Shown: one piece after another, positions 1 through 64,000 of the stretch
Position numbering within the stretch: position 1 is the first letter of the stretch
Layout: each line of letters opens with the position of its first letter
Origin: a virus
Direction: 5' to 3' (one strand)
Virus genome (UHGV): UHGV-0382128
Length of the DNA: 64,000 nt
Notes under the pieces: model-generated
Told to the model about the DNA's origin: nothing
Database searches by the model: none
What the model saw: only the letters and a program-made list of their open reading frames with translations
Position numbers and translations under genes: made by a program

Positions 1-982
1 TGTAGGCACCGTCGACCTGCTCTGTTACCGCCGTATAGTTTTTCACAATGGTGTCACCTACGACATCGGTACCGCCGTAAGTTTCACCTCTGGATAACTT
101 ATAGCTCAGTACACAAGGTAGCGTGTTACCTGAGTTAGAAGCGATATAGAACGTGTCGTGTGAACCTGCGTTACGCAATCCGTTGAATTTCACACGAGCC
201 TGGTCGATAGGTAGACGTTTTGTGCCGTCGCTGTAAACAACATCACACCAAAGCGGTATAGACTCGATTGGCATGTTGATCGGCAGCGTCAGTGTGGTGC
301 CGTCATTGTCTACCAAGAACGGTGATACCAACTTAATACCCAACACCGTACGAGCTGGTGTTTCTTGCGGCATTACCAGGTTCGTTTTGATAATGTGCGC
401 GTGACCAATTTGTACCACGTTGCCGACGTCGGAGTAAACAGCGAACATACATTCTTCGCCGTTCTCGACCACAGCTAAGCAAGCACCAGGTAACGTTTGT
501 TTAACGACACGCTCTGCACCTTCGACAGAAATCGTCTGGACCGGTAAGTAAGTGTATTTCAATTTACCGTCTTTGTAGTAGCCGGAGAGTATTTCCGCAC
601 TGTCGTCGACTTTACTGCCTCGGAAAATGCGCACCCCGTCCACATCCGGTCCTTCAAAGGTGAGTGCGTTATCTAACACCATTGTTGCCGGGAGCTTCGT
701 AGAATCCACGTAGACGCGATATTTATCGCTACGCAGTGGGTAGTGTCCGTTCAGACGACCGTCTTGATTAGCCACTCCTACACCGCCCCACGGTTCGGTT
801 TCCCACGACGGTTTGGCGTAGTTAACGCTTATGACGATATCGAAACCGGAGGTGATATCGTTAACGATCAGATCTTTCGGGTTCGGTACGTATCCGGTTG
901 GGCGTTCCGGCGCATAGAGTTCTTCAGGACGCCATACACGGAACCCGCGATCCTTATTAATAATGTCGGTTGTTAAGGCCAT
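1..982 (-). CDS. Partial CDS (ATG at 982..980, runs off the left edge; C-terminus outside window); hypothetical virion structural protein
   Basis: Hand translation of minus strand from 982 gives MALTTDIINKDRGFRVWRPEELYAPERPTGYVPNPKDLIVNDITSGFD... with no stop over the ~260 nt checked; not in the ORF track because no in-window stop. Starts 2 nt after the stop of the 985..3501 gene. Confidence 0.5.
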   Translation of the reverse strand, partial: MALTTDIINKDRGFRVWRPEELYAPERPTGYVPNPKDLIVNDITSGFDIVISVNYAKPSWETEPWGGVGVANQDGRLNGHYPLRSDKYRVYVDSTKLPATMVLDNALTFEGPDVDGVRIFRGSKVDDSAEILSGYYKDGKLKYTYLPVQTISVEGAERVVKQTLPGACLAVVENGEECMFAVYSDVGNVVQIGHAHIIKTNLVMPQETPARTVLGIKLVSPFLVDNDGTTLTLPINMPIESIPLWCDVVYSDGTKRLPIDQARVKFNGLRNAGSHDTFYIASNSGNTLPCVLSYKLSRGETYGGTDVVGDTIVKNYTAVTEQVDGAY

Positions 983-984
983 GA

Positions 985-3501
985 TTAACCCTTGATTTTC
1001 AGATACTGGTTCAGCTGAACTTCACCATTCAGATACCGCTCGTTAACGCGATCCAAAAACGCGAACCCGAGTTCGTTAACTTCCACGGTTTGGTATTTCA
1101 CATGCGGATGGAGCTTGACAAACGCTTTATCGTAACCGATGTACGCGGGGTCGAACGGAAGCAGGTCTTTATACCGCTCCATAATCTCATCCAACTGTGT
1201 TGTTGAAATACGATAATCTGGATCGTCTTCCACGAGGGTGAGAACACCCTGTAAGTAGTCCCACAGGATTTTATTCAACGTAGGTGAATAAAGGTGATAC
1301 AAGTGCGGCAAAGGCACCGGGTTCTGTGGAGGCGGTGTCGGGAACCAGTTAGTCATGTAATTTTCTACACGACTATCCAGATCACGAGCTACGTCCCTGA
1401 GCGCATACGTGTTCCCCGTTACCAGCGTACGCAACGGTATTGTAGGGTCATCGACAGAATAGGGATAACCGTCATCAACAATATTGACACCCACAGTGTT
1501 GTCTTCGCGGAACACTACCTCATCGCGTAATAGCAGGGAACCGCCAGCAACGACACGAATAACTTTGTCGTCACGACAATCAAATTGGTTGTTATTTGAT
1601 AACAGCCCACTCGAGACGAATCCGTGTTTCGGAATACGAAGTTCGCCGGTGACCCCACGACAACGCACCGCGATGTGGTTCTCATCGGAATCACTCATCC
1701 ACGCTTTACAGACCACAACGATTTCTGGCCAAATGACGTGATAATCGATACCGTGTACCAGAGGGTGTCCGTTTAACCACACTTCAACAGTTTCCATCGG
1801 AATCCACAGCGTGCGTTGATTACCTTCTTGGTTTCGGGCCAGAATAGGAATACGAATCTCCCCTTCTCTGACTGCTACATCGATTTCGAAATACAGATGG
1901 CGATCGTCGTAAATCACCGTAGGGTGACGACGAGTACGGTCCACAGTCCAGGTAATGCTATTACCTTCACGGGTGTAATCCGTCCCTTCTACTGCCTTCA
2001 GATATTCGTCTCGTGGAATGTCATCGATAACCTTACGTAACCACAAGTTAACGTTTTGGCCTTCCTGAATCTCGAAATCGGCGGCGTTATCAACGATAGT
2101 TACTGTCTCGGCTTTATCGCCTTCAATCGCCTCGATAATTCTGGTGTTGGGGTTGCGTGCTTGGTATACGTCGTAACCACGGTTTTGATGTGCCTCTAAC
2201 AGCAAACCATCGCCATCATACTCGTACACAGTCGAGTTGGTTGCCAATAACGCAGGTAAGGTAGCGCGGTACCCTCCTTCCGTTAACGTAAGACGCTGAG
2301 GGGTATCGGCGGCATAACGGCTTACGGCGTTGTAACCGTAGGCATCAGTACACAAATCGCGCGTAATATTCTCAAGCTTAGCTGCTGCCAATCGGTTAAA
2401 AGCAGCTTGTTCCAGATTAGCAGCCTGCCACTCTGTTACGTTCGCATTCGCACCAATCATCGCGTCGATTATCAGGTCATCTGATAATCGGTATAAATCG
2501 TGGATGTGTGATGAGTTAAACAACGGTGTAATATCCAGATAATCGTCGCGGATAATCAGCCTGATGATCAGATCGTCCAGGTCGGTGATTGAGCCACTAA
2601 AAACGTTGCGATATTTTGCAATACGTTCAGTCGGGATTGATAAATCGTTCCATGTTAGCTGACGCAGTGCCTGGTGGCGGTGCCGATGGTAATAACGTCC
2701 CCGGCCTTTCCAGTAAAGCTGGATTTCCGCATCGTTGTTAAAAATCCAGATGCCATCTTTTTTCGGAATATGGAGCAAGTATTTTCGTTTACTATCCAGT
2801 TTGGACATAAACGTTTGTAAGTCGCCGCAGCGAAACTCTACAACACGACGAACGCGACCATCGACGCGGATGTCGATATCGTCCCACGTTTTAATATCCG
2901 CAGGCTTTGGAGAATCAACCAGTTCTCCGTTTAACCAGAACTCAACGTACCCTTTGTTTTGTTGTTTCAGGTAATTAAACCGATCGATGACCTTTTGGAC
3001 CTGTTCACGATTCGGCGGTGAATAAAACTCGACGGTCGTCGGGTTGATGTACGGTGCGTTTTCACCCCCGTTGTAACCAGGATAAATTCGCAGGTAACAA
3101 GGGTCGTTGTCCAACCAGGCATACCGATCGGATTGCGGAATAGCCATGTAAACCATTCCCGCACTGTTACGGTAGAAATAAACGTATTCGGAAGGAATTG
3201 TCGTTCCGTTTTCGTTATAGACCTGAATCCAGGTGCTAAAACCGTTTACGCAAGTGGACAGTTTCTTCCAACGGTTTAGGGGGATAGCAAGATTCCCCCA
3301 GTTTACGTGAAGTTTATCCACCGCGTAGGCGTGCCACCACGAATTCTCTTTCGGTAAAGCGACCGGAATCCGACCGTGTTTGAAAAAGCCGATCGCCCCG
3401 GTCTTGGGTGAAAGACGGAAGGGTGCGATGTTGAGCACCCCGTCAAGATATGGACGCTGCCACGCTTTTTGGATGGCGTGGGCGACCAGCCAGTTCTCCA
3501 T
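985..3501 (-). CDS. Hypothetical large protein (838 aa), probably virion structural (tail/baseplate-like)
   Basis: Long uninterrupted ORF in a minus-strand block divergent from the sheath/tube-like operon; no recognisable catalytic motif. Confidence 0.55.
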   Translation of the reverse strand: MENWLVAHAIQKAWQRPYLDGVLNIAPFRLSPKTGAIGFFKHGRIPVALPKENSWWHAYAVDKLHVNWGNLAIPLNRWKKLSTCVNGFSTWIQVYNENGTTIPSEYVYFYRNSAGMVYMAIPQSDRYAWLDNDPCYLRIYPGYNGGENAPYINPTTVEFYSPPNREQVQKVIDRFNYLKQQNKGYVEFWLNGELVDSPKPADIKTWDDIDIRVDGRVRRVVEFRCGDLQTFMSKLDSKRKYLLHIPKKDGIWIFNNDAEIQLYWKGRGRYYHRHRHQALRQLTWNDLSIPTERIAKYRNVFSGSITDLDDLIIRLIIRDDYLDITPLFNSSHIHDLYRLSDDLIIDAMIGANANVTEWQAANLEQAAFNRLAAAKLENITRDLCTDAYGYNAVSRYAADTPQRLTLTEGGYRATLPALLATNSTVYEYDGDGLLLEAHQNRGYDVYQARNPNTRIIEAIEGDKAETVTIVDNAADFEIQEGQNVNLWLRKVIDDIPRDEYLKAVEGTDYTREGNSITWTVDRTRRHPTVIYDDRHLYFEIDVAVREGEIRIPILARNQEGNQRTLWIPMETVEVWLNGHPLVHGIDYHVIWPEIVVVCKAWMSDSDENHIAVRCRGVTGELRIPKHGFVSSGLLSNNNQFDCRDDKVIRVVAGGSLLLRDEVVFREDNTVGVNIVDDGYPYSVDDPTIPLRTLVTGNTYALRDVARDLDSRVENYMTNWFPTPPPQNPVPLPHLYHLYSPTLNKILWDYLQGVLTLVEDDPDYRISTTQLDEIMERYKDLLPFDPAYIGYDKAFVKLHPHVKYQTVEVNELGFAFLDRVNERYLNGEVQLNQYLKIKG

Positions 3502-3511
3502 AGTGGACCTC

Positions 3512-4420
3512 TTACTGGTTGTTTATCGGTTTGGTGTTTTGGTTAAGTAATGTGTCGTATGCCATGATAAAAGCGTCTTTACGTTTTGCCACGTCACATT
3601 TCTTAATTAGCCCACCTAAACGGGAGCGGTTAAATATCACGTTCTCTAAGCATGTGCGGGTAATAACAAAGAGAGACGGTGGATATTCGATGGCGCTGGT
3701 AACAAGTTGACGATCGTAGCTAATAAAGCTACCCAGGCTCGTTGCCAGCATACCTTGCAAACTTACTACGCTGAGATCTTTTAAGCGTGCGGTAATGTCT
3801 GCAGCTTTTACCATCTCGACAAATTCACCGATATTGCGTGGGAACAGGAACTCTGTGTTTCCGGTAACAGTTTCAAAAATCTGTGGTCCGAGGCGAAGTT
3901 CACGTTCTAACTGTTGCTGCATTCTTAACATTTTAACTTCATCTTCGAAGTTGTTGTAGAACTGTCCTACGGAGAACAGGGCAGCGAGTGCCTTGACTTG
4001 ACCACTTTGATATGGAGCAAGTGCGTAGGTGTGTTCAATTGCATCGCTAATCCACCTGCTGAAGATCTCATGGTGATAAGACATACGTGACATTAATGCA
4101 CCGAGCTTATCATTGTTCCGTTTCCACACTAATTCCCAACGTGCTTCGTCGAGACGTAATTGGTGCTCAATGGGGTTACGGATTTTCAGTACGCCGTTTT
4201 TATCGAGCGTAGTGAAAGTTCGTGCGTCAACGTACACGTCATCACCGATGACGATCGGTAACGGGAACGGTTTTACATCGGCGGTTTCGATAACGTAATG
4301 TACTTCGTCAGACTGTGCAACGGTCTGATTGACTTTACGCGCCAGTTCCAAATCCGCGTGTAAGCGGGTAAGGTCTATGGTATTAAACGGAGTACCGTTG
4401 TAAGCGTTTTTGAGTGCCAT
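3512..4420 (-). CDS. Hypothetical protein (302 aa)
   Basis: ORF with ATG start, 62-bp divergent spacer to the 4483 gene; function unknown. Confidence 0.55.
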   Translation of the reverse strand: MALKNAYNGTPFNTIDLTRLHADLELARKVNQTVAQSDEVHYVIETADVKPFPLPIVIGDDVYVDARTFTTLDKNGVLKIRNPIEHQLRLDEARWELVWKRNNDKLGALMSRMSYHHEIFSRWISDAIEHTYALAPYQSGQVKALAALFSVGQFYNNFEDEVKMLRMQQQLERELRLGPQIFETVTGNTEFLFPRNIGEFVEMVKAADITARLKDLSVVSLQGMLATSLGSFISYDRQLVTSAIEYPPSLFVITRTCLENVIFNRSRLGGLIKKCDVAKRKDAFIMAYDTLLNQNTKPINNQ

Positions 4421-4482
4421 GAGTATGATACCTTAGTATGACCCTTTTTCAAGGTCTTAAAGACTGAATATGGAGACGTTCC

Positions 4483-6540
4483 ATGAGTTTTATTCCACGA
4501 AACGGCGCGCCATTGAATAACAAGCAAGGGTGGCAGGATAACTCTGTCCCTGAGCTTGTCCGGACCCCCACGGGTGATCCGATTCATAAGCCGCTGATCT
4601 TCACCTTTGCATCACGCGGGGTAGACGACGAGGCGTTCCCGTTATCCGGGGATAATGCATTGTCTCTGCTTGGTCGTGATTTGTTCGACCTGCGTGGCGA
4701 TTACGCGACGTTCAACACACCCTTCCAGGCGATGTTTAATGGCAATGGTAACGAGTGTATGTATCAGCGTCTGGTGCCGGACGATGCGAAAGTCGCAGCT
4801 GTCCGTCTGGTGGCTGACGTCCTCGAAACCAAAGTTCCTTCATACGAGCGTGTGAACGGCATTATCCAGTATGAAACTAACGGTAAGCCGAAGAAGAAAG
4901 AAGACGTTGATGGCTTGAAAGTGGTTTTCCGTCTGCAAGTTGTCGAAGATGTAAGCACCCTGAAAAAAGGTGTGGTTACTGAAGGGACAATGACCGACGA
5001 AACCACGAGCGCGAAATCAAAGCTCTATCCGATCTTCGACATTAAAGGCCCGTACGCGGGTGCTGATGTCAACGGTTTCGGTTTTAAACTGGTTCCGCTG
5101 AACGAAAAATCCAGCCCATCTATCGCGTCTGCTTATCAGACCAACGTAGGTGGACGTATGTACGCACTGCAATGGTTTGAAACCTTAGCAGGGGTTACAT
5201 CGCCGGTAATTTGGAAGACCCTTAAAGGTCTTAGCAGCATCAATGTTAGCTTCAAGCCCGATGCATACTATCAGCCGATGGCTACTCAACTGGACTTCGA
5301 AGTCGTTGTTCCAGATGCCTATCGTCAGACGATGCCAGACATCGGTGGTCTGCCGGACTACGGTCCTTTCGAAGAGTTCTACATTTACCGTGAAAACCTG
5401 GAAACTGTTCTGAAACTGGCACAGTCTAAAATTCAGAATGCGAAACCAGCGATCACCGATCCGTATATGGTCGATATCTTCGGCGGCCTGGATTTAACCG
5501 GTCAAATGTACGATGGTCTGCAAGTTAGCCCATCTGATGAAGTGGGTAAAGTTGTCTTTTCTGCTTCTAACATTCACTATCTGCAGGGCGGTAGTGACGG
5601 GACGATGGGTAATGATGCTTACGACAAACTCGTGCGTCGTGAGATGAGTCAGTTCCCGGACGGCGGTAAAGTCCGTTACGATAACGAACTGAAATATTCG
5701 TTAGGCTGCTTCTGGGACTCCGGTTTTAGCATGGATACCAAGAAAGTGCTGACCAATTTCATTGGTCGTTCTCGTAACACGTTCTTGACACTCTGTACTC
5801 ACGTTTATAACGAAGGTCGTAATGACTTACAAACCGAAGAGAACGTGAAGACAGCGCTGATCGAAATGATTACGTCCGTGCCTGAATCGTCCTATTACGG
5901 TACCCCAGCGTGCCGTGGGATGATTACTGGCCAGTCTGCGTTCATCCGTAACTCGAGCTACAAGAAACCGGTTCCGATGTGTTATAGCATTGCGAACTTC
6001 TTCTCGAAGTATCTCGGTTCCGGTGAAGGACGTGCAAAACCGGCGTATCGTTTCAGCCGTGGTGAAGAGACGATCATCGAAGATCTGTACGATCTGAGTA
6101 TGCCGTGGAAAGGTAACGAGATTTACGCGTCCGACTGGGATGTGTCCCTGGTTACCGCACGTTCCCGCGACTACTATCGTTTGTTCATCCCAGCTATCCA
6201 GTCCATCTATAGCGAAGAACGTTCAGTGCTGAACAATGCACTGTTTAACTTTATCCTGACTTACGTTTATCGTGTCAGCGATCAGGTTTGGGCAGATATG
6301 TCCGGTGAAAGCCGTATGACGGACGACGAACGCGCGAAAATGATTGAAAACAAAATCACCGAGCGTTTGGAAGGTCGCCTGGATAATATTGCCGACATTA
6401 CCCCGAGTGCGTATATGACAGCGGACGATAAAGCCAACGGCTACTCTATCACGCTGGACATTAAAGCTGAAGGCGGTGTACTGTTGTCGCAGTTCAACAC
6501 GACGATCAAAGTTTATCGTCGCAACAGTACGGAGGTCTAA
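4483..6540 (+). CDS. Highly expressed structural protein (685 aa); candidate tail sheath
   Basis: Strong bias to E. coli high-expression codons (ctg, cgt, ggt, ccg, aaa, gaa), SD ggagacg upstream, followed 3 nt later by a ~290-aa ORF and a strong terminator. Size and sheath-then-tube order fit a contractile tail; identity not verifiable by eye. Confidence 0.4.
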   Translation: MSFIPRNGAPLNNKQGWQDNSVPELVRTPTGDPIHKPLIFTFASRGVDDEAFPLSGDNALSLLGRDLFDLRGDYATFNTPFQAMFNGNGNECMYQRLVPDDAKVAAVRLVADVLETKVPSYERVNGIIQYETNGKPKKKEDVDGLKVVFRLQVVEDVSTLKKGVVTEGTMTDETTSAKSKLYPIFDIKGPYAGADVNGFGFKLVPLNEKSSPSIASAYQTNVGGRMYALQWFETLAGVTSPVIWKTLKGLSSINVSFKPDAYYQPMATQLDFEVVVPDAYRQTMPDIGGLPDYGPFEEFYIYRENLETVLKLAQSKIQNAKPAITDPYMVDIFGGLDLTGQMYDGLQVSPSDEVGKVVFSASNIHYLQGGSDGTMGNDAYDKLVRREMSQFPDGGKVRYDNELKYSLGCFWDSGFSMDTKKVLTNFIGRSRNTFLTLCTHVYNEGRNDLQTEENVKTALIEMITSVPESSYYGTPACRGMITGQSAFIRNSSYKKPVPMCYSIANFFSKYLGSGEGRAKPAYRFSRGEETIIEDLYDLSMPWKGNEIYASDWDVSLVTARSRDYYRLFIPAIQSIYSEERSVLNNALFNFILTYVYRVSDQVWADMSGESRMTDDERAKMIENKITERLEGRLDNIADITPSAYMTADDKANGYSITLDIKAEGGVLLSQFNTTIKVYRRNSTEV

Positions 6541-6543
6541 TAG

Positions 6544-7419
6544 ATGTCTATCAAAGAACGCATGATTTTACCTGACCAGGGCCTCCACGTCGATGGTGGC
6601 CAGTACGATATGGTTAACCCCTTCTCGTCTGGTCAAAACGGTCCGGTCGGTCAGGTTGGTAAGTTCGTTACCAACGCCCACCGTCTGCGTCGTAACGTAA
6701 TCGCACGTGTGATGGAATTCCCTCGTTGGGTTGATTACATGCCGAACCCACAACTGTGGCGTCAGGCAATCAAATCGTTCATCGAGGTTCACACCACGAT
6801 TACCGGTTTGGACAAATCCCTGAGTGCTGAGTACGTACAGACCCAGCAGGGACGTAACAACCGCGTTCAGTACGAAGCTGGACTGGTAACGGAAGCACTG
6901 TCTTCTGTTACACACACTACCCCGGATAAACTGGGTAAAGTGTATCAGAACATGCTCTGGGCGTGGCTGGTTTACGGTGTTTGTGATCCGCACACAGGCC
7001 ACCCTGGTCTGGCGGCAATCAACCCGAACGTGCCGGATCACCTGCCGGATATGTACAGCATGACCGTACTGTATTTCGAACCGGATGCGTATCAGCGTAA
7101 ACCGCAGAACGCTTGGTGGCTGACGAACATGGCTCCTGAATCTAACGGTCAGGATATCGGTGAACGTGACCCGAACACCGGTCCTCAGACCAACGAACTG
7201 TCCATCACCTTCACCTCCCAGCAATGGACAGGTTGGGGTCCGATGCAGGCAGCTCAGAAAGAACTGGAGCGCATGAAGCTTTACGGTCTGCGTCCTTACG
7301 AACGCAAACTGTGGCTTACTCCGTCTCAACAGACCAACGGTATCAACCCAGACGTCGATGCTACGGCTGGCGGTTATCGTTCTGTGTCCGACGAGCAGAT
7401 GGCAAATCAGCTTCGTTAA
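6544..7419 (+). CDS. Highly expressed structural protein (291 aa); candidate tail tube
   Basis: Same codon bias as the upstream gene, 3-nt spacing, terminated by the hairpin at 7436..7462. Confidence 0.35.
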   Translation: MSIKERMILPDQGLHVDGGQYDMVNPFSSGQNGPVGQVGKFVTNAHRLRRNVIARVMEFPRWVDYMPNPQLWRQAIKSFIEVHTTITGLDKSLSAEYVQTQQGRNNRVQYEAGLVTEALSSVTHTTPDKLGKVYQNMLWAWLVYGVCDPHTGHPGLAAINPNVPDHLPDMYSMTVLYFEPDAYQRKPQNAWWLTNMAPESNGQDIGERDPNTGPQTNELSITFTSQQWTGWGPMQAAQKELERMKLYGLRPYERKLWLTPSQQTNGINPDVDATAGGYRSVSDEQMANQLR

Positions 7420-7476
7420 GCAAAAAAAATAAGTTTACCTACCTCCGTCAAGGAGGTAGGTAGCTTTTATTTTTCT
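7420..7476. terminator. Bidirectional rho-independent terminator
   Basis: A-run 7422-7429, stem tacctacctcc / ggaggtaggta with loop gtcaa (7436-7462), T-run gcttttatttttc; lies between convergent genes. Confidence 0.8.
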
Positions 7477-8024
7477 TCTTGCGCCAGATGTTTACGGGCA
7501 GAAGAACGAATAATTAAGTTTTTCATCTGCATTAACAGCAGGAACGTAGAGAGTAAATCGAACGTGGTGGGTGGTGTGTTGGTGGTGTCGCTAGGATAAG
7601 CAACACGCCACAGTGTTAGTTCTGTGTCGCCATTTCCTTTTTCGTTACGTATAATTTCGTTGTTGTGCAAGCTAACCAATTCAGATTCTAACGCTTCTAA
7701 TACATCTTCACCGAACTCAATCCGTAAGAGTTGTTTGAAACGGATAACGTAACCGGCGACGACATTACCGACAGAACTGCTACGTATTTCGGTTAAGAAA
7801 CGCTGGTAGCCGTTGATAGTGTGTGGGATCGTTTCAGCAGGCCAGCCCGCGATGTGTGGAAACGCATCACCTAAAGTGGCTTGCATAGACAACGTAAAGA
7901 TTTCACCGATCTGGTTAAGATGACTAATGACTTCTGTACGGTTCATGACGTTAGGAAGCGGTACGGGCCGTTCTGTATTCGGCTTTTCTTGAGCCATGGG
8001 ATAACCATCGAATAAGTTTTGCAT
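7467..8024 (-). CDS. Hypothetical protein (~185 aa; start revised to the second Met)
   Basis: Track ORF 7467..8063; the first ATG lies inside the upstream terminator hairpin, while the ATG at 8024..8022 is preceded by SD aggaga (MQNLFDGYPMAQEK...). Confidence 0.5.
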   Translation of the reverse strand: MQNLFDGYPMAQEKPNTERPVPLPNVMNRTEVISHLNQIGEIFTLSMQATLGDAFPHIAGWPAETIPHTINGYQRFLTEIRSSSVGNVVAGYVIRFKQLLRIEFGEDVLEALESELVSLHNNEIIRNEKGNGDTELTLWRVAYPSDTTNTPPTTFDLLSTFLLLMQMKNLIIRSSARKHLAQEEK

Positions 8025-8043
8025 TGTTTTATCTCCTGAAATC

Positions 8044-8088
8044 AAAAAAAATAAGGCGGTCATAAGACCGCCCTAGATTTTATTTTCT
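8044..8088. terminator. Rho-independent terminator (hairpin ggcggtc/gaccgcc flanked by A-run and T-run)
   Basis: A8 run 8044-8051, 7-bp GC stem 8055-8072, then ctagattttattttc. Confidence 0.65.
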
Positions 8089-8190
8089 CCGCCGGTGGCT
8101 CAGGTAAACCAGACCATCAATCGGTCTAGGTGGCCCTGGCTTCCGAGAAAGAGGTTGTTGCCATTTCGTAGGATTGATTTTCTCTTCAGG

Positions 8191-8216
8191 AACAAAAGCC
8201 CGATATAGTCGGGCTC
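8191..8216 (-). terminator. Probable minus-strand terminator hairpin
   Basis: Stem agcccga / tcgggct with A-rich 5' flank on plus (T-run on minus), immediately after the stop of the 8234..8716 gene. Confidence 0.45.
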
Positions 8217-8233
8217 CTGAAATAATACCGATC

Positions 8234-8716
8234 TTATTCGTCTTCTTCGTCATCGCCCGCCATCATCGCATCGGCAAACACTTTGCGCATTTTCCCTTCC
8301 AGCTCTTTTGACTTAGGTACACCGTAACCAAAGCCGATAGAAGCTGCCCATTCAGACGCCCCTACTGTTTCCCCAGTTGGACGTGAGAACACCGTAGAGA
8401 ACGACGCGTTACCAATATTCGTGGTAAGGTCCAGTGCGACCAGTTCGTCGTCTGCTTTCGCTTTCTCAACGATAAGTTCTGACGCAACCTTACCGTAGAC
8501 TTCCAGGAAGTTTGCATCGTGTTGGCGAACCGCATCCGCATCCTGTAGCGTCAGACGATAATCGGTGTCGTTCACTTTGATGACCGGAAGTGATTCTTCG
8601 TAGATTTTGATTAACGGGTCTGCGTTAAGTACCGCGCTTTCGTCCAGAGTCATTGCCGGAGTTTCCAGCGCATCGATCATTGCAGCCAGTTCTTTAGTAG
8701 ACATTACTTGTGCCAT
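8234..8716 (-). CDS. Hypothetical protein with acidic C-terminal tail (160 aa)
   Basis: ORF ending ...MMAGDDEEDE; function unknown. Confidence 0.55.
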   Translation of the reverse strand: MAQVMSTKELAAMIDALETPAMTLDESAVLNADPLIKIYEESLPVIKVNDTDYRLTLQDADAVRQHDANFLEVYGKVASELIVEKAKADDELVALDLTTNIGNASFSTVFSRPTGETVGASEWAASIGFGYGVPKSKELEGKMRKVFADAMMAGDDEEDE

Positions 8717-8735
8717 TTGATTTATTCCTTAAGGT

Positions 8736-9407
8736 TTACTGTTGTTGAAGACGGCTTTCTAAGCCAGTGATGATTTCGTCGGTGAAATACGCTAAGTCGA
8801 GCATTTCAACGTACTCTTGGCGTTCCAAGATTTCTTTCGCAAACAATGCGTTATACCAATCAGGAACACGAGATTTACCATTACGACCGAACTTATTTTG
8901 CACGTGACTGATTGCATGGAATTTTGAATCAGTAACAGATTTTCCATGGTCTCGTGCGTATAAGTAAGAGCGGTGCATGTAATTTTTAACTTCCTCGACG
9001 GTAGGGATGCCGCGATCGGCGGCAGCGACAATTTCAGAAACAATGGAATTATAACCACCTTTGTGGGAACTCCGATGTTCTAATACTGCATACGCTACCT
9101 CGGTCACATCGTCGGAACTAAGTTTAAAACGCCGCTTGAGTATAGGTGCAGAATCAAGCACGTAATTGAATGCCTTGATGTGGTGTGAAGCACGGTCAGC
9201 AGGTGTGGAGAAAATATCGTGCGCAGCCACGGCAACCAGAACATTCTTTAGGTGTTGCGTTTCATTCAACAGGTAAGCGATACGAACAGCGTTCGACTTC
9301 ACAGAAAGAATGTGGTCTAGTCGATGCGCGCTATCGGTATAGCGATAGAAATCGCGGAAGTGGCTAAGTACACGTTCCCAGAATTTATTAATTTCAGTAG
9401 CTTCCAT
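8736..9407 (-). CDS. Putative HD-domain phosphohydrolase (223 aa)
   Basis: His/Asp metal-binding pattern ...LVAVAAHDIFS...SHH...AVLEHR... typical of the HD superfamily; assignment by motif only. Confidence 0.45.
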   Translation of the reverse strand: MEATEINKFWERVLSHFRDFYRYTDSAHRLDHILSVKSNAVRIAYLLNETQHLKNVLVAVAAHDIFSTPADRASHHIKAFNYVLDSAPILKRRFKLSSDDVTEVAYAVLEHRSSHKGGYNSIVSEIVAAADRGIPTVEEVKNYMHRSYLYARDHGKSVTDSKFHAISHVQNKFGRNGKSRVPDWYNALFAKEILERQEYVEMLDLAYFTDEIITGLESRLQQQ

Positions 9408-9428
9408 TGATAATACCTTACAAGTCGA

Positions 9429-9818
9429 TTAAGAGAATGTGAACTGACAGCGTGCCAACAGAATACGATGGTTTTTCCAATCGTCAGGTTCTTGGATAAT
9501 GTTTCGATAAAGGATATGGTCAGCGCTTACTACCCTTGCAAGCTCTTGCACCATATCTGGGAGCGTAGGTGCTTTTAGCCGATGCGCTTCACGCCACTTA
9601 GGAGACGCCATACGGGACAGAAACGCATCTTTAGGTACGATGGTATTGCTTTCCTCTTTTAACGTCTCTAAATGCGCCTCAACGCGTTTTACGTGGAGCT
9701 CAAGTGCTTGTGGGTCTGTTACGAAAGTATAGAATCTGTCATCGCGACGTAAGCTACACAGAATCCATAAGGTAAAGGGGTCACGACAGGCATTGATAAG
9801 TTCTTTTGACCATTCCAT
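9429..9818 (-). CDS. Hypothetical protein (129 aa)
   Basis: ORF tightly packed with neighbours (2-nt spacing to the next gene). Confidence 0.5.
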   Translation of the reverse strand: MEWSKELINACRDPFTLWILCSLRRDDRFYTFVTDPQALELHVKRVEAHLETLKEESNTIVPKDAFLSRMASPKWREAHRLKAPTLPDMVQELARVVSADHILYRNIIQEPDDWKNHRILLARCQFTFS

Positions 9819-9819
9819 C

Positions 9820-10209
9820 TTAGCTACCTACGCTAGAGAGCATCCAATTGCTTTTGATAGCATTAATCTGTTTAACTGATTCCCGAATGCCTTCAAACAT
9901 TTTGATGCGGTCTGGCGTAGTAAGACATTGTTTAAGGTCTTTATCGAGAGAGAACAACATTGCCAGTTTTGCAAGCGAAACACTCAAGATATCAGACAAT
10001 TCGTTGTTTCTACGCCACTCTGGGTTACGGACGATAGTCACTAGAGGACCGATATCTTCATAAGGACATTCTTTGTTCAGTAGTTTGTCACGTTGCTCGC
10101 ACAGATAAGTTTCATCTGTAATTAATCGTTCCAGGTCATCTTGACGCGTGATAGCACGAGTAGAAATCATTAATACAACAAACGGGTCTTTAAATAATTC
10201 GTTTTTCAT
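9820..10209 (-). CDS. Hypothetical protein (129 aa)
   Basis: ORF with SD aaaggag before the ATG. Confidence 0.5.
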   Translation of the reverse strand: MKNELFKDPFVVLMISTRAITRQDDLERLITDETYLCEQRDKLLNKECPYEDIGPLVTIVRNPEWRRNNELSDILSVSLAKLAMLFSLDKDLKQCLTTPDRIKMFEGIRESVKQINAIKSNWMLSSVGS

Positions 10210-10299
10210 TTTTAATACTCCTTTAGGTTAAACAGTCGAATAGCGTGTAATTCTACAACGCTCACCTAAGTAAAATATATCTAAGATAATTTTCAATAG

Positions 10300-10345
10300 G
10301 GTTAAAATATAAGTGGGCTAGTCTATTCGATGAATAGACTAGCCG
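10300..10345 (-). terminator. Long hairpin (12-13-bp stem) followed by an AT-rich tract; probable terminator
   Basis: ggctagtctattc-gat-gaatagactagcc at 10317-10344, directly after the stop of the 10353..10904 gene; adjacent AT-rich 10270-10315. Confidence 0.5.
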
Positions 10346-10352
10346 AAAGGTT

Positions 10353-10904
10353 TTACTGCACGCACAAAATCTGACCTGAGTATTCGAAGGGATTTTCTGC
10401 GAATGTTCTGAGCTGCCGACAAACCGCTTCGACGTCAGGTTCATCCGTCCGCGTATAAATCGCGGTCCCGTTCTTTAACACCCACTCACGGCAATTCCGG
10501 CCATAGTCGTCCACTAACAATCTCCCTTTATCAGCGTAAGTCGCTTTTTCCGCAGAGTTTGTAGTTACGATAACTTTGTGACCAGGCACACCAAAGTGTT
10601 TCTCGAAGAATAATTTTTTACACTCAACAACACGGTCGTGATCGAAATGGTCTTCCGAACCCGACGTTAATATCGCCCAACATTCCCCCAGACTTTCTAC
10701 CGTTTCGAGGATTTTTGCGGCCTCGGGTATAGGGTCCAGTTTATAGAAAAGATCCGGGTCTTTTAAATACATTTCCCGGACTAGTGCACGGCGGTGCAAT
10801 TCCGGCATTCCATGAAATTCTTGTATGGACATTCCTTGAAAGTGGTGAGTCAGCACGTATTTGCGCCAACTTGCGAATACGCCGTCACTATCTAAATTGA
10901 ACAT
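10353..10904 (-). CDS. Putative HAD-superfamily 5'(3')-deoxyribonucleotidase-like hydrolase (183 aa)
   Basis: N-terminal MFNLDSDGVF (HAD motif I DxDG), later LTSGS and LLVDDYG (motif IV-like). Confidence 0.5.
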   Translation of the reverse strand: MFNLDSDGVFASWRKYVLTHHFQGMSIQEFHGMPELHRRALVREMYLKDPDLFYKLDPIPEAAKILETVESLGECWAILTSGSEDHFDHDRVVECKKLFFEKHFGVPGHKVIVTTNSAEKATYADKGRLLVDDYGRNCREWVLKNGTAIYTRTDEPDVEAVCRQLRTFAENPFEYSGQILCVQ

Positions 10905-10971
10905 TTTTGATTATCCTTTTTTGTAGAAATTCCTCCGACACAATAACGGTAGAAATCGTAAAAATAAAAAA

Positions 10972-11271
10972 TTAGGACTGCTTAATCGAAAGAATGAACC
11001 GAAACGGTTCAGTTAACAAGAGGTAAGTACGTGTAAAATCGATTTCGGTACCGGCTTGACGTACATCGCAATAAAATTTCGCGATATCTTGTTGTGAAAT
11101 ACCTGCGACAATGTTGTTGACTTTACGTTTGGTGTCAAAACGTTCAGCGAGTATCGAAGAAAGCACTTCCTTTCCAGCGCGTTCTTGAACGGCATAGATT
11201 GTTAGTGCTTTCAATTCCTCAGTCGTTAAAGTTTGCAAAGTCGGAGGTATGGCAATGTTAACCACTTTCAT
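10972..11271 (-). CDS. Hypothetical protein (99 aa)
   Basis: ORF only. Confidence 0.45.
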   Translation of the reverse strand: MKVVNIAIPPTLQTLTTEELKALTIYAVQERAGKEVLSSILAERFDTKRKVNNIVAGISQQDIAKFYCDVRQAGTEIDFTRTYLLLTEPFRFILSIKQS

Positions 11272-11320
11272 GCTTCCCTCACAATCGACAAATTCGGGTT
11301 GCAGACCATGAACTGGGCGA

Positions 11321-11959
11321 TTATGGAGTTACAGTGTATTCGTTTAACGCAGCGTCAAAAATACCCCGAGAGATTTCTTTTGCATCAGAAATCGTAATCT
11401 GAGGTTCCCGTTCACTACACGTTACAGTAAGTTCGTAGAATGAACCACTTTTTAATAGTTGGTTAGCATTCAAACGAACGTCTTGGTTAAGCGCTACTGC
11501 TAACGTGTGAGTGTATCCGTTATTTGCCAGTCGAACTAAACGCAGTTCACCAATCATACTAGGTTTAATTTCCCAGTTTGATAAGCGGTGAGGAACAATC
11601 CACACTTCATTAGCGCGGTAGGGTTCAGCCGACAGTTCTATCGAGGGTTGGACAACATCACGTTCGTCGAACCCATACAGATAAAAACGTGGCACAGCGG
11701 TTGCGGTTTCCGCAGGTGTAAAGTAACGACGGACACCACGCAGGCAACGTTCTAAATCGACAGAGCAGCAAATACGGGGTACCGTTTTGTCTTCGTCTCT
11801 GTAAACGCTATAAGGAATCCGAGGCGTGAAAACCGAAATCTTTCGATCGCTGATATGTAACGGGGCGCTATCTAACTTTTTCAAAGAAACTTTCTTTGCG
11901 GTGCGTGGCAGTTGTTGCTCTAACCACTTCACCAACGAAGGTTCAATAGTATCAGCCAT
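11321..11959 (-). CDS. Hypothetical protein (212 aa)
   Basis: ORF with SD gagggaag; abuts the next gene. Confidence 0.5.
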   Translation of the reverse strand: MADTIEPSLVKWLEQQLPRTAKKVSLKKLDSAPLHISDRKISVFTPRIPYSVYRDEDKTVPRICCSVDLERCLRGVRRYFTPAETATAVPRFYLYGFDERDVVQPSIELSAEPYRANEVWIVPHRLSNWEIKPSMIGELRLVRLANNGYTHTLAVALNQDVRLNANQLLKSGSFYELTVTCSEREPQITISDAKEISRGIFDAALNEYTVTP

Positions 11960-12763
11960 TTACCACTTCCCGTTACCTAAACCCATAACACGCAGGTTAG
12001 TTTTCTTATTAGCGATGGCCAGGTACTCCTGCGCTAACGCACGAACTTCACCACGACGAGATTCTGTCGCGATGGTAGACGTGGTGTTAGGATTTCGCAG
12101 AATGTCCTCCAGTGCCTGGAGAGAAACACGACGGTCCAGCAGTACACGAGTGGATTCTTGAGCCACTTTACTACCGCGTTGAATTGCAGAGTATTTGTTA
12201 CAAATCTGCAACCCGTCTTCGATAACCCAGTCAAACGTTACCAGGCGATCTAAGCGACGTGTTTTCACACCACCTACATAGCCTTCACGTACGATTGCGC
12301 GCAGAGAGAAACACACATTCTGGTGTGGGTTTTCGAGCGCTTCTGCTAAGTACGGACCACGTTCACGGTTCGGCTTAACCCAGCCCCAGATTTCCATGAC
12401 CGGCAAGCCGTTACAGGTTTGGTCGGTTGGAATCACTTCAACTTCACGAATGTGCATACAGACGTTTTTCGTCTCAATCCATTCGTTGCGATCGATCCAT
12501 TGCGCTTCGGTCATGCCGGGTTCTGGCGCTGGGTGATCTTCTTCCCCGAACAGATTCCCTGCTTTCACTTTACGCATAAAAATGTTCGAGCGTTCGAATA
12601 CGTGTTTGGACTCGTTATAGGCGTAAAAAATCCCTTCCGAGTTAAAGATATTCAAAGCACCCAATAGTACGCGGTAATAACCATCCGCGTCTTTCTCCAG
12701 TGTGGCTGGAGCGTTAACACCGGCTAACGCTACACAGTTGTAACGCAGTGTTAAATTGTCCAT
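11960..12763 (-). CDS. Hypothetical protein (267 aa), possibly virion/morphogenesis
   Basis: ORF in the block upstream of the RNAP fragments; no motif recognised. Confidence 0.5.
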   Translation of the reverse strand: MDNLTLRYNCVALAGVNAPATLEKDADGYYRVLLGALNIFNSEGIFYAYNESKHVFERSNIFMRKVKAGNLFGEEDHPAPEPGMTEAQWIDRNEWIETKNVCMHIREVEVIPTDQTCNGLPVMEIWGWVKPNRERGPYLAEALENPHQNVCFSLRAIVREGYVGGVKTRRLDRLVTFDWVIEDGLQICNKYSAIQRGSKVAQESTRVLLDRRVSLQALEDILRNPNTTSTIATESRRGEVRALAQEYLAIANKKTNLRVMGLGNGKW

Positions 12764-12794
12764 TGTTTTCCCCGAGTAAAAGTAAAAGGTAGGA

Positions 12795-13529
12795 TTACCT
12801 CATAAACAAATCTTCGAGCGGTTCGGCACGCACCGGGTCAACCTGTAACGCAGAACGAATACCACGTTTAAGTTCTACGTCCGCAAGTTTCGCCAGTCTC
12901 GACGTTTTGTTAAGTGAACCACTGCGCAACGGAATAAACTGCACAGGGTTGTTAAGATCGCTATCTTTCTTCAGCGTATAACGGAAGAACGTTCTCGGAT
13001 CACCTACTTTACGCTGCGTGTGTGCTGCGTAAACGTCAGCGGTAATCTGATCGGCAAATACAGTAAAACCGTTCCATTTCTTGACTTTATCAGGTGCCAA
13101 GAGTTCAGCATCATCCGCCGCAGTAAACCAGAAAGGACGATTACCAAAGTCGTAAATATACGACGCAATGTTGTAAATAGGGTGAGACAACACCTGTAAA
13201 TTGCGGTTGGGGAAAACCACTGTACCGGGATCAAAACGAAATTCGTAATAAGGAACACCAAAGACGTCGATCTCTTCAAACGCCGTTGGGGTAATTTCCA
13301 TAAGCGTTGTAACGCTGGACACCCCATATGTTTTACGGTCGGTAGAAATCGCAAAGATACCTACTATTGTTACCGTAGAAGAAATAACCGCCAACTCTTT
13401 CGCCACAAACCCAACGGGGATGTAAATGTAACATCCCCCTTTGGTAGTGGTGACCGTGCCGTTATTTACCAAGTCCGCATGAACCTTAGTAGGGTCACGA
13501 CGGGCTGTTTCAATCGCACTCACGATCAC
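12795..13529 (-). CDS. Hypothetical protein (244 aa)
   Basis: ORF only. Confidence 0.5.
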   Translation of the reverse strand: MIVSAIETARRDPTKVHADLVNNGTVTTTKGGCYIYIPVGFVAKELAVISSTVTIVGIFAISTDRKTYGVSSVTTLMEITPTAFEEIDVFGVPYYEFRFDPGTVVFPNRNLQVLSHPIYNIASYIYDFGNRPFWFTAADDAELLAPDKVKKWNGFTVFADQITADVYAAHTQRKVGDPRTFFRYTLKKDSDLNNPVQFIPLRSGSLNKTSRLAKLADVELKRGIRSALQVDPVRAEPLEDLFMR

Positions 13530-13541
13530 CTCCTAAGCGCG

Positions 13542-15002
13542 TTAAAGTTTGTCGACAAATACTGAACCTGCGATCCAGTTCAGTACATAGTCAATCATCC
13601 AACTGGTTGCGGCTTCTGCCGGGTCGGTGTTCTCAATCATTGCTGTATGAATCGTACGCATCAGCGGATCAATTTCGTAGGCGCAGAATACGGAGTTACA
13701 TGCAGTCCGGATGATAAACAACGTAATGTCTTCGTCTGCGTTGACAAAGAAATCATCACAAATACCCATAACAACCTGCTTGACTTCTTCGCGAGTACGC
13801 GTCAGTTCGCCAACAGTCAGGTAGCCCTGGTCGAGTTGGTCGATTGCAATCGAGAACGCTGTTTTCAACGCCTGGCGGTTACGGCTTACCCAGTCGAGTT
13901 CGTTTCGTTTCTGAACGATAATCGCACGACGATTGTAAGCTTCAACGTAGGCTTTCTGGTTTTCCAGCAGAGATGCGACACGTGCGGAAACGTTATAGTC
14001 GCCTTCGTCCATCAGGTAAATGGCACCCAACAGGGCTTCAACGATGCCGCCTTTTTCCAGGTAGTCGTCCATCGTTTCCTGACAGATATAGACGTTTTTC
14101 TCGTTGGTATCGTAAGAGTAAACGATGTTACCTGTGGCGACACGGTTAGCCACCGCTTTTTCGAAACCGTATACCCAACCGATAGACGTGTAGTACGCAC
14201 GACCCATTTCCGCTTTCCATTTCAGGGCGTCAACACCTGAGTCAGGCCATGGACGTTCAATGAAGAACGAAGACAACAGCAGTACCAGAACACGTTCTTT
14301 TACCATCTCCGGTGCTTTATCTGCAACAGGTACGGTGTAGTTACCTGCCAGCAGCAGTTTTGCTGCATCGTACATGCTGAGATTCAGGTCGTTCAGTAAT
14401 TTACGCACCAGCTCATCGTACGCTTTCACACCTGTTTCCGGAATCTCGATGTCGGTCGGTACATCGAACTTGATCGGGTCGTAAGTCGTACCGTTACCCA
14501 CCGGGTTGGCGATTTCTTGAATCAGCGCCTGGACAACTGGGGAATCCACACACGGATCGATACCTACTGGAATCAGGTTCCAGTCTTCAACCAATGGTTT
14601 GACATCCTCAATCGTGTTATTCTGGATAACCAACTGCACAAACGGTTGAACAACGTTACGGGCAAAGTCTAGCATCCCGTTACAACGCTGAATGGCCATG
14701 TTCTTCAGTTCGAATAGCGTGGTTTCGTGATCGTCAACACGCAGTGCTTCAACTTCAACAGCGCCGTCACGAATAATCGAAGCTTCTGCCGTACCGTCTA
14801 CAGGACGTTTAAGCTGCGTAATCGCAGGCAGTTCCTGGAAGAACTGTTCGTCGGTGATTGTGGTATCGAAAACGCGCGTAGGGTCGACCGCACGGTTGAG
14901 TAAATCAACCGGAGAGTCAACGTCTGTGCCAAGCTGAACATTATGCTGTTTGCACAGTTTCATGGCGTTAGTAACCGCATTCAGCGAGTATAAACTGATC
15001 AT
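13542..15002 (-). CDS. Hypothetical protein (486 aa)
   Basis: ORF; 4-nt overlap with the upstream 97-aa gene suggests coupling. Confidence 0.55.
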   Translation of the reverse strand: MISLYSLNAVTNAMKLCKQHNVQLGTDVDSPVDLLNRAVDPTRVFDTTITDEQFFQELPAITQLKRPVDGTAEASIIRDGAVEVEALRVDDHETTLFELKNMAIQRCNGMLDFARNVVQPFVQLVIQNNTIEDVKPLVEDWNLIPVGIDPCVDSPVVQALIQEIANPVGNGTTYDPIKFDVPTDIEIPETGVKAYDELVRKLLNDLNLSMYDAAKLLLAGNYTVPVADKAPEMVKERVLVLLLSSFFIERPWPDSGVDALKWKAEMGRAYYTSIGWVYGFEKAVANRVATGNIVYSYDTNEKNVYICQETMDDYLEKGGIVEALLGAIYLMDEGDYNVSARVASLLENQKAYVEAYNRRAIIVQKRNELDWVSRNRQALKTAFSIAIDQLDQGYLTVGELTRTREEVKQVVMGICDDFFVNADEDITLFIIRTACNSVFCAYEIDPLMRTIHTAMIENTDPAEAATSWMIDYVLNWIAGSVFVDKL

Positions 15003-15292
15003 TGTTTAACCTCTTTATTCGTGCTGATGTTCGCCTGAAGCATCGCGTACAAACGCGCGCCCACCAGATCTGCGATATCACGTTTCAGCAGTTTCTGATC
15101 ACCGATACGGTCAGACATTCCTGAGTTACCGCGAATCAGTCCATGTACAATCTCCGTTGCTAATTCAACGGTATTACCTAAAGACACGTAGTTGGTACGT
15201 TGAATGGGACTGTATCCCTCCACGTTTTGCTGGGTAATATTTTTCCCAGTCGGAATACCGTGCCGCTGTTTGATTTTATCTAGAATAGACAT
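14999..15292 (-). CDS. Hypothetical protein (97 aa)
   Basis: ORF only. Confidence 0.45.
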   Translation of the reverse strand: MSILDKIKQRHGIPTGKNITQQNVEGYSPIQRTNYVSLGNTVELATEIVHGLIRGNSGMSDRIGDQKLLKRDIADLVGARLYAMLQANISTNKEVKQ

Positions 15293-15339
15293 TCTCTTCT
15301 CCGGAGTTTATCAGGGTGGGAGCGACCCACCCCTCGAGA

Positions 15340-18300
15340 TTATTTAAGTGTCGCGGGTAAATCAGGCACAGCTTCCCCATCGAGTATACGCCCGATGAGA
15401 ATCCCGGCTTGTTCACCTACAGCATTCGCGGTACCGATACGTTGGATTGAACCTACGATACGCGCATCGACAGAATCACGACCGAACAACACGTCCAGGT
15501 CATCACCATCCTCTGTTTTGTTGTCGCCGTACATGACTTCTTGTACGGTGGTTTTTAGCTGGTTAGCAATAACCATCTTATCCGCAGCGGCCATCTCAAC
15601 GTCGTGTGTAATAAAGAATCGAACACAAAGTGAGTTAAAGGCTAATGGTACACCTTCGACACGGTAGTCGCCGTTTACACTGCCTGAAACCGGATCACCT
15701 CGCCCGACTGCCAAAGCGGCTTTACGACGAATTCTGTCGTATTTACGCACCAGTTCAGCAAGGCTTGGTGTCATGTCTTCGGTTTCACCGTGATACACCA
15801 CTTCGATCTTATCCACGATACCACGTACCCCTGCACGAGGTGCGTACGAACTTAAACTTTGCAACGTTGCGGCTGCTTCCTGACTAAAGGCACTCATATC
15901 GCCTGTCAAGTCGTCAGTAAACGTGCATAGGATTGTATCGACGTCTACGTGGTCGCCCTCATTCACGATTTCCAAAAGCATCTGGTTGCTGTTAATCGTC
16001 ACTTCTTTCAGCTTTGTTACCTGCCCCACCATTTTCTTCGCGAACCGTTCAGAAATTGCGTTGGAGTCTTCGATAACTTCTTCAGCTTCTAATAAAGCAA
16101 CGGTAGCCAGCACCCCGTTTTTCCAGGAAACCTGAGTAGGATCGTAAATATCAGGTTCAAAGTGTTGCTCGTTGTACGTAATCACTGCTCCGGCCGGGAG
16201 CTTGTCACCGGCTTTCCAGCGTGTTACCAAGGTGTGCGGATAGAAGGTACCTTCGTGGGGGCCGAACCAGCGCCCTAGAGGAAAAGCTTCTTTACTTCCA
16301 TCTTCGTACGTAATTTCAATGTGGTCTTTCGACAGACCAGTAATCTTACCTGCTTTATCAATAACGCGTGCATGTTTCACCGAAGTACGGTGTGCGACGA
16401 ATTTCTCCTGTTCAGTACGATACGGGGTTGTGGTTGCCCCAATACAACTGGTGGCAGAACCTAACTGAATCCCAACGAAGTTTTGACGCTTTGCGTCGTC
16501 CATTAACGTATCTGGTACTAACCCGTCAATAAACGAAAGGGTGTCGCTTGGTTTCGGGGTTTTCTCTTCACGTTTAAATGTAGTACCGTCAACGGTGTCA
16601 AAACGTGGGTTATTGGTGACGAAAGCAGTAATACCTACGTCGCCGTTATCTACGGTGTTACCCGAGACTATCCCGATATCGCTGGGTTGGAACTCACGTG
16701 TGTGGTAGACCATCGTTTTACGATTACGACCACCTGTACCCCCCATCGTAATAACGTCTTTTTCTTTAATTGACTGGATAGGGTTAGCACCTGGTGCCAA
16801 AAGTACCGACGGGTCGGAGTTAATTGCACCCCAAACCATGTCTTGCGTCAGTTCGAACTTACGGTTACTGCCCGGTGCGTTATTGTAGTTACGCATCGCT
16901 CTGACCATCGCGGTATAGATGTGGTAGGCAATCCTCTGATTTCCTAAGAACATCATTTCATCGCCGTTAATCTCTGGTAAAGAGTGGTCAGTTTGTAACA
17001 GTTCGTTAGAACGTTCCAACAAGCCAATAAAGGTTTCCGGTTCACCCATTTTCCTGAGGATACGTGCGTGCATGTCGTCAACAAACGCGGACCGCATCTG
17101 TTTCAGCTCATTGATGTACCGTGGTGTTAGGCCATCTGCATCACGTAATAAGTTCAGGTAAATGTCTTCGCGGTCTGCTTCTGATTCAGTATAAGCAACC
17201 AGGTGTTTGAGATAGCGATCCAAACCATGCAGAATCATCTTCTGCTGATCGTTATCGCATGTAACTAAAAGTTTACAGTCTTGTAGTCGAATAATACTGT
17301 CGTAGGCATTCTTATCAACACGCTGCCCTGCGGGAACCAACTCGTACTGGATACCGAAATGTTTCAACATTCCCTGGAGTCCAAGGTAGAACGAGAAGAT
17401 AAAACCAAGCGACAAAGATTTACCCATCAAAGACAGCTCGGTCATTTCGCGAGGCACTTTCTGGTTATTAAAGCCCAGTACCTCTGCGATAGTTCCCACC
17501 GGCTCAACTTTGTTTCCGTTCACACCGTAAAGCATGGATTTGTCATCCATTGCCAGTATTGTTTCACTGCGCGGACGTTTCGCCACTGGCAAAAGTTTGG
17601 CAGCATCGGCGTCTCTGAGTTGTTCGTCGTTAAAGAAGTTAACGGCTTCTTTGTAGTCGAAGTTCCACATATAGCCATTCGCATTAAAGCTGGCAATACG
17701 ACGTGCAATCTCCGTATACTGACGAGGCAGATGTTGCGTAGGATCGAACACATTTGCTAAACGTGCATCGGTGACTTCGGTGTTTGTCGGGTCAACAGCG
17801 CGTGTGATAATCGCGTTGGTTAACCAACGACCGTAGTCGTTTGCGACCTTATCACTACGACGGACAAAGTTTTTACCGTATGCGGTAGTCAGTGCGACAG
17901 TATCCGGCGCAACCTTACGAATCGGTAAGTCCACACGTTGCCGACGCATGGTGTATTCGACACCATTAGCTACCCAAGTACCGTCCTCGGTCAAGCCTGG
18001 GATAGAGAAGCGAACGGTTGTTGGCTCACCACCGACTGGTTGAACACGTAAAGTGTGGTGCTCGATAGTCCCTGTAACAGAAACTTCTTTTTCCACCGTG
18101 TGATTGTGAATCGCCAGACCCAAACGTTGTGAGCTGGCGACCGCCGCCAGCACGTCCTTGGTCATCATGGTCTGGTTGTACTGTTTCATCATCTGGTCAG
18201 TGACGTTCTCGGCCCACCCTTCGTCGGTAACAAGTCGCTGAACCTTTTTCGGCTCGGCTTTAACGACGACATCTTTCTCGTGAACAGTAAGTGCTTCCCC

Positions 18301-19506
18301 GTAGGTTTCTTTCGGGTTATACGGGTTAGGCAGCTGAACGAAACGTTTAGACGATTCTGACAGGAACTGATATGCTTTAGAACTTAAGCGGCCCGCTTCA
18401 GCTAAGCGTTGTGCTTCTTGTTTAATAATTTCGTCATGCGGAATGACTTTCTCGACAACAATTGTCGTCGGTTTGACGTCTTCCTTCGGTTCTTCAATAA
18501 CAACGTCTTCTTTTTCATCGAAGGTGTTATCGGATTCGACCACAGCGTCATTAACAACGTCGTCATCATCGACAACATCAACGGTTTCTTCTTCGACGTC
18601 TTTAAGGAAAACACGTTCGTCGCCTTCAGGCGTTAGGAATTCCGCTTCGTACGCATTAGACGGCGCTTGTGTCATTACACGCACTAGCGTACGGTAGAAC
18701 ATCCTGGCCATTTGATCGTCACTTAAACGACCGCCGGAGGACTTACGCATTTTCTCTACAACACCCATGTTCATGGACGTAAAGCCCGTGTTGTGGGTGA
18801 AGATAAAGTTCATTCGTGACAGCTGAGTTAAATCCATTCCCGCGAATAAGGAATCGGATTGTTTTCCATAAGCCCAAGCAAACAACTCCAATAACCACAG
18901 CAAGTTGAAGTCCTGGAACTTCTCAATCTTGCTTTTAACACGGTCGTTATAGGTTGTTTGAAACTTCTGGAACGAGGGTAATGTCGAACCCAGTTCAATA
19001 ACGAAATAGTTCTGACGCATGTATTCTTGCGTGTCGTATTTGAACTGGTTAATCATCAACAGTTGGATGTTACGCAATCTATCGTACCAGGCTAACTGGG
19101 TATCAGGATAGTAGTAGTGCGATAGCATCGGCGTGTAGTTCTCGATCAGGAGAACTTTTAAGTCTTTGCGAACCAGTTCGTCTGAGGTAAGACGACGCAT
19201 CGGGCGGTTTGCACGGTGGTAGGCAAAGATAGCACGTTCTTGCCCCTGAACAGGTTTGTTGCGCGGATGTCCGCTAATACCGTCTTCCGGTAATTTAAAG
19301 TGGTGACGAACCTGTGCAGGTTTTTCTAACGGTTGAATAATCTCGAGTGTTGCAGGCGGCGCTAACACCACCTGGTCGAGATCAATGACATGGAGTACAG
19401 AACCTCGCGGTATCTGTAGCTTCTCGAGCGGGATAATCCTCGGATTACCAAACTCGTCGGTTTTACGCACCGAGAAGCGTTGGTTAAACTGTTTAATGAG
19501 CAGCAT
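15340..19506 (-). CDS. Multisubunit RNA polymerase beta-like subunit, N-terminal fragment (1388 aa)
   Basis: Near residues ~940-1045: GGTGGRNRKTMVYHTREFQPSDIGIVSGNTVDNGDVGI and TTPYR, resembling the bacterial beta region [36 protein letters not shown]...ETPYR. Protein ends before the beta C-terminal GDKxxxRHGNKG region, and lies 10 nt downstream of the beta-prime-like gene. Confidence 0.55.
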   Translation of the reverse strand: MLLIKQFNQRFSVRKTDEFGNPRIIPLEKLQIPRGSVLHVIDLDQVVLAPPATLEIIQPLEKPAQVRHHFKLPEDGISGHPRNKPVQGQERAIFAYHRANRPMRRLTSDELVRKDLKVLLIENYTPMLSHYYYPDTQLAWYDRLRNIQLLMINQFKYDTQEYMRQNYFVIELGSTLPSFQKFQTTYNDRVKSKIEKFQDFNLLWLLELFAWAYGKQSDSLFAGMDLTQLSRMNFIFTHNTGFTSMNMGVVEKMRKSSGGRLSDDQMARMFYRTLVRVMTQAPSNAYEAEFLTPEGDERVFLKDVEEETVDVVDDDDVVNDAVVESDNTFDEKEDVVIEEPKEDVKPTTIVVEKVIPHDEIIKQEAQRLAEAGRLSSKAYQFLSESSKRFVQLPNPYNPKETYGEALTVHEKDVVVKAEPKKVQRLVTDEGWAENVTDQMMKQYNQTMMTKDVLAAVASSQRLGLAIHNHTVEKEVSVTGTIEHHTLRVQPVGGEPTTVRFSIPGLTEDGTWVANGVEYTMRRQRVDLPIRKVAPDTVALTTAYGKNFVRRSDKVANDYGRWLTNAIITRAVDPTNTEVTDARLANVFDPTQHLPRQYTEIARRIASFNANGYMWNFDYKEAVNFFNDEQLRDADAAKLLPVAKRPRSETILAMDDKSMLYGVNGNKVEPVGTIAEVLGFNNQKVPREMTELSLMGKSLSLGFIFSFYLGLQGMLKHFGIQYELVPAGQRVDKNAYDSIIRLQDCKLLVTCDNDQQKMILHGLDRYLKHLVAYTESEADREDIYLNLLRDADGLTPRYINELKQMRSAFVDDMHARILRKMGEPETFIGLLERSNELLQTDHSLPEINGDEMMFLGNQRIAYHIYTAMVRAMRNYNNAPGSNRKFELTQDMVWGAINSDPSVLLAPGANPIQSIKEKDVITMGGTGGRNRKTMVYHTREFQPSDIGIVSGNTVDNGDVGITAFVTNNPRFDTVDGTTFKREEKTPKPSDTLSFIDGLVPDTLMDDAKRQNFVGIQLGSATSCIGATTTPYRTEQEKFVAHRTSVKHARVIDKAGKITGLSKDHIEITYEDGSKEAFPLGRWFGPHEGTFYPHTLVTRWKAGDKLPAGAVITYNEQHFEPDIYDPTQVSWKNGVLATVALLEAEEVIEDSNAISERFAKKMVGQVTKLKEVTINSNQMLLEIVNEGDHVDVDTILCTFTDDLTGDMSAFSQEAAATLQSLSSYAPRAGVRGIVDKIEVVYHGETEDMTPSLAELVRKYDRIRRKAALAVGRGDPVSGSVNGDYRVEGVPLAFNSLCVRFFITHDVEMAAADKMVIANQLKTTVQEVMYGDNKTEDGDDLDVLFGRDSVDARIVGSIQRIGTANAVGEQAGILIGRILDGEAVPDLPATLK

Positions 19507-19515
19507 TGCTTAGCC

Positions 19516-21135
19516 TTATGGGTTCTTTAATAACGCTTGCGTTGCACGTTTAATCACGTTGTTGATAGGATTGATTTTAAAGTTCCCATCAGAATCGAAC
19601 CAGTAGTTTTTCGAGTGTATCCAGTTCCGGTTTTCCTCGAGCGCTTCCTGGGACATAGGCGCGTTAAACGACCCGGTATCGCCATCGTAGTCACCCCCTA
19701 ACCCACCTAGGCGTGAAGGGTGTGGTGCCATAGACTCAACGAAGGTAGGAACCGACCGGTCAGGGTAGCTGATAGCCCCTCGGGGTTTTTCAGTTTCCCA
19801 GTCATCTTCCAGTTCTTTTAAATATAAAGATGACGTGGTGGTCTCCAATCTTATGGTCGATGAATACGTCGAGCCTCGGCCTGTAACGGGATAACGTGTA
19901 ACGAAACCGAAATAATCGTTCCAAAGTTCGTAGCCCGACAAATAAAGCAATTCGACGAGTGTCATACCGTGAACGAATTTTCGGTCAAACGTTTTAGGAA
20001 GTTCTTCAATATCGTAGAACACCTTAAAATGTTTGGTGTCTTGGTAAACCAACGCAACGTAGTGGGTGTCGTCCAACATAATCGGTTGATGGCGAAGCTC
20101 GCGAGCTTCCATTCGGTTGATTAAGGATTCAATCCCATCGTCGGTGGTAAAGGTGTCGTATACACGACCACCTACTTCCAAGAATTCACGTTTAAGGGTT
20201 TTGGTGTTTACGCCGTAAAGGTTGCCATCGCCAGCACGGATGTTACCGAGGTAACGTTCGCGTATCTGGTACTGCGCAACGGGGAGTAATGCTTTTAAAC
20301 CCTGGTATAAACCAATTTTGGTGTCGGTGGGACGAATAGCGTCTTCACGACCCATGCATTTAGACCCCGTCGAGAACGAGGACAGTACGTTACGTGTCCC
20401 GTTCATTAACTTACGAGACGTCACTTTACGACGTTGGAAACCCCCTTTACCGTCCTGGATGTTAAAGAAATACATCCAGATATCATTGAAGGTTTGTTGA
20501 AGTTTCCAGCGTACGGGGTTAGTTAACTCGACACGGGTTGCCCGGTCAGGGATCGCCCTGGCGAGAGATACCAACCGACGATACATCCCGCCGATTTCTT
20601 CTTCTTGCTCTCTACCATCTTGTCGAATTACTAAATCGCGTAAACCCGCGGGTAACACGAGAACGTATCGACTAAGACTAACGGGACGGAATTTCAAAAA
20701 GAAATCCACGGTTTCGTCACGTTGTAGAGACTCGTTACGCTTAGGTTTTAAATCGTTATAGTGACTGAGGAAGAAGTTAAAACCGGTATCTGCGCCTGGG
20801 TCTCCCGGCAAGGCCGGTTCGAAATCTTTTTCTTTTTCGCTCCAGGTTGCGTAGCGTTTTCCAGAACAAATTTCTTCGTAGAGTTGTTTGAGTTGGAATA
20901 ACGCCAAACACACTGTCGGCGAAATGATATCGAGCTTAATATCGATATAAGAGAATGTAGAGTCTCGCGCTTCACTACCCGTGAGTCCAAAAATCTCTGT
21001 AGAGTAAAGACCTTCGGGGTGAAAGTTTTTTGTTAACCCCTGGAAAGTATCCGTGGTCGTGACGGGTCGTAATCGCGACACAAGAGACTTGTTTACATTG
21101 AGCAGATAAAAGTCAACCCAATTAAGTTTATTCAC
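19516..21135 (-). CDS. Multisubunit RNA polymerase beta-prime-like subunit, N-terminal fragment (539 aa)
   Basis: GKGGFQRRKVTSRKLMNGTRNV resembles beta-prime [22 protein letters not shown]; C-terminal GGDYDGDTGS matches the NADFDGD Mg-binding motif; ORF ends ~50 aa after it. Confidence 0.65.
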   Translation of the reverse strand: MNKLNWVDFYLLNVNKSLVSRLRPVTTTDTFQGLTKNFHPEGLYSTEIFGLTGSEARDSTFSYIDIKLDIISPTVCLALFQLKQLYEEICSGKRYATWSEKEKDFEPALPGDPGADTGFNFFLSHYNDLKPKRNESLQRDETVDFFLKFRPVSLSRYVLVLPAGLRDLVIRQDGREQEEEIGGMYRRLVSLARAIPDRATRVELTNPVRWKLQQTFNDIWMYFFNIQDGKGGFQRRKVTSRKLMNGTRNVLSSFSTGSKCMGREDAIRPTDTKIGLYQGLKALLPVAQYQIRERYLGNIRAGDGNLYGVNTKTLKREFLEVGGRVYDTFTTDDGIESLINRMEARELRHQPIMLDDTHYVALVYQDTKHFKVFYDIEELPKTFDRKFVHGMTLVELLYLSGYELWNDYFGFVTRYPVTGRGSTYSSTIRLETTTSSLYLKELEDDWETEKPRGAISYPDRSVPTFVESMAPHPSRLGGLGGDYDGDTGSFNAPMSQEALEENRNWIHSKNYWFDSDGNFKINPINNVIKRATQALLKNP

Positions 21136-21164
21136 GCTAAATCTCCTGATACGGATTAAACGTT

Positions 21165-24100
21165 ATGGCTAAAAAAGGTAAAGATGATTTCGATGAAATC
21201 GATCTTGATAACATGGACGACTGGGACGATTTTGATGAGCCCCCTCGTCAACAAGACCAATCGCGTAACCCGGTCATGGACACATTTCGTGCTGCCCGTA
21301 AGTCGGCGTTGTCGACTATCTGGCCCGAAAACAAACGTGATCAGGTTATTTTAAAAGGGATGCCCAAACCTGCGGCAGAAGCCTACGAAGGCTATCAAAA
21401 CGTTAAAGCTGCAGGTCAAGACATTCTGGCCCATACGAAAGACGAGATTGAAAAGACGTCTCGCGTCGTTAAGATGCAAGCGAGACAGTTAGGCCCAACA
21501 CTGAAACGGTATTTACCAGAATCCGTAACACGGAAAATCGACAAGTGGGCACGTAACGATCAAATCGACTATGGGAATTACGATCCTAAACAAGCGTTGA
21601 TGGATCGTGAGCTGGACAGCGTGTTCTCAGGTGCACCGCAAACGGCGGACCAGCAACGCGAAACGCAAGAAGGGATGGTTGAAGACCGCTTGCGTGACAC
21701 GATTAAGGACATGAAGTCCGACGCACTGTTCCAGACAGTAATCGGTATTGCAAAAGACGTCAACTTAACGACTAGCTTAAGTCGTGGCGTGTTGTTGAAT
21801 GTTCAGCGTAAGCAGTTAGAGCTACAATATCGGACATTGTTTGCTTTGCAGGATATTGCGAAACTCAAACAAGATGAGTTTGCACGCAATACACCGGCAT
21901 TAGAAGCTATCGTTAAGAACACAGCACTGCCAGACTACGCGAAGGAAGAGTTTTCTGAAGTTCGTTGGGCTAATGTAAAACGTAAAGCTGCGGAGTGGAT
22001 GAACCCCTTACGCTACGCAGACAATTTCGTTGATCAAATTCGTGAAAATGCGAAGAAGAAAATATCGAACATCTTTAGTGACGGCCGTGGAATTCTAGAA
22101 CAAGTTCTAGGGATGGCTCAGGAAGATGACTTTGGCATGTCGGACAGCTCATCGTTGTCCCCTGACCGTCGTAACACAAACTCGCGTAATAAAGCGGCAG
22201 GTTTTGCAGGTGGTTGGTTAGCAAAACGGTTCTTACAACCCCAGATCGAGCGTCTCCAAAACTGGACTCGTGGCGAGTTAGAGAAAAATCCAGAAGTAAT
22301 GAAGCGGTTGGAAAAGCTGAATTACATCGTTAGTAATAAATCGTCACTTTCTAACTCAGCTATTGCGGGGGAGTCGAGCGGATGGTTAGCCGACTTTTTC
22401 CGCCTGTTGAACGACGTGGGATTGGTTAACCCGCTACGTCGCGAAACGTTAGCATTAGACGATCGCTCTGCGGAATCTCTTTCTGCGGCGGCGAAATTCG
22501 ATCGTAAAGCTTACCTCAGCATCACCGAAGTTATTCCGACATTACTGTCCGAGATTAACAAATCTATTCGTCGGGGATATGGTGAACACCACGATCAGGT
22601 TTATGACCTGACCACGCGCGGTATGGTGGATCGTAAAGTTATTGGTAATCGTGTTCGTAAAGCGGTCGCTAATGACGATCAGCGTAAACGTTTACAGACT
22701 TACATCAACGACACTGTTGACTTTATCGATAAAGATAAAACGCTCGATAATAAAACACGTCAAGCATTAGCGGACTACATCGAATCTCGTGCCTCAGAAG
22801 GGAAAGCGTTCGACGTAGGGTCTTTATTGAAAGACCCGATGCACATGTATCGGTACATGAACGCAAACGCTGTGGAAGCGATTCAGGGTGTTTTAGAAGC
22901 CCGTTCTGCGGAACTGGTTGGTGGGCACCATGAACTGAGCAACGCGATTTCAAACAAAATCGCCGCTATCCAGTCAACGATTCGCGCACGTCAGGACACT
23001 GTTGATGCTGCGTCTGTGATTTACGGCGAGAATGCACTTCGTGATTCCGGTATTTTTAAATACGATGCGAAGAATGACATTTTCGAGGTCGATAAGGACA
23101 TTAACGATCCCTATACGTTATTTAATGACCTGTCGATGGGTAAGACCCGCTCTGGACGTTCGTTAACCCGTGAGCAAGAGATTCAGCGTAAGTTGCAAAA
23201 CGGTTCTGCGTTGGGTGATTACTTGCGTCGGATGGGTGCAGGCGCGGAGACGAGCTTTGAAGACAAAGAACTGTCCAATGTACGTGGCGGTGGAAAAGGA
23301 GGTCGTGGTCGCGGTTTAAGCGCACGCCAACTCGCTGCGGTACTTTATGGAGAGAAATCCACTAACTTTGTTGAACTATTAAGCAGTCGTCCAGACACGA
23401 ACGCCGGGTTGGAGCATCAATTCGACCGTTTGATTGATGCTGTACGTAAACAGCCCGAATCTAGCACAGTGCAAGATATCCTCAAACACGTTAAGAACAT
23501 GGATGAGGAAGGTATTCTCCTAGCCAGTTTAGGCGGTAGTCGTGATGACGGTGACGAATCTGAAAGTTCGAGTGACTCGGGTCGTAAACGTCGTCGTAAA
23601 CGCAAACGTATTGTGCTAGGCGAGACAGGATTGTTACGCCGTTGGGCTGGGGTGCTTTGGGATACCGGTTCAGGTGTAGGGCGGTTTGGTAAGAATCTGT
23701 TCCTACGTGGGAAAGATCGTCTGCAGGCTTTAGGTGGTTTTATCCGTGGGAAATTCTCAGGCGGATCCTCCGAAGGACCCGGTGTATTTAGCCGACTGAA
23801 AGGGCTAGTAACAGGTACTCTATCGACAGGTTGGAATTCTGCTGTAGCTTTCGGTAAAGGCGTTTTAGGCGTTCGTGATATTTACGATGAGCGTGGCAAC
23901 GTCGTATTACAAGGAAGTCGTTTAGAAGCTGGGGAATATTACCAGGCTGACCCGAAAACTGAGAAGCTGATTCAACTTAAAACCCTCGACGATATTAAAC
24001 TGGGACGTGATATTGTCGATGAAGCGGGTAATTTAATCTTAGCTGCTGCTGATTTGGCTGCCGCAGGTAAACTGCGCTTCTACAAAGGTGGTAAAGTTCA

Positions 24101-27100
24101 AGCGCTTTTCCAGTACATTTCTGGGAAAGCAGGAACGGCGGTAAACAAAGCTGTGACTTTACCGAAGAAACTTCTGGGCTTCATTTCACCTAAAGCGGCT
24201 TCGTTGTTCGAGAAAGCACGTGAGTGGTTAAATGAGGTTCCAGAGGGCGCAGAGAAAACCCGTTTACAAAGTATGATTTCCCGTGTAACGGGAATGCCAG
24301 CACGTTTGTGGAACAATGCAAAACGCGGGTTTGAGAAGCTCAAAGAGTTGGCTTCTGATAACCCTCTGACACGTTGGTGGCAGAACCGTAAGGAAGGTGG
24401 TTCTGGTGGTGGGTTTAGTGTGTTCTCATGGTCGAACGGCCGTAAAACTAACCACATCTTAATCCGTATCTACAAACTCCTTAACCGGAGATTGCCAGGT
24501 GAACCAGAAGATGATACCTGGACAGAACAGATGGAACGGAATACGGGAGCCAGCTCAGTTAAAGGATTATTCCAACGTGCTAAAGACATACGTGATGGGT
24601 TCCGTGAACATTTTCAGGGGTTCCGGGATTGGCGTGGTCGGATGCGTGACAGAATGTCCCGTTATCGCAGTGCGGTAGGTGGTCGTCTTTCTCGTTGGGG
24701 CGGTGCCGCACGTGGTTGGTTTGATCGTTTCCGTGGCCATGCAAGCGATATGGTCGATACTTTCCGAGACCCACGTTACGATATCGGCACACGTTATCGA
24801 ATGGAGAGTCGTTTAGCAGGACGCGATGACGATGTTGCTGAGTTTTATCGTCAGCACATCTACGCAAGAGGCAAGGTGTCTAAAACACGTATCATCGATG
24901 CGGCAAAAGAAGACTTAGACACCGTAACGGATAGCGCTGGACGTGTGATTAATAAAGGGAAACAGAAAGCCCGTAGCGTTGGGTCAGCTTTACTGGAACG
25001 CCTGAACCGAATGGTTAATCTTCAGGAAATGTCATGGTTTAACACCATGCGTGATTCTGCGGAAAAAGCAGGTGCTTCGGAAGGTTTGTTAAGAACTATG
25101 TTCAGTAAGTTCGGCCAACGCAATAAGCCGCCTGCCAGTGATGAAAAACGCGATTACTTCCAGTTCTTCCGACGCCGTCGGCGTTCTAAGGAAGAGGAAA
25201 AGGCTAAGAAAGAGGCTGGGAAGAAAGGTGGTAAACGTGGGGTAATGGATTTCCTTAAAGGATTGCCGTTGGTAGGACCAATCGTGAGTATTTTAGGCAC
25301 AGTGGGTTCAATCTTAGGTAAACTTGCAAAATGGGGAATCTTCAAGCCGGTTGGATTTGCAGGCAAAGCGTTGTGGAACGTTGGTAAGTTTGCCGTGACC
25401 CGTTTGGCTGTCCCTGCGGTTAGTGCTGTCGCGACAGCTGCATCTGCAGTGGTAACTGCGGTTGGCTGGCCGATTATCGGTTTGGTAGCCGCTGGCGCAG
25501 GGTTAACGTGGTTTTATTATAAAACTAAAGATCGTGTAAATGCCCAGTATCTGGATAACATGCGATTGGCACAGTACGGTTTTAGAGACCACGATGAATG
25601 GTCTTCCGACGACGGTGCAAAAGCACGTTATTTAGAAGACAACTTGAAACCGTATATCTCTTATACAGAGAACGGTCAAGCGCAGCTGCGTGGTTTGTCC
25701 GGTGACGATGTGAAGAAACTGGCCGAAGGGTTTGGTACTAACGTAGAAGACAAAGGCGAAATGCTGGCGTTTAGTGCGTTTATGCTACAACGTTTTGTGC
25801 CTATTTACTTACGTTGGATTACGGCACTGAAATCGATGGATAATGATATCGCGTTAGCTGACGTCGGTAATCCAGCAAAAGTGTCGAAAGCAGACATGTT
25901 GAACATCTTTAACAAAATGAAGATGTCGAAAGACGCACCTGCATTCCGTGCATTAGAAGACCCCCGCAAGGTTAATCAAGGTTGGTTCTCTAAAGCGTGG
26001 GATTTCGTAACGTTTACCCCGGCCGAGTTTTTGTCAGGTGAAGAAGTCGTTGAAGCACAAGAACGCGTGCTTCGTTCGATTAACATGCGTCGTGATGAAA
26101 AACGTAAGGATGTAAATGCTACGGGCAGCGTGGCCGAAGGACACAAAGTTGCTTCTGTGGCGGAATCGTCCCAAGCGTTGGCTCAAGCGGATGCGGAACG
26201 CAACAAAGAGGTTGCAAAGGTTGAAGGTTGGGAAGACGGCACCGAACAAGTTCAGGTTCAAGTTGACTGGAGAAGCTTACCTAAAGAAACCGATCTCCGT
26301 GATTTGGAATCTGTAAGGTTGAAAGCTTATGGTGCTGTGAGCATTACTCAAACAACCCGTAACCTCTATACGCTCCTAGAACGTCAAGTGTTGCAAGACA
26401 CTGATGTGAAAAGTTGTACGTATAAAGGAGACTGGAAACGTGCGATTGCAGTGATTGCACCTGACGCTATTGGTGGACCAAAAGAAGATCGGTACAAGAA
26501 CTGGTTCTACAACCGCTTCTTACCTGTCTTCATGACGTACGTGGTTGGGGTGAAACGTTATGTCCCTGCTGCCGATCCGATGGACCTACGCGTTACAGGC
26601 GGGTTCTTGTATGAAATCGCACTGATGATGCGTGGTGCGTACAACCTGAAAGGGGGTATTCGCCAATCGGTGTGGGAGGTACCGTTTAACCCGTTAGGGG
26701 GTGATGCTAACACTGACGCTGGTTCAGTTGCGACGGAGTTAGAGAATCTGAAAGAACTGTCTAAGGAAGCTGATTTGGCAGTACGTAAAACGCTGCGTGC
26801 TACGCCTTCTGCTGGTTTCCGTGTGAACTGGCAGCGAAAAGATCGTGCGACTCAGATGTTCTTGACCGATGACGAGAAGGACCAACCACCTCGGCAACAG
26901 ATGAATACTTCCTCCTCTTATCGCGATCTGCTTCAACCGGCAGCGAATGACGGTGGGAATTACGGCACGCCAAACGATTTGGCTGGTGCTTATGGTCAGA
27001 TGGGGGCTAAGAATTACGCCGCGTTTAGTACCGGTAACTTCGGTGTGAAGCTTGGCGAGATGCAAGACGGTGATTATAAAACGTTAGCGGCTAAGTATCC

Positions 27101-28289
27101 AATTTCAACGTTGGGTGACGGATTGAAGCCTAACCTGAATGCGGTCGCAGCACTGATTATAGACGTAGCGAAGATGATGGGTGTTCCTCCAGCGTTAGCG
27201 CTGGGAATGGCACAAGCAGAATCAGGACTTAGATACGGCATCAAAGCTAAAGGAAGTTCTGCAGCTGGCTTGTTCCAGTTCATCAACGGTACCTGGAGTG
27301 AGCAGATGAAAGCTTACGCTAGACGTTACGGTATCCCGCAAACCGACCAGTATGACCCGTGGGCGAATGCCCTGCTTGGTGTCCGCCATATTCGTGACAA
27401 TATCGAGAAAGCCAGAAAGGATTTAGGTGGCATCGATCCTCCCGGTGCAGCAGTTTACCTCTACCACTTCTTAGGACAAGGTGGCGGTAAGAAATTCCTG
27501 CAAGAATGGAAGCGTGATCCGAACGGTCCGTCATCGCGTGGTGCATCGGCCGATCAAATCGCGGCAAACAGCACAATTTTCTACAAGAATGGAAAATTGC
27601 GTAGTTTGGATGAAGTGCTCAGCATCATGGGTGGTAAGATTGGTGCAGTAGGAACAAACGCAATTGCGGGCAATCAGGCATCGGTGAAAGACTTGACGAC
27701 TGGCGTAACGCCAATGCCGTCATCCCCAGCCATCGCTGCGGGCGCTGCTAACGATCCGTCCATCACAGGCCCGGCAGATAACCTGCCAGCTGCGAACGAG
27801 GCGAATCGTGACACAGCCTTAGCAGATAAAGGTGCAATGGGGGCCGATGACATTAAAGCTGCGACGGGCGGTGGTCCGGCGGTGCCGAGCCCCGGCGGCG
27901 ACGTTACACCGAGTGATGCGTCAGTTGTTGTAGATACGGTGGGTCAAAATGCTCGTGCTGACGGCCTGGCCGAAGAGGATGTTGCTAAAGTAAAAGAAGG
28001 TGCTAGACAGCAGATGGAGAAATCAGTCCGCCCTGCACCAACAGTAACTTCCGATGCACAGACTGGTTCTACAGTGAACAGCGGTGATCCGATCAGTGTA
28101 CAACAGCTGGCGGTTGCAAAAGAGTCTGCGGGCTACCTGAAAGAGATTGTAACAATTCTTCGTCAGCGGCCACAGGCTATGCAAAACGGACCGGCTAACC
28201 CTGCGTCAACCGCTCCGGGTTCGGCGTCACGTAACGTGTCAATAACCCAACCCACGCCACAACTCGACGTTAGTCGTAAATCGGCGTAA
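21165..28289 (+). CDS. Giant virion-associated protein (2374 aa) with C-terminal lytic transglycosylase (SLT) domain
   Basis: SLT signature GMAQAESGLRYG...SSAAGLFQFINGTW at about nt 27180-27300; polybasic GRKRRRKRKR; long hydrophobic segment (about 25250-25520); acidic N-terminus. Confidence 0.8.
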   Translation: MAKKGKDDFDEIDLDNMDDWDDFDEPPRQQDQSRNPVMDTFRAARKSALSTIWPENKRDQVILKGMPKPAAEAYEGYQNVKAAGQDILAHTKDEIEKTSRVVKMQARQLGPTLKRYLPESVTRKIDKWARNDQIDYGNYDPKQALMDRELDSVFSGAPQTADQQRETQEGMVEDRLRDTIKDMKSDALFQTVIGIAKDVNLTTSLSRGVLLNVQRKQLELQYRTLFALQDIAKLKQDEFARNTPALEAIVKNTALPDYAKEEFSEVRWANVKRKAAEWMNPLRYADNFVDQIRENAKKKISNIFSDGRGILEQVLGMAQEDDFGMSDSSSLSPDRRNTNSRNKAAGFAGGWLAKRFLQPQIERLQNWTRGELEKNPEVMKRLEKLNYIVSNKSSLSNSAIAGESSGWLADFFRLLNDVGLVNPLRRETLALDDRSAESLSAAAKFDRKAYLSITEVIPTLLSEINKSIRRGYGEHHDQVYDLTTRGMVDRKVIGNRVRKAVANDDQRKRLQTYINDTVDFIDKDKTLDNKTRQALADYIESRASEGKAFDVGSLLKDPMHMYRYMNANAVEAIQGVLEARSAELVGGHHELSNAISNKIAAIQSTIRARQDTVDAASVIYGENALRDSGIFKYDAKNDIFEVDKDINDPYTLFNDLSMGKTRSGRSLTREQEIQRKLQNGSALGDYLRRMGAGAETSFEDKELSNVRGGGKGGRGRGLSARQLAAVLYGEKSTNFVELLSSRPDTNAGLEHQFDRLIDAVRKQPESSTVQDILKHVKNMDEEGILLASLGGSRDDGDESESSSDSGRKRRRKRKRIVLGETGLLRRWAGVLWDTGSGVGRFGKNLFLRGKDRLQALGGFIRGKFSGGSSEGPGVFSRLKGLVTGTLSTGWNSAVAFGKGVLGVRDIYDERGNVVLQGSRLEAGEYYQADPKTEKLIQLKTLDDIKLGRDIVDEAGNLILAAADLAAAGKLRFYKGGKVQALFQYISGKAGTAVNKAVTLPKKLLGFISPKAASLFEKAREWLNEVPEGAEKTRLQSMISRVTGMPARLWNNAKRGFEKLKELASDNPLTRWWQNRKEGGSGGGFSVFSWSNGRKTNHILIRIYKLLNRRLPGEPEDDTWTEQMERNTGASSVKGLFQRAKDIRDGFREHFQGFRDWRGRMRDRMSRYRSAVGGRLSRWGGAARGWFDRFRGHASDMVDTFRDPRYDIGTRYRMESRLAGRDDDVAEFYRQHIYARGKVSKTRIIDAAKEDLDTVTDSAGRVINKGKQKARSVGSALLERLNRMVNLQEMSWFNTMRDSAEKAGASEGLLRTMFSKFGQRNKPPASDEKRDYFQFFRRRRRSKEEEKAKKEAGKKGGKRGVMDFLKGLPLVGPIVSILGTVGSILGKLAKWGIFKPVGFAGKALWNVGKFAVTRLAVPAVSAVATAASAVVTAVGWPIIGLVAAGAGLTWFYYKTKDRVNAQYLDNMRLAQYGFRDHDEWSSDDGAKARYLEDNLKPYISYTENGQAQLRGLSGDDVKKLAEGFGTNVEDKGEMLAFSAFMLQRFVPIYLRWITALKSMDNDIALADVGNPAKVSKADMLNIFNKMKMSKDAPAFRALEDPRKVNQGWFSKAWDFVTFTPAEFLSGEEVVEAQERVLRSINMRRDEKRKDVNATGSVAEGHKVASVAESSQALAQADAERNKEVAKVEGWEDGTEQVQVQVDWRSLPKETDLRDLESVRLKAYGAVSITQTTRNLYTLLERQVLQDTDVKSCTYKGDWKRAIAVIAPDAIGGPKEDRYKNWFYNRFLPVFMTYVVGVKRYVPAADPMDLRVTGGFLYEIALMMRGAYNLKGGIRQSVWEVPFNPLGGDANTDAGSVATELENLKELSKEADLAVRKTLRATPSAGFRVNWQRKDRATQMFLTDDEKDQPPRQQMNTSSSYRDLLQPAANDGGNYGTPNDLAGAYGQMGAKNYAAFSTGNFGVKLGEMQDGDYKTLAAKYPISTLGDGLKPNLNAVAALIIDVAKMMGVPPALALGMAQAESGLRYGIKAKGSSAAGLFQFINGTWSEQMKAYARRYGIPQTDQYDPWANALLGVRHIRDNIEKARKDLGGIDPPGAAVYLYHFLGQGGGKKFLQEWKRDPNGPSSRGASADQIAANSTIFYKNGKLRSLDEVLSIMGGKIGAVGTNAIAGNQASVKDLTTGVTPMPSSPAIAAGAANDPSITGPADNLPAANEANRDTALADKGAMGADDIKAATGGGPAVPSPGGDVTPSDASVVVDTVGQNARADGLAEEDVAKVKEGARQQMEKSVRPAPTVTSDAQTGSTVNSGDPISVQQLAVAKESAGYLKEIVTILRQRPQAMQNGPANPASTAPGSASRNVSITQPTPQLDVSRKSA

Positions 28290-28335
28290 TAACAACAGGG
28301 GGTAGTTTCCTACCCCCGTTTTTTAGAGGTAAAAC

Positions 28336-30507
28336 GTGGACGCTAGATCAGCTAACGACTCAAGCTGGGTCAGAAATCTATTTAAGGGAGAGTTGGAAGG
28401 CCGAGATGAACGTTTTCTGGCCTTGCGACGCTACTCTAACGGTATGATGTCTTTTGAAGATACGACCATGGGCGGTAGTAAAGCGATTAATAGCCCTCCG
28501 CAGTTTACCTGGTTTGCAGACCCCCCATCAACTGGGGCATTTGCACGACCCGGTAATCGTGAGGCGGAGAAAAAGGCGTTGGCTAACGGTATGCCAACCG
28601 CTTCTTATCGCTTAGGGACGTATTATTACGAAAGTATTAACCAAAATTCGTTTTACGTACATTGCCGTTTCGGCAAGCCTAAATATCTGGGCATGGCCGC
28701 GTTCTTTGCGAATATGTACGATTCCAACTTAGCATATTTAGCGCGTACGGGTGACTATCCGGGAATGATCCGTACGATAGCAAGTTATATCGGCGCAGCA
28801 GCGATATGGGCAACTGTGGGTACTGTCGCTTTTGCGGTAATTTTAATTACTCCTCGCATTCTCGCGGCAGCGTTGAATAAGCAAACGTCGCGTTATTATT
28901 ACGTTAAACCGACGATGCATCTGTATTTGCGTGCTGTACAGAACATCTTGAATACGCAACTTGTTTATCGTCGTTTGGTTCCTACGGGTATCTTAGGTAC
29001 CTTCCAGGTCAGTCAAGACGGAGATGGAAAAGGGAACAAAAAAGCACGCGATGAAGCTTTTGAAGCGTTACCGGAGGTTTGGAAAAAGGGCGGTGAATTC
29101 GATGTCTTTAAGATGATCAACCGTTATCAAACTTTGGCGAACTATCAGAATCAACGTTTAAAAGAGCTTCGTAAGCAGTCCTCAAGTGACGACGAACTCG
29201 CCGAGCGGATACGAAATTTCTATTTGGATAGCACGTATGGTGCAGCTTCGTATTCTGACGATGTGAGAAATTACGAAGTTTCTTTGCAAGACATGGAACG
29301 GTTAGCCGCTTCCGAGCGCGGTGGTTATGCGGCGAAAGACGCGTCGGGTAAAGATATTAACAGCGTTGATGAACTGGAGAAAGGGGTTCTCGATGCGTTT
29401 AGTTCCGGGTTACAAACTGGGGGAACGGCAAGCGACCTAGAGGCGCAGGCGGCAGAAATCCAAAACAAAATGAATGAGGATTTGGAAAATGCCGATGCGA
29501 GTAACCTCACCGAGGGACAACAGAATACGATACAGTCCTGGGCGGATAAAGGTAAAGAATCAACCATGGAGACGTTCTTCGGCGACTTTGTTAAAGTGGT
29601 TGGCGAACAGATTGAAGGGATTAAAGCACAGGCTCTGTCCGAAATCTACAACGGTTCTCAGTGGGTGACCTGGAGAATCGATGGGAAGGACACCGTCTCT
29701 CGTTCGTTCTCTAACTCCACAAAAGAGCCGGAGATTTCTAGTACAGTTAACTCAATGACGGCGAAAGCTCGTCAACTTGAAGTAAACTTGTCTGGCGGGC
29801 AAACCGGCTTCAACGCGGTCGATTCATTAATTACAGGCTTTAAGTCCGTAATGCGTGGGTTAGCAGATACGCTGCATTTAACGGGGATTATGTCGTTATA
29901 TAACTCATCCGTCATCGACTTCCCAGAGGTGTGGGACAGTTCAGATGCCTCGGGTGACGATATTAACTTGACAATACCTTTACGTGCGTGGTCGGGAAGT
30001 GACCTGGATATCTTCCAGGAGATTCTAGTGCCGCTGTCCTTTTGGATCGCCGCAGTATGTCCAATTGCGACGGGTAAACAATCATTCACACATCCGTTTT
30101 ATTTGGAATGTTACTCACAAGGCCGATTCTCGTTCCGTAATGCTATCGTGACTTCTTTGTCTTTACAATTCGGTGTTGGTGGTTTAGGTTGGCGGCCAGG
30201 CGATTCTGTTCCATTGTCTTGTGATATCAATGTTACCATCCGCGATTTGTCCCGTGTGATGTATATGCCCATCGTTACAGACACTGGTGTTTGGGACGAC
30301 GATAATAAATTCAGTGAGTTTATGGCGTGTTTGGGTGCAGCGACGTTGTACGAGCGTACGAACGGTATAGAGCGTGCCAAGATCCAGGGAAGCATTTGGG
30401 CGCAGAACTGGGCATCTGCATGGTCACAAGGCAGCTTTATCAACTCTGCGTTTGATGTGCTTCCAGCACGCCAGATCGCGAACATCTTCTTGCCGCAAGC
30501 ACGTTAA
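28336..30507 (+). CDS. Hypothetical protein (723 aa) with one hydrophobic segment; probably virion-associated
   Basis: ORF directly downstream of the giant gene; hydrophobic stretch IGAAAIWATVGTVAFAVILITP. Confidence 0.5.
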   Translation: MDARSANDSSWVRNLFKGELEGRDERFLALRRYSNGMMSFEDTTMGGSKAINSPPQFTWFADPPSTGAFARPGNREAEKKALANGMPTASYRLGTYYYESINQNSFYVHCRFGKPKYLGMAAFFANMYDSNLAYLARTGDYPGMIRTIASYIGAAAIWATVGTVAFAVILITPRILAAALNKQTSRYYYVKPTMHLYLRAVQNILNTQLVYRRLVPTGILGTFQVSQDGDGKGNKKARDEAFEALPEVWKKGGEFDVFKMINRYQTLANYQNQRLKELRKQSSSDDELAERIRNFYLDSTYGAASYSDDVRNYEVSLQDMERLAASERGGYAAKDASGKDINSVDELEKGVLDAFSSGLQTGGTASDLEAQAAEIQNKMNEDLENADASNLTEGQQNTIQSWADKGKESTMETFFGDFVKVVGEQIEGIKAQALSEIYNGSQWVTWRIDGKDTVSRSFSNSTKEPEISSTVNSMTAKARQLEVNLSGGQTGFNAVDSLITGFKSVMRGLADTLHLTGIMSLYNSSVIDFPEVWDSSDASGDDINLTIPLRAWSGSDLDIFQEILVPLSFWIAAVCPIATGKQSFTHPFYLECYSQGRFSFRNAIVTSLSLQFGVGGLGWRPGDSVPLSCDINVTIRDLSRVMYMPIVTDTGVWDDDNKFSEFMACLGAATLYERTNGIERAKIQGSIWAQNWASAWSQGSFINSAFDVLPARQIANIFLPQAR

Positions 30508-30523
30508 TGTTTGAGAGGAAATA

Positions 30524-31087
30524 ATGGCTAATACGCTATTAGGTAAATCAGGAAAACAGCTGGTTTATGAGTTATTAGTAAAAAAGAATCCAGGTTTGGT
30601 AGAGAAAGGTATTACAATCGATAAGTTGAATTTTGGCACACCGGCACTTATCCCTGCGGTAGAAACACCAGAAACTCAATTTACGCGATTAAATACCCAA
30701 CTTAGCGTCCAGGGAATTATTGAACAGAAAACGTTTGGTAAAATTGACGTTATTTATCGTCGATTGGATTTAGAGCACCTCTTAGGTGACTTTGTAGTTT
30801 CTGTTGCGGGTATCAATGCGGCTACGGTATCTGAGGTACTACAGCTTTTTCGCACTAAGTACAATTTGCAGATTACCGACGATGAAGTTGAGAACCCAAC
30901 AGCTGCACCAGACAGCAAAGATAAAACCATCATTATCATGAATGGGAGATCTTTGGCGTGGACGGGGCGGTTGGAGGTGTACTTGACAGAGCTACCGTCC
31001 GACGGTAAGGATATTTCGAAGTTGATTAAAGTCACCGAACTTGACGGTTTAACGTATATCTCTTCTGGGATTGTTCCTGGCGCTTAA
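30524..31087 (+). CDS. Hypothetical protein (187 aa)
   Basis: ORF followed immediately by a strong terminator. Confidence 0.5.
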   Translation: MANTLLGKSGKQLVYELLVKKNPGLVEKGITIDKLNFGTPALIPAVETPETQFTRLNTQLSVQGIIEQKTFGKIDVIYRRLDLEHLLGDFVVSVAGINAATVSEVLQLFRTKYNLQITDDEVENPTAAPDSKDKTIIIMNGRSLAWTGRLEVYLTELPSDGKDISKLIKVTELDGLTYISSGIVPGA

Positions 31088-31152
31088 AAAAAGAAAAAAA
31101 ATAAGAAAGTTAACCTACCTCCGAAGGGAGGTAGGTGCTTTTATTTATTTCG
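31088..31152. terminator. Bidirectional rho-independent terminator
   Basis: A-run, stem cctacctcc / ggaggtagg with loop gaag (31114-31135), then tgcttttatttatttc; between convergent genes. Confidence 0.8.
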
Positions 31153-32002
31153 CCAAGTCTGCTTCTTTTACAAAGATGCCGTCGGCGTTCAGGTAACCTT
31201 TACGGTCTTTGATTTCATGCCAGGCTAAAGAGAAGCAATGGCGAATATCCAATTTATAATACAAGGCGATACGAGCAAGATGGGCTAAACCCAGGCTAAC
31301 GAAATCGAAACCATGATCTTTACCTTCCATAAAGGTTGTGGCAAAACTTTCAATAGCGTGAAGGTATTGTTGATGTGGGTATCCAGCGTTGTTTAAATTT
31401 TCTTCAACTTCAGCTACATCTTCCACGTCTAAGCGTAGACCAGACTCGATGCAGTCTTCTGCCACTGTAAGGTAACCAGAATTTGCATCCCCTAATTCGA
31501 TGATGTTTACCAGAACCACCAACGCGTCGCCGATACCATCCATGATCATTTCAGGTTTGTTTTTACTGATGCCCGCCGCAATTTCACCTAACTCTTCAAA
31601 GAACTTCGTGATTTGGGTTTCCAGTTTGCCGTTATCGAGAATCCCACGTTCTTTAGACCAACCTTTAACGAGTTTTACACATTTTGCGATCGTGCAAACT
31701 AGAACAGATTCTGTATGCATTACCGTACCGTTATAAACGGCATCGGTAAGCTTAATAGGCGCTACAATCGTTTCAATATCCAGTTCTTGATTACCGGTGT
31801 GGCGTTTACCTTCTACACGAATACGGTTGGTACCAGGGTTTACACCAATTGTGTAAATAGCATCGAACTGTACTGCATTCTCATTCAGAGCGCGCAGTTG
31901 CGCGTTAACTTCTTCCAGGTGTTGACCAGGATTAACCACGATGTTGTAAATAGTGTTGATGTCAAAACGTTCGCCCATTTTAAACTCCATTAGATTAAAC
32001 AA
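31145..32002 (-). CDS. Putative MazG-like nucleotide pyrophosphohydrolase domain protein (285 aa)
   Basis: ITKFFEELGEIAAGISKNKPEMIMDGIGDALVVLVNIIELGD resembles the MazG/HisE-type EExxE...D helix pair; N-terminal part unknown. Confidence 0.4.
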   Translation of the reverse strand: MFNLMEFKMGERFDINTIYNIVVNPGQHLEEVNAQLRALNENAVQFDAIYTIGVNPGTNRIRVEGKRHTGNQELDIETIVAPIKLTDAVYNGTVMHTESVLVCTIAKCVKLVKGWSKERGILDNGKLETQITKFFEELGEIAAGISKNKPEMIMDGIGDALVVLVNIIELGDANSGYLTVAEDCIESGLRLDVEDVAEVEENLNNAGYPHQQYLHAIESFATTFMEGKDHGFDFVSLGLAHLARIALYYKLDIRHCFSLAWHEIKDRKGYLNADGIFVKEADLAK

Positions 32003-32040
32003 AAAAGAATAAGGATTAGGGGTGCTACATAAGCACCCCG
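31997..32040 (-). terminator. Probable minus-strand terminator
   Basis: Hairpin ggggtgct-acat-aagcacccc (32019-32039) with A-rich plus-strand 5' flank; follows a small ORF. Confidence 0.5.
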
Positions 32041-32047
32041 TGAACTG

Positions 32048-32191
32048 TTAAATTTTGCAAGCCCCGCCTGAGCAGTTATCGTCTTCCGTAGTTGGGTCAG
32101 CACCCTTCTCTACGGTTTCTTCTGGGTCTAAGCCAGGGATTGCAAATTCGTCAGTTTCTTTAACGGTTTCTACTTTAACTTCTTCAGTCAT
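32048..32191 (-). CDS. Small acidic ORF (~47 aa), not in the supplied ORF track
   Basis: Hand translation MTEEVKVETVKETDEFAIPGLDPEETVEKGADPTTEDDNCSGGACKI; ends just before a terminator. Coordinates approximate (+/-2 nt). Confidence 0.3.
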   Translation of the reverse strand: MTEEVKVETVKETDEFAIPGLDPEETVEKGADPTTEDDNCSGGACKI

Positions 32192-32233
32192 TTTAGTTCC
32201 CAAATTTCTTACAAAGGTGTTAGCAGTTTTGAT

Positions 32234-32416
32234 TTAACGATGGCGAATGTGAGACAGAAGCAGGCCCATCCGTAGTGGAACTGACGCTGTCATTGCCTTT
32301 TTATACTGCACAGTGCGTACTTTCGATTTACCAGGTCCCTTACGTACGCGGTTGTAGCCAATAAAATATAGAGTACCTGTAAAGAATCTGAGGTTATGAA
32401 AATATGGCTTCTTCAT
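32234..32416 (-). CDS. Small basic protein (60 aa)
   Basis: ATG overlaps the stop of the upstream small ORF (ATGA), preceded by aagggggaa SD-like sequence; Lys/Arg-rich. Confidence 0.35.
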   Translation of the reverse strand: MKKPYFHNLRFFTGTLYFIGYNRVRKGPGKSKVRTVQYKKAMTASVPLRMGLLLSHIRHR

Positions 32417-32586
32417 TGTTCCCCCTTCTCGAATGGGTTAGATTCAAGGAACTTGGAATAAGAAAATTGAATTACTTGGAAACGTTTACGTCCTTTACGT
32501 GGCCCTTTGCACCAACGTGTAGTAACGGTACGGAATTTCTTCGGTTCGAAATACATTATCGTGAAACTAAGAACATCATCCAACAT
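32413..32586 (-). CDS. Small basic ORF (~57 aa), not in the supplied ORF track
   Basis: Hand translation MLDDVLSFTIMYFEPKKFRTVTTRWCKGPRKGRKRFQVIQFSYSKFLESNPFEKGEQ; SD aagga before the ATG. Coordinates approximate. Confidence 0.3.
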   Translation of the reverse strand: MLDDVLSFTIMYFEPKKFRTVTTRWCKGPRKGRKRFQVIQFSYSKFLESNPFEKGEQ

Positions 32587-32605
32587 AAATTTTCCTTATC
32601 GCCAA

Positions 32606-33052
32606 CTAACCCATTAAATGTATTACGACGTCTTTAGTTACTGAGTTTGCCAGTAAGCGAAAGAACTTCATGTAACGGAAAATGCTAAAGAAAACCCCAG
32701 CGTCGTCTACAATAACAAGGCTGTATTTTTCTTTTTCTGTACCCATCTGATAACCAATGATTTGCGTGATATTCTCCGGTAAGTCTTCGAGACCCAAACG
32801 GAATAGCACATCGTCCTCTAAGAACCCTTTTGGGTTAACGAATAATACCTTCCCTTTATGGTTCTTAGCTAACTCGACACCGAAGTCTGTAAGTCCTGTC
32901 TGCCTGCCTGTACCGTAGCGGATAGTACGAAATTCAGATAAGGCATTGGGACCATAACGATCGGTAAACGGATTATCTTTAGAATCCAGATCGGTTAAAC
33001 CTTTTGATAATTCTTCTACTACGATGTTATAGTTAACATGAGTTTTAGACAT
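32606..33052 (-). CDS. Hypothetical protein (148 aa)
   Basis: ORF only; sits beside thyA and the MazG-like gene, so a nucleotide-metabolism role is possible but unsupported. Confidence 0.45.
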   Translation of the reverse strand: MSKTHVNYNIVVEELSKGLTDLDSKDNPFTDRYGPNALSEFRTIRYGTGRQTGLTDFGVELAKNHKGKVLFVNPKGFLEDDVLFRLGLEDLPENITQIIGYQMGTEKEKYSLVIVDDAGVFFSIFRYMKFFRLLANSVTKDVVIHLMG

Positions 33053-33109
33053 TTCAATGTTCCTTTTAGTTTCGAGGTGGTTCAGATATAGATTGCATGT
33101 GAAACAACT

Positions 33110-33406
33110 TTACTTAAAATCACGTTTGGCCTTGCTAATGATTTGAGATATTCTGCTTGGCGTCACTCCGTGTATTTCGGCCAATTTCTTGTTACTTAGG
33201 CCACCCAATTTACCAACAAGAATATTCAATACACGTAAGTCTTTTAACGTTGCCGAAATCTTCTCTAAGATTTCGATATCAGCTTGATCAAACTTACCTT
33301 TAGTCTGTAATGCTATCCCAGCACGCTCAGTAACAGTTTTTAGCTCAGCTAATCGACTAATGCCGAAAGAAGTTAACTCCACGTACGATTTCTCATTAAT
33401 CATCAT
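33110..33406 (-). CDS. Small helix-turn-helix protein resembling sigma-70 region 4 (98 aa); candidate transcription factor
   Basis: C-terminal LSNKKLAEIHGVTPSRISQIISKAKRDF resembles the region-4 HTH consensus (cf. ...LEEVG..FGVTRERIRQIE.KAL). Confidence 0.4.
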   Translation of the reverse strand: MMINEKSYVELTSFGISRLAELKTVTERAGIALQTKGKFDQADIEILEKISATLKDLRVLNILVGKLGGLSNKKLAEIHGVTPSRISQIISKAKRDFK

Positions 33407-33413
33407 GTACCCC

Positions 33414-34448
33414 TTAGACAGCTATGGGAGCTTTAATTGTGTCGTGTGATTGATACCCAACCAATTCGAAGTCTTCGTATTTGTAATCGAAGATGGAATC
33501 AGGTTTACGTTTGATAACCAGTTTAGGTAGCGGGTAAGGTTCGCGAGTAAGTTGTAGTTTTGCCTGCTCCAGATGGTTAGAATACAGATGAACGTCTACA
33601 CCACTATAAACCAACTCGTCTGGAACCATGTTCAACTGCTGTGCAATCATGTGAGTTAACAACGCGTACGAAGCGACGTTAAATGGCGCGCCGAGTAGGT
33701 AATCGTTGCTCCGCATCATGTAAAAACATGAAAGCTTCCGACGTGGAATGTCCTCACGATCTAAAATTTCATGAAGTCGCTCTTCATCATCAATATCTTC
33801 GTGATTAATAAGCGGTGCGCTCGCAAATTTTTCCGGTTCGTTTACTTCGTACCAATCCAGTCGTTCAAGCAACGTCATTTCCGTTGTGTAGAATTGGAAA
33901 TAGTTGTGGCATGGGTTAAGTGCCATATCGTCCAGGTCACCTACATTCCAGGCACTAACAATAATACGACGGGAGTCAGGGTCTTCACGAAGTTGCTGGA
34001 TAACTTTACTGATCTGGTCATGTGCTTTTTCATAGACCAAATACGTCGTACCGTCTTCCTTCATATTCCCAATATACTTGTAACCCCGCTGCATTAGTTG
34101 TTGTGTACGTCTTACGTCATGACACTCCACAACTTTACAGTCGCGCCATTCACGCCATTGTTTACCATAAACTGGTCCTAAGTTCCCCTCTTCATCACTC
34201 CATTCGTTCCAAATTTTTACCCCGTTCTCTTGCAGGTACTTCACGTTAGTGTCACCATTTAAGAACCACAGCAGTTCATGAATGATACTTTTCAGGTGAA
34301 CCTTTTTCGTAGTAACTAATGGGAAACCTTCTTTTAGGTCGAAACGTAGTTGGCGACCAAATACAGAAAGTGTCCCTACGCCTGTACGGTCTTTCTTGAC
34401 AACACCGTTATCTAGAATGTCTTGCATTAACGCTAAATACTGTTTCAT
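33414..34448 (-). CDS. thyA: Thymidylate synthase (344 aa) with two insertions
   Basis: Near-identical blocks to E. coli ThyA (MKQYL.LMQ..L..G....[53 protein letters not shown]). Two in-frame insertions of roughly 33 and 46 aa. Confidence 0.9.
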
Positions 34449-34762
34449 TTGTTATTCTCCATACGTTTCGTTAAAATGTCTAAATTACGTTGCGCTTGCT
34501 CAGGACTAAAAATAATGTTTTCCTGGCTATACGTTACATGGAAATGTTTTTTGTTAACAATCTCAACCTTAAGGCCACGAACTTCGAATTGCCGTTTAGC
34601 CTCTTCAACCTTTTTTGGTGAGATTCTAAGAAGACCTGGAAATAGTTCGTCTGCAGGAACGTAGTATTTGATTTCCTTAGTTTCGGGAATTAATTCGATC
34701 CTATCTAAACTGACGCTTATGATTTCGTCAATCTTTTTCTTTATATTGTCGTTCACAGTCAT
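34445..34762 (-). CDS. Hypothetical protein (105 aa)
   Basis: ORF overlapping thyA by 4 nt. Confidence 0.45.
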
Positions 34763-35070
34763 CAGATTTTGTCCTTTTCGAGTTCAGTTAAAATTTCAAA
34801 CAGGTCTGCGTTGGACTGCAGTACGATTTCACTGCCTTCTGCTACAACAGTAATTAAAGGCTTCTTACCACGTAGCAAGAACTCCCAACGCATTGTTCTT
34901 ACGTGGCTGTCGAGTAACTGTTTTAATTTGTGGTTAACTTCAACTTCCAATTTGCCCAGTAACTGTGGTGTAATGCTTTCACCTGAGTTTTTGTTATAAA
35001 GTGTACGCACTAAAGAACGTAAAGAATAGCCAATGCACTGCGAAATTGCCCAACCCGAATAGTTTTCCAT
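34762..35070 (-). CDS. Hypothetical protein (102 aa)
   Basis: ORF only. Confidence 0.45.
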   Translation of the reverse strand: MENYSGWAISQCIGYSLRSLVRTLYNKNSGESITPQLLGKLEVEVNHKLKQLLDSHVRTMRWEFLLRGKKPLITVVAEGSEIVLQSNADLFEILTELEKDKI

Positions 35071-35071
35071 G

Positions 35072-35617
35072 TTAATCCTTCAAAATGTCTTTAAGTTTTA
35101 GTTTTGTATAGAACGGAGAACTACTTAGTTCTTCTGTCCAACTTATACGTCCGTTCTGTAGAACCCGGTCGAAGATTAGGCCGTTCATCTTTACAATTCT
35201 GGCCAATTGATAAAAGAGTGTCGCGAGATGTAGACGACGCTCCATTTGTGCGCGAGCGGTACAACTTCGTACCGCTTTGATAGCAAGTACCGCTTCTGGC
35301 ATCAACGTAACCGCGATTGACTCAGGATGTTCGTTTTTCCATTTCTTAATGGCTAGTAGTCGGTGTAGTGATTTTTCAAGGGGACGTAAATCCCCGTTAT
35401 TCATCACGTAAACTAGAGCAGCAATATCCCACAAGGCGTTACCCACCGCTTTAGCAACAAACAACCCGTCGTGTGATGTCGTGGATTCACAGACTTTGCC
35501 AATACTTCCATAAACACGTGCAGTCCATGCGTCTGTCTGTTCGCCGGGTTTTATACCCGCGTTATCCAGAAAGTGTTTAAACGCATTAACGTGATCAGTT
35601 AACTGTATTTGTTTCAT
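35072..35617 (-). CDS. Hypothetical protein (181 aa)
   Basis: ORF only. Confidence 0.45.
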   Translation of the reverse strand: MKQIQLTDHVNAFKHFLDNAGIKPGEQTDAWTARVYGSIGKVCESTTSHDGLFVAKAVGNALWDIAALVYVMNNGDLRPLEKSLHRLLAIKKWKNEHPESIAVTLMPEAVLAIKAVRSCTARAQMERRLHLATLFYQLARIVKMNGLIFDRVLQNGRISWTEELSSSPFYTKLKLKDILKD

Positions 35618-35631
35618 TTCCGATACCCGAT

Positions 35632-36147
35632 TTAGTCACGAGACTTTATTTTAAGGTACGCAACCGCAGCTCCCACGATTGCAATACCGGCGCCCCAACC
35701 TATCTTTTCTATTACACTCATATCGTCCCATCTTTTCTCTTCGTTACGTCGTTTGGCCTCGTCTGCCCGTTCTCTCCACATCGCTTCGCGTTCCAGACAG
35801 CTGGGATTTATTTCCTCTTCACAACGACGTTTCCGCTCTTCTTCCCTAACCAGTTCTTCTAAATAGAGCCTCGTTTCTTCCACAGCTTGTTCATAGACGT
35901 CTATGCGTTCGGGAAGAATTCTCCTGTGAGCGGCTTTGTTGCGAACGGAAGCAATCATGTGGAGTTTCCGTTCGTATTTTGGTTCGAGAAGATGAGCTAT
36001 GCTTTTGGTCTTCCCATGAAGCCCATGACCGGTACCGCCGAGTTTTTCCACAAGTTCTTCTACAGAAATTGCAAGATCGAGAATATATCCACGCATAATT
36101 GTTTCTCCGCTTAAACGCAGTCTTGGGAGACATAAGTCTGTTCCCAA
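35632..36147 (-). CDS. Small protein with HEPN-like Rx4H motif and C-terminal transmembrane helix (171 aa; may start at the internal Met near 36096)
   Basis: ...LHMIASVRNKAAHRRILPER... matches R-N-x-x-x-H; then a highly charged Glu/Arg/Lys-rich segment and hydrophobic IGWGAGIAIVGAAVAYL. Confidence 0.3.
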   Translation of the reverse strand: MGTDLCLPRLRLSGETIMRGYILDLAISVEELVEKLGGTGHGLHGKTKSIAHLLEPKYERKLHMIASVRNKAAHRRILPERIDVYEQAVEETRLYLEELVREEERKRRCEEEINPSCLEREAMWRERADEAKRRNEEKRWDDMSVIEKIGWGAGIAIVGAAVAYLKIKSRD

Positions 36148-36156
36148 CTGTAAAAA

Positions 36157-36525
36157 TCATTTCAACAAAACAAGATGAATTTGGTATTCGTCATCAGCAG
36201 GAGAAGAATAATCGCCAGCTTCAGGTAACGTTATATCTCCCAGTAGAGCGTGGAAGGGTAATCCACGAGCAGCCTCAACTATTCGTACAAGCGGAAAACC
36301 TGTTCTTTTAATCCAATTGTAATCAACAAACATAACACCACCAGGACTTCCCGAACCTTCCCACACACGAATTTCCACAGTCTTTCCCGAAAAGTTGGCA
36401 AGTACGGTGCGTAGTCCTAATCGCACATAACTGGGAAAGGGTACTTCAATAACTTGTTTTGGTAAAACAAATTCAGGGAATTTAAAACCGAAACCTTTGG
36501 GTGTACTAAAAAACTGAGCTTGCAT
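36157..36525 (-). CDS. Hypothetical protein (122 aa)
   Basis: ORF with SD aaggagaa, first gene after a terminator. Confidence 0.45.
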   Translation of the reverse strand: MQAQFFSTPKGFGFKFPEFVLPKQVIEVPFPSYVRLGLRTVLANFSGKTVEIRVWEGSGSPGGVMFVDYNWIKRTGFPLVRIVEAARGLPFHALLGDITLPEAGDYSSPADDEYQIHLVLLK

Positions 36526-36544
36526 GATAATTCTCCTTTAGGGT

Positions 36545-36585
36545 AAAAAATGAAAATACCCTACTCCTGTCTAGGAGTAGGGTAG
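36545..36585 (-). terminator. Rho-independent terminator (CCCTACTCC family)
   Basis: Stem accctactcc / ggagtagggt, loop tgtcta; T-run on minus strand, then SD and the next start. Confidence 0.7.
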
Positions 36586-36588
36586 GTA

Positions 36589-37248
36589 TTACATACGGGT
36601 AACTGAATCCCAGTAATCGCGAAGATATTCTTGATCTTCAGGATCTTTCGGTGTAGCCGGAATGTGGCCGTCAAACTCAAACGGAATTACAGACAGAACA
36701 TCCGCAATCTCGTAACGCTCGACTTCCAGTTCAACTTTCACCCAGTCACCGACGCTGGTACTACTACGCATCTCGGTGAGGAGATCGTTAAAGTCAGCCG
36801 AAACTTCAATTGCAGGGTGTCCGGTGGTGATAGTGAAAATATCAATATCCCAATGCTTAGCGCCTTTATCGGCTAATTCACCCGGTTCTAAGTGGATACG
36901 TTTCACCAGGTGAGCCAAATAACCGTCCTTGTAAAAAGAGAGTGCAGAACTAATACCGATATCCGAATTCTCTTCAACCTTTCCGTCCAGGAATTTACGC
37001 TTAAGCGTTAGCTGTGCTGTACCGTCTTCTTTAATACGGATACGACGACGCCCACCTTCTATCGGCATGAGAATGTCCATGAACATCTTAGTGGACTGTG
37101 CGTGTAGCCAATCCCATCCCGCTTGCGTGGGTTTTACCCAAACGCAATATTCCTTTTCCACTTCACGTTTAATGGATTCGCCTGCAACGCGAATAACTTC
37201 TTCTTCCTGCGCTTTTTCCAATTGCGCAAGGGTATCGAATAATCCCAT
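36589..37248 (-). CDS. Hypothetical protein (219 aa)
   Basis: ORF only. Confidence 0.5.
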   Translation of the reverse strand: MGLFDTLAQLEKAQEEEVIRVAGESIKREVEKEYCVWVKPTQAGWDWLHAQSTKMFMDILMPIEGGRRRIRIKEDGTAQLTLKRKFLDGKVEENSDIGISSALSFYKDGYLAHLVKRIHLEPGELADKGAKHWDIDIFTITTGHPAIEVSADFNDLLTEMRSSTSVGDWVKVELEVERYEIADVLSVIPFEFDGHIPATPKDPEDQEYLRDYWDSVTRM

Positions 37249-38090
37249 TAGATTAATCCCATACTTTCACTGACGCTCGTAATGTCGAACGTTGTGTCGT
37301 TAAAGTCGATGTTTTCTACAATAGAAACCACCAGATTAGGAAGCCATTCTGAATGGGGTGGTGTAATAACCCGGCCGTTCATAACGTAGTAATGCAAGAA
37401 CGGTAGTCCCATCGAATGGCAGTACGATAACACATTACCTAAGCAACTTCCGTCAAACTTCAAGAGTCGGAGCTTACGCAGTAATGCGTTTTGAAATGCA
37501 CCGCTTGCGTAATTGCTAAACTCGCCAGGTCGATAATCCGTGCCCCCGTAGATACTCGCCTTTAATCGCCGACCGCGTTGTATACATTCAGCCCCAGTCA
37601 GGGTTCGTAATAAACGAATGTCTGGATATTCAGTTTCCAAACGACCCAAAGCGTTTATTCCGTAGCCCTTGTAGAACAGATAGTCTACGATCCTTAAATA
37701 ATGATAGTAACCTTCCAACGTTAAAAACTGACCGTGAATTGTGTCGAATTTAGCACCGTTAGGTTGCGCGTAGAAGTTACTGATCATTTTCCCTACGGTA
37801 GTACGACCGTTAGAGTAAAGGTTAAGGTGGTTGATACCGTCGGTAAAAGGGAGTTTTTCGGGTAACGCACAAACGTAGCCTAAACGACGAAGGTATAGGA
37901 CATAAACAAAGCGCTCATCAGGAGTAAGCACAATGTTTGACGCGTTAACGTATGTATTAGGATTATTTCGGCCAGGTTGATAACCCAGCGTTAAAGCCAA
38001 TGCTTGATTGTCTTCGCTCTGACTTTTGATCTTCTTTAATACGGAACGCAGTAATTGTGGTTCGGTCATAACCGGCCTCTTAAATTGCAA
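37248..38090 (-). CDS. Hypothetical protein (280 aa)
   Basis: ORF only. Confidence 0.5.
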   Translation of the reverse strand: MQFKRPVMTEPQLLRSVLKKIKSQSEDNQALALTLGYQPGRNNPNTYVNASNIVLTPDERFVYVLYLRRLGYVCALPEKLPFTDGINHLNLYSNGRTTVGKMISNFYAQPNGAKFDTIHGQFLTLEGYYHYLRIVDYLFYKGYGINALGRLETEYPDIRLLRTLTGAECIQRGRRLKASIYGGTDYRPGEFSNYASGAFQNALLRKLRLLKFDGSCLGNVLSYCHSMGLPFLHYYVMNGRVITPPHSEWLPNLVVSIVENIDFNDTTFDITSVSESMGLI

Positions 38091-39381
38091 AATAGTCTTC
38101 CACGATTTTATCGGTAGACTGGTAACTTACACTGCCTGCAGCAATCACGTAATTACGTTTCTCAGTGGTCAGTAGTGCCTGAATCGCATTTACGCCCGCG
38201 TAGGTGTAAAGTTTAAGTTCAGTCATCTCCGGCGTGATGTTCTTCGCTTTGTCCCACTTTGCATCTAATCCTTTAAATAGTGTTAATAGGCGAGTACCAT
38301 ACGTTTTGAATCTGACACCAGGTTCAACCCGAAGGTTAGCCATGAGGTTTTGGATAACGGTGGCTGCGATCTGAGTCCCTTGTCCCGGTTGCAGTTTATC
38401 CAGATAGTATTCCGTTGAATCCAGATTACCTGTCGCTGCCGCCTGAATCATCAGCTCGCCGTACAGTACCTCTTTTGCTTGTGTGTCGGTAATCGCTTGA
38501 AGCATCGGCTCAATTTTAGCCGGTAAACCATAACTGTTCAGTTTGGTAGAGAGGCCATAAATCAGCGCCGAAGAGGTATTAATGTCTAACGCGGAGAAAC
38601 TGTTGCTGCCTTTAAAGCTATTAATCAGGTTATCGATGGCTAAGAAGTCATCTAAGTCTTTGTAGCTGTCGAAAGTATGTTGTACGTCATCAACGATCGA
38701 AGTGATTTGATAACGCATACTGTTGACTTCAGACATAAACCCGTTGACTTCTTGACTAACTTCCGAGGGGAGTTTAGCCAGTTGTCCAGCAATGTTCATC
38801 GTCCCTTCGAGACGTTTTTTCACCGAGTTAAAGTCAGTACCGATACCGGATAAAACGGAGTCGGTTAAGCTGCCGATGCTGTCCCACCCTTTACCTAACA
38901 GCTTCCCCATCCCACCTGGACTTAGGTAGTCTAGTGCTTTTAGGCCATCTTCATCCTTTTTCTTAAAGGGTTCAGAAACGTCACGCTTTTGTGGGTCGAG
39001 GACAGGAAGCGTTTCTTTGGTATTAGATGCAAAACCGGGAACCTTTTGTCCTGGCGACACCCCGGAGGCTGAACTCCCCGCAGTCTTAGTTCCCCCAACA
39101 CTGGCGGTATCGCTACCGCCAAAAAGGTTACCAATTTTGCTGGTCAGCTCGTTGCCGCCGCTAATGAGTTTGTTGAAAGTTTCACCAGCGCGGTCTGATA
39201 GTCGGCTGACGCTATCGACCGTGTTCTTAATACCACGCTCCGCATTTTCCACTGTTGTTTGTACGCGGTTTGTGGCGCTCTTTGCCGTATTAACGGAATT
39301 ATCGATTGCCGACTGACCTTTATTTATCTGACTGGTTATTTGGTCGATTTTCATTCTGGTCTCCAATTTGGTATTCGTCAA
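38080..39381 (-). CDS. Hypothetical protein (433 aa), Ser/Gly/Thr-rich with coiled-coil-like N-terminus; possibly virion internal protein
   Basis: Composition only; start may be the downstream Met (~39354). Confidence 0.45.
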   Translation of the reverse strand: MTNTKLETRMKIDQITSQINKGQSAIDNSVNTAKSATNRVQTTVENAERGIKNTVDSVSRLSDRAGETFNKLISGGNELTSKIGNLFGGSDTASVGGTKTAGSSASGVSPGQKVPGFASNTKETLPVLDPQKRDVSEPFKKKDEDGLKALDYLSPGGMGKLLGKGWDSIGSLTDSVLSGIGTDFNSVKKRLEGTMNIAGQLAKLPSEVSQEVNGFMSEVNSMRYQITSIVDDVQHTFDSYKDLDDFLAIDNLINSFKGSNSFSALDINTSSALIYGLSTKLNSYGLPAKIEPMLQAITDTQAKEVLYGELMIQAAATGNLDSTEYYLDKLQPGQGTQIAATVIQNLMANLRVEPGVRFKTYGTRLLTLFKGLDAKWDKAKNITPEMTELKLYTYAGVNAIQALLTTEKRNYVIAAGSVSYQSTDKIVEDYFAI

Positions 39382-40165
39382 GGTTTACCGTGACCTGAAC
39401 TTCGTAGATCTTATTGTCTTTCTGACGCCTTAAGGTCAAAAGGATTTCGAAACTACGAACATCAATTGCCTTGAGTACCCTCATAAACCATTTCCAGGAA
39501 AACTTCTTTTTTAACCTTAGATTGTGCTGCATATTGTGCCGCAAATCATTTCGTTTCGACGGCGTCTGCTCACAGTTAGCGGGATCGTTAACGAAGTTTG
39601 TGGAAAGACGGTACCACCAATCCGCATTCATTTTCATGTTTGCGAAGATAGTCCAAGTTAACCGAGATAACGGATGTACCATCATCTTTGCGGTCTCACC
39701 ACAGTTCTGGAAATAACGGTTCAGTTGCGCCGTTGCAGACTCCTTAGGTCGTTCGTCGTTATCTTCGAACAAATCCCGAGCGAGATCTTCACGCACGCGT
39801 GTGGTAACTTCAGATACGGTTTTTGTTTTGAAGTGTCCTCGGTAAGTGGTTACACAAATCCGCAGTGTTTCCACTCCGGTAATCACCAACCCTTCTGTAA
39901 AACCTCGCCAGGTAAGATCGACAGGTAGTGCAGGGATGTTACCTGAACTCAGCTTCGTGGAGATACGTTGTATTCGATCGTCCATCGTTGCTTTTGAACG
40001 TGTTTTAAATTCTGGAGACAGAATATGTTTGGCGACGGCGAGTTTGTAATCCGAAGGCTTCCATCCGATCAATTCTTTATAATTCCAATAAAGCGTTTGA
40101 AGTGGTCCGCCAGCACGTTCGTCTTCAGCGTCCACGACCACACTTACTTTTTTGCTATCCATCAC
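39320..40165 (-). CDS. Hypothetical protein (281 aa)
   Basis: ORF only. Confidence 0.45.
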   Translation of the reverse strand: MMDSKKVSVVVDAEDERAGGPLQTLYWNYKELIGWKPSDYKLAVAKHILSPEFKTRSKATMDDRIQRISTKLSSGNIPALPVDLTWRGFTEGLVITGVETLRICVTTYRGHFKTKTVSEVTTRVREDLARDLFEDNDERPKESATAQLNRYFQNCGETAKMMVHPLSRLTWTIFANMKMNADWWYRLSTNFVNDPANCEQTPSKRNDLRHNMQHNLRLKKKFSWKWFMRVLKAIDVRSFEILLTLRRQKDNKIYEVQVTVNLDEYQIGDQNENRPNNQSDK

Positions 40166-40195
40166 ATCACCTTGTTACAAGGGGTTACTGGTTTG

Positions 40196-40744
40196 TTAAA
40201 TAGGGCGTTCTAAAAGGTAGTGTTCGATCAGTGTTTCCAACTCCCGGAATAAATGCGCTGTTTGGTTTACCAACGCTTTGTCTTCGTCGGACTCCGGTTT
40301 AAGGAACGTCGATTCATAAGGTTGAATTAGCGCGAGTAATTTACCCAATTTATAAGCGGCAACCTCAGGACTGGACGTCCCAAAATAAGTGTCTAGCCAT
40401 CGGTATTCTGCCAAGTCGTTTCGTTTATTTAAAGCATCGGGCAATGGTAGCCATTCAATTGAACTCCTGTTAATTGCTCGTTGGTATTCGTTAATGAGAA
40501 ATGCTAAACGTTGATAAAGAATGTCAATGTTATTAACGCGCAATTCGAGGAAACCGCGAAGGCTGGGGCGAAAGGGTTCTTCATTTATGTTTAAAGGCAA
40601 TGTAAGCAATTGTAAGCCGGTAAAGACTCTGACATAGGGGTTGTGGGTGTTCTTATGGAACTCCTGCTTCAAAGACTCTCTGAGGGCTTTTAAACGGTTA
40701 TTCTCTAACCGTTGTTTAAAACGAGTTATTATTCCTGTTAACAT
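40196..40744 (-). CDS. Hypothetical protein (182 aa)
   Basis: ORF only. Confidence 0.45.
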   Translation of the reverse strand: MLTGIITRFKQRLENNRLKALRESLKQEFHKNTHNPYVRVFTGLQLLTLPLNINEEPFRPSLRGFLELRVNNIDILYQRLAFLINEYQRAINRSSIEWLPLPDALNKRNDLAEYRWLDTYFGTSSPEVAAYKLGKLLALIQPYESTFLKPESDEDKALVNQTAHLFRELETLIEHYLLERPI

Positions 40745-40815
40745 AATTCACTCCTAAAGAATGTCTCACGTAGATAATATCTGTCTGACTTCTTTTTGAA
40801 ATTGAGGTAGTAAGA

Positions 40816-41280
40816 ATGGCTGACGAAGAAGTGAAATATCAGGCGTTTGATGGAGATGTGGACGACGAAGAATCGCTTCTCCGCCAAACGCAACAAGCCC
40901 GTGTACGGATTGTGAACCTCATCTTAGACGATCCACAAGCACACAAAGACTTGAAAACGGTAGACCGTTTAGGGTCTTTGCTTAACGACGTTGATAAACA
41001 AATCATTTCCAAACGTCGTGTCGCCGCTGCACAGAAAAACAGCGAAGCTAACCAAGATTTGGCGAATGCACTTAATAGCATCCTCATGCAACGTGGTAAT
41101 ATCAAAATACGACGTCATGATGAGGAAATCGAAGAAACCCAGGGCTACCAGCCCCCCGTTCCTGCTATTCCGGATGTTGAGGTAACAGAAGGGGAGCTGG
41201 CACCAGTAGGTGAACAAATCGATGTTAAGTCCATTATGATGGCGGCGTTTGCACGTCCTGAACAGGACGAGCAAGACTAA
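40816..41280 (+). CDS. Hypothetical acidic protein (154 aa), lone plus-strand gene in a minus-strand block
   Basis: ORF with SD gaggtag; 3' end overlaps convergently with the 41234..41956 ORF. Confidence 0.45.
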   Translation: MADEEVKYQAFDGDVDDEESLLRQTQQARVRIVNLILDDPQAHKDLKTVDRLGSLLNDVDKQIISKRRVAAAQKNSEANQDLANALNSILMQRGNIKIRRHDEEIEETQGYQPPVPAIPDVEVTEGELAPVGEQIDVKSIMMAAFARPEQDEQD

Positions 41281-41956
41281 ATAAAGCAGCATCCCGTGGG
41301 TCGACACCGACCCACTCTGCCATAAACCGGATATGTTCCTTAAACGGGTTAACGCCGTCTTGTTTGATTTGTTCAACCAACACGCCGGTCAATTCTGGTG
41401 TGAGCATGGCAGGGTGTGTGATGGTAAAGCTTGGAATCGGTTTTTTCAAGTGCGAAGCGTTAAGCTTAATCCACTCGAACCAATCGTACATTATCCAGCA
41501 ATCCCACGCCAATGATAATCTCCCCGGTGTGAGGTCTTCTAACGACCAAGACACCAATTCGACTTGTACGTTATTGTAATACATCCGAAACAGATTCAAA
41601 AAGGCTTGAAGTTCTTCGCCTGTTAAATCCGTATAAGGCCATGTATTGATGGTCAGAGTAGGTTTTTCAATTGGCGAATGCATTTCGATTTCAAGCATCA
41701 TACACTCGAATTCGTTTTTCATCGTTGCCAATAATTCAGTAGGCTGCGCATTAATCAAAGCGCGCTTATCCCGCTTCCGCCACTCTTCATCCCATTTTTC
41801 AAACCCGAGTACACCCGCCCATGCTTCTGTATAGCGACGCCGATAAACATCGTAGTCTAGTAAGGCTAAGCTTTCAGGCTTAATGGCTTTTACCCAACCT
41901 AAACGCGTATCAAATAACGTATCAATATCGATTAAGAAACGTCGAGATAATCTCAT
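41234..41956 (-). CDS. Hypothetical protein (240 aa)
   Basis: ORF; 4-nt overlap with upstream gene. Confidence 0.45.
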   Translation of the reverse strand: MRLSRRFLIDIDTLFDTRLGWVKAIKPESLALLDYDVYRRRYTEAWAGVLGFEKWDEEWRKRDKRALINAQPTELLATMKNEFECMMLEIEMHSPIEKPTLTINTWPYTDLTGEELQAFLNLFRMYYNNVQVELVSWSLEDLTPGRLSLAWDCWIMYDWFEWIKLNASHLKKPIPSFTITHPAMLTPELTGVLVEQIKQDGVNPFKEHIRFMAEWVGVDPRDAALFSLARPVQDVQTPPS

Positions 41957-42621
41957 GACGGATGGCCTATGTTGTTACCGATATGCATCGCTTTCAGGTA
42001 CGCTGACCACGTACGCGTTGCTTTAGAACTCGTTCGCTCCGCTCCAGGCAAATCAATACGCCCTTTACCGGTTTGGCGCAGTGATTGATAGAAAGCACGT
42101 TGTAGTGCGTCGTTACCACCACGCGCCCACAAGAACTCTTTCAGTGTCCAGTCGTGACCATCGGAATACATGATGTATGCCTCTGGGAAGGACACCCCGG
42201 ATGCTTTGGAAGGCCCGACGACTTGACCGGAGAGCTTATCGCGGACTTTGTCGTTTTTCGCAACCGCCATTTTCTTTTCTTGCATCTGTGTCTGACGACG
42301 GACAGGCAAGCGTAAGACTAAGTGAGGGTAACGAGTACGATGATAAACACCCGTTTTTGGTTCTGTTAGCCACAGTCGTTGCTCCAGGTTTACCCCGAGA
42401 ATTTTACACACCTCGATATTGCGCAGGTGATCAATTTCGACTTTACTTCCCACCGGGTTGTAAATAGGCAAACCGTTACGAAGTCGGTTAAACTGTTCGT
42501 CGGTCATTCGTGCGAAGGCTTTCTTCGCGGCTTCAGCATTAATGCCAGAAGGGTCTACCAACTTTAAGATTTGTAAGGCGTAGGCTTCCGCCTTTTTACG
42601 CCGCGCTGGTTCGAGTTTCAT
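41953..42621 (-). CDS. Hypothetical protein (222 aa)
   Basis: ORF only. Confidence 0.45.
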   Translation of the reverse strand: MKLEPARRKKAEAYALQILKLVDPSGINAEAAKKAFARMTDEQFNRLRNGLPIYNPVGSKVEIDHLRNIEVCKILGVNLEQRLWLTEPKTGVYHRTRYPHLVLRLPVRRQTQMQEKKMAVAKNDKVRDKLSGQVVGPSKASGVSFPEAYIMYSDGHDWTLKEFLWARGGNDALQRAFYQSLRQTGKGRIDLPGAERTSSKATRTWSAYLKAMHIGNNIGHPS

Positions 42622-42895
42622 TGTCTACCGCCTTACGTAAATTGGATAACGTTTCTGCTTCAAGCAGGTCAATCCAGTAGCTGATAGCTTCCGTGTTTTC
42701 AGGAAGTTCGGAACGTACTGGTGCATACCCGTAACGTACTAATAGATTCGAGTAATACTCAGCGACCTTTAAACAAAAGGATTCCAGATCGGGAAACGGA
42801 AGAGTGAAGGCTTCACGAAATTCGGCCGCTGTTTCTAAATTAACACTTGCCAATCCTTCACTTAAGCGTTCCACAATCTCCGTTTGATAACGCAT
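42596..42895 (-). CDS. Hypothetical protein (99 aa)
   Basis: ORF with SD aaggag. Confidence 0.45.
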   Translation of the reverse strand: MRYQTEIVERLSEGLASVNLETAAEFREAFTLPFPDLESFCLKVAEYYSNLLVRYGYAPVRSELPENTEAISYWIDLLEAETLSNLRKAVDNETRTSAA

Positions 42896-42909
42896 GATGA
42901 CTCCTTAGG

Positions 42910-42952
42910 TCGGGTAGGGTTTACCCTACCCGATCCTATTTATTTCTTTTTC
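42910..42952. other. Perfect hairpin (cgggtagggt/accctacccg) overlapping the 3' end of the recombinase-like gene; T-run on the plus side only
   Basis: Stem 42910-42920 / 42923-42933, then tcctatttatttctttttcg on plus; on the coding (minus) side it is followed by an SD, not a T-run. Confidence 0.5.
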
Positions 42953-44436
42953 GTCAGGAACTTCGGTTCTAGTCCATCGACAGCCATACCCAGAATAGTA
43001 CGTGCAGTCAGTGTACGTTTACCACCTTTGGTTTCCTGGTCTTTAAACATCCAGTATTCTACCGTGTTATCCAGAATTTCATTCCAGTCCCACTTCTCGT
43101 CAATCAGTTTGTAAATCTCACCCATGCTGAGATGATACTTCATTTCAAGACGGTGGTAGTTGTTTTGCATATACGCGATTGCCGCCGTGATTTCTAAAGC
43201 GCGACGTAAGCGTGCGTTATCAGAAATCATATCACGGATTGTCGTACGTTGGAATTTCACACCAGGTAAAATGTCCAGTTCTTTGATAGAACCGCCACTA
43301 CCGCTTGACGTAAAACCAAAGTCTGACTTCTTCAGCGTGTCACTTAAATAGTGCCACAGGCTCAGGTGATATAACAGACCCATTTCCTGAGAGAAGATCA
43401 TCTGGAATTTCACACCGGTGTGACCACCCTTCGCACGATACTGAGTAAAGGTGATAATCTTCAAGTCGTTTACCGAAGCATTCATCGCTTTAGAACGTGA
43501 CGTCGGATAAAGTTCTTCGTTAACACCGGTCTGTGCGTTATAGCTCTGGTCTTTCTTCAACTCCCCTGATTTCGTCGCGACGATAAAAGAGTTTGTTAAA
43601 AAGCTAAGCTGACGGCGAGGAATACCTGCGAATTTTAAATCGTCGTTGGCATCGTCAAGAATTTTCGCATTTGCTTTTTGTGCCTGACGACCACCTGCCA
43701 TCGCTTTCCCAGAGTCATCGGCCATCTGTGCCACGAAACCCATATAGAAACCACCGCGTGCAAACGCAGACGGCCAGCGGCTCATCATGTTCGATTTTTG
43801 CAGTGCATCGTGGGCGTTCAGGATGTTCTGATCAGAATCACCGATATCTGTTTTTGCGTGTTTGTCTTCCAGCGAACTGGAATGCCACTCTGACAAAGAG
43901 TCGATAGAATAAAGCCAGGGGTCCAGGATTTCTTTTAACTTCCGACGAACCGGATCGGGGAACGGCGTTACACGGGTTTTACCAGACATATACTGCTTGA
44001 AGCGTTTTTCAACTTCGTCACGAATATAATCACTGTAATACTGTTCCCCAGGCATTACATCAGAACCGACCAGGTTATAACGACCTTCGTGGATGAGTTC
44101 CAATACGGACGTTCCGTCGTCGATACCGTTGGCGTTCATGGCAGAGATGTACCCAGTTTCTAAACGATCGAGGGCGGCGGACACTTCTGTATCGTACTTA
44201 GAACCCCACTCTGCTTTATAACGTTGCAGGATTTGGAAGATACAGAAATCTAACAAAGTGGATTTAAAGGTGTTACCGCGACCTGCGAAACCCATGATGT
44301 GGGCAAAACCACCGTTAAGGTAGTACAAACCATCTTCACCTTTTTCGTAGTTACCTAAGGCATGATCCATGATGGTGTAAACGTTAAAACGTGGACGAAT
44401 TACTTCACCGATAACTTGCTTAGTTGGGCCTGCCAT
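42940..44436 (-). CDS. Putative UvsX/RecA-like recombinase (498 aa)
   Basis: MGFAGRGNTFKSTLL resembles the T4 UvsX P-loop LAGPSKSFKSNFGL; preceding TIMDHALG resembles the RecA/UvsX N-terminal segment. Confidence 0.45.
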   Translation of the reverse strand: MAGPTKQVIGEVIRPRFNVYTIMDHALGNYEKGEDGLYYLNGGFAHIMGFAGRGNTFKSTLLDFCIFQILQRYKAEWGSKYDTEVSAALDRLETGYISAMNANGIDDGTSVLELIHEGRYNLVGSDVMPGEQYYSDYIRDEVEKRFKQYMSGKTRVTPFPDPVRRKLKEILDPWLYSIDSLSEWHSSSLEDKHAKTDIGDSDQNILNAHDALQKSNMMSRWPSAFARGGFYMGFVAQMADDSGKAMAGGRQAQKANAKILDDANDDLKFAGIPRRQLSFLTNSFIVATKSGELKKDQSYNAQTGVNEELYPTSRSKAMNASVNDLKIITFTQYRAKGGHTGVKFQMIFSQEMGLLYHLSLWHYLSDTLKKSDFGFTSSGSGGSIKELDILPGVKFQRTTIRDMISDNARLRRALEITAAIAYMQNNYHRLEMKYHLSMGEIYKLIDEKWDWNEILDNTVEYWMFKDQETKGGKRTLTARTILGMAVDGLEPKFLTKKK

Positions 44437-44451
44437 TTAGCGCTCCGATAA

Positions 44452-44751
44452 TTAACGATTCTTGGTCGGAAGAAGAAGACGGCGGTTGTGCCAGAATTCA
44501 AAGTAGGTCTCTACCCACTCAGTAACTTCTTCCGCATTTTCAGGATAAGGGTTTTCAATAGACTCGAAACGGCGTTTGTTACGCTCGTCAATTTCCAGTT
44601 CCATAACACGTTTACCGCTCGGGCACGACGTTACGCTCAAGACTTTTCCAACTTGAATAGGCTTACCGTTCTGACCTTTTTTAACAGGGCTCAGATAAAT
44701 TTCCGGTTCTAAACGCGGTGTGGTGTTTCGAGTCAGTAATTTGATTTTCAT
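44452..44751 (-). CDS. Hypothetical protein (99 aa)
   Basis: ORF only. Confidence 0.45.
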   Translation of the reverse strand: MKIKLLTRNTTPRLEPEIYLSPVKKGQNGKPIQVGKVLSVTSCPSGKRVMELEIDERNKRRFESIENPYPENAEEVTEWVETYFEFWHNRRLLLPTKNR

Positions 44752-44849
44752 CGAGCTTTACCTTTATGGAATTGTCTCGGTCATAAGGTTTGGGTGAACT
44801 GTAAAAAGACTTTACTATGTAACCCTGACTTATAATCCGAGGTTTTAGA

Positions 44850-45605
44850 ATGAATGTAAATCCACTTGCAGCGTTATCTAGCTTCGCCGCTAAAGCGTCT
44901 GCAATCTTACCGAAAGGCTTTAGTGGCCCTCAACAAGAGATTGCATTAACCACTTATGACGAGATGTCGGACGTTTCCAAGTGGATGCAACAAGAAAAAT
45001 TCCTTCACTTTGCGGGAATGTTGGTTATCGTTCCACCTGGGTTTAATACCTACGTGATGGATCATTTGAACCGCTTAGAATCCGTATGGAGTTCACTGCA
45101 AAACATTTATACGGGTATTCTGTTCCCGGTCGATAAACAACTTTCGGCCCTTACACATGATGTGGGTGTACTGTCATTACCGATTGGTTTCCGTTACAAA
45201 AATGTTAATATACCTTTACGTAACGTTAACCCGAAAGATCTGGTTAACTTGTTAGCGAAATCGTACACTAACAACGTTATTGACCAGCGACCAATCGAGA
45301 AGACGTATCACAGCGCGTCCGAAATTGATGTTGCGTTCAATCGTGCTAAGGCACTGAACGTTGAAATCACAAAACGTCTACGGACAAACATCGACAAGTC
45401 AATCGAGTCTATTCGCACTACGTCAGAAATCTTGTCAGAACAAAACATTCATCCGAATGTAGCAAAAGAACTGACGATGATGTTAGATTTTGCTTCCGAT
45501 TGGGTGGAGCTGTTTGGTTTGTTCATGAAACAGGTTAACGAATTAATCGAATGCCTGAACGTTACTGCCGAACGCTTAAAAGCGCTTAAGGCAAACAAAA
45601 AATAA
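44850..45605 (+). CDS. Hypothetical protein (251 aa), lone plus-strand gene
   Basis: ORF with SD gagg and a TATAAT-like hexamer ~15 nt upstream; ends at a bidirectional terminator. Confidence 0.5.
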   Translation: MNVNPLAALSSFAAKASAILPKGFSGPQQEIALTTYDEMSDVSKWMQQEKFLHFAGMLVIVPPGFNTYVMDHLNRLESVWSSLQNIYTGILFPVDKQLSALTHDVGVLSLPIGFRYKNVNIPLRNVNPKDLVNLLAKSYTNNVIDQRPIEKTYHSASEIDVAFNRAKALNVEITKRLRTNIDKSIESIRTTSEILSEQNIHPNVAKELTMMLDFASDWVELFGLFMKQVNELIECLNVTAERLKALKANKK

Positions 45606-45655
45606 AAAAGTAAAGCTACCCCTAGACCACACGGTCTAGGGGTAAACTATTTATT
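45606..45655. terminator. Bidirectional rho-independent terminator
   Basis: Stem cccctagacc / ggtctagggg (45619-45642) flanked by A-run and T-rich tract; between convergent genes. Confidence 0.75.
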
Positions 45656-46550
45656 TCCCACGATAAAATCCAGAGATGTAGCTTGGCGCTATCCATCGCC
45701 ATTCGCGCCAACGCATTTCTGACATTTTACCACACCATACACGCTTCCAATGAGCACGACGGATATGTGCTGCGCAATAAATCGCCAAACAAACCTCGTG
45801 TCCCTCCTTGCGTTGTTGTTCTATATCTTCCCATTGTACCGGACTTACGTCTAAAACGACCGCTTCACTACGTGGGCGAATCTCTGTATCAGGAACATAA
45901 CGAATGGTCCTCCCGCGAAATTCTTTCTTCTCACGTTCAGTTCGTTTAATTCGCGATGAAAGATATAGTCCGATATAGACGGCGTCGAGTAGTCGTTGAT
46001 TCTCCTTAACCGAAGTAAGGAGCGGCTTTAACTCCACGAAATCATCATTACTTTTATCGATCGTGTAAATCTCAAACTCCATGTATACCGACTCGTCATG
46101 TTCTTCGCATGACATCACAAAGAGAACTTCTTCACCTTCGTAAAGACGTCTTCCGATAAATAACGTGATTGGACATTCGTCGAGATTTACGGTAACCGAG
46201 AAAGTAAATGAAGGGATGGTTTCTATCCAGAAGTACGGGATATTTTTTAGTCTCTCAGTTTTTGCTAAGAGCGCCATCAGTTCTTCATCCGAGATGATTT
46301 CAACAGCAGCGTATTGCCATCCTAGTCCCAGGGACTGCTTAATCAGTCTGGGAATCTGTTCGGTAACGCCATATTCACGATAGGTCGGATCTTTAACTGG
46401 CATAAACGTTACGGGTATTTGTCGTTTATGCTCGTTAATGAACCGAATAAAACGGCACTGATCTAATCCGTGAATTGTTTGGTGTGCTTTTTCTATCTGT
46501 TCGCTCATGCGTCTTAGCGCTTTCCCGTAAAGTCTATTATTCGTTGTCAT
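45651..46550 (-). CDS. Paralog family A, member 1 (~299 aa; start revised to ATG at 46550)
   Basis: Track ORF 45651..46646 overlaps the upstream gene; the internal ATG (MTTNNRLYG...) is preceded by SD ggagca. C-terminal AAHIRRAHWKRVWCG...W.EWRWIAPSYISGF is shared with the neighbouring gene. Confidence 0.5.
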   Translation of the reverse strand: MTTNNRLYGKALRRMSEQIEKAHQTIHGLDQCRFIRFINEHKRQIPVTFMPVKDPTYREYGVTEQIPRLIKQSLGLGWQYAAVEIISDEELMALLAKTERLKNIPYFWIETIPSFTFSVTVNLDECPITLFIGRRLYEGEEVLFVMSCEEHDESVYMEFEIYTIDKSNDDFVELKPLLTSVKENQRLLDAVYIGLYLSSRIKRTEREKKEFRGRTIRYVPDTEIRPRSEAVVLDVSPVQWEDIEQQRKEGHEVCLAIYCAAHIRRAHWKRVWCGKMSEMRWREWRWIAPSYISGFYRGK

Positions 46551-46575
46551 TTTAATGCTCCTAAACACTTTTAGC

Positions 46576-47502
46576 TTAATTGTGGGGTACGTAGCCACGG
46601 ACAAATGTAGGTGGAATCCAACAAAGTTTTCTTTTTCTTTCCCCATCTCTTGGACCGACCCAATATCTGCGCCAGTGCGCGCGACGAATATGTGCGGCCT
46701 TGGCGTGTTTGATACCTTCCATGGTTTTCAAGTCGGTGTTAAATCCCTTTAGATATTTCACTTGTTCTGGTGTGATGTCTATTTTAACGTCACGTTCACG
46801 AGGTTTGATTTCGTGACTTATGCTACCATTCTTTTTGATTTCTTTGAACTTAATGTCATTGAAAGACCCTCTGAGATTGGGCGGGATTAGCGTACAGAGA
46901 AATATCAACGATATGGCGGTTTTGGCCAGTGATAACCATAACGTCTTCTCTTGTTCGGTCTGTACGCCAGTTGTATAATCGATTTCAACAAGCCCGTTTC
47001 CAACACTACATATCTCTAACGAGCAGGTGGCGATTGTGGTAACGCCTTCTGTTAACCCGTAATCAGTATTTGTAGCAATTATAATAAACCTTCTATTCCC
47101 ATTTTTTCGATAACCGAGAAAGAAAGTCTCATCTTCTTTACCTACATCGATTGCCACAGTCCAAGTAGGTATAAAGTCCAACCATTCTTCAGGGAATTTA
47201 CTGGGCATCTCAGTCTCGAAAACAAGTTCTCTAAGTGCTCGATCGGATATTAAGGAAGCACCACCGTATAGCCATCCGATCGCCAATGTTTGAGCGTGAA
47301 GGGAACGGGGATCTTTGAGACCTAACTCAGCATCGTAGGGTATAAAGGCATTAGTTAAATGCTTACGATTCTTTTTTATCCATTTCGAGACGGGATTTTC
47401 TTTTGTTTGGTTTTCTTCCATGACATTTTCTAGATGCTGACTCCCCATTTGTCTAAGGCAGTCTTTAATACCTTTTACTTTTTTACTTTTGTACAAATAC
47501 AT
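46576..47502 (-). CDS. Paralog family A, member 2 (308 aa)
   Basis: C-terminal AAHIRRAHWRRYWVG...LCWIPPTFVRGY and an internal block similar to the gene downstream; own SD aggaga after a terminator. Confidence 0.55.
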   Translation of the reverse strand: MYLYKSKKVKGIKDCLRQMGSQHLENVMEENQTKENPVSKWIKKNRKHLTNAFIPYDAELGLKDPRSLHAQTLAIGWLYGGASLISDRALRELVFETEMPSKFPEEWLDFIPTWTVAIDVGKEDETFFLGYRKNGNRRFIIIATNTDYGLTEGVTTIATCSLEICSVGNGLVEIDYTTGVQTEQEKTLWLSLAKTAISLIFLCTLIPPNLRGSFNDIKFKEIKKNGSISHEIKPRERDVKIDITPEQVKYLKGFNTDLKTMEGIKHAKAAHIRRAHWRRYWVGPRDGERKRKLCWIPPTFVRGYVPHN

Positions 47503-47520
47503 GGTATATTCTCCTAAAAT

Positions 47521-47560
47521 GGTTAAAAAAGATAGAGGGACGCTTTAGCGTCCCTCTAAG
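47521..47560 (-). terminator. Rho-independent terminator
   Basis: Stem agagggacgc / gcgtccctct, loop ttta, T-run on minus strand, then SD aggaga + ATG. Confidence 0.7.
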
Positions 47561-48046
47561 TCAATCATCTTCGGTAAGTTCAGGATGGTGGGTTTTTAAG
47601 TATCCCCATATCTGAATGGCGAGTGGCTCTTGATTTTCTAGAATCATCTGCTTTATTTTAGACTTCGACCCCCCATTCCAAATTTCCTTATAAAGTTTTC
47701 TCCATTCCTCACAAGCATAAAGAACGGTTGTTGTCGGATTTATAGGTAATGAACGATCGTTGTCTAAGAGTTTGACTGTACTATCTAGGATAATGTTAAG
47801 ACATGTTATTATATCTGCTTTTGACACGACAGACTTATCGGAGGGAAAGAAATTAGGCAGATGGCCCATTATAACGCTTTTATAGGTTATCGTAATAAAT
47901 TTACCCACGGCGGTTACCATCCATGGTTCAGCTTTTCTAGATACGTACAAATAAGATGGTAACTGTTTCTCTATTAAATCTATATGGTTTAAAAACAAGT
48001 GAGTAATAGCGCTATTACTCGGCTTAATGATGTTATTTATGTACAT
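47561..48046 (-). CDS. Paralog family B, member 1 (161 aa)
   Basis: Same length as the upstream gene and shared C-terminal block (...W.KLYKEIW...IQIWGYLKTHHPE vs ...WEKFYTRIW...LQLWEWLKANYP). Confidence 0.5.
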   Translation of the reverse strand: MYINNIIKPSNSAITHLFLNHIDLIEKQLPSYLYVSRKAEPWMVTAVGKFITITYKSVIMGHLPNFFPSDKSVVSKADIITCLNIILDSTVKLLDNDRSLPINPTTTVLYACEEWRKLYKEIWNGGSKSKIKQMILENQEPLAIQIWGYLKTHHPELTEDD

Positions 48047-48075
48047 AAAGTACTCTCTTATTTTCAGTCTATATT

Positions 48076-48561
48076 CTATAGTGACACGTAAATAGGATAA
48101 TTAGCTTTCAGCCACTCCCATAGCTGTAAGGAAAGTAGGTTTTCATTACGTTCGATGATTTCCATGATTTCGTCCAAGTTAGAATCTTCAACCCAAATCC
48201 GGGTATAAAATTTTTCCCATTCCGGTTCTGTATAAGGGACTAGAGGAGTAGGGAATCGCTCCATGTGGTACGCATCAGAAACTTTCTTTAAGAACTCGTC
48301 GCGACCATGGCGTAGGCGTTGCCGAACGTCTGTTTCTGTTATGCGCTTGCTTGATAGATCGGAGAAGTCAAATAGGCTAAATATGTATTGCGTTAGACAC
48401 CGAGAAGAAAAGTAGGACGCGGCATAAGCCGCCATCCAAGGAGTGTCTGCAACCAACGGAGTCAACTTTTCTTCAATTTCTTTTCTTACACGTGTTTCGT
48501 TATTGAGAAATTCATGTACGATATCGCAGTTACGAATATCGAAGATATGATTTAAGTTCAT
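48076..48561 (-). CDS. Paralog family B, member 2 (161 aa)
   Basis: See family B member 1. Confidence 0.5.
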   Translation of the reverse strand: MNLNHIFDIRNCDIVHEFLNNETRVRKEIEEKLTPLVADTPWMAAYAASYFSSRCLTQYIFSLFDFSDLSSKRITETDVRQRLRHGRDEFLKKVSDAYHMERFPTPLVPYTEPEWEKFYTRIWVEDSNLDEIMEIIERNENLLSLQLWEWLKANYPIYVSL

Positions 48562-48562
48562 T

Positions 48563-49087
48563 TTACTGTCCTAAAATTGGGGTGAGTCTGTCTGCGGTGT
48601 TTAACAATGCTTTTGTAATTTCGTGGTTGGTCTCTTTTAGGATGGCGCAGCAGAGAGTGGTATAAACCTCGATTGCTAAACCGATTTCTTGTTCAGTCAG
48701 ACACGGTTCGGTGCCGCCAATCCCGTAACGCTGCGCTGCATACTCAATTTCAAGTTTCAAACGTTTTCGTAGTGCCTCGTCATCAGTTAAACGCGCGCAC
48801 GCCCGATCGAAACGTCTATTGTAAGCCTCGATCTTGTGGACAATTTCGCGTCGCAGTTGGTCGACCTTTACGTTATCATCAAGAGTGATGGTGACGTTGT
48901 CAACTAAACAGTAATGCACCGCGTGTCGTAAGTTGTGTAATGTGGCGGCAGTAACGACCCGCTCCTGATGGTCGCTAAAGCCGTGGGCACCACAGAGCTT
49001 GCGTGCAACCGCGCCAGAGATTTTCTCCTCTAACGCTATCGGCGTGGCAATGGTTGTTTTCTTACGAAGCTGAATTAAAATATCCAC
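48563..49087 (-). CDS. Hypothetical protein (174 aa)
   Basis: ORF abutting neighbours (operon-like spacing). Confidence 0.45.
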   Translation of the reverse strand: MDILIQLRKKTTIATPIALEEKISGAVARKLCGAHGFSDHQERVVTAATLHNLRHAVHYCLVDNVTITLDDNVKVDQLRREIVHKIEAYNRRFDRACARLTDDEALRKRLKLEIEYAAQRYGIGGTEPCLTEQEIGLAIEVYTTLCCAILKETNHEITKALLNTADRLTPILGQ

Positions 49088-49089
49088 GG

Positions 49090-49632
49090 TTATACTCCTT
49101 TAGGTTGTCCGTATTTTGACGATAGGTAGATGAGTTCAGCATGGCAGATTTTCTCAACTAACCCGAGTGTCTCAAGGAAAATATCCCGGATACGGGACAT
49201 CGTTTCGTTGGTAAGAATATCGCTCCAACATGTTGTGTCTATTATATCCGTCGTTGAAGATTGGCGCTGCAATATTGCGACATACACTTCGTCGAGGCTA
49301 TCTGGTGCATTATTCTGTAAGTAATGGGCGGCATGTAGAAAGGCTTTCTCAAGAATCAGCTGAATATCCGTATCGGGATCAGTTACCCGTACTAAATGCG
49401 GGTATGTCATAGCCGAACTGATTTTTATCACTAACTGCTCAACGAGGTTATTCACCATCGCTTCTGAATCCAGGATAGTAATATCAGCTCCATCGTGTTC
49501 TTCAGAAATCTTATTCTCATGCACTGCTATCGCATCGTGTAATTCAAACGCAACGCGACTTCGCATCTCACTTAACACTTTGTTTAATTTGTCCCGTGAC
49601 TCGCTGAGTGAGAAATCGATAAGTATTTTCAT
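49090..49632 (-). CDS. Hypothetical protein (180 aa)
   Basis: ORF; 1-nt overlap with the upstream gene. Confidence 0.45.
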   Translation of the reverse strand: MKILIDFSLSESRDKLNKVLSEMRSRVAFELHDAIAVHENKISEEHDGADITILDSEAMVNNLVEQLVIKISSAMTYPHLVRVTDPDTDIQLILEKAFLHAAHYLQNNAPDSLDEVYVAILQRQSSTTDIIDTTCWSDILTNETMSRIRDIFLETLGLVEKICHAELIYLSSKYGQPKGV

Positions 49633-50375
49633 TATACGTACTCCTGATAAATTGGCCGACCCCGATCTTCTCGAATCTGGCAGTATGTTACAACAATACC
49701 GTTAGGGATTTGTGCGCCGCTGTCTTCAAGGTAAATAACGCCCGTAGCTTCACAGAGATAAAACGACCACAATCGTGAGATACCAAGCCGTGCGTTCTCG
49801 TAGTGACTGAATGGCCAGAAACCACAGTGAATCTCATCATAGTCTCCCCGTTCTATCCCGTAAGCAATCATTTCTTTTTCCCACAACGTACATTCAGCGT
49901 CGTAAGTCGAAAACCAGAAACCAACGAGATTCTTTGTCCGCTTAACGTTCATTAAGTCGTTATAAATGGGAAAGAGTGCTTTATTGAAATTTTCTAACAT
50001 CTCTGGAGAGAATAGAAAATTCATGTAGTATTCTAGCCATTGATAAACGGCTTCCCAGACATCTTCAGAAGAGAAATGTTCGAATACGGCGTCATCGCAA
50101 TCGTAGTTATCGAAGATCCCTGAGAGATCTATTTCGACGACGCCGCGAAGGTCAAAGTTTCTGTTGGTATTGACAGCGTCAATAACCTCAGCGATGAGAC
50201 GAGTAAAGACGATTGTGCAGGCGGTTTGTGCGGTATAAAAGAATTCTCCTTGTACGGTTGACCACTTCGGGTCCTTCAAATGTTCATTGAAGTATTGTGG
50301 CCAAATTTTATAAAAGATTCCCTCGAACAACGAGGGATTGATACGTTGTAATTGAGGGACATAAACTTTTAGCAT
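49632..50375 (-). CDS. Hypothetical protein (247 aa)
   Basis: ORF only. Confidence 0.45.
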   Translation of the reverse strand: MLKVYVPQLQRINPSLFEGIFYKIWPQYFNEHLKDPKWSTVQGEFFYTAQTACTIVFTRLIAEVIDAVNTNRNFDLRGVVEIDLSGIFDNYDCDDAVFEHFSSEDVWEAVYQWLEYYMNFLFSPEMLENFNKALFPIYNDLMNVKRTKNLVGFWFSTYDAECTLWEKEMIAYGIERGDYDEIHCGFWPFSHYENARLGISRLWSFYLCEATGVIYLEDSGAQIPNGIVVTYCQIREDRGRPIYQEYV

Positions 50376-50411
50376 TCTAATAACTCCAATGGTGTTACAC
50401 CTGGATAATAT

Positions 50412-51080
50412 CTATCTAAGAATATTTTTAATGAAAAAAGGATCGGCTGTAAACTCCTTCACTTGTGAGTCATAACCCGAATGTATTTGATCGCTACTGA
50501 GCAAATACTGGTCTAGGTCGTGCGGAAGAATCCAAGAATCACCTTGCTTAAAAATACCATAATCTGCTGTTCCTGCGGAAAAAATGATTTCCTCTGGAAA
50601 CGAATAGACACGGCGTAAGGCAAGATCGGATGGCTTTAACACGATTAATCGAACGGGATGTTGACTGACTGCCTCTTTAATAAACTGTTCACGATTAAAC
50701 CAAATTATTTTTTCGGGGTAAGTTTCGAATTCAGCCCATGCCCGCGTGATAACTAATTTGGAAATCTTTCTCAATTCTTCAGAACGCTCTGCGTAGCCGA
50801 TGCACTCCTTGCGTACTTCATGATTTTCTATCGATGTTGTGAATTTTTGGAATAGGTGTTGTTGGAAAAAGCCGTTCTCCGGGATATCACAACCCGCGTT
50901 GTATAGTGCTATGATCTCCCACAACAACGAAAGAGAAAACACAAATGCTAACTTTTCCACAACTTCCCAATCTTCGGAGTAAGGGGCTTTAAAGCCCCAA
51001 TACTGCCGTGCGTTATACATAAAGTGAGTTTGTAAAAACCGAGGGGCTTTTGACAAGACCTCACTATAAACGATCAGCAT
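50412..51080 (-). CDS. Hypothetical protein (222 aa)
   Basis: ORF; 7-nt overlap with the RNase H gene. Confidence 0.45.
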   Translation of the reverse strand: MLIVYSEVLSKAPRFLQTHFMYNARQYWGFKAPYSEDWEVVEKLAFVFSLSLLWEIIALYNAGCDIPENGFFQQHLFQKFTTSIENHEVRKECIGYAERSEELRKISKLVITRAWAEFETYPEKIIWFNREQFIKEAVSQHPVRLIVLKPSDLALRRVYSFPEEIIFSAGTADYGIFKQGDSWILPHDLDQYLLSSDQIHSGYDSQVKEFTADPFFIKNILR

Positions 51081-52594
51081 TCAAGCTCCTTATCCGTCAA
51101 TATTCGTTTGTTTGAATAATAGCCGCACCACAAACCATGATATTTTTCCCCGATATAAACCAACGCGTATTCGATATACTGCCGTTCTGGACGACGTACA
51201 GCCACGTAAAACCGCCCTTCCGGTTCTTTGATACGGTTGATTTCCGTACGCGTCGGTATGTCGATACCTCGAGTAAGGATAGCTTTAACCTTGTTTTTAC
51301 TACCAGGGATCTTGATGGTTACGTCAAAACCTTTATCTACGTTACGATAAATGTCTTTCTTCGGCTTACCTTTCTCATCGTAAAGTACGTCAGTAATGTC
51401 ATTCAACACTACTGAGTTTTTCCCTTCCATGGCATCGCGTAACCAACCTGCAAGCTCATCACGAATCGCAATACAACGATAAGATAATAGCGCAGGACGA
51501 AGAATTCGTGTAATCGAAAGATCTTCAAACATCCACAGGTTTTTGTCTTCACTAAAATGCATCCGATCGATAGGAATGCCGTTAGCAGCGGCTTCTGCGA
51601 ACTTCTTGCGCTTTACGAATAAGTTAAAAACAACGGCGATTGGATCAAATTGACGTAAACGGGGCACCCCTTCCCACGCTTTCGCAGAATGGGTATTTAC
51701 CAACTCGTATACGTTATCCCACGGTTCTTTGGTAAACATTACGCAGAATTGTGCATCTGGAATGTACTTACCAACGAAGACGATATCATCCTTCTGTTTT
51801 GCGTGGTTTCCACCGAACATGTAATAAAGTTTATTACCGTTAACTGTAACAGTGGGGTGAGGCTCGTTCACCATCGGGTAACAGAACTTCGTAACACAGA
51901 TATCGGGAAAAGTGGACAAATTGACACCCTCACCAACAACTTCCGGTTGCTGTTCTTCCTCAGGCAGTTCGTCTTTTGACCAATACGGTGTATAGTCTAA
52001 CCCCTCCCCTCGGGCAGAGATAATTGAGCCTTTCCGCGCTAACTCGTCTGCGCGTTCGTTTCCATAACGTCCAGAGTGGCCTTTAATTTTAAGGACACGA
52101 ACACCTTTCCCTTCTTTCTTTAAGCGCTGTTTAACCACCCACATCCGTTGGATTAATTCCAGATTCGCAATAGGTGTACCGTCCGCACGACGCCAACCAC
52201 GTGCTGCCCAACCATCAATCCAGTCGTTATACGTGTTGACAACGTAAGATGCGTCGATATAGATAACGTAGTTTTTGGCAACGAAGGGGGCGTGTTCGAA
52301 GACGGTCAGGAAAGCCACGAGTTCTGCAACGTCGGAGTGTGACATTTTTGGTACAGGAACAACTCCGTCAATAAACTCCACGGTTTCTGGTAAAGGCGGA
52401 AGTTTTTCATCTTTGTTTATCTGGCGGTATCCTGACGTCGTAATCCCCTCGGGAATAGTGGGATGGCGGTAAACCCGACCATCCTCAATCGCTTCACGAT
52501 TAAATAAGTATCCATGAATCCCCGCCCCTGTACCGAGCGGGGAGGTCAAATGGCTACCGTCCGTGTAAATTACTGCAACATCAACGTTCTTCAT
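51074..52594 (-). CDS. RNase H (RNase HI-like) domain fused to a ~310-aa C-terminal domain of unknown function (506 aa)
   Basis: N-terminus carries the full RNase HI pattern: IYTDGS, AELVAF, IYIDASYVVN...W..GW, IKGHSGRYGNERADELARKG (cf. E. coli RnhA FTDGS...E...STDSQYV...VKGHAGHPENERCDELAR). Confidence 0.8.
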   Translation of the reverse strand: MKNVDVAVIYTDGSHLTSPLGTGAGIHGYLFNREAIEDGRVYRHPTIPEGITTSGYRQINKDEKLPPLPETVEFIDGVVPVPKMSHSDVAELVAFLTVFEHAPFVAKNYVIYIDASYVVNTYNDWIDGWAARGWRRADGTPIANLELIQRMWVVKQRLKKEGKGVRVLKIKGHSGRYGNERADELARKGSIISARGEGLDYTPYWSKDELPEEEQQPEVVGEGVNLSTFPDICVTKFCYPMVNEPHPTVTVNGNKLYYMFGGNHAKQKDDIVFVGKYIPDAQFCVMFTKEPWDNVYELVNTHSAKAWEGVPRLRQFDPIAVVFNLFVKRKKFAEAAANGIPIDRMHFSEDKNLWMFEDLSITRILRPALLSYRCIAIRDELAGWLRDAMEGKNSVVLNDITDVLYDEKGKPKKDIYRNVDKGFDVTIKIPGSKNKVKAILTRGIDIPTRTEINRIKEPEGRFYVAVRRPERQYIEYALVYIGEKYHGLWCGYYSNKRILTDKELEC

Positions 52595-52596
52595 TC

Positions 52597-53331
52597 TTAA
52601 TCCCTGGTTAATTGATCACGAATCTGCGGCGCAACATACTCGCCAGTTTTCAGTTCTTCGTGACAGGCTTTGGCGCGTTCAAACCCGTATTGGTGTGTGA
52701 CCAAAGCGAGGTGGTAAATACGTGCCGTGGTGTAGGCTTCTTTTGCTGCATCCCACATTGCGTGGTGCTCAAAAGCGGGCTTACCGCGTGTCCAATAAAC
52801 TTGCTCTACCGTTAAGTCGGGTTCGAAACCAAACGCAAAGGCTAAACGTTCTGCGGTGCGATCGCTATCCAGCGCACTAAATTTACGGAACTTCCCGGGC
52901 GGAATATCGCATTGTGCGAAAGCGTTCATGAAAATCGGCGCATCGAAGTCGGGACCGCGCATGGTAATAACAAACTCATGTTTTGCGGTGATCTCCCCGA
53001 GCCATTTTTGCATCGCCCACAGAGCATCAGGCAATGCTGTTGTTCCACCCCATGCTTCCGCATAGGCTTCACGAGACGGCGCGTATTCAGGTTCGCCTTT
53101 ACCTTCCCACCATCCCACCGTTTGTGGGTCTTCGTGGAAAATAGCTTTTGCTTTAGGGTCATTAGGATCGATACGGATGTATGAGGAACCAACCATTTTC
53201 AAGGTAGGGACGTCAAACGCCACTAAACCTGCACTCAACAGATAAGCGTCGGGACGTAACGATTTGGTTTCTGCATCGGCACCAATAACCAACGTCGGTG
53301 TGTACGGGGTGATAATTTTTGGGTAGGTCAT
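52597..53331 (-). CDS. Putative DEDDh-type 3'-5' exonuclease (244 aa)
   Basis: LVIGADAETKSL (Exo I-like DxE) and C-terminal EHHAMWDA (H-x4-D, Exo III-like); spacing and middle motif not verified. Confidence 0.4.
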   Translation of the reverse strand: MTYPKIITPYTPTLVIGADAETKSLRPDAYLLSAGLVAFDVPTLKMVGSSYIRIDPNDPKAKAIFHEDPQTVGWWEGKGEPEYAPSREAYAEAWGGTTALPDALWAMQKWLGEITAKHEFVITMRGPDFDAPIFMNAFAQCDIPPGKFRKFSALDSDRTAERLAFAFGFEPDLTVEQVYWTRGKPAFEHHAMWDAAKEAYTTARIYHLALVTHQYGFERAKACHEELKTGEYVAPQIRDQLTRD

Positions 53332-53371
53332 GTTGAATTCTCCTGTTAGTCTACATTAAAATAGTCGTAAA

Positions 53372-53418
53372 CGTTAAAAAGAAAGGCCCTCCTGTACCTC
53401 GAAGGGTACAGGAGGGAG
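53372..53418 (-). terminator. Rho-independent terminator
   Basis: Stem ccctcctgtaccc / gggtacaggaggg, loop tcgaa, T-run on minus, then SD aggaga + ATG. Confidence 0.7.
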
Positions 53419-53420
53419 TG

Positions 53421-53879
53421 TCAGTACAAACACGATGTCAAGTATTGGTTATACGAATCGAGCAGTGCCTGACGGTCGGAACGGTAATTCCACAACAAAT
53501 TATTGAGTTTACGCGATAAATCACGGCTAATCTCCTGGGCCGTTAAAGAGCTCTCATCAAGAAACATGCGCTCAGGTACAACGTGTAATTTCGGTAACTC
53601 ATAGCGTTCACAAAGTGGAGCCAACATTGGTGGACTCCAGCCACGTTTAGCGGCTTGCTGGTTTAAATTTCGTGTGTAGACATAAACGTAATAAGCATAG
53701 GTGTTGACATCTGCAACATACTCACGCATTGCATTCTTGTCAATTTTCCAATTCACCATTATTGGCGGTTCAGGAGGAAGTTCCAGTGGTCTATAAGCTG
53801 GACGTTTAACTTCGTCACCGTAGCTATTACTCACCAACCCCACGAACACTACCATGATGAATAATAGCATTTTCATCAA
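53421..53879 (-). CDS. Secreted/periplasmic protein with N-terminal signal peptide (152 aa)
   Basis: MMKMLLFIMVVFVGLVSNSYG|DEV: hydrophobic core and small residues at -3/-1; no lipobox Cys. Confidence 0.5.
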   Translation of the reverse strand: MMKMLLFIMVVFVGLVSNSYGDEVKRPAYRPLELPPEPPIMVNWKIDKNAMREYVADVNTYAYYVYVYTRNLNQQAAKRGWSPPMLAPLCERYELPKLHVVPERMFLDESSLTAQEISRDLSRKLNNLLWNYRSDRQALLDSYNQYLTSCLY

Positions 53880-54383
53880 TCACTCCTTAGAAGACGATAG
53901 CGTCTTTATGATCTCCTGTCGAAAACTGTTCGCGTTTAAATTACCAACAGGTCTCGCCGAAGCCTCTTTACGTTGTTCTGGTGTTGAAGCCGGATTAACA
54001 GGAGTTTCTGGTTTTGCCGAGGACAGATCCTTCGTCGTACCGCTCGCTTTCGATGAATTAAACGTGCTTTCATATGGCGGTTTCTGGCCGAGGCAAACGA
54101 AGAGTCTGTCGTATAACTTATCATTATCTTCTTTTAGTTTATCTCGATCTTGTTTCATCTCTTGGTAAGACTGTGACATATAAGTGTCATGAGACTGCAC
54201 TGCAACGAGCGCGTGAAACTGTTGTACATAGGCGTAGGAGACGAAGCCAGAATACGACAACAAGATCGTGATGATTAAAGTCATTATCTTGCTTGCTCTT
54301 GATACGTTTTCTCCTTCTCCTGGTTTAAATGCTTCCATTAACATCTGAAGGAAGAACGGAAGCACTTTAAAAAATGAACCCAT
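53880..54383 (-). CDS. Membrane protein with one N-terminal TM helix and charged periplasmic/coiled-coil-like domain (167 aa); i-spanin-like
   Basis: TM segment IMTLIITILLSYSGFVSYAYV, then KQDRDKLKEDNDKLYDRL; abuts the signal-peptide gene. Confidence 0.4.
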   Translation of the reverse strand: MGSFFKVLPFFLQMLMEAFKPGEGENVSRASKIMTLIITILLSYSGFVSYAYVQQFHALVAVQSHDTYMSQSYQEMKQDRDKLKEDNDKLYDRLFVCLGQKPPYESTFNSSKASGTTKDLSSAKPETPVNPASTPEQRKEASARPVGNLNANSFRQEIIKTLSSSKE

Positions 54384-54408
54384 TGCTCACCTCGGAGTAT
54401 TTTTAATT

Positions 54409-55782
54409 ATGTTAGACTTACAAGGTTTTATTCAGATACCGGCACTGTTTGACAATCAGGACGGCGTCACCGCTCCGGTGGGCGAGCTGTCGGATTTGAC
54501 ACTCTCGTACGCGAAGAGTAAACAGACGTTTACCAAAACCAATTTGCAAGTTCAATTGGTGACTTTTACGTCTAAACGAGAAAAACAGACGGTTGTTGTA
54601 CCAGCCGAATTTTCTGATCATATTCTAACCGTTTCTCAATGGATATACCAGCAAGCCATCTTGGGGAATCTGAGAAATGACGAACTTGAATTCCAGCGCC
54701 TGTTACTAGGACAATTCCAATCAACCATTTCTGGCGTTCAGTCCGGTGCGATGATTCAGACGAACAGTAATTGGTTCCCACGCTGGGTGAGCTGGAAATA
54801 TGAAGCAACAGCAGATCAAGTACAAGATGACACTGATGTAGATAATCAGATCATTGTTTGGTTCTCGGATGAAGACTTCGATCAAGATTACACAGGGTTC
54901 GAAATCGAAGTGCAGATGCCGATTTCACCAATCGACACATTTTTGTCGACCAAGTCAGTCGTTGAAAAGGCGATGGAAGGGTTTAACCTTACCGAACACC
55001 ATAAGAAAATCAATGAGTTAATGGCAGGATTTCCTTACACCGCTATCCAAACCAACTACTATACTTGGCACGATAAAGAAAACTACGAGTCCACCCTAGT
55101 TGTCCCAATGTCGGTTATTATTTACGGCCGCGCGGGAAAAAACCCAACGAAAATAAAGCAAGCATTGCGAGAACATATTCTTGCCAATTCTAGCTTTACT
55201 GTCCCCGTCGGGGTAAAGGTATTTCCTGAAATTTTCACTACCACGAAATTTACAATTGTTCCTGGATGGAAAATTCGTGGAATACCTAATGAGGAAGACG
55301 TAGCGGCGCTTTATTCCCCTATCCTTCCATATGATTTCTGGGTCAAAGCTATCAGTCGGTTTGGAGAATGGGCAGACCTGACGGTAGCGGAAAGAAATAC
55401 TAAAACGATCAGTAAGCCTACGACAGATGTAACTGACTTACCAACCGTTTATAAATCATTAAACTGTGTTGTAATCAGTGGGCCGGAAAATGATACGCGG
55501 AAAGCGACCTTACACGAAACTATCCCGGATTATGCGTTAATTGCGACGACTAACCCTGATATTGCGCGTATGTCGAAAACAACGACCGAATGGTTGGCGT
55601 TATTCTTCCAGGCACTTATTGCTGCGGAAGAATACCACCCGTATCAAACCAGCTTAGATGTTGTAAAACTGGTCGATGAGGCTGACCCTGATAACTACTT
55701 CTGGGTGTTTGAATACGACAACGTAGAATATCGTATCCTGTCTCGGAAAGCGAAATGGTACACCGAGTTAGACGAGGAGTAA
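54409..55782 (+). CDS. Hypothetical protein (457 aa)
   Basis: ORF; only 25 bp from the divergent 54383 start. Confidence 0.5.
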   Translation: MLDLQGFIQIPALFDNQDGVTAPVGELSDLTLSYAKSKQTFTKTNLQVQLVTFTSKREKQTVVVPAEFSDHILTVSQWIYQQAILGNLRNDELEFQRLLLGQFQSTISGVQSGAMIQTNSNWFPRWVSWKYEATADQVQDDTDVDNQIIVWFSDEDFDQDYTGFEIEVQMPISPIDTFLSTKSVVEKAMEGFNLTEHHKKINELMAGFPYTAIQTNYYTWHDKENYESTLVVPMSVIIYGRAGKNPTKIKQALREHILANSSFTVPVGVKVFPEIFTTTKFTIVPGWKIRGIPNEEDVAALYSPILPYDFWVKAISRFGEWADLTVAERNTKTISKPTTDVTDLPTVYKSLNCVVISGPENDTRKATLHETIPDYALIATTNPDIARMSKTTTEWLALFFQALIAAEEYHPYQTSLDVVKLVDEADPDNYFWVFEYDNVEYRILSRKAKWYTELDEE

Positions 55783-55785
55783 TGA

Positions 55786-56409
55786 ATGGCTACGCGTTTA
55801 CCACTCCAGGTACCAGTCAACACCACGGGACTGTTTAAAGTAAAAACACCATTTACTTTGGCCGAGACCGTCATTTATACGGTAGAAGCGTCACGTACCT
55901 TCCCAGATTTAGTACGTCAGAATATTGACGTTTATAACTCGTATTACCAGCCAGTAGGGCTAGGACGTGAAGAATATTTAGCAGATGCGAATGTTAGCGC
56001 GTCGATTCTGACATTTAAATCTCGTGATGGTCAAGTTGTATACATACCTGACACCTACCTGGAATCATACCCAGGTTTATCCGGGATCACGTATCAACGA
56101 AATGTGTTAGTGGTAGATTTGGCACTGGTACCGGATTACGTGAAAGTGTCGTCTATAACAAAAGACGTTTCAGATATTCTCACGCATACACTAGGGATTG
56201 AGCCGAAAGTTGAAATTACAACGCTCGAGTATGAGGGGAAGGTAACGGAGGAACAACACTTGCAGATGGAAGCGGCACGAAAAAATAAAATTCGTGAATC
56301 TATTCCATTAGGTGAGAAAGTTGCTGCGTTGACAGAAGAGAACAAAAAATTAAAAGAGTTAAACAACCAAATGTTAGAGATTCTTAAAGCTAACGGGTTA
56401 GTTAACTAA
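55786..56409 (+). CDS. Hypothetical protein (207 aa) with C-terminal coiled-coil-like segment
   Basis: ORF 3 nt after the upstream gene; ends at a terminator. Confidence 0.5.
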   Translation: MATRLPLQVPVNTTGLFKVKTPFTLAETVIYTVEASRTFPDLVRQNIDVYNSYYQPVGLGREEYLADANVSASILTFKSRDGQVVYIPDTYLESYPGLSGITYQRNVLVVDLALVPDYVKVSSITKDVSDILTHTLGIEPKVEITTLEYEGKVTEEQHLQMEAARKNKIRESIPLGEKVAALTEENKKLKELNNQMLEILKANGLVN

Positions 56410-56455
56410 AAAAGATTACCCTACTCCTTCGGGAGTAGGGTAGCTTTTATTTTAA
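56410..56455. terminator. Bidirectional rho-independent terminator (CCCTACTCC family)
   Basis: Stem taccctactcc / ggagtagggta, loop ttcg, then gcttttatttt; between convergent genes. Confidence 0.8.
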
Positions 56456-57000
56456 ATGTCAACTTCTAGTTTACGGTAATCGATGACACCTTGAGCAATC
56501 ATAGCAGCAACATCGTTCCAAGTACGAAAAATGAAGTAAACTGTGTCTCCGTTTAAAAAGATGTTAGATTCTTTATCCGGGAAATCGTCTTCACTGAGGT
56601 AGTAGTAGGGTTTGTCGAATGGGAAGTCGCGCTCATCAGAGGAACCAAGTACCGCATAACGATTGCCACAATCAAACAGAATCTTCCAACCAGACATTTC
56701 ACTATTAGCGTCAATACGATCGACGATTTCAACGGTAATAGGAGAATGATCAAGAAAACTGATTGTAATATCTCCGTTATAACGCTTGAATCGCCAAATA
56801 TCTGTAGGTACGATTTCAGATGCCGCTATAAGGGAATAAAGTTGTGTTGATGTGATCTTTTTGTAAACGTTAGTTCCATCTCCAAAATGGTTATATAAGA
56901 AATTAGCCAGGAAATTTATATCCTTTAAACGTGTGCGGAAAACAGAACCACGACGAATACCGTAAGCCAGATGAGTTAAATATTCAGATGATGGAAACAT
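56452..57000 (-). CDS. Paralog family C, member 1 (182 aa)
   Basis: N-terminus MFPSSEYLTHLAYGIRRGSVF...FLANFLYNHFGDGT resembles that of the upstream gene (MTFPSEVIYTLANIFRRSHNF...VTADFLFNYLIGTD). Confidence 0.5.
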   Translation of the reverse strand: MFPSSEYLTHLAYGIRRGSVFRTRLKDINFLANFLYNHFGDGTNVYKKITSTQLYSLIAASEIVPTDIWRFKRYNGDITISFLDHSPITVEIVDRIDANSEMSGWKILFDCGNRYAVLGSSDERDFPFDKPYYYLSEDDFPDKESNIFLNGDTVYFIFRTWNDVAAMIAQGVIDYRKLEVDI

Positions 57001-57015
57001 TTTAATACTCCTAAG

Positions 57016-57054
57016 ATGGAAAAAGAATTAACCCTACTCCCGGAGGAGTAGGGG
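57016..57054 (-). terminator. Rho-independent terminator (CCCTACTCC family)
   Basis: Stem ccctactcc / ggagtaggg, loop cgga, T-run on minus, then SD aggag. Confidence 0.7.
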
Positions 57055-57061
57055 ACTTAAA

Positions 57062-58006
57062 TTATTTTTTGGTTTGGCCCAGCTTTTCAAGAACCAGTTC
57101 ACGAATGTACTTTTGAGTACGTTTCTTCGGCGGTAAAGCCATAAGGGTGTCAACGATTTCCTGGCCGCTGATAACCTTGCTGACGAGTTGCTGAACTTGG
57201 AAGAGTTCTGCTTCTTCGTCGCTAATTTCGTTAGCTTGGTCTTTCTGACACAACGCTTCTACCAGATCAGCTACGGATATTTCATTTTCGTCACCGGGGA
57301 AATCCAGGTTTAACGATTCGAAAACATCACGTTTAACGAGTACAGATTTCAGATCATCGTAGTTTTCACAAACGGCGACTTCTGTACCAGGTACCGTCGG
57401 TTCATTGTACTCAGCAAACAAATCTTCCATTACTTTCTGATCGTGCTCTACTTTCAAAGCGTGGAAGGTGTTGGAAGCCTTGGTTAAGACGTAACCAATT
57501 TGCTGCCAGCTACTCAGAATGAAGCAAAGCGTTTTTCCAGTTAGACCGATATTGCCCTGACGTGCGTCAAAAAAGATTTCTTCGGTGCGAGAAATCTGAC
57601 CCAGTTCGAAAAAGGTTTCTTTTTTGGCCGCGACGACTTCATACCGATTCTTACCCTGTTCTACAACAATTAACCAGTTACCAAGAATTTCGTGTTGGTA
57701 GTTTGATAGGGAGAGAGACTCGTTACCCACGAGTGGTTTAATGTCAATGGACGCCCGGCGCATACCCATTGAGAAGTTGAACTTAACCCCATTGTTATAC
57801 GCTGAGGCGTACTCGATCGGGATAATTTCTGAGACACGTTCAATATCCATAATTGTTTCCTGCGTAACACATGCAGGATCGGTACCAATTAGGTAATTAA
57901 ACAGAAAGTCGGCTGTAACGTCTGCCGATTTCCGAAAGATTGGGAAATTATGGCTGCGGCGGAAAATATTAGCCAGTGTATAGATTACTTCAGATGGAAA
58001 AGTCAT
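57062..58006 (-). CDS. Paralog family C, member 2 (314 aa) with acidic C-terminal extension
   Basis: See family C member 1; extra ~130 aa C-terminal region. Confidence 0.5.
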   Translation of the reverse strand: MTFPSEVIYTLANIFRRSHNFPIFRKSADVTADFLFNYLIGTDPACVTQETIMDIERVSEIIPIEYASAYNNGVKFNFSMGMRRASIDIKPLVGNESLSLSNYQHEILGNWLIVVEQGKNRYEVVAAKKETFFELGQISRTEEIFFDARQGNIGLTGKTLCFILSSWQQIGYVLTKASNTFHALKVEHDQKVMEDLFAEYNEPTVPGTEVAVCENYDDLKSVLVKRDVFESLNLDFPGDENEISVADLVEALCQKDQANEISDEEAELFQVQQLVSKVISGQEIVDTLMALPPKKRTQKYIRELVLEKLGQTKK

Positions 58007-58059
58007 TTTAATAGTCCTCTTTTAGGTTTGTTCAAATCAACTAAGGGTTATGTAAAAAG

Positions 58060-58539
58060 TTAAAATAAAGGCAAGTTACGCCATTGTCCTACCGAGTAAA
58101 AAGCTTTTGGATGTTTACGGATATACGCTTTCGCTTCTTCTGGCAACCAACGGTCACCTACCAGTTTTTGTTGTGCAACAATTACTGCCATCAACAAATA
58201 CGGGTTTTTCGCACCGGGAAACTTTGCATTGGTTTCTAGCGCAATATCCAACATTGACGACCAGCCCAGTAATTTATGTTGCGCCGGTAAACGTTCTTCA
58301 ATATACATCAGCCACTTCATGATTTGTTTAGGCTTATACGGACAGGTATAATTCGCCCAACAGACCATGACGAACTTAATAGCCTTCGCAATCACCCATA
58401 CAGGGACAGTCACGAAAAGGCAGAAAATAGCCAACTGCGAGGCGGGCGCTTCGACAAAAGTAACCGCTACAAGAACCATACACAGTTCAAGTACCACAAA
58501 CCAAAAACGTGTCGGATAACGCCAAATGAATTTTATCAT
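58060..58539 (-). CDS. Membrane protein with two or three N-terminal TM helices (159 aa); holin-like candidate
   Basis: Hydrophobic FWFVVLELCMVLVAVTFV and LAIFCLFVTVPVWVIAKAIKFVMV; two genes upstream of the endolysin-like SLT gene. Confidence 0.4.
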   Translation of the reverse strand: MIKFIWRYPTRFWFVVLELCMVLVAVTFVEAPASQLAIFCLFVTVPVWVIAKAIKFVMVCWANYTCPYKPKQIMKWLMYIEERLPAQHKLLGWSSMLDIALETNAKFPGAKNPYLLMAVIVAQQKLVGDRWLPEEAKAYIRKHPKAFYSVGQWRNLPLF

Positions 58540-58547
58540 AACTCTGC

Positions 58548-58590
58548 TCCTTTAGGGAATGAAAATAAAAGTACCCCTTACTCCGTATAG
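58548..58590 (-). terminator. Rho-independent terminator
   Basis: Stem accccttac / gtaaggggt (~11 bp), T-run on minus, then SD aaggag. Confidence 0.7.
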
Positions 58591-58605
58591 GGTAAGGGGT
58601 AGAGG

Positions 58606-59115
58606 TTAGAAGAACGGCTGGTTTGGAATGACAGCGTACTCTAAAATGAACATGTGTTCTGGGGCGTCTTCTTTACGCCAGACTTTGTGTGTCGACACAA
58701 GTTTTTCCAGAATCGTTAAGAAACTGCGCTGGCAGTATGTGTTTTCACCAAGCAGTAGATTTTGAAGTTCTACAGTAGCGTCCATATACGCCTGTTTAAA
58801 GACTAAATTACGGTTATACTGCCCGGTAAAATTCCAAAGCAAGACTTTCCCTTCTTCGGTTTCTTTTACCGTTGGTCGTAAACCACAAATCCACAGTAAG
58901 GCAAGGTTGACGTTCCAGTCAAACTCTAAACCTTCTTCTTCGTCATCACCGAATGCTGTGGGTAAAGCATCGTAAAATTCGTGTTTCTCTGCGAATTCTT
59001 CATCCGACTTAATCTCGTCTTCGATACTGCTTCGGACGATACTGTAAACGTCTTTCGCGGTCAATTGTGCGGCTTTTGTAATGCCTTTATACCAATCGGT
59101 TACTACGATGCTCAA
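58606..59115 (-). CDS. Hypothetical protein (169 aa)
   Basis: ORF overlapping the SLT gene by 4 nt. Confidence 0.45.
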   Translation of the reverse strand: MSIVVTDWYKGITKAAQLTAKDVYSIVRSSIEDEIKSDEEFAEKHEFYDALPTAFGDDEEEGLEFDWNVNLALLWICGLRPTVKETEEGKVLLWNFTGQYNRNLVFKQAYMDATVELQNLLLGENTYCQRSFLTILEKLVSTHKVWRKEDAPEHMFILEYAVIPNQPFF

Positions 59116-59837
59116 AGGGTAACTCCTCTATTGATTGGAAAACTCGTGTTTATCGTATCCCAAATTCTACTAACTTCCGCCAGTTGAATCTGACGTGGTG
59201 TTTTCTTCGCAAACGCAAGCTGACGTGGGGCCGAGCCCACAACAACAGGCACATCGATTTTCGCGCTATAGAACGCGGCGTCTTTCATAAAGCCTGCCAT
59301 TTCTCGTTGTGCTGCTCGAGATTTGCTTTTGATTCGCGTGTGAGCGCCACTTTCACCCCAGTGGTAAGCTAACGCAATTTCAGCCATGGTGGGCTTGCGT
59401 TTGAGTCGTTTGGTTAACCCCCTCTCAAGATGTTTAACATACGCGGCAGCCAGCAAAACAGCATTACGCGGATTATATAAATCGGCGTTCTGACTAAGAC
59501 CTAATTCTTTTCCATAAAGCCTTAGCAGATTACGCTTGGTACTTGGAAGCATCTGTACCAGGCTGTGTGCTCGTGAGCTTTTGTTGTAAGCCTTGGGATC
59601 AAAACGTGATTCGCGATAAATCAGCGTAATCATCAGCTTAGGATCAACGCCTTGCTTTCGTGAGATTTCCACAATTAACGGGCTGACTTTTTCGAACCGA
59701 TGTTGGATTTGTGCAAACTCACGCTGATGCTTAGAATGTGGCGTTGACGTTGACGCCTGTGCGTTAAACGCGAAAAGTGTTACCAGTAAAAGAAAGAAGA
59801 TACGAAACATTTTGTTTCTCCAGTTGGATTTATACAT
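59112..59837 (-). CDS. Signal-peptide-bearing lytic transglycosylase (SLT domain), endolysin candidate (241 aa)
   Basis: N-terminal MFRIFFLLLVTLFAFNAQAS; SLT core LIYRESRFDPKAYNKSSRAHSLVQMLPST...LLAAAYVKHL (catalytic Glu-Ser and the SxxGxxQ block). Confidence 0.7.
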   Translation of the reverse strand: MYKSNWRNKMFRIFFLLLVTLFAFNAQASTSTPHSKHQREFAQIQHRFEKVSPLIVEISRKQGVDPKLMITLIYRESRFDPKAYNKSSRAHSLVQMLPSTKRNLLRLYGKELGLSQNADLYNPRNAVLLAAAYVKHLERGLTKRLKRKPTMAEIALAYHWGESGAHTRIKSKSRAAQREMAGFMKDAAFYSAKIDVPVVVGSAPRQLAFAKKTPRQIQLAEVSRIWDTINTSFPINRGVTL

Positions 59838-59910
59838 TTCCGTATTCCGTAAGACGAAATGACGGCGCGGACAGCTAATACTCCTTTGTTGTGTGCCCTA
59901 ATGATAATAT

Positions 59911-60471
59911 CTATTTAAAAGAGTTTGGAATTAATGACTCTGCTTCTTGGTACAACTTATCAGGTAAGTATAACGTGTAGCACTGCCTCCTCGGTTCAAG
60001 TTTTTTGTAAAGCCACAAAAAGATTTCTTGTCTTTCCCAGGAATCTAACCACCCATTTGCCATTCCCAGTGGAGGGATAGCAACGCTGGTATTCAGATCC
60101 TCAGCACAGTCTGCTAGTGCGCTAATGCCCGCAGTAACATAAGAAACCTGTGACTTTAAACGCCAATGGGTTTTCGTGGGGAGCAAGATACACTTTTCAT
60201 CAGAGTAAACGTAAACGCTTCCAATCTTAATTTCGTCTTCACGACACCGCTTACGATAATCCTGATAAAGGTTGGGGTAGCGTTCACGGCACGCCAGTGC
60301 AATACCGCGACCCATCGCTCCTACGCAGTTAATGGTAACGACTTTATAGTCTTCGGGTGCATTAAAAAGATCGTTACCAATTTCAGATTCTTTACGTACC
60401 GTTAACATAACGAAACGTCCGGAGTTGGTGTGTAGTATTAAAACGTGTACCGCCGATTGATAGCTCGACAA
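59911..60471 (-). CDS. Putative macro-domain (ADP-ribose binding/processing) protein (186 aa)
   Basis: VVTINCVGAMGRGIALACRERYP (glycine-rich loop as in macro domains) and later VAIPPLGMANGWL; by eye only. Confidence 0.45.
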   Translation of the reverse strand: MSSYQSAVHVLILHTNSGRFVMLTVRKESEIGNDLFNAPEDYKVVTINCVGAMGRGIALACRERYPNLYQDYRKRCREDEIKIGSVYVYSDEKCILLPTKTHWRLKSQVSYVTAGISALADCAEDLNTSVAIPPLGMANGWLDSWERQEIFLWLYKKLEPRRQCYTLYLPDKLYQEAESLIPNSFK

Positions 60472-60495
60472 GTATAGCGATATATGTTTTACCCA

Positions 60496-60864
60496 TTATC
60501 GATTTTTCGTAATCCATTGCTTGACCGCCGCTTCTAAACCTTCGTGTTGTAAGCCCAGGCGTTGCATAGTCAGTGCCAGGTTGAGCGTGTGTACAACCTG
60601 TTCACGGAACTGATGATCGTTCATACGGTCCCAGACCTTCTCTACTGAAATGTTGTGTTTCCAGAGCAAATAAGCTTCGCGACACGATGCGCGACGAACC
60701 AAGCTGGGTTTAACAAAAGGCAACTCGATTTCAGGCAAGTAACCTAAAAGCTTAACTAGCGGCGTTACTTGCGTCTTACCGAAGTCACCGCACTGATAAC
60801 AAATTTGCAGAATATCAATTTCATTCAACGGTATACCGTAAATTGATGGGTTCTCTGTGAACAT
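60496..60864 (-). CDS. Hypothetical protein (122 aa)
   Basis: ORF only. Confidence 0.45.
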   Translation of the reverse strand: MFTENPSIYGIPLNEIDILQICYQCGDFGKTQVTPLVKLLGYLPEIELPFVKPSLVRRASCREAYLLWKHNISVEKVWDRMNDHQFREQVVHTLNLALTMQRLGLQHEGLEAAVKQWITKNR

Positions 60865-61132
60865 TCATATTCTCCTCAGGCTCGAAATGTGATTCGGGTG
60901 GCAATGTCCCTAAAGCCCCTTGGATACAAGCCGTCAGCGTAGGTTTGCCAAAACAGACCTTACCTATTGTCCCCACATTGGGATGTTGTAAGAACGCTTT
61001 TGCACGTTCGTATTCCTTCCAACAAATACTCGTATCCAAACCACCCACTCCGTACGATTTTAACATAATTAGCTCTCCTGACGTAAATTTCTCACACTCA
61101 TAGTGAGGTACGTCAGGAGAGCTTGATTGTTT

Positions 61133-61582
61133 TTAGAATGTTTTGCTAAAATCGACCCACTCACGATCGTGCGAGTAAACCGCCTGATAGCCGCGTCGGA
61201 TGAAATACTCTTTTGCTTCTTTACATTTCGCATACATGCCAGTAACAATCTCACCGAAAACTTCATCAGCTGCAATTGCTTTGAAAATCTCTTTCATTAC
61301 ACCCCGTTGACGATAGTCTGGGAGCACGTATACCGAACGTATCTTAAGTGAACCGTTACGATTCCGATAACTACAGTATCCTACCGCGACATCATCCTGA
61401 TACACCAGAACTATGCAGTTACCTTCGATCAGCTGTCGCGCATTTAACTTCGGCACCGACGTTTTGATTTTCAGTAACGTGGCCTGGTGGTCTAAGTAAC
61501 GGTAGTGTAGTTTGAGTAAATCGGCAGCTTGTCGCTCACCGACTTTAGAAGATGCGTTCAACAAATAAATTTCCATTTGCAA
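61133..61582 (-). CDS. GNAT-family N-acetyltransferase (149 aa)
   Basis: Motif A-like IRSVYVLPDYRQRGVMKEIFKAI. Confidence 0.55.
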   Translation of the reverse strand: MQMEIYLLNASSKVGERQAADLLKLHYRYLDHQATLLKIKTSVPKLNARQLIEGNCIVLVYQDDVAVGYCSYRNRNGSLKIRSVYVLPDYRQRGVMKEIFKAIAADEVFGEIVTGMYAKCKEAKEYFIRRGYQAVYSHDREWVDFSKTF

Positions 61583-61608
61583 ACCTTAGAGACGCAAAAA
61601 AAGTAAAA

Positions 61609-61737
61609 TTAAAACCAACGCGCGATGACGAATGCCGCAGCGGCTAATATGGCCGTGGTGATTATTAATCCACCCCATGAAAGTTCCGCATCGTATAATG
61701 CGGATATCGCTACATTCGTAGTGTTTATCGAGGTCAT
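61609..61737 (-). CDS. Small hydrophobic peptide (~41 aa), not in the ORF track
   Basis: Hand translation MTSINTTNVAISALYDAELSWGGLIITTAILAAAAFVIARWF with SD aggagc; coordinates approximate. Confidence 0.3.
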   Translation of the reverse strand: MTSINTTNVAISALYDAELSWGGLIITTAILAAAAFVIARWF

Positions 61738-61794
61738 TTTCTGCTCCTAGTAATACCCTCACGCCGGAGGGTATCTTCTGGATTATTTGGGTGG

Positions 61795-61893
61795 TTAATC
61801 TTCGAACGCCCAACGGTGTCGTTTAATCAGCCAGTTTAAACCTTTACCAATTAACCACAACGAGCCAAGTGTTAACAGAACCCCTACAACCAT
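61795..61893 (-). CDS. Small hydrophobic peptide (~32 aa), not in the ORF track
   Basis: Hand translation MVVGVLLTLGSLWLIGKGLNWLIKRHRWAFED with SD aggagaggg; coordinates approximate. Confidence 0.3.
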   Translation of the reverse strand: MVVGVLLTLGSLWLIGKGLNWLIKRHRWAFED

Positions 61894-61903
61894 ATTCCCT
61901 CTC

Positions 61904-62083
61904 CTAATTCCGCCATTCGCATTCGCGTTGACGCCAAATTGAACCCCACGATAGTTTAATCAGATAAGATGAAACTACCCATAAAATCATCACCACACAA
62001 AACATGACATAAAGAACCGCTAGAATGGACATGAAGCCAAACCCTGCCGCATCCACAATACGACGGAACCAATCAGTTTGCAT
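61904..62083 (-). CDS. Small membrane protein (~59 aa)
   Basis: Track ORF 61904..62089 begins at a TTG; ATG at 62083 (MQTDWFRRIVD...) has SD aggag. TM FGFMSILAVLYVMFCVVMILWVV. Confidence 0.35.
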   Translation of the reverse strand: MQTDWFRRIVDAAGFGFMSILAVLYVMFCVVMILWVVSSYLIKLSWGSIWRQRECEWRN

Positions 62084-64000
62084 AAACAATTTTTACTCCT
62101 TCGTTATACACCGCAGGCAATGTCACTCCTTCCGGTTCGATGACACAGTACGATGCTTCATTAAGTTTAGAATGGACCTCAGCTTCGTGGGAAACTACCA
62201 AGAGTTGTGAAAATTCTCCCGAGTTTGCTAACGTTTTAATAAAGCCGACCAGGTTATTACGGTGTTCCTCGTCCATGCCTTCCGAAGGCTCATCCAAAAG
62301 CAACGGAAACTGATGCAACTTCAGCGCTTTGTACGCAGTCAGTCTGAACATCAGATTAAATATAGCACGCTGTGCCTTAGACCCTTTACGCACGTCAGGA
62401 ACAGGCTCAGGGTGCGTTTTTAGCTGGACAGGAAAAGTATAATCCAAATCGCCGTCAGTGAGATCACAGGGCATAACACGCATGGGGTACGTCCAGACCT
62501 GTTCGATATAACGCGTCATTAACTCTGTGATTCTAACGATAGCGTTGTAAAAATACTTTCTAAGTACACCCTTTTCTGGCGAGAAGGCTTGAATCATCAG
62601 TTTGTTATTGAACTGCTGGGCTTGTAAGTCAGCAAGTTCACGTTCCAAACTGTTGAGTTGGTTCAATTCATTTTCCATCTGACGATAACGCTCGCGTGCG
62701 GTTGTAAAAGCATCCAGCTTCCCTTCCCGCACTCGTAAGAGTTCCTCGACGACCGTATTTGTCAACGTAACCTTAACATCACTCTCTAACCGTTCGAATA
62801 ACGCACTGAAATCATCTACAGCACGTTTAACATTCACTAGATAGGTAAGTGTCGTGTTAGCCAGTTCGTGCTCTCTACGACGCATTGAGAGCATCTCTGT
62901 GGCTTTACCTAATCGCGACTGTTGGAAGGCGATTTTCTGTTGTAAAGCACCATCGACGTTACCAACGGCCGCTACGGCATCCTGCCATTCTTTTTCCGCT
63001 TTCACTAACCGTTGTCGGGTTTCATGGTACTCAATAGCAGAGTACAATTCACCGTCAAACGCTGCACATAGACTCCCGAACTGCTCGCGAGATTCTGTGA
63101 AAACGTTACGTTCTTGCAAACGCTTAAAGAACATGCTCAATATCGGGTCCTTTGAATACGTCAGCACAATCTCACGAACCTGCCGCATATAAGTTACATC
63201 AGATTCTAATTCAACACGATCGCGTAATAAGGTCTCTAGCTGTGTTTGAAGTTCCGTCCGTTGCTGCTGTTGACCACGAATCGATGACTCGAGTTCAGGT
63301 AAAGAACGCGTAACACCTGGCCGAAACTTAAACCGACACTGCGGACAATCCACTTCTGCCGTTTCTAAGTAGTGGTTACGTTCGTGATTTAAATTCTGTA
63401 AAACGTTCTCCACTCGCTGGAGTCTATCCCGTAATCCTGCGGTTTTTTGATCCATCACCAGAAGACGTTCTTCCAAAACATTGAGTTTCTCGGTTGAATG
63501 AATAGCGTCCAGTGTTGTTCCCAACCGTTGTCCCCAAACACGCGCATCGGTAGCCGCACGAAGTTGGTCTAAATTAACGTTATCGTTAAATAAACCTGGA
63601 AAGAGATGTTCGGTGTCCCACTTGGTAAGTAACTCACGTAAACGTGCCAGTGTGTTCTTGAGACCTTCGTGGTTCCGCATCAGGTAGTCTTGTCGTGTTG
63701 ACTCATCCATCAATAGCGATAAATCTTTATTCAACATCGATACCTCTGTTTCGGTAGAAACGACGGCTTCGCGGGCTGTCGCTTCATTTTGTCGGGCGGC
63801 CAGTATCTGTTCATCAGTAGGCAACCCACCACGATGTTGTAATATTGCGTCGATGGTTGGACCCAAACCGTTTAATAACGCTTGGATTGTTTCGATCGTG
63901 ACAGCACGATTTAATCCTGGCAACTGTTCGATTTCTCGGTTCAGTTCACGTAAATCCGATTCCAAACCTTTTAATCTCGTTGCTAATTGTTGTCGTTCTT
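62073..64000 (-). CDS. SbcC/Rad50-like recombination-repair ATPase, partial (N-terminus outside right edge)
   Basis: Long coiled-coil with zinc-hook-like CPQC (DCPQCRFKF), C-terminal FPLLLDEPSEGMD (Walker B/D-loop). Reading frame is open from 64000; the track start at 63965 is a TTG. Confidence 0.6.
   Translation of the reverse strand, partial: ERQQLATRLKGLESDLRELNREIEQLPGLNRAVTIETIQALLNGLGPTIDAILQHRGGLPTDEQILAARQNEATAREAVVSTETEVSMLNKDLSLLMDESTRQDYLMRNHEGLKNTLARLRELLTKWDTEHLFPGLFNDNVNLDQLRAATDARVWGQRLGTTLDAIHSTEKLNVLEERLLVMDQKTAGLRDRLQRVENVLQNLNHERNHYLETAEVDCPQCRFKFRPGVTRSLPELESSIRGQQQQRTELQTQLETLLRDRVELESDVTYMRQVREIVLTYSKDPILSMFFKRLQERNVFTESREQFGSLCAAFDGELYSAIEYHETRQRLVKAEKEWQDAVAAVGNVDGALQQKIAFQQSRLGKATEMLSMRRREHELANTTLTYLVNVKRAVDDFSALFERLESDVKVTLTNTVVEELLRVREGKLDAFTTARERYRQMENELNQLNSLERELADLQAQQFNNKLMIQAFSPEKGVLRKYFYNAIVRITELMTRYIEQVWTYPMRVMPCDLTDGDLDYTFPVQLKTHPEPVPDVRKGSKAQRAIFNLMFRLTAYKALKLHQFPLLLDEPSEGMDEEHRNNLVGFIKTLANSGEFSQLLVVSHEAEVHSKLNEASYCVIEPEGVTLPAVYNEGVKIVYAN

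Follow-up and report, generated by a model that had tools for sequence, protein, structure and literature searches.

We analysed a 64,000-nucleotide stretch of viral DNA (hereafter, the window), from a phage that is known solely through metagenomic relatives. A megablast search of window positions 59000–63000 against phages returned no match. Our open reading frame check recovered a minus-strand frame at 61133..61582, within which lies the coding sequence of a GNAT-fold acetyltransferase (61133..61576, minus strand). This sequence almost certainly starts at the ATG at 61576, giving a protein of 147 amino acids with the N-terminus MEIYLL; the TTG at 61582, two codons upstream, is probably unused. 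We chose the ATG because all six near-identical database proteins (6/6) were 147 amino acids long or began there, and because the alignment of the whole GNAT family begins at the methionine that it encodes.

A preliminary description of this DNA had assigned the gene to the GNAT acetyltransferases, and the profile searches upheld the assignment. Three Pfam profiles matched above their cutoffs: Acetyltransf_1 (33.1 bits, cutoff 20.7), Acetyltransf_7 (32.9 bits, cutoff 27) and Acetyltransf_10 (27.0 bits, cutoff 23.6). The PHROG family phrog_3810, annotated ‘acetyltransferase’, covered the full length of the protein (E = 1e-25). The AlphaFold2 model (pLDDT 92.9) had GNAT topology, with a mixed beta-sheet in the order beta1-alpha1-alpha2-beta2-beta3-beta4-alpha3-beta5-alpha4-beta6-beta7. 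We conclude that the gene is a genuine open reading frame that encodes a GNAT-fold protein.

The string that had been quoted as a clear motif A, VLPDYRQRGVMKEIFKAI, occupies residues 84–101. We compared its loop with the consensus Q/R-x-x-G-x-G/A of the pyrophosphate-binding loop that follows strand beta-4. In the window protein the loop reads R89-Q-R-G92-V-M94 and departs from the consensus at its last position. Across the family R89 is invariant and G92 is conserved in at least 90% of members, the glycine being replaced by Lys or Tyr in a few (e.g., SPN3US and pEa_SNUABM_11). At the final position, at least 90% of members have Met where the consensus has Gly/Ala. Many GNATs use a Tyr as general acid; at the corresponding position at least 90% of the phrog_3810-type family carries Phe, and two arginines, Arg71 and Arg80 in strands beta-3 and beta-4, are invariant. 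Values of dN/dS against two related metagenomic phages were 0.016 and 0.053; the gene is under strong purifying selection. By its sequence, the protein appears to be a small, stand-alone accessory phage acetyltransferase and is a predicted acyl-CoA N-acyltransferase.

An SMC-like gene comes just before the acetyltransferase gene, both being part of a long transcription unit on the minus strand. In line with the preliminary description, the gene sits in an accessory region of the phage genome, one that is variable. Within 1.84 billion proteins, a threshold of E ≤ 1e-3 recovered 14 representatives of its subfamily; ~50 phage records carry it, and these belong to Seoulvirus, Erskinevirus, Machinavirus, Wellingtonvirus and related metagenomic phages. 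A jackhmmer search with GNAT seeds matched solely the SPN3US-like clade, its sensitivity being bounded by the seed set. The subfamily thus appears to be very small, phage-only and confined to SPN3US-like nucleus-forming jumbo phages. Full-length homologues with 34–40% identity are SPN3US gp075 (YP_009153485), SEGD1 gp196 (AMR59843.1) and genes of Erwinia phages. These phrog_3810 members likewise come behind the SMC-like gene, and downstream of them stand the hairpin and miniprotein gene that we describe below; compared with them, the window gene is the most diverged branch having this module. Like the window protein, they have been characterised from sequence alone. Some deeper relatives carry two to three tandem GNAT paralogs. 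The phages SPFM1, 5–10, 12, 14, 15 and 20, in which tblastn gave junk hits only, were considered as natural SPN3US-like genomes without the gene. They proved to contain the region, broken into 40 alignment pieces, which points to assembly or sequencing error rather than deletion, and we set them aside as natural knockouts.

The neighbouring macro-domain gene

A macro-domain gene lies downstream on the same strand (59911..60408, 165 amino acids from the ATG at 60408). The mechanically called frame reaches a TTG at 60471, and all relatives begin at the Met equivalent to M22. The protein matched Pfam Macro, the NCBIfam and PADLOC DarG models (1.7e-35 and 1.5e-36, respectively) and the DarG macrodomains in the PDB (5M3I, 1e-25; 5M31, 2e-20). 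Residues N48, K100, H102 and W103 are the equivalents of N22/K80/H82/W83 of TaqDarG; the PTKTHW motif and the Asn of VTINCVG are conserved, and N48 and K100 form invariant columns. Full-length DarG has a C-terminal DarT-binding domain that the window protein lacks, and the score against the NCBIfam full-length DarG model fell under the cutoff (122.9 vs 250), as expected of a phage orphan form. The protein is 61% identical to AdfM of Erwinia phage Asesino. We therefore predict an AdfM-like anti-DarT DNA ADP-ribosyl glycohydrolase. Members of the AdfM family strip DarT2-added ADP-ribose from DNA and neutralise DarT2 without any GNAT (PMC13309987).

The preliminary description had placed the acetyltransferase one gene from the macro gene and had raised the possibility of a functional pair, citing the processing of O-acetyl-ADP-ribose by macro-domain proteins. 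The proximity is real: the macro gene begins ~660–725 nt downstream, depending on the macro start used. Two open reading frames rather than one lie between, of 81 amino acids (60821–61066) and 122 amino acids (60496–60864), and both have PHROG families. The proposed O-acetyl-ADP-ribose connection was not supported. The best matches of the macro protein were all of DarG/TARG1 type, a family published as removing ADP-ribose from DNA; by sequence the protein is not of the O-acetyl-ADP-ribose deacetylase (MacroD/YmdB) type.

If the two genes did form a pair, acetylation and the processing of ADP-ribose or O-acetyl-ADP-ribose might, for example, act on a shared target or pathway. In keeping with this, the genes share a strand, and the DNA that separates them contains no strong terminator. 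All SPN3US-like relatives that we examined have both genes, as do the deeper relatives L019 and L023, and in L019 a single 41-amino-acid open reading frame separates them. Our sampling of the acetyltransferase, miniprotein and macro genes covered 80 viral loci and ~25 annotated regions. The macro gene is often found elsewhere without the acetyltransferase. Phage records numbered 264 for the macro gene versus ~50 for the acetyltransferase; those having the macro gene but no acetyltransferase include CR5, pVa-21 and phiKZ, besides over 200 more. In the sister lineages CR5 and pVa-21 the block from SMC to macro-SLT is retained, without the acetyltransferase; a 130-amino-acid open reading frame of pVa-21 and the CR5 frames between SMC and macro were considered as hidden GNATs and were ruled out by Pfam and hhalign. 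Conversely, on the L020-22 contigs the acetyltransferase gene adjoins NrdB and the macro gene is absent. The number of intervening genes also varied, from one to five in relatives.

We further surveyed the genes within two positions of the macro gene in 34 viral lineages. DarT was found there 14 times, whereas no GNAT family was represented more than once among these neighbours (Pfam; best 25 of 58 families, a listing that could miss a single weak GNAT neighbour). In Moabite, an unrelated jumbo phage, the macro gene overlaps at its start with the gene of a different GNAT; this is a single independent case, and the Moabite protein was rejected as a family relative (hhalign probability 0.6%), its likeness to the window family being limited to motif A. 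Together, the distribution and the published self-sufficiency of AdfM largely refute a functional pair. The data do not support the macro protein as a working partner of the acetyltransferase, and we consider such a partnership very improbable. The co-occurrence reflects one vertically inherited block (SMC ... GNAT ... macro-SLT), that is, synteny rather than a functional link. Recognising the apparent pairing as inherited synteny is the useful outcome here. The adjacency itself matters little, as it adds one more accessory acetyltransferase beside a macro gene that already has a published, independent anti-DarT role.

The 122-amino-acid open reading frame (60496..60864, minus strand) matched phrog_11720 at 9e-31 and lies in the interval of varying gene content that separates the miniprotein gene from the macro gene. 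The majority of relatives have it, though not every one, and we treat it as context only, outside the module described next.

A covarying hairpin and a miniprotein gene

The acetyltransferase gene is followed by a conserved intergenic stem-loop (61071..61123, minus strand), identified by its folding energy, covariation and presence in relatives. Its 5' arm (61123–61109) is AGCUCUCCUGACGUA and its 3' arm (61085–61071) is UACGUCAGGAGAGCU, with a small inner hairpin between the arms. The stem starts 9 nt past the stop codon of the acetyltransferase and ends 4 nt short of the ATG of the miniprotein gene, whose Shine-Dalgarno sequence GGAG (61078–61075) is held in the 3' arm. The minimum free energy was −33.6 kcal/mol (z = −8.2). 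Over 19 sequences the 13-bp outer helix was 94% paired, and 7 of its 13 pairs had changed on both sides. None of 500 shuffles (0/500) reached the observed values, and slid controls were 37–59% paired. The distance from stop codon to stem was 5–9 nt in 18/19 sequences, and the element was found in all relatives with the miniprotein open reading frame. Rfam gave no match in the hairpin region. We also considered a repeated genome-wide element and rejected it: the hairpin occurs once in the 64 kb, and the common terminators use another stem, CCCTACTCC/GGAGTAGGG. Because the ribosome-binding site lies inside a covarying hairpin 5–9 nt after the acetyltransferase stop codon, these results suggest that the hairpin sequesters this site and couples translation of the miniprotein to that of the GNAT. 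Alternatively, the element could serve as a terminator or attenuator, as a site of processing, or as a DNA element associated with a promoter.

The miniprotein gene (60821..61066, minus strand, 81 amino acids) matched phrog_28329. Its product begins with an N-terminal module, M[LF][NK]...CW.EY.R..FL, which is followed by a look-alike of the EF-Tu N-terminus and P-loop, H.NVGTIGKVCFGKPTLTACI, with the pattern NVGTIG.V...TLTA.I. The elements NVGTIG.V and TLTA.I match EF-Tu residues ~13–32. The window miniprotein matched four NCBIfam EF-Tu models at 1e-4, and EF-Tu models were matched by 8/11 family members (best E = 5e-8). A profile search with the miniprotein ranked 21 members from phages first, followed by true N-terminal fragments of EF-Tu. 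In the miniproteins of Erwinia phages a 12-residue EF-Tu string is exact, with 89% nucleotide identity over 36 nt to the E. coli tuf gene. Judging from these matches, the miniprotein probably derives from the 5' end of a tuf gene.

EF-Tu is a 394-residue GTPase, whereas the second half of the miniprotein covers only its first ~35 residues (strand beta-1, the P-loop and the start of helix 1). The EF-Tu P-loop GHVDHGKT is degenerate in the miniprotein (GKVCFGKP), and there is no G domain. On this sequence evidence the miniprotein cannot be a GTPase, despite the GenBank labels ‘putative elongation factor Tu’ and ‘putative GTPase’. The AlphaFold2 model had a pLDDT of 50.5 and predicted no autonomous fold; dN/dS was 0.07–0.08. 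An ADP-ribosylating toxin is known to target the P-loop of EF-Tu (PMC9825190). The position equivalent to the acceptor Asp is not conserved in the miniprotein, being Asp, Glu, Cys or Ala.

The miniprotein gene was present in 48 of ~49 phage records carrying the acetyltransferase, always directly downstream and 60–190 nt after it. All 17 fetched relatives (17/17) had the miniprotein or a recognisable derivative, and in 4/4 further metagenomic miniprotein lineages the acetyltransferase and hairpin lay upstream. Among the records and metagenomic lineages examined, we saw no miniprotein without the GNAT. Wellingtonvirus has the miniprotein split in two, with each half encoded by its own open reading frame and the two frames overlapping. 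The adjacency is not universal in deeper relatives: L019 has the acetyltransferase with only the N-terminal half of the miniprotein, and L023 and L020-22 have it with neither miniprotein nor hairpin. The constant partner of the acetyltransferase gene is the miniprotein gene, and the unit consists of GNAT, hairpin and miniprotein. Co-inheritance inside one phage clade is, of itself, no independent sign of function.

Substrate and possible function of the module

Small GNATs encoded in phage accessory regions, like that of the window, include AcrVA5, which acetylates Cas12a. A second, Rac of phiKMV, is cited in PMC7824862 as acetylating the alpha subunit of RNAP. Those two enzymes each modify a specific host protein, and neither has a detectable specific sequence relationship to the window GNAT. 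Structure and sequence searches with the window protein returned generic GNAT neighbours only, whose substrates range over proteins, polyamines, amino acids and antibiotics. Our best guess at its substrate is a protein amine tied to translation.

The GenBank label ‘putative ribosomal-protein-alanine acetyltransferase’, carried by relatives of the window gene, is unjustified at the level of the family. The RimI equivalog TIGR01575 has a cutoff of 86.4 bits, and the protein reached 17.4 (E = 0.0037), which places it outside that group. RimI, the N-alpha-acetyltransferase of S18 and EF-Tu, is structurally no closer to the window protein than dozens of other GNATs, and alignment indicates that the positions of its catalytic Glu and Tyr are not kept. 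In our alignment to RimI, the RimI-type general-base position appears to hold no acidic residue. E. coli RimI, itself a GNAT, acetylates the N-terminus of EF-Tu (PMC9079301). The family member SEGD1 AMR59843.1 has been placed nearest the ribosomal-protein GNATs, with a possible target in the translation apparatus (Iyer et al. 2021).

The explanation that we favour, with somewhat less than even confidence, is a phage-only GNAT that is independent of the macro protein, belongs to a hairpin-coupled miniprotein module and acetylates a translation-linked protein. We infer the translational coupling, the protein nature of the substrate and the link to translation. The ribosome finishing the acetyltransferase would open the stem, which would let the miniprotein be made, so that both proteins would appear together. 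With acetyl-CoA as donor, the GNAT would then acetylate a translation-linked protein on an amino group. Candidate targets are EF-Tu, a factor related to it, a binder of the N-terminal part of EF-Tu, and the miniprotein. The miniprotein might serve as a pseudo-substrate, adaptor or decoy, and the role of the two proteins may be an accessory function in host takeover or counter-defence.

A more specific version, which we judge unlikely, is that the GNAT and a hairpin-coupled EF-Tu mimic constitute an undescribed two-component device of nucleus-forming jumbo phages, acting on the host translation apparatus. The miniprotein might present or imitate the EF-Tu N-terminus and P-loop so that the GNAT acetylates EF-Tu, or it might serve as a decoy that diverts a host defence factor directed against this part of EF-Tu, such as TreTu-like ADP-ribosyltransferases that target the P-loop. 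For us the main interest of the locus is a phage-only GNAT subfamily joined to a putatively tuf-derived miniprotein by a covarying hairpin that would hide a ribosome-binding site. If the two proteins do act on EF-Tu or on a factor targeting it, they would represent a new jumbo-phage route to manipulate or protect host translation. In that case a function could also be assigned to genes now mislabelled ‘elongation factor Tu’, ‘GTPase’ and ‘ribosomal-protein-alanine acetyltransferase’ in ~50 phage genomes.

The protein could instead be a stand-alone acetyltransferase of a small molecule (a polyamine, an amino acid or analogue, an antibiotic or a nucleotide-linked sugar), with the miniprotein unrelated to it. 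We give this perhaps one chance in five. Its best PDB profile matches included the thialysine/diamine acetyltransferase SSAT2 (26.6 bits, 4e-5) and phosphinothricin acetyltransferases, the best NCBIfam match was ArsN2 (8e-7, far under cutoff), and the invariant Arg71 and Arg80 would suit an acceptor bearing a carboxylate or phosphate. All of these matches were weak and under curated cutoffs, and Phe125 aligns to the catalytic motif B Tyr of SSAT, so that the protein falls outside SpeG/SSAT. Phages of the SPN3US-like clade do encode working spermidine acetyltransferases (PMC9992855), but these are a different paralog outside the window family: the SPN3US candidate in that study is YP_009153389 and not the gp075 homologue YP_009153485, and the Erwinia-phage enzymes are SpeG-like, with 73% identity to bacterial proteins. 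A small-molecule enzyme would, moreover, leave the strictly conserved, hairpin-linked miniprotein unexplained.

Two further readings seem to us improbable, and to about the same degree. One makes the GNAT a toxin-like acetylator of aminoacyl-tRNA resembling TacT/AtaT/ItaT, with the miniprotein as antidote or modulator, in a module that tunes or shuts down host translation. Aminoacyl-tRNA is a ligand of EF-Tu, a thematic link to the look-alike miniprotein; the close coupling of a small GNAT to a small neighbouring gene resembles toxin-antitoxin logic, and the invariant arginines could bind RNA. Against this, the protein matched no GNAT-toxin profile and no PADLOC or NCBIfam toxin family, and we found no RHH/DUF1778 antitoxin and no Pfam match in the upstream small open reading frames. 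PADLOC likewise gave no match for the miniprotein or the 122-amino-acid open reading frame. The partner gene lies downstream, not upstream, and a lytic phage needs translation. Toxins of the TacT/AtaT/ItaT type need a catalytic Tyr, whose position is Phe here. The same Phe would fit a pseudoenzyme, a non-catalytic or CoA-binding scaffold kept for binding, as would the apparent lack of an acidic residue at the RimI-type general-base position and the replacement of the motif A Gly by Lys or Tyr in members such as SPN3US. Many active GNATs, however, lack the general-acid Tyr and the RimI-type general base, and in this family R89 is invariant, G92 is at least 90% conserved and the fold is intact (pLDDT 93). 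The dN/dS of 0.02–0.05 indicates tight constraint, although such constraint is compatible with a binding role too.

Acetyltransferase gene and its block

The preliminary description placed a GNAT acetyltransferase gene at 61133–61582, and our analysis bore this out, with the ORF on the minus strand. Coding from ATG 61576 gives a protein of 147 aa beginning MEIYLL; this ATG is the start in all near-identical database proteins, and the entire family aligns from that Met. Residues 84–101 (VLPDYRQRGVMKEIFKAI) are the motif that had been quoted for it. The profile search confirmed the assignment: three Pfam GNAT models exceeded their gathering scores, and PHROG family 3810 (‘acetyltransferase’) matched end to end (E = 1e-25). 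No near-identical match to the region was present among 50,697 phage records. Protein-level searches put it with the SPN3US-like jumbo phages (Seoulvirus, Erskinevirus, Machinavirus, Wellingtonvirus), and four IMG/VR contigs of 107–225 kb proved closely related. The GNAT subfamily is tiny: a search of 1.84 billion cluster representatives gave 14 at E ≤ 1e-3, and some 50 phage records carry a member. In deep comparisons the GNAT has diverged more than any other gene of its block (34–40% identity, versus 44–68% for its neighbours). We checked that AMR59843.1 of phage SEGD1, cited by Iyer et al. 2021, is a homologue; those authors place it nearest to ribosomal-protein GNATs and suggest a possible action on the translation machinery. 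We found no experiments on this family in the literature. A study of phage GNATs as spermidine acetyltransferases (PMC9992855) tested a different SPN3US gene. We concluded that this gene is a diverged new member of a known group, with homologues already annotated as acetyltransferases, a GNAT identity that we hold with far more confidence than the mechanism proposed below.

The surrounding block was co-linear and on one strand in 17/17 relatives examined: an SMC-like gene, a few tiny membrane-type ORFs, the GNAT, a small ORF, a variable one to five genes, the macro-domain gene, an SLT transglycosylase and a 169-aa protein. The ORFs that separate the GNAT from the SMC-like gene number two here, both very small and hydrophobic (42 and 61 aa; 61609–61737 and 61904–62089, minus strand), and relatives carry 3–5 mini-ORFs at the equivalent place. 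Because no strong intrinsic terminator was found on the minus strand from 62073 to about 57050, the block is probably one long transcription unit. Strong intrinsic terminators recur along the genome and seem to punctuate it (56417–56442 and 57032–57053 on the minus strand; also 7418–7480, 31099–31150 and 36557–36584); they are built on a stem CCCTACTCC/GGAGTAGGG (or TACCTACCTCC/GGAGGTAGGTA) with a T-run after it.

Three further observations concern the relatives. In several deeper relatives (L020–L023, L035–L038, L010), the slot 3' of the SMC-like gene holds 2–3 tandem GNAT paralogs, which suggests repeated duplication and diversification there. A 157-aa protein (P0006; 224,967-bp contig in NCBI/ENA/Logan) was 99% identical to the GNAT over residues 1–103 and then wholly divergent, apparently through a frameshift, whether in the genome itself or in its assembly. 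The SPN3US-like Salmonella phages SPFM1, 5–10, 12, 14, 15 and 20 (LR535901, LR535903–08, LR535911–13, LR535917) gave no more than a fragmented match to the SPN3US region (40 short pieces, ~55% covered), indicating many indel errors in those deposits, whose genes escape protein searches.

Relation to the macro-domain gene

It had been proposed that the GNAT lies one gene from the macro gene and might form a functional pair with it, the macro family also processing O-acetyl-ADP-ribose. In fact two ORFs intervene, of 81 aa (60821–61066) and 122 aa (60496–60864). As a mechanical ORF the macro gene occupies 59911–60471 on the minus strand, from TTG 60471, with ATG 60408 as M22. In the alignment every relative begins at a Met matching residue 22, and M22 is probably the true start, giving 165 aa. 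The protein matched the DarG models of NCBIfam (1.7e-35) and PADLOC (1.5e-36) and the DarG macrodomains in the PDB (5M3I, 1e-25; 5M31, 2e-20), and it keeps all of the Thermus aquaticus DarG key residues (N22, K80, H82, W83). Judged from these matches, it is a DarG-type macrodomain, an anti-DarT enzyme of the AdfM/DarG type. AdfM is the name given to the chimallivirus macro protein in a 2026 paper (PMC13309987), in which PhiKZ AdfM stripped DarT2 ADP-ribose off DNA and, co-expressed alone in E. coli, neutralised DarT2, and AdfM of Erwinia phage Asesino localised to the phage nucleus. Ours shares 61% identity with the Asesino protein. Given this identity and the published activity, the macro neighbour has a self-sufficient function, unrelated to O-acetyl-ADP-ribose.

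The distributions of the two genes also differ. AdfM-like genes occurred in 264 phage records from many genera, against the GNAT's fifty or so, and the GNAT is absent from the SMC ... macro-SLT block kept in Cronobacter phage CR5 and Vibrio phage pVa-21. In the other direction, a deep lineage carries 2–3 tandem GNATs and then an RNR-like gene, which reads as a ribonucleotide reductase beta subunit, on a contig without a macro gene. We surveyed 80 viral contigs carrying an AdfM/DarG-like gene (34 lineages), comparing two genes on each side with Pfam. The commonest neighbour was DarT (14), then integrases and SLT; among the families listed, no GNAT family was seen twice beside the macro gene. 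A jackhmmer search with 15 GNAT seeds against all 971 ORFs of the 80 loci found no GNAT outside the SPN3US-like clade. The two genes do co-occur in SPN3US-like phages; the wider macro distribution, the GNAT-less blocks and the macro-less GNATs show this co-occurrence to be inherited synteny rather than a functional link. The one observation favouring a pair came from Serratia phage Moabite (genes 058/059; L024 3523–4432), where a GNAT-superfamily gene overlaps the start of an AdfM-like macro gene by 38 nt. The Moabite GNAT is unrelated to ours and belongs to a different jumbo-phage lineage, and a single independent adjacency amid very GNAT-rich jumbo genomes is insufficient. (Macro match scores for Pectobacterium phage vB_ParM-25 equalled Moabite's.) Thus the description of a phage accessory-region GNAT stands and the partnership does not; we regard the independence of the two genes as well established relative to the mechanism below.

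Hairpin and EF-Tu-like miniprotein

The 81-aa miniprotein was found in 48 of the ~49 GNAT-carrying phage records, always on the same strand and 60–190 nt 3' of the GNAT. Four more metagenomic lineages, found via the miniprotein, had the GNAT upstream in 4/4 cases, and no miniprotein lacked a GNAT among the phage records and metagenomic lineages searched. The stretch from the GNAT stop codon to the ATG of the miniprotein holds a conserved, covarying stem-loop (61071–61123, minus strand), present once in the 64-kb window and in every miniprotein-carrying relative. The GNAT, hairpin and miniprotein form a conserved unit, and on this our confidence greatly exceeds that in its function.

The hairpin consists of an outer stem of 13–15 bp and an inner hairpin CUCACUAUGAGUG, with a near-invariant block TTTACG..GGAGAGCT.TTATGTT; nothing resembling it was found in Rfam. 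The 13-bp outer helix was 94% paired over 19 sequences, with two-sided changes at 7 pairs (e.g. AGCACUCC/GGAGUGCU in SPN3US, AGCUUCCC/GGGGAAGCU in Wellingtonvirus). None of 500 shuffles matched the observed values, and slid structures were 37–59% paired. The 3' arm contains the Shine-Dalgarno of the miniprotein, which the stem thereby sequesters. The stem begins 5–9 nt past the GNAT stop codon in 18/19 sequences; going by the ribosome footprint and helicase position, ribosomes that finish the GNAT there would extend into the stem base. We therefore infer that the miniprotein is translationally coupled to the GNAT; the hairpin might instead act as a terminator/attenuator or in processing.

The miniprotein has two modules. 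The N-terminal one (M[LF][NK]...CW.EY.R..FL) is always retained, and is all that survives in deep relative L019. The second (H.NVGTIGKVCFGKPTLTACI in the window) resembles the EF-Tu N-terminus/P-loop, a likeness conserved among relatives; Erwinia-phage members share 12 residues exactly with EF-Tu. NCBIfam EF-Tu models were matched by 8/11 members (best E 5e-8), and the miniprotein profile, run against 5.8 billion proteins, recovered first 21 phage members and, after them, N-terminal fragments of genuine EF-Tu (about 117). A 36-nt stretch of the Stratton miniprotein gene matches tuf at 89% identity in each of the 5,426 E. coli genomes. From these profile matches and nucleotide identity, the most likely origin of the miniprotein is the 5' end of a tuf gene, captured and then kept. 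The similarity itself is not new, being already in GenBank labels of some relatives (‘putative elongation factor Tu’, ‘putative GTPase’); we found no paper discussing it. With its degenerate P-loop and an AF2 model at pLDDT 50, the miniprotein is not a GTPase and would probably fold only with a partner. Its invariant residues include C15, C47 and H28. In four diverged Wellingtonvirus genomes (L010 5517–5952, L035, L036, L037) its two modules lie on separate ORFs that overlap in different frames: ORF-A, after the hairpin, has the N-terminal module and ends in ...AAA*, and ORF-B, with the EF-Tu-like module, begins at a conserved SFSM Met. Since the arrangement is kept in all four, it reflects either a pair of genes or programmed frameshifting.

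Possible substrate and role

Motif A of the GNAT reads R89-x-x-G92-x-M94, with the Arg invariant, the Gly near-invariant and Met where Gly/Ala is usual. The SSAT-type general-acid Tyr position is Phe in at least 90% of the family; the same position is presumably the general-acid Tyr in RimI-type enzymes. The polar residues H24, Y67, R71, R80 and W140 are invariant across the family and probably line the acceptor site.

The reading that we judge most likely, at somewhat less than even odds overall, is that the GNAT is an active transferase using acetyl-CoA and made along with the miniprotein. It would acetylate an amine on a translation-related protein, an accessory function in host takeover or counter-defence. 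Candidate targets would be EF-Tu or a related factor, a factor recognising the imitated part of EF-Tu, or the miniprotein. In support, the EF-Tu N-terminus is acetylated by RimI, a GNAT (PMC9079301), an ADP-ribosylating toxin targets the EF-Tu P-loop (PMC9825190), and both tandem GNAT paralogs and a variable neighbourhood with AdfM in it are what conflict genes typically show. We counted against the proposal that the GNAT-miniprotein module is not universal in deep relatives and that the miniprotein does not conserve the P-loop Asp; the translation-linked protein substrate, taken by itself, is rather unlikely. The GNAT beside a macro gene, as originally described, is of low to modest interest, and only the side observation of an EF-Tu-mimicking miniprotein coupled through a hairpin merits experiments.

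What the first reader, a model, noticed from the sequence alone, without database searches (positions are those of the whole stretch)
61600..62090. Cluster of three small hydrophobic peptides downstream of the SbcC-like gene
Three short minus-strand ORFs (~59, ~32 and ~41 aa), each with an SD and a predicted TM helix, sit in what the track shows as a gap or as a doubtful 75-aa ORF in another frame. Small membrane peptides in phage accessory regions often act as membrane-targeting host-takeover, superinfection-exclusion or lysis-timing factors.
Basis: seen in the sequence. Interest (0 to 1): 0.4.

Follow-up and report, generated by a model that had tools for sequence, protein, structure and literature searches.

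The report
Three small jumbo-phage membrane peptide genes
Three tiny genes just after the SbcC-like recombination gene of this jumbo phage are real, conserved and encode membrane-spanning peptides, but they belong to hypothetical-protein families already seen in SPN3US-like phages and their function is still untested.

Summary
On the minus strand lie ORF A (61904-62089, 61 aa from TTG or 59 aa from ATG), ORF B (61795-61893, 32 aa) and ORF C (61609-61737, 42 aa). Each has an exact AGGAG 6-7 nt before its start and one hydrophobic helix. They are the only three 30-70 aa ORFs in the 64-kb window with such a ribosome-binding site. All three are intact in 8 near-identical genomes and conserved under purifying selection (dN/dS 0.08-0.31 against a relative with ~90% identical SbcC). 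They have homologues at the same position in Salmonella SPN3US-like and Erwinia jumbo phages (A = SPN3US gp187/phrog_16515; B = phrog_13448; C = SPN3US gp189). The rival 75-aa frame is not conserved, not hydrophobic and lacks a ribosome-binding site. The three form a reduced version of a clade-specific, tightly overlapping cassette of small membrane peptides (A, B constant; X, C, D variable). The families occur only on 220-250 kb phage contigs and match no known functional family. The published idea that gp187 anchors SbcCD to the membrane finds little support: 3 of 14 lineages have a membrane protein after SbcC, and there is no homology to T4 gp47.1. Function remains inferred: accessory inner-membrane peptides, possibly for lysis timing or exclusion. 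This is ordinary and of low to moderate interest.

The parts
61904..62089 (-). ORF A: 61 aa from TTG 62089, or 59 aa from ATG 62083. It is a single long hydrophobic helix with a charged C-terminal tail (…RQRECEWRN). It is the orthologue of SPN3US gp187, Asesino gp208 and phiEaH2 gp111, and belongs to phrog_16515.
   Evidence: ORF and sequence. PHROG match E=1.2e-4. Profile search found 35 clusters, all consistent with SPN3US-like jumbo phages (long contigs 220-250 kb), with an identical 59-aa protein on 188 contigs. dN/dS against L009 is 0.31. Intact in 8 close genomes, with 5 synonymous and 2 non-synonymous variant codons. AF2 models one helix over residues 4-59, pLDDT 81. Start codon: ATG is ACG in L009/L010, where TTG is kept, whereas STsAS keeps the ATG and has TCA at the TTG position. 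The window has both.
61795..61893 (-). ORF B: 32 aa, MVVGVLLTLGSLWLIGKGLNWLIKRHRWAFED. It has an N-terminal hydrophobic helix starting at residue 2 and a basic/aromatic juxtamembrane tail (W..IK..xWAF). It belongs to phrog_13448 and is the orthologue of Machina gp199 and SPFM17_00186. It is unannotated in SPN3US and Asesino.
   Evidence: ORF. PHROG match E=6.6e-14. Alignment with 12 relatives. The family has only 12 clusters at 90% identity and 8 at 50% identity among 1.84 billion representatives. dN/dS against L009 is 0.30. AF2 models a helix over residues 2-25, pLDDT 88.
61609..61737 (-). ORF C: 42 aa, MTSINTTNVAISALYDAELSWGGLIITTAILAAAAFVIARWF. It has a polar N-terminal 20 residues with invariant T2, N5, N8, Y15 and W21, then a C-terminal TM helix ending in RWF. 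It is the orthologue of SPN3US gp189 and STsAS_162. It has no PHROG.
   Evidence: ORF. Alignment of 15 homologues with 9 invariant columns. Profile search. dN/dS against L009 is 0.08. There are 7 synonymous and 3 non-synonymous variant codons in 8 close genomes. Hessa sum -2.54.
62096..62100 (-). Shine-Dalgarno AGGAG for ORF A. It is embedded in the conserved C-terminal codons (E-G-V) of the SbcC-like gene.
61901..61905 (-). Shine-Dalgarno AGGAG for ORF B. It overlaps the TAG stop of ORF A.
61744..61748 (-). Shine-Dalgarno AGGAG for ORF C.
61752..61775 (-). A 9-bp RNA hairpin (GAUACCCUC-CGGCGU-GAGGGUAUU) in the 57-nt B-C spacer, at the place where relatives carry the 2-TM gene 'X'. An outer 5-bp helix can pair with part of C's SD. 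It is not followed by a U-run in the window.
   Evidence: Fold energy is -15.8 kcal/mol with z=-2.4. The L009 lineage has a different 9-bp hairpin at the same place (-21.1 kcal/mol, z=-3.2). The terminator scan did not call it.
62073..64000 (-). The 3' two-thirds of the SbcC/Rad50-like SMC ATPase gene, cut by the window end; homologues are ~836 aa. The cassette is translationally coupled to its stop codon.
   Evidence: (phrog_77 SbcC-like, E=1.6e-58)

Best explanation
What it is (shown). ORFs A, B and C are three genuine, efficiently translated genes. Each encodes a single-helix, inner-membrane-type peptide.
- Together they are this lineage's reduced version of a small-membrane-peptide cassette found directly after the SbcC-like gene in one clade of chimallin-encoding jumbo phages. 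That clade comprises the Seoulvirus/SPN3US, Erskinevirus, Machinavirus and Wellingtonvirus genera and the uncultured ~224-kb enteric lineage the window belongs to.
- A and B are constant in the clade. A 2-TM peptide X, peptide C and peptide D come and go. The window has A-B-C and has lost X, D and a ~90-aa basic protein.
- In relatives the genes abut or overlap by 1-23 nt. In the window A overlaps the sbcC stop, and B's SD overlaps A's stop. They are therefore made from the sbcC transcript in coupled amounts.

How it probably works (inferred, not shown).
- The peptides insert into the host cytoplasmic membrane. B is most likely N-out/C-in, with its basic WAF tail at the inner face. A has its charged CEWR tail in the cytoplasm. 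C sits with only RWF beyond the helix.
- They act there, probably as a hetero-oligomer, as a phage-specific module that changes inner-membrane permeability or energisation. This would be a holin/antiholin-like lysis timer or an exclusion function.
- They are unlikely to take part in SbcC's DNA work.

My split of probability:
- Real genes for membrane peptides: ~0.95.
- Act on the envelope independently of SbcCD: ~0.7.
- Specifically permeability, lysis timing or exclusion: ~0.4.
For: Gene reality:
- Each has a unique AGGAG with good spacing, and these are the only three such small ORFs in the window.
- All are intact in 8 close genomes with a synonymous excess.
- dN/dS is 0.08-0.31 against L009.
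- Homologues lie at the same position in 10+ phages from four genera.
- PHROG matches support A and B.

Membrane character: hydrophobicity scales and AF2 single helices.

Coupling: measured gaps and overlaps between the genes.

Clade restriction.

Envelope context on the same strand:
- An SLT transglycosylase with a classical Sec signal peptide (MYKSNWRNKMFRIFFLLLVTLFAFNAQA/S) lies at 59112-59837.
- A 159-aa protein with two N-terminal TM helices lies at 58060-58539.
- The sbcC-to-SLT neighbourhood is old. In Erwinia phage Joad the signal-peptide SLT directly follows sbcC, and in Vibrio phage pVp-JHP1101 it follows after three genes.
- In relatives, X has the architecture of a class II holin: 65-70 aa, 2 TM, a basic N-terminus and a charged C-terminus.

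Against an SbcC role:
- Only 3 of 14 chimallivirus lineages sampled have a TM protein right after sbcC.
- SPN3US encodes a chimallin homologue and shows a shell-like lattice, so its DNA metabolism is expected inside a protein shell, not at the membrane.
Against: - No experiment or homology assigns any function.
- Pfam gave no family match at E<=5 for A, B or C. The PHROG families are 'unknown function'.
- Five unrelated genes (GNAT, two hypotheticals, macro domain) separate the cassette from the SLT.
- A better positional holin candidate, the 2-TM 159-aa protein, lies two genes beyond the SLT.
- In phiKZ the proven holin, regulator, spanins and endolysin are contiguous, and the holin is a different type.
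- Phages with the same sbcC…SLT block but no small peptides exist, so the peptides are not needed for either neighbour in general.
- The SLT's signal peptide looks cleavable, so it may not be a holin-dependent endolysin at all.
- The conserved extramembrane motifs of B and C would fit specific binding to a host membrane protein equally well.
- B's hydrophobic segment is marginal for a full TM span.
Confidence: 0.55

Rival explanations
1. Small-protein regulators of specific host membrane proteins. A, B and C would each bind and inhibit or redirect a host inner-membrane transporter, protease, sensor kinase or division protein, in the manner of bacterial small proteins such as AcrZ, MgtS or MgrB. 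This is host takeover without any change in membrane permeability.
For: - Conservation is concentrated in extramembrane or interfacial motifs rather than in the hydrophobic core. B has an invariant A29, a near-invariant F30 and the W..IK..WAF tail. C has invariant T2, N5, N8, Y15 and W21 in its polar N-terminal part.
- The families are restricted to phages of enterobacterial hosts (Salmonella, Erwinia, E. coli/Shigella-labelled contigs).
- The variable membership (X, C, D) is as expected for host-specific accessory factors.
Against: - No target is known, and no similarity to any characterised small regulator was found.
- The tight translational coupling of 3-5 different peptides is more typical of subunits of one assembly than of independent regulators.
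Confidence: 0.25
2. Membrane tether for the phage SbcCD (Rad50/Mre11-like) nuclease. A, and perhaps B, would anchor SbcC at the inner membrane, as was proposed for T4 gp47.1 with gp46/47. Thomas et al. 2016 raised this for SPN3US gp187.
For: - A is always the first gene after sbcC in the clade. Its start overlaps or nearly abuts the sbcC stop (-17 to +4 nt), even in Wellington, where another gene has been inserted between A and B.
- Unrelated TM proteins also follow sbcC in CR5 and PhiPA3.
- The speculation is published in PMC5105663.
Against: - Eleven of 14 sampled lineages have no TM gene after sbcC: RAY, Goslar, phiKZ-like SL2, pVp-JHP1101, LucasX, Eowyn, Proteus 10, Joad, FBKp24, USC-1.
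- hhalign finds no homology of A, B or C to T4 gp47.1 (probability <1%). gp47.1 is a 46-aa 2-TM hairpin encoded upstream of gene 47 (the SbcD-like subunit), not downstream of gene 46.
- SbcD of SPN3US (gp27) is encoded far away.
- SPN3US encodes a chimallin homologue and shows a shell-like lattice, so replication and recombination are expected inside a protein-shelled nucleus.
- Tight gene packing is the rule in these genomes.
Confidence: 0.08
3. The small ORFs are chance open frames in a non-coding spacer, and/or the 75-aa ORF 61586..61813 in another frame is the real gene.
For: - Gene callers leave the B/C stretch empty in six public assemblies.
- C has no PHROG match.
- B's hydrophobic segment is short.
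Against: - All three frames are kept open with a synonymous excess in 8 close genomes, and at ~0.7-3 synonymous substitutions per site against L009.
- Homologues are annotated in other phages.
- The SD result points the same way.
- The 75-aa frame is broken in L009/L010 and changes start in L007/L008. It has no SD, no PHROG match and no hydrophobic segment.
Confidence: 0.02

Closest known systems
SPN3US gp187 / Asesino gp208 / phiEaH2 gp111 (phrog_16515, hypothetical protein)
   Same: It is homologous to ORF A (PHROG E=1.2e-4; profile hits down to 5e-24). It has the same size (57-66 aa), the same single long hydrophobic helix and the shared Y..FC and CEWR motifs. It holds the same position overlapping the sbcC stop.
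   Different: Identity is only 23-33% outside the window's own lineage. The start codon position differs between lineages (TTG/upstream start versus ATG). The Machinavirus/Wellingtonvirus versions lack the CEWR tail. No function is known for any member.
phrog_13448 (Machina gp199, SPFM17_00186, ChrisDB gp081; hypothetical protein)
   Same: It is homologous to ORF B (E=6.6e-14). Members are 32-46 aa with the same helix plus WAF tail, and they sit second in the cassette.
   Different: The window's B is the shortest form; it ends at …AFED and lacks the G-x-T tail. The family is unannotated in SPN3US and Asesino themselves. No function is known.
SPN3US gp189 / STsAS_162 (hypothetical protein, no PHROG)
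   Same: It is homologous to ORF C: 39-45% identity over the full length, 9 invariant columns, and the same polar-N/TM-C layout ending in W(L)F.
   Different: In Seoulvirus it follows the 2-TM gene X and is followed by D. In the window it follows a hairpin-containing spacer and is the last gene of the cassette. It is absent from the Erskinevirus, Machinavirus and Wellingtonvirus loci examined.
T4 gp47.1 (46-aa predicted membrane protein next to genes 46/47)
   Same: It is a tiny membrane protein encoded in the operon of the phage Rad50/Mre11-like nuclease. It has been discussed in print as an analogue of gp187.
   Different: There is no sequence or profile similarity (hhalign probability <1%). 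It is a 2-TM hairpin rather than a single helix. It lies upstream of the SbcD-like gene 47, not downstream of the SbcC-like gene.
Holins/antiholins: class II pinholin S21-68, T4 T/RI, and the phiKZ class III holin gp142 with regulator gp143
   Same: These are also small phage membrane proteins with charged tails that are made before lysis. Multi-gene sets of small TM proteins are typical of lysis control. A Sec-exported SLT enzyme is encoded nearby, in the same orientation.
   Different: ORFs A-C are not adjacent to the SLT gene. They match no holin family. They are smaller than any characterised holin: B is 32 aa and C is 42 aa. phiKZ's proven cassette is contiguous and uses a holin with a large cytoplasmic domain. 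No lethality or triggering data exist.
T4 Imm / Sp type superinfection-exclusion membrane proteins
   Same: They are small, phage-encoded inner-membrane proteins that are non-structural and sit in plastic genome regions.
   Different: There is no Pfam match at E<=5. Imm is 83 aa with 2 TM. Nothing is known about the expression timing of the cassette.

Membership tests
phrog_16515 / SPN3US gp187 family (ORF A) | Significant sequence/profile match | tested here: met
   hmmscan E=1.2e-4 covering residues 2-59 of 59. A profile of 9 relatives retrieves the window's protein and 34 other clusters.
phrog_16515 / SPN3US gp187 family (ORF A) | First gene after the SbcC-like gene, with its start overlapping or abutting the sbcC stop | tested here: met
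   The overlap is 17 nt in the window (from the TTG start). Relatives range from -17 to +4 nt.
phrog_13448 (ORF B) | Significant profile match and the conserved W..I(I/L)K..(G)WAF tail | tested here: met
   E=6.6e-14; alignments.
SPN3US gp189 family (ORF C) | Full-length alignable homology with the invariant MT..N..N…Y…W…A.F…F pattern | tested here: met
   Nine invariant columns in 15 sequences. Profile hits at E~1e-7.
Holin (any class) | At least one transmembrane domain | tested here: met
Holin (any class) | Match to a known holin family | tested here: not met
   No Pfam hit at E<=5. The PHROG hits are 'unknown function'.
Holin (any class) | Located in a lysis cassette, adjacent to the endolysin or spanin genes | tested here: not met
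   The SLT gene lies 1.8 kb and five genes downstream. No lipobox o-spanin candidate was found in the window.
Holin (any class) | Conserved dual-start motif giving holin and antiholin forms | tested here: not met
   The window's A has TTG-TTT-ATG (M-F-M). The two starts are not co-conserved: L009 lacks the ATG and STsAS lacks the TTG. No charged residue separates them.
Holin (any class) | Timed, PMF-sensitive lethality and endolysin release | not testable with these tools
   Needs expression and complementation assays.
T4 gp47.1-like SbcCD membrane partner | Sequence homology to gp47.1 | tested here: not met
   hhalign probability is 0.9%, 0.3% and 0.4% for A, B and C.
T4 gp47.1-like SbcCD membrane partner | Linkage of a small TM gene with the SbcC/SbcD genes across related phages | tested here: not met
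   Three of 14 chimallivirus lineages show it.
T4 gp47.1-like SbcCD membrane partner | Physical interaction with SbcCD | not testable with these tools
   No multimer prediction or experiment was available.
Superinfection-exclusion proteins (T4 Imm/Sp type) | Match to the Pfam families for these proteins | tested here: not met
   No Pfam hit at E<=5.

The most novel reading that the evidence does not exclude
A, B and C (with X and D in relatives) could be subunits of a new multi-peptide inner-membrane device of nucleus-forming jumbo phages. It might be a minimal pinholin-like depolarising timer that activates the Sec-exported SLT transglycosylase. Alternatively it might be a membrane dock that holds the SbcC-like nuclease at the inner membrane or at the early-infection vesicle. 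The evidence excludes neither reading. It argues mildly against the dock.
Probability: 0.12. Interest if true: 0.6.

Novelty: new member of a known kind. Interest (0 to 1): 0.25.

Why it matters
Practically, this shows that two of the three genes (32 and 42 aa) are routinely missed by gene callers in an abundant, uncultured ~224-kb enteric jumbo-phage lineage. B and D are also missing from the reference annotations of SPN3US and Asesino. The conserved small-membrane-protein content of these phages is therefore under-counted.

Biologically, how SPN3US-like jumbo phages lyse their hosts is not annotated in any of the records examined, and what chimalliviruses do at the host membrane is largely open. 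A clade-constant, translationally coupled set of membrane peptides next to a Sec-exported transglycosylase is a reasonable set of candidates to test. SPN3US has an amber-mutant genetic system in which that could be done.

As it stands this is a routine annotation result, not a discovery of a new mechanism.

Tried and rejected
1. Megablast of the region against phage records found no match. Searches against complete E. coli genomes and against plasmids also found none. The lineage exists only in metagenome/IMG-VR and draft assemblies.
2. Pfam at E<=5 for A, B and C returned nothing. X, which is absent from the window, gave only sub-threshold compositional hits (Cpta_toxin, DUF4131).
3. I considered whether C and D are paralogues because both end in W(L)F. 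hhalign rejects this (probability 0.5%).
4. I tested homology to T4 gp47.1 and rejected it.
5. I tested whether a small TM gene is linked to sbcC across chimalliviruses. It is not general (3 of 14 lineages).
6. I asked whether the long hydrophobic stretch of A is a 2-TM hairpin. AF2 gives one continuous helix, so I treat it as single-pass. AF2 is not membrane-aware, so this is weak.
7. I asked whether the B-C hairpin is an intrinsic terminator. The scan did not call it, and there is no U-run in the window lineage. L009 has a weak U-run.
8. I searched for X, D, the ~90-aa basic protein, or paralogues of A, B or C elsewhere in the window. There are none.
9. A lipobox/o-spanin scan of the window found no candidate.
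10. tRNA and Rfam scans of the window found nothing.
11. The 75-aa alternative frame was rejected.
12. Literature searches for SPN3US transcriptomics, holins or small membrane proteins found nothing specific beyond the gp187 remark.
Full report
**1. The observation**

On the minus strand, directly after the SbcC-like SMC ATPase gene (stop TGA 62075-62073), lie three consecutive small ORFs.
- ORF A is 61904..62089. It is 61 aa from TTG 62089, or 59 aa from ATG 62083.
- ORF B is 61795..61893, 32 aa.
- ORF C is 61609..61737, 42 aa.

Each has an exact AGGAG upstream: at 62100-62096, 61905-61901 and 61748-61744. The spacing is 6, 7 and 6 nt (12 nt for A's ATG).

I scanned both strands of the whole 64-kb window for ORFs of 30-70 aa with an exact AGGAG 4-9 nt upstream. 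The scan returned exactly three ORFs, and they are these three. By comparison, about a quarter of the long ORFs (15 of 60) carry AGGAG.

All three peptides have a hydrophobic helix.
- A: Hessa sum -3.96.
- C: -2.54.
- B: -1.24, which is marginal, because the fully apolar stretch is 15-16 residues and Lys17 sits inside the helix.

AlphaFold2 with family alignments gives one continuous helix for A (residues 4-59, pLDDT 81). For B it gives a helix over residues 2-25 (pLDDT 88).

The '75-aa ORF in another frame' is 61586..61813. It has no SD, no PHROG match and no hydrophobic segment.

**2. Source of the window**

The region has no near-identical match among deposited phages. At 65-73% nucleotide identity it matches the sbcC region of Erwinia jumbo phages (Asesino, phiEaH2, Machina, Wellington and others) and of Salmonella SPN3US-like phages.

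IMG/VR and public assemblies hold the same lineage.
- There are ~221-225-kb contigs, from near-identical to ones whose SbcC protein is 90% identical.
- The 59-aa form of A is found identically on 188 contigs.
- Some related proteins carry source labels such as Shigella flexneri, E. coli or Salmonella Chester.

The clade encodes chimallin. SPN3US gp244 is a diverged chimallin homologue, and infected cells show the matching square lattice (Laughlin et al. 2022).

**3. Coding evidence from relatives**

All three frames are open in eight close genomes. The distinct variant codons are mostly synonymous:

| ORF | Synonymous | Non-synonymous |
|---|---|---|
| A | 5 | 2 |
| B | 6 | 6 |
| C | 7 | 3 |

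Against the lineage whose SbcC protein is ~90% identical (L009/L010), synonymous sites are near saturation and dN/dS is 0.31 (A), 0.30 (B) and 0.08 (C).

In that lineage the 75-aa frame is broken into pieces of 32 aa or less. In L007 and L008 its start moves.

Homologues sit at the same position in every genus examined.
- A corresponds to SPN3US gp187, Asesino gp208, phiEaH2 gp111 and Machina gp198.
- B corresponds to Machina gp199 and SPFM17_00186. It is unannotated in SPN3US and Asesino.
- C corresponds to SPN3US gp189 and STsAS_162.

PHROG scans place A in phrog_16515 (E=1.2e-4) and B in phrog_13448 (E=6.6e-14), both of 'unknown function'. C and the 75-aa frame match nothing.

Gene callers used on six public assemblies of the window's lineage call A but leave the B/C stretch empty.

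**4. The start of ORF A**

The window has TTG-TTT-ATG.
- L009/L010 keep the TTG but have ACG in place of the ATG, and Asesino's gp208 is annotated from the same upstream position.
- STsAS has TCA at the TTG position and keeps the ATG.

Either start is therefore plausible in the window. SD spacing favours the TTG. The two starts are not co-conserved and no charged residue separates them, so this is not a holin-style dual start.

**5. Anatomy of the cassette across the clade**

The full set, as in SPN3US and STsAS, is sbcC-A-B-X-C-D, then a ~90-aa basic protein, then GNAT.
- X is a 65-70-aa peptide with 2 TM helices.
- D is a 35-aa peptide ending in ALTQGWF.

The composition varies by lineage.
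- Erskinevirus and Machinavirus have A-B-X-D.
- Wellington has A, an inserted 128-aa HExxH protein, B, two other TM ORFs, then D.
- The window's lineage has only A-B-C, followed directly by GNAT. No X, D, basic protein or paralogue is found elsewhere in the window.

In relatives, neighbouring genes overlap by 1-23 nt. In the window A overlaps sbcC by 17 nt, and B's SD overlaps A's stop codon.

Where X is missing, a 57-nt spacer carries a 9-bp hairpin at 61752-61775 (-15.8 kcal/mol, z=-2.4). The L009 lineage has a different 9-bp hairpin at the same place (-21.1 kcal/mol, z=-3.2).

C and D are not detectably related (hhalign probability 0.5%).

**6. How widespread the families are**

The families are very narrow.
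- B has 12 clusters at 90% identity in 5.8 billion proteins. It has 8 clusters at 50% identity among 1.84 billion representatives.
- A has 35 clusters, and C plus D have 19. Wherever a long contig is recorded it is 220-250 kb, and every named hit is an SPN3US-like phage or a host-labelled contig.
- Pfam at E<=5 finds nothing for A, B or C.

**7. Function: the SbcCD-tether hypothesis**

The only published statement is by Thomas et al. 2016 (PMC5105663). SPN3US gp186 (SbcC) is essential. gp187 is a 63-aa TM protein. By analogy with T4 gp47.1, it would be interesting to know where SbcCD sits in the cell. I tested this in two ways.

First, T4 gp47.1 (46 aa, MIFLGYVILFLAFYLFTRACWIGFFSTPDGFISIILFCISMTVLDI) shows no profile similarity to A, B or C (probability <1%). 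It is encoded upstream of the SbcD-like gene 47.

Second, I examined what follows sbcC in 14 chimallivirus lineages.
- A small TM gene follows it only in the SPN3US-like clade, in CR5 (an unrelated 113-aa 2-TM protein) and in PhiPA3 (gp191 and gp192).
- None follows it in RAY, Goslar, phiKZ-like SL2, Vibrio pVp-JHP1101, LucasX, Eowyn, Proteus phage 10, Joad, FBKp24 or USC-1.

Recombination in this family is also expected to take place inside a protein shell. I rate the tether idea at about 0.08.

**8. Function: envelope context**

Several envelope-related genes lie downstream on the same strand.
- GNAT at 61133-61582, two hypothetical genes, and a macro-domain protein at 59911-60471.
- An SLT transglycosylase at 59112-59837. 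Its N-terminus is a classical Sec signal: a basic n-region, the hydrophobic stretch FRIFFLLLVTLFAF, and the cleavage motif AQA/S.
- A 169-aa soluble protein.
- A 159-aa protein with two N-terminal TM helices at 58060-58539.

The sbcC-to-SLT neighbourhood is ancient. In Joad a homologous signal-peptide SLT (…APALA/STST) directly follows sbcC. In pVp-JHP1101 it follows after three genes that include the macro-domain gene. Neither phage has small peptides there.

The cassette therefore lies within a block that contains envelope-acting genes. It is neither adjacent to the SLT nor required for the block.

In phiKZ the experimentally defined lysis cassette is contiguous: i-spanin gp141, o-spanin gp141.1, class III holin gp142, regulator gp143 and endolysin gp144 (Manohar et al. 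2026, PMC12894885). By that precedent the 2-TM protein near the SLT is a better holin candidate than A, B or C.

**9. Best reading**

Shown:
- These are three real, strongly translated, purifying-selected genes for single-helix membrane peptides.
- They are made from the sbcC transcript in coupled fashion.
- They are members of a clade-specific, compositionally plastic cassette.

Inferred:
- They insert into the host inner membrane and act there as an accessory module.
- The most likely action is a change in permeability or energisation, meaning lysis timing or exclusion (~0.4).
- Otherwise they may be binders of specific host membrane proteins (~0.25).
- A role as an SbcCD tether is unlikely (~0.08).
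- The chance-ORF or 75-aa-frame alternative is effectively excluded (~0.02).

**10. Novelty and interest**

The peptides are new members of existing hypothetical-protein families (phrog_16515, phrog_13448 and the gp189 family). They are not a new kind of element.

Three modest points of value remain.
- B and C are missing from annotations.
- A and B are constant partners of sbcC across four genera.
- The lysis and membrane biology of SPN3US-like nucleus-forming phages is undefined, so these are testable candidates.

Interest is 0.25.

Noticed in passing
window 61752-61775 (minus strand), with outer pairing 61745-61782: A 9-bp hairpin lies in the B-C spacer. The L009/L010 lineage has a different 9-bp hairpin at the same place, ending in a GUAA tetraloop and followed by a short U-run. 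In the window an outer 5-bp helix can pair with G-G-A of ORF C's AGGAG. It might be an mRNA-stability or processing element or a translational modulator, left where gene X was lost.
   Followed up: partly
window 59112-59837 (minus); Joad locus L024 2413-3111; pVp-JHP1101 locus L016 4226+: The SLT 'endolysin' homologue (SPN3US gp198) carries a classical, apparently cleavable Sec signal peptide (…FAFNAQA/STST). A homologous signal-peptide SLT sits directly after sbcC in Erwinia phage Joad, and three genes after it in a Vibrio phage. The sbcC-SLT neighbourhood is therefore old. A freely secreted lytic transglycosylase is an odd endolysin.
   Followed up: partly
window 58060-58539 (minus): A 159-aa protein with two N-terminal TM helices and a ~90-aa soluble C-terminal part (phrog_20030, unknown function) lies two genes after the SLT gene. 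By position it is the best holin candidate in the window.
   Followed up: no
window 53880-54383 and 53421-53879 (minus): This is an adjacent gene pair. The first is a 167-aa protein with one TM helix at residues 33-49 (phrog_8719). The second is a 152-aa protein with an N-terminal signal peptide and a proline-rich start of the mature part (PLELPPEPP; phrog_8165). The layout resembles an i-spanin/o-spanin pair, but the second protein has no lipobox cysteine.
   Followed up: no
loci L027-L032 (ENA metagenome scaffolds and GCA_015624795.1), positions ~1680-2007; SPN3US JN641803 171,592-171,678 and ~171,985-172,092: Gene callers leave ORFs B and C uncalled in six ~224-kb public assemblies of this phage lineage. 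B and D are unannotated in the SPN3US reference, B in Asesino, and D in Machina. Small membrane peptide genes are systematically under-annotated in this clade.
   Followed up: yes
whole lineage (P0016, P0052, P0061, P0009, P0029): The phage lineage is common in public data. The identical ORF A protein is on 188 contigs (indexed in 289 blocks of the collection). A C homologue is on 565 contigs. Some records are deposited as Shigella flexneri, E. coli or Salmonella Chester proteins. This suggests jumbo-phage contigs inside bacterial isolate assemblies, from a carrier state or contamination. No match was found in complete E. coli genomes or in plasmids.
   Followed up: partly
Wellington locus L005 1923-2309 (minus): In Erwinia phage Wellington a 128-aa protein with an HExxH motif (…VAHEAVHAAW…) is inserted between the A and B homologues. 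Two further TM ORFs (46 aa and ~101-116 aa) follow B. This shows that the cassette is a site of gene gain.
   Followed up: no
P0043, P0047 (Salmonella phages SPFM12, SPFM6): Two annotated 67-aa proteins look like scrambled or permuted versions of the A peptide: the C-terminal CEWRD motif comes first and the N-terminal HHKGWRLWAWW comes later. They are probably annotation or assembly artefacts, or a local rearrangement.
   Followed up: no
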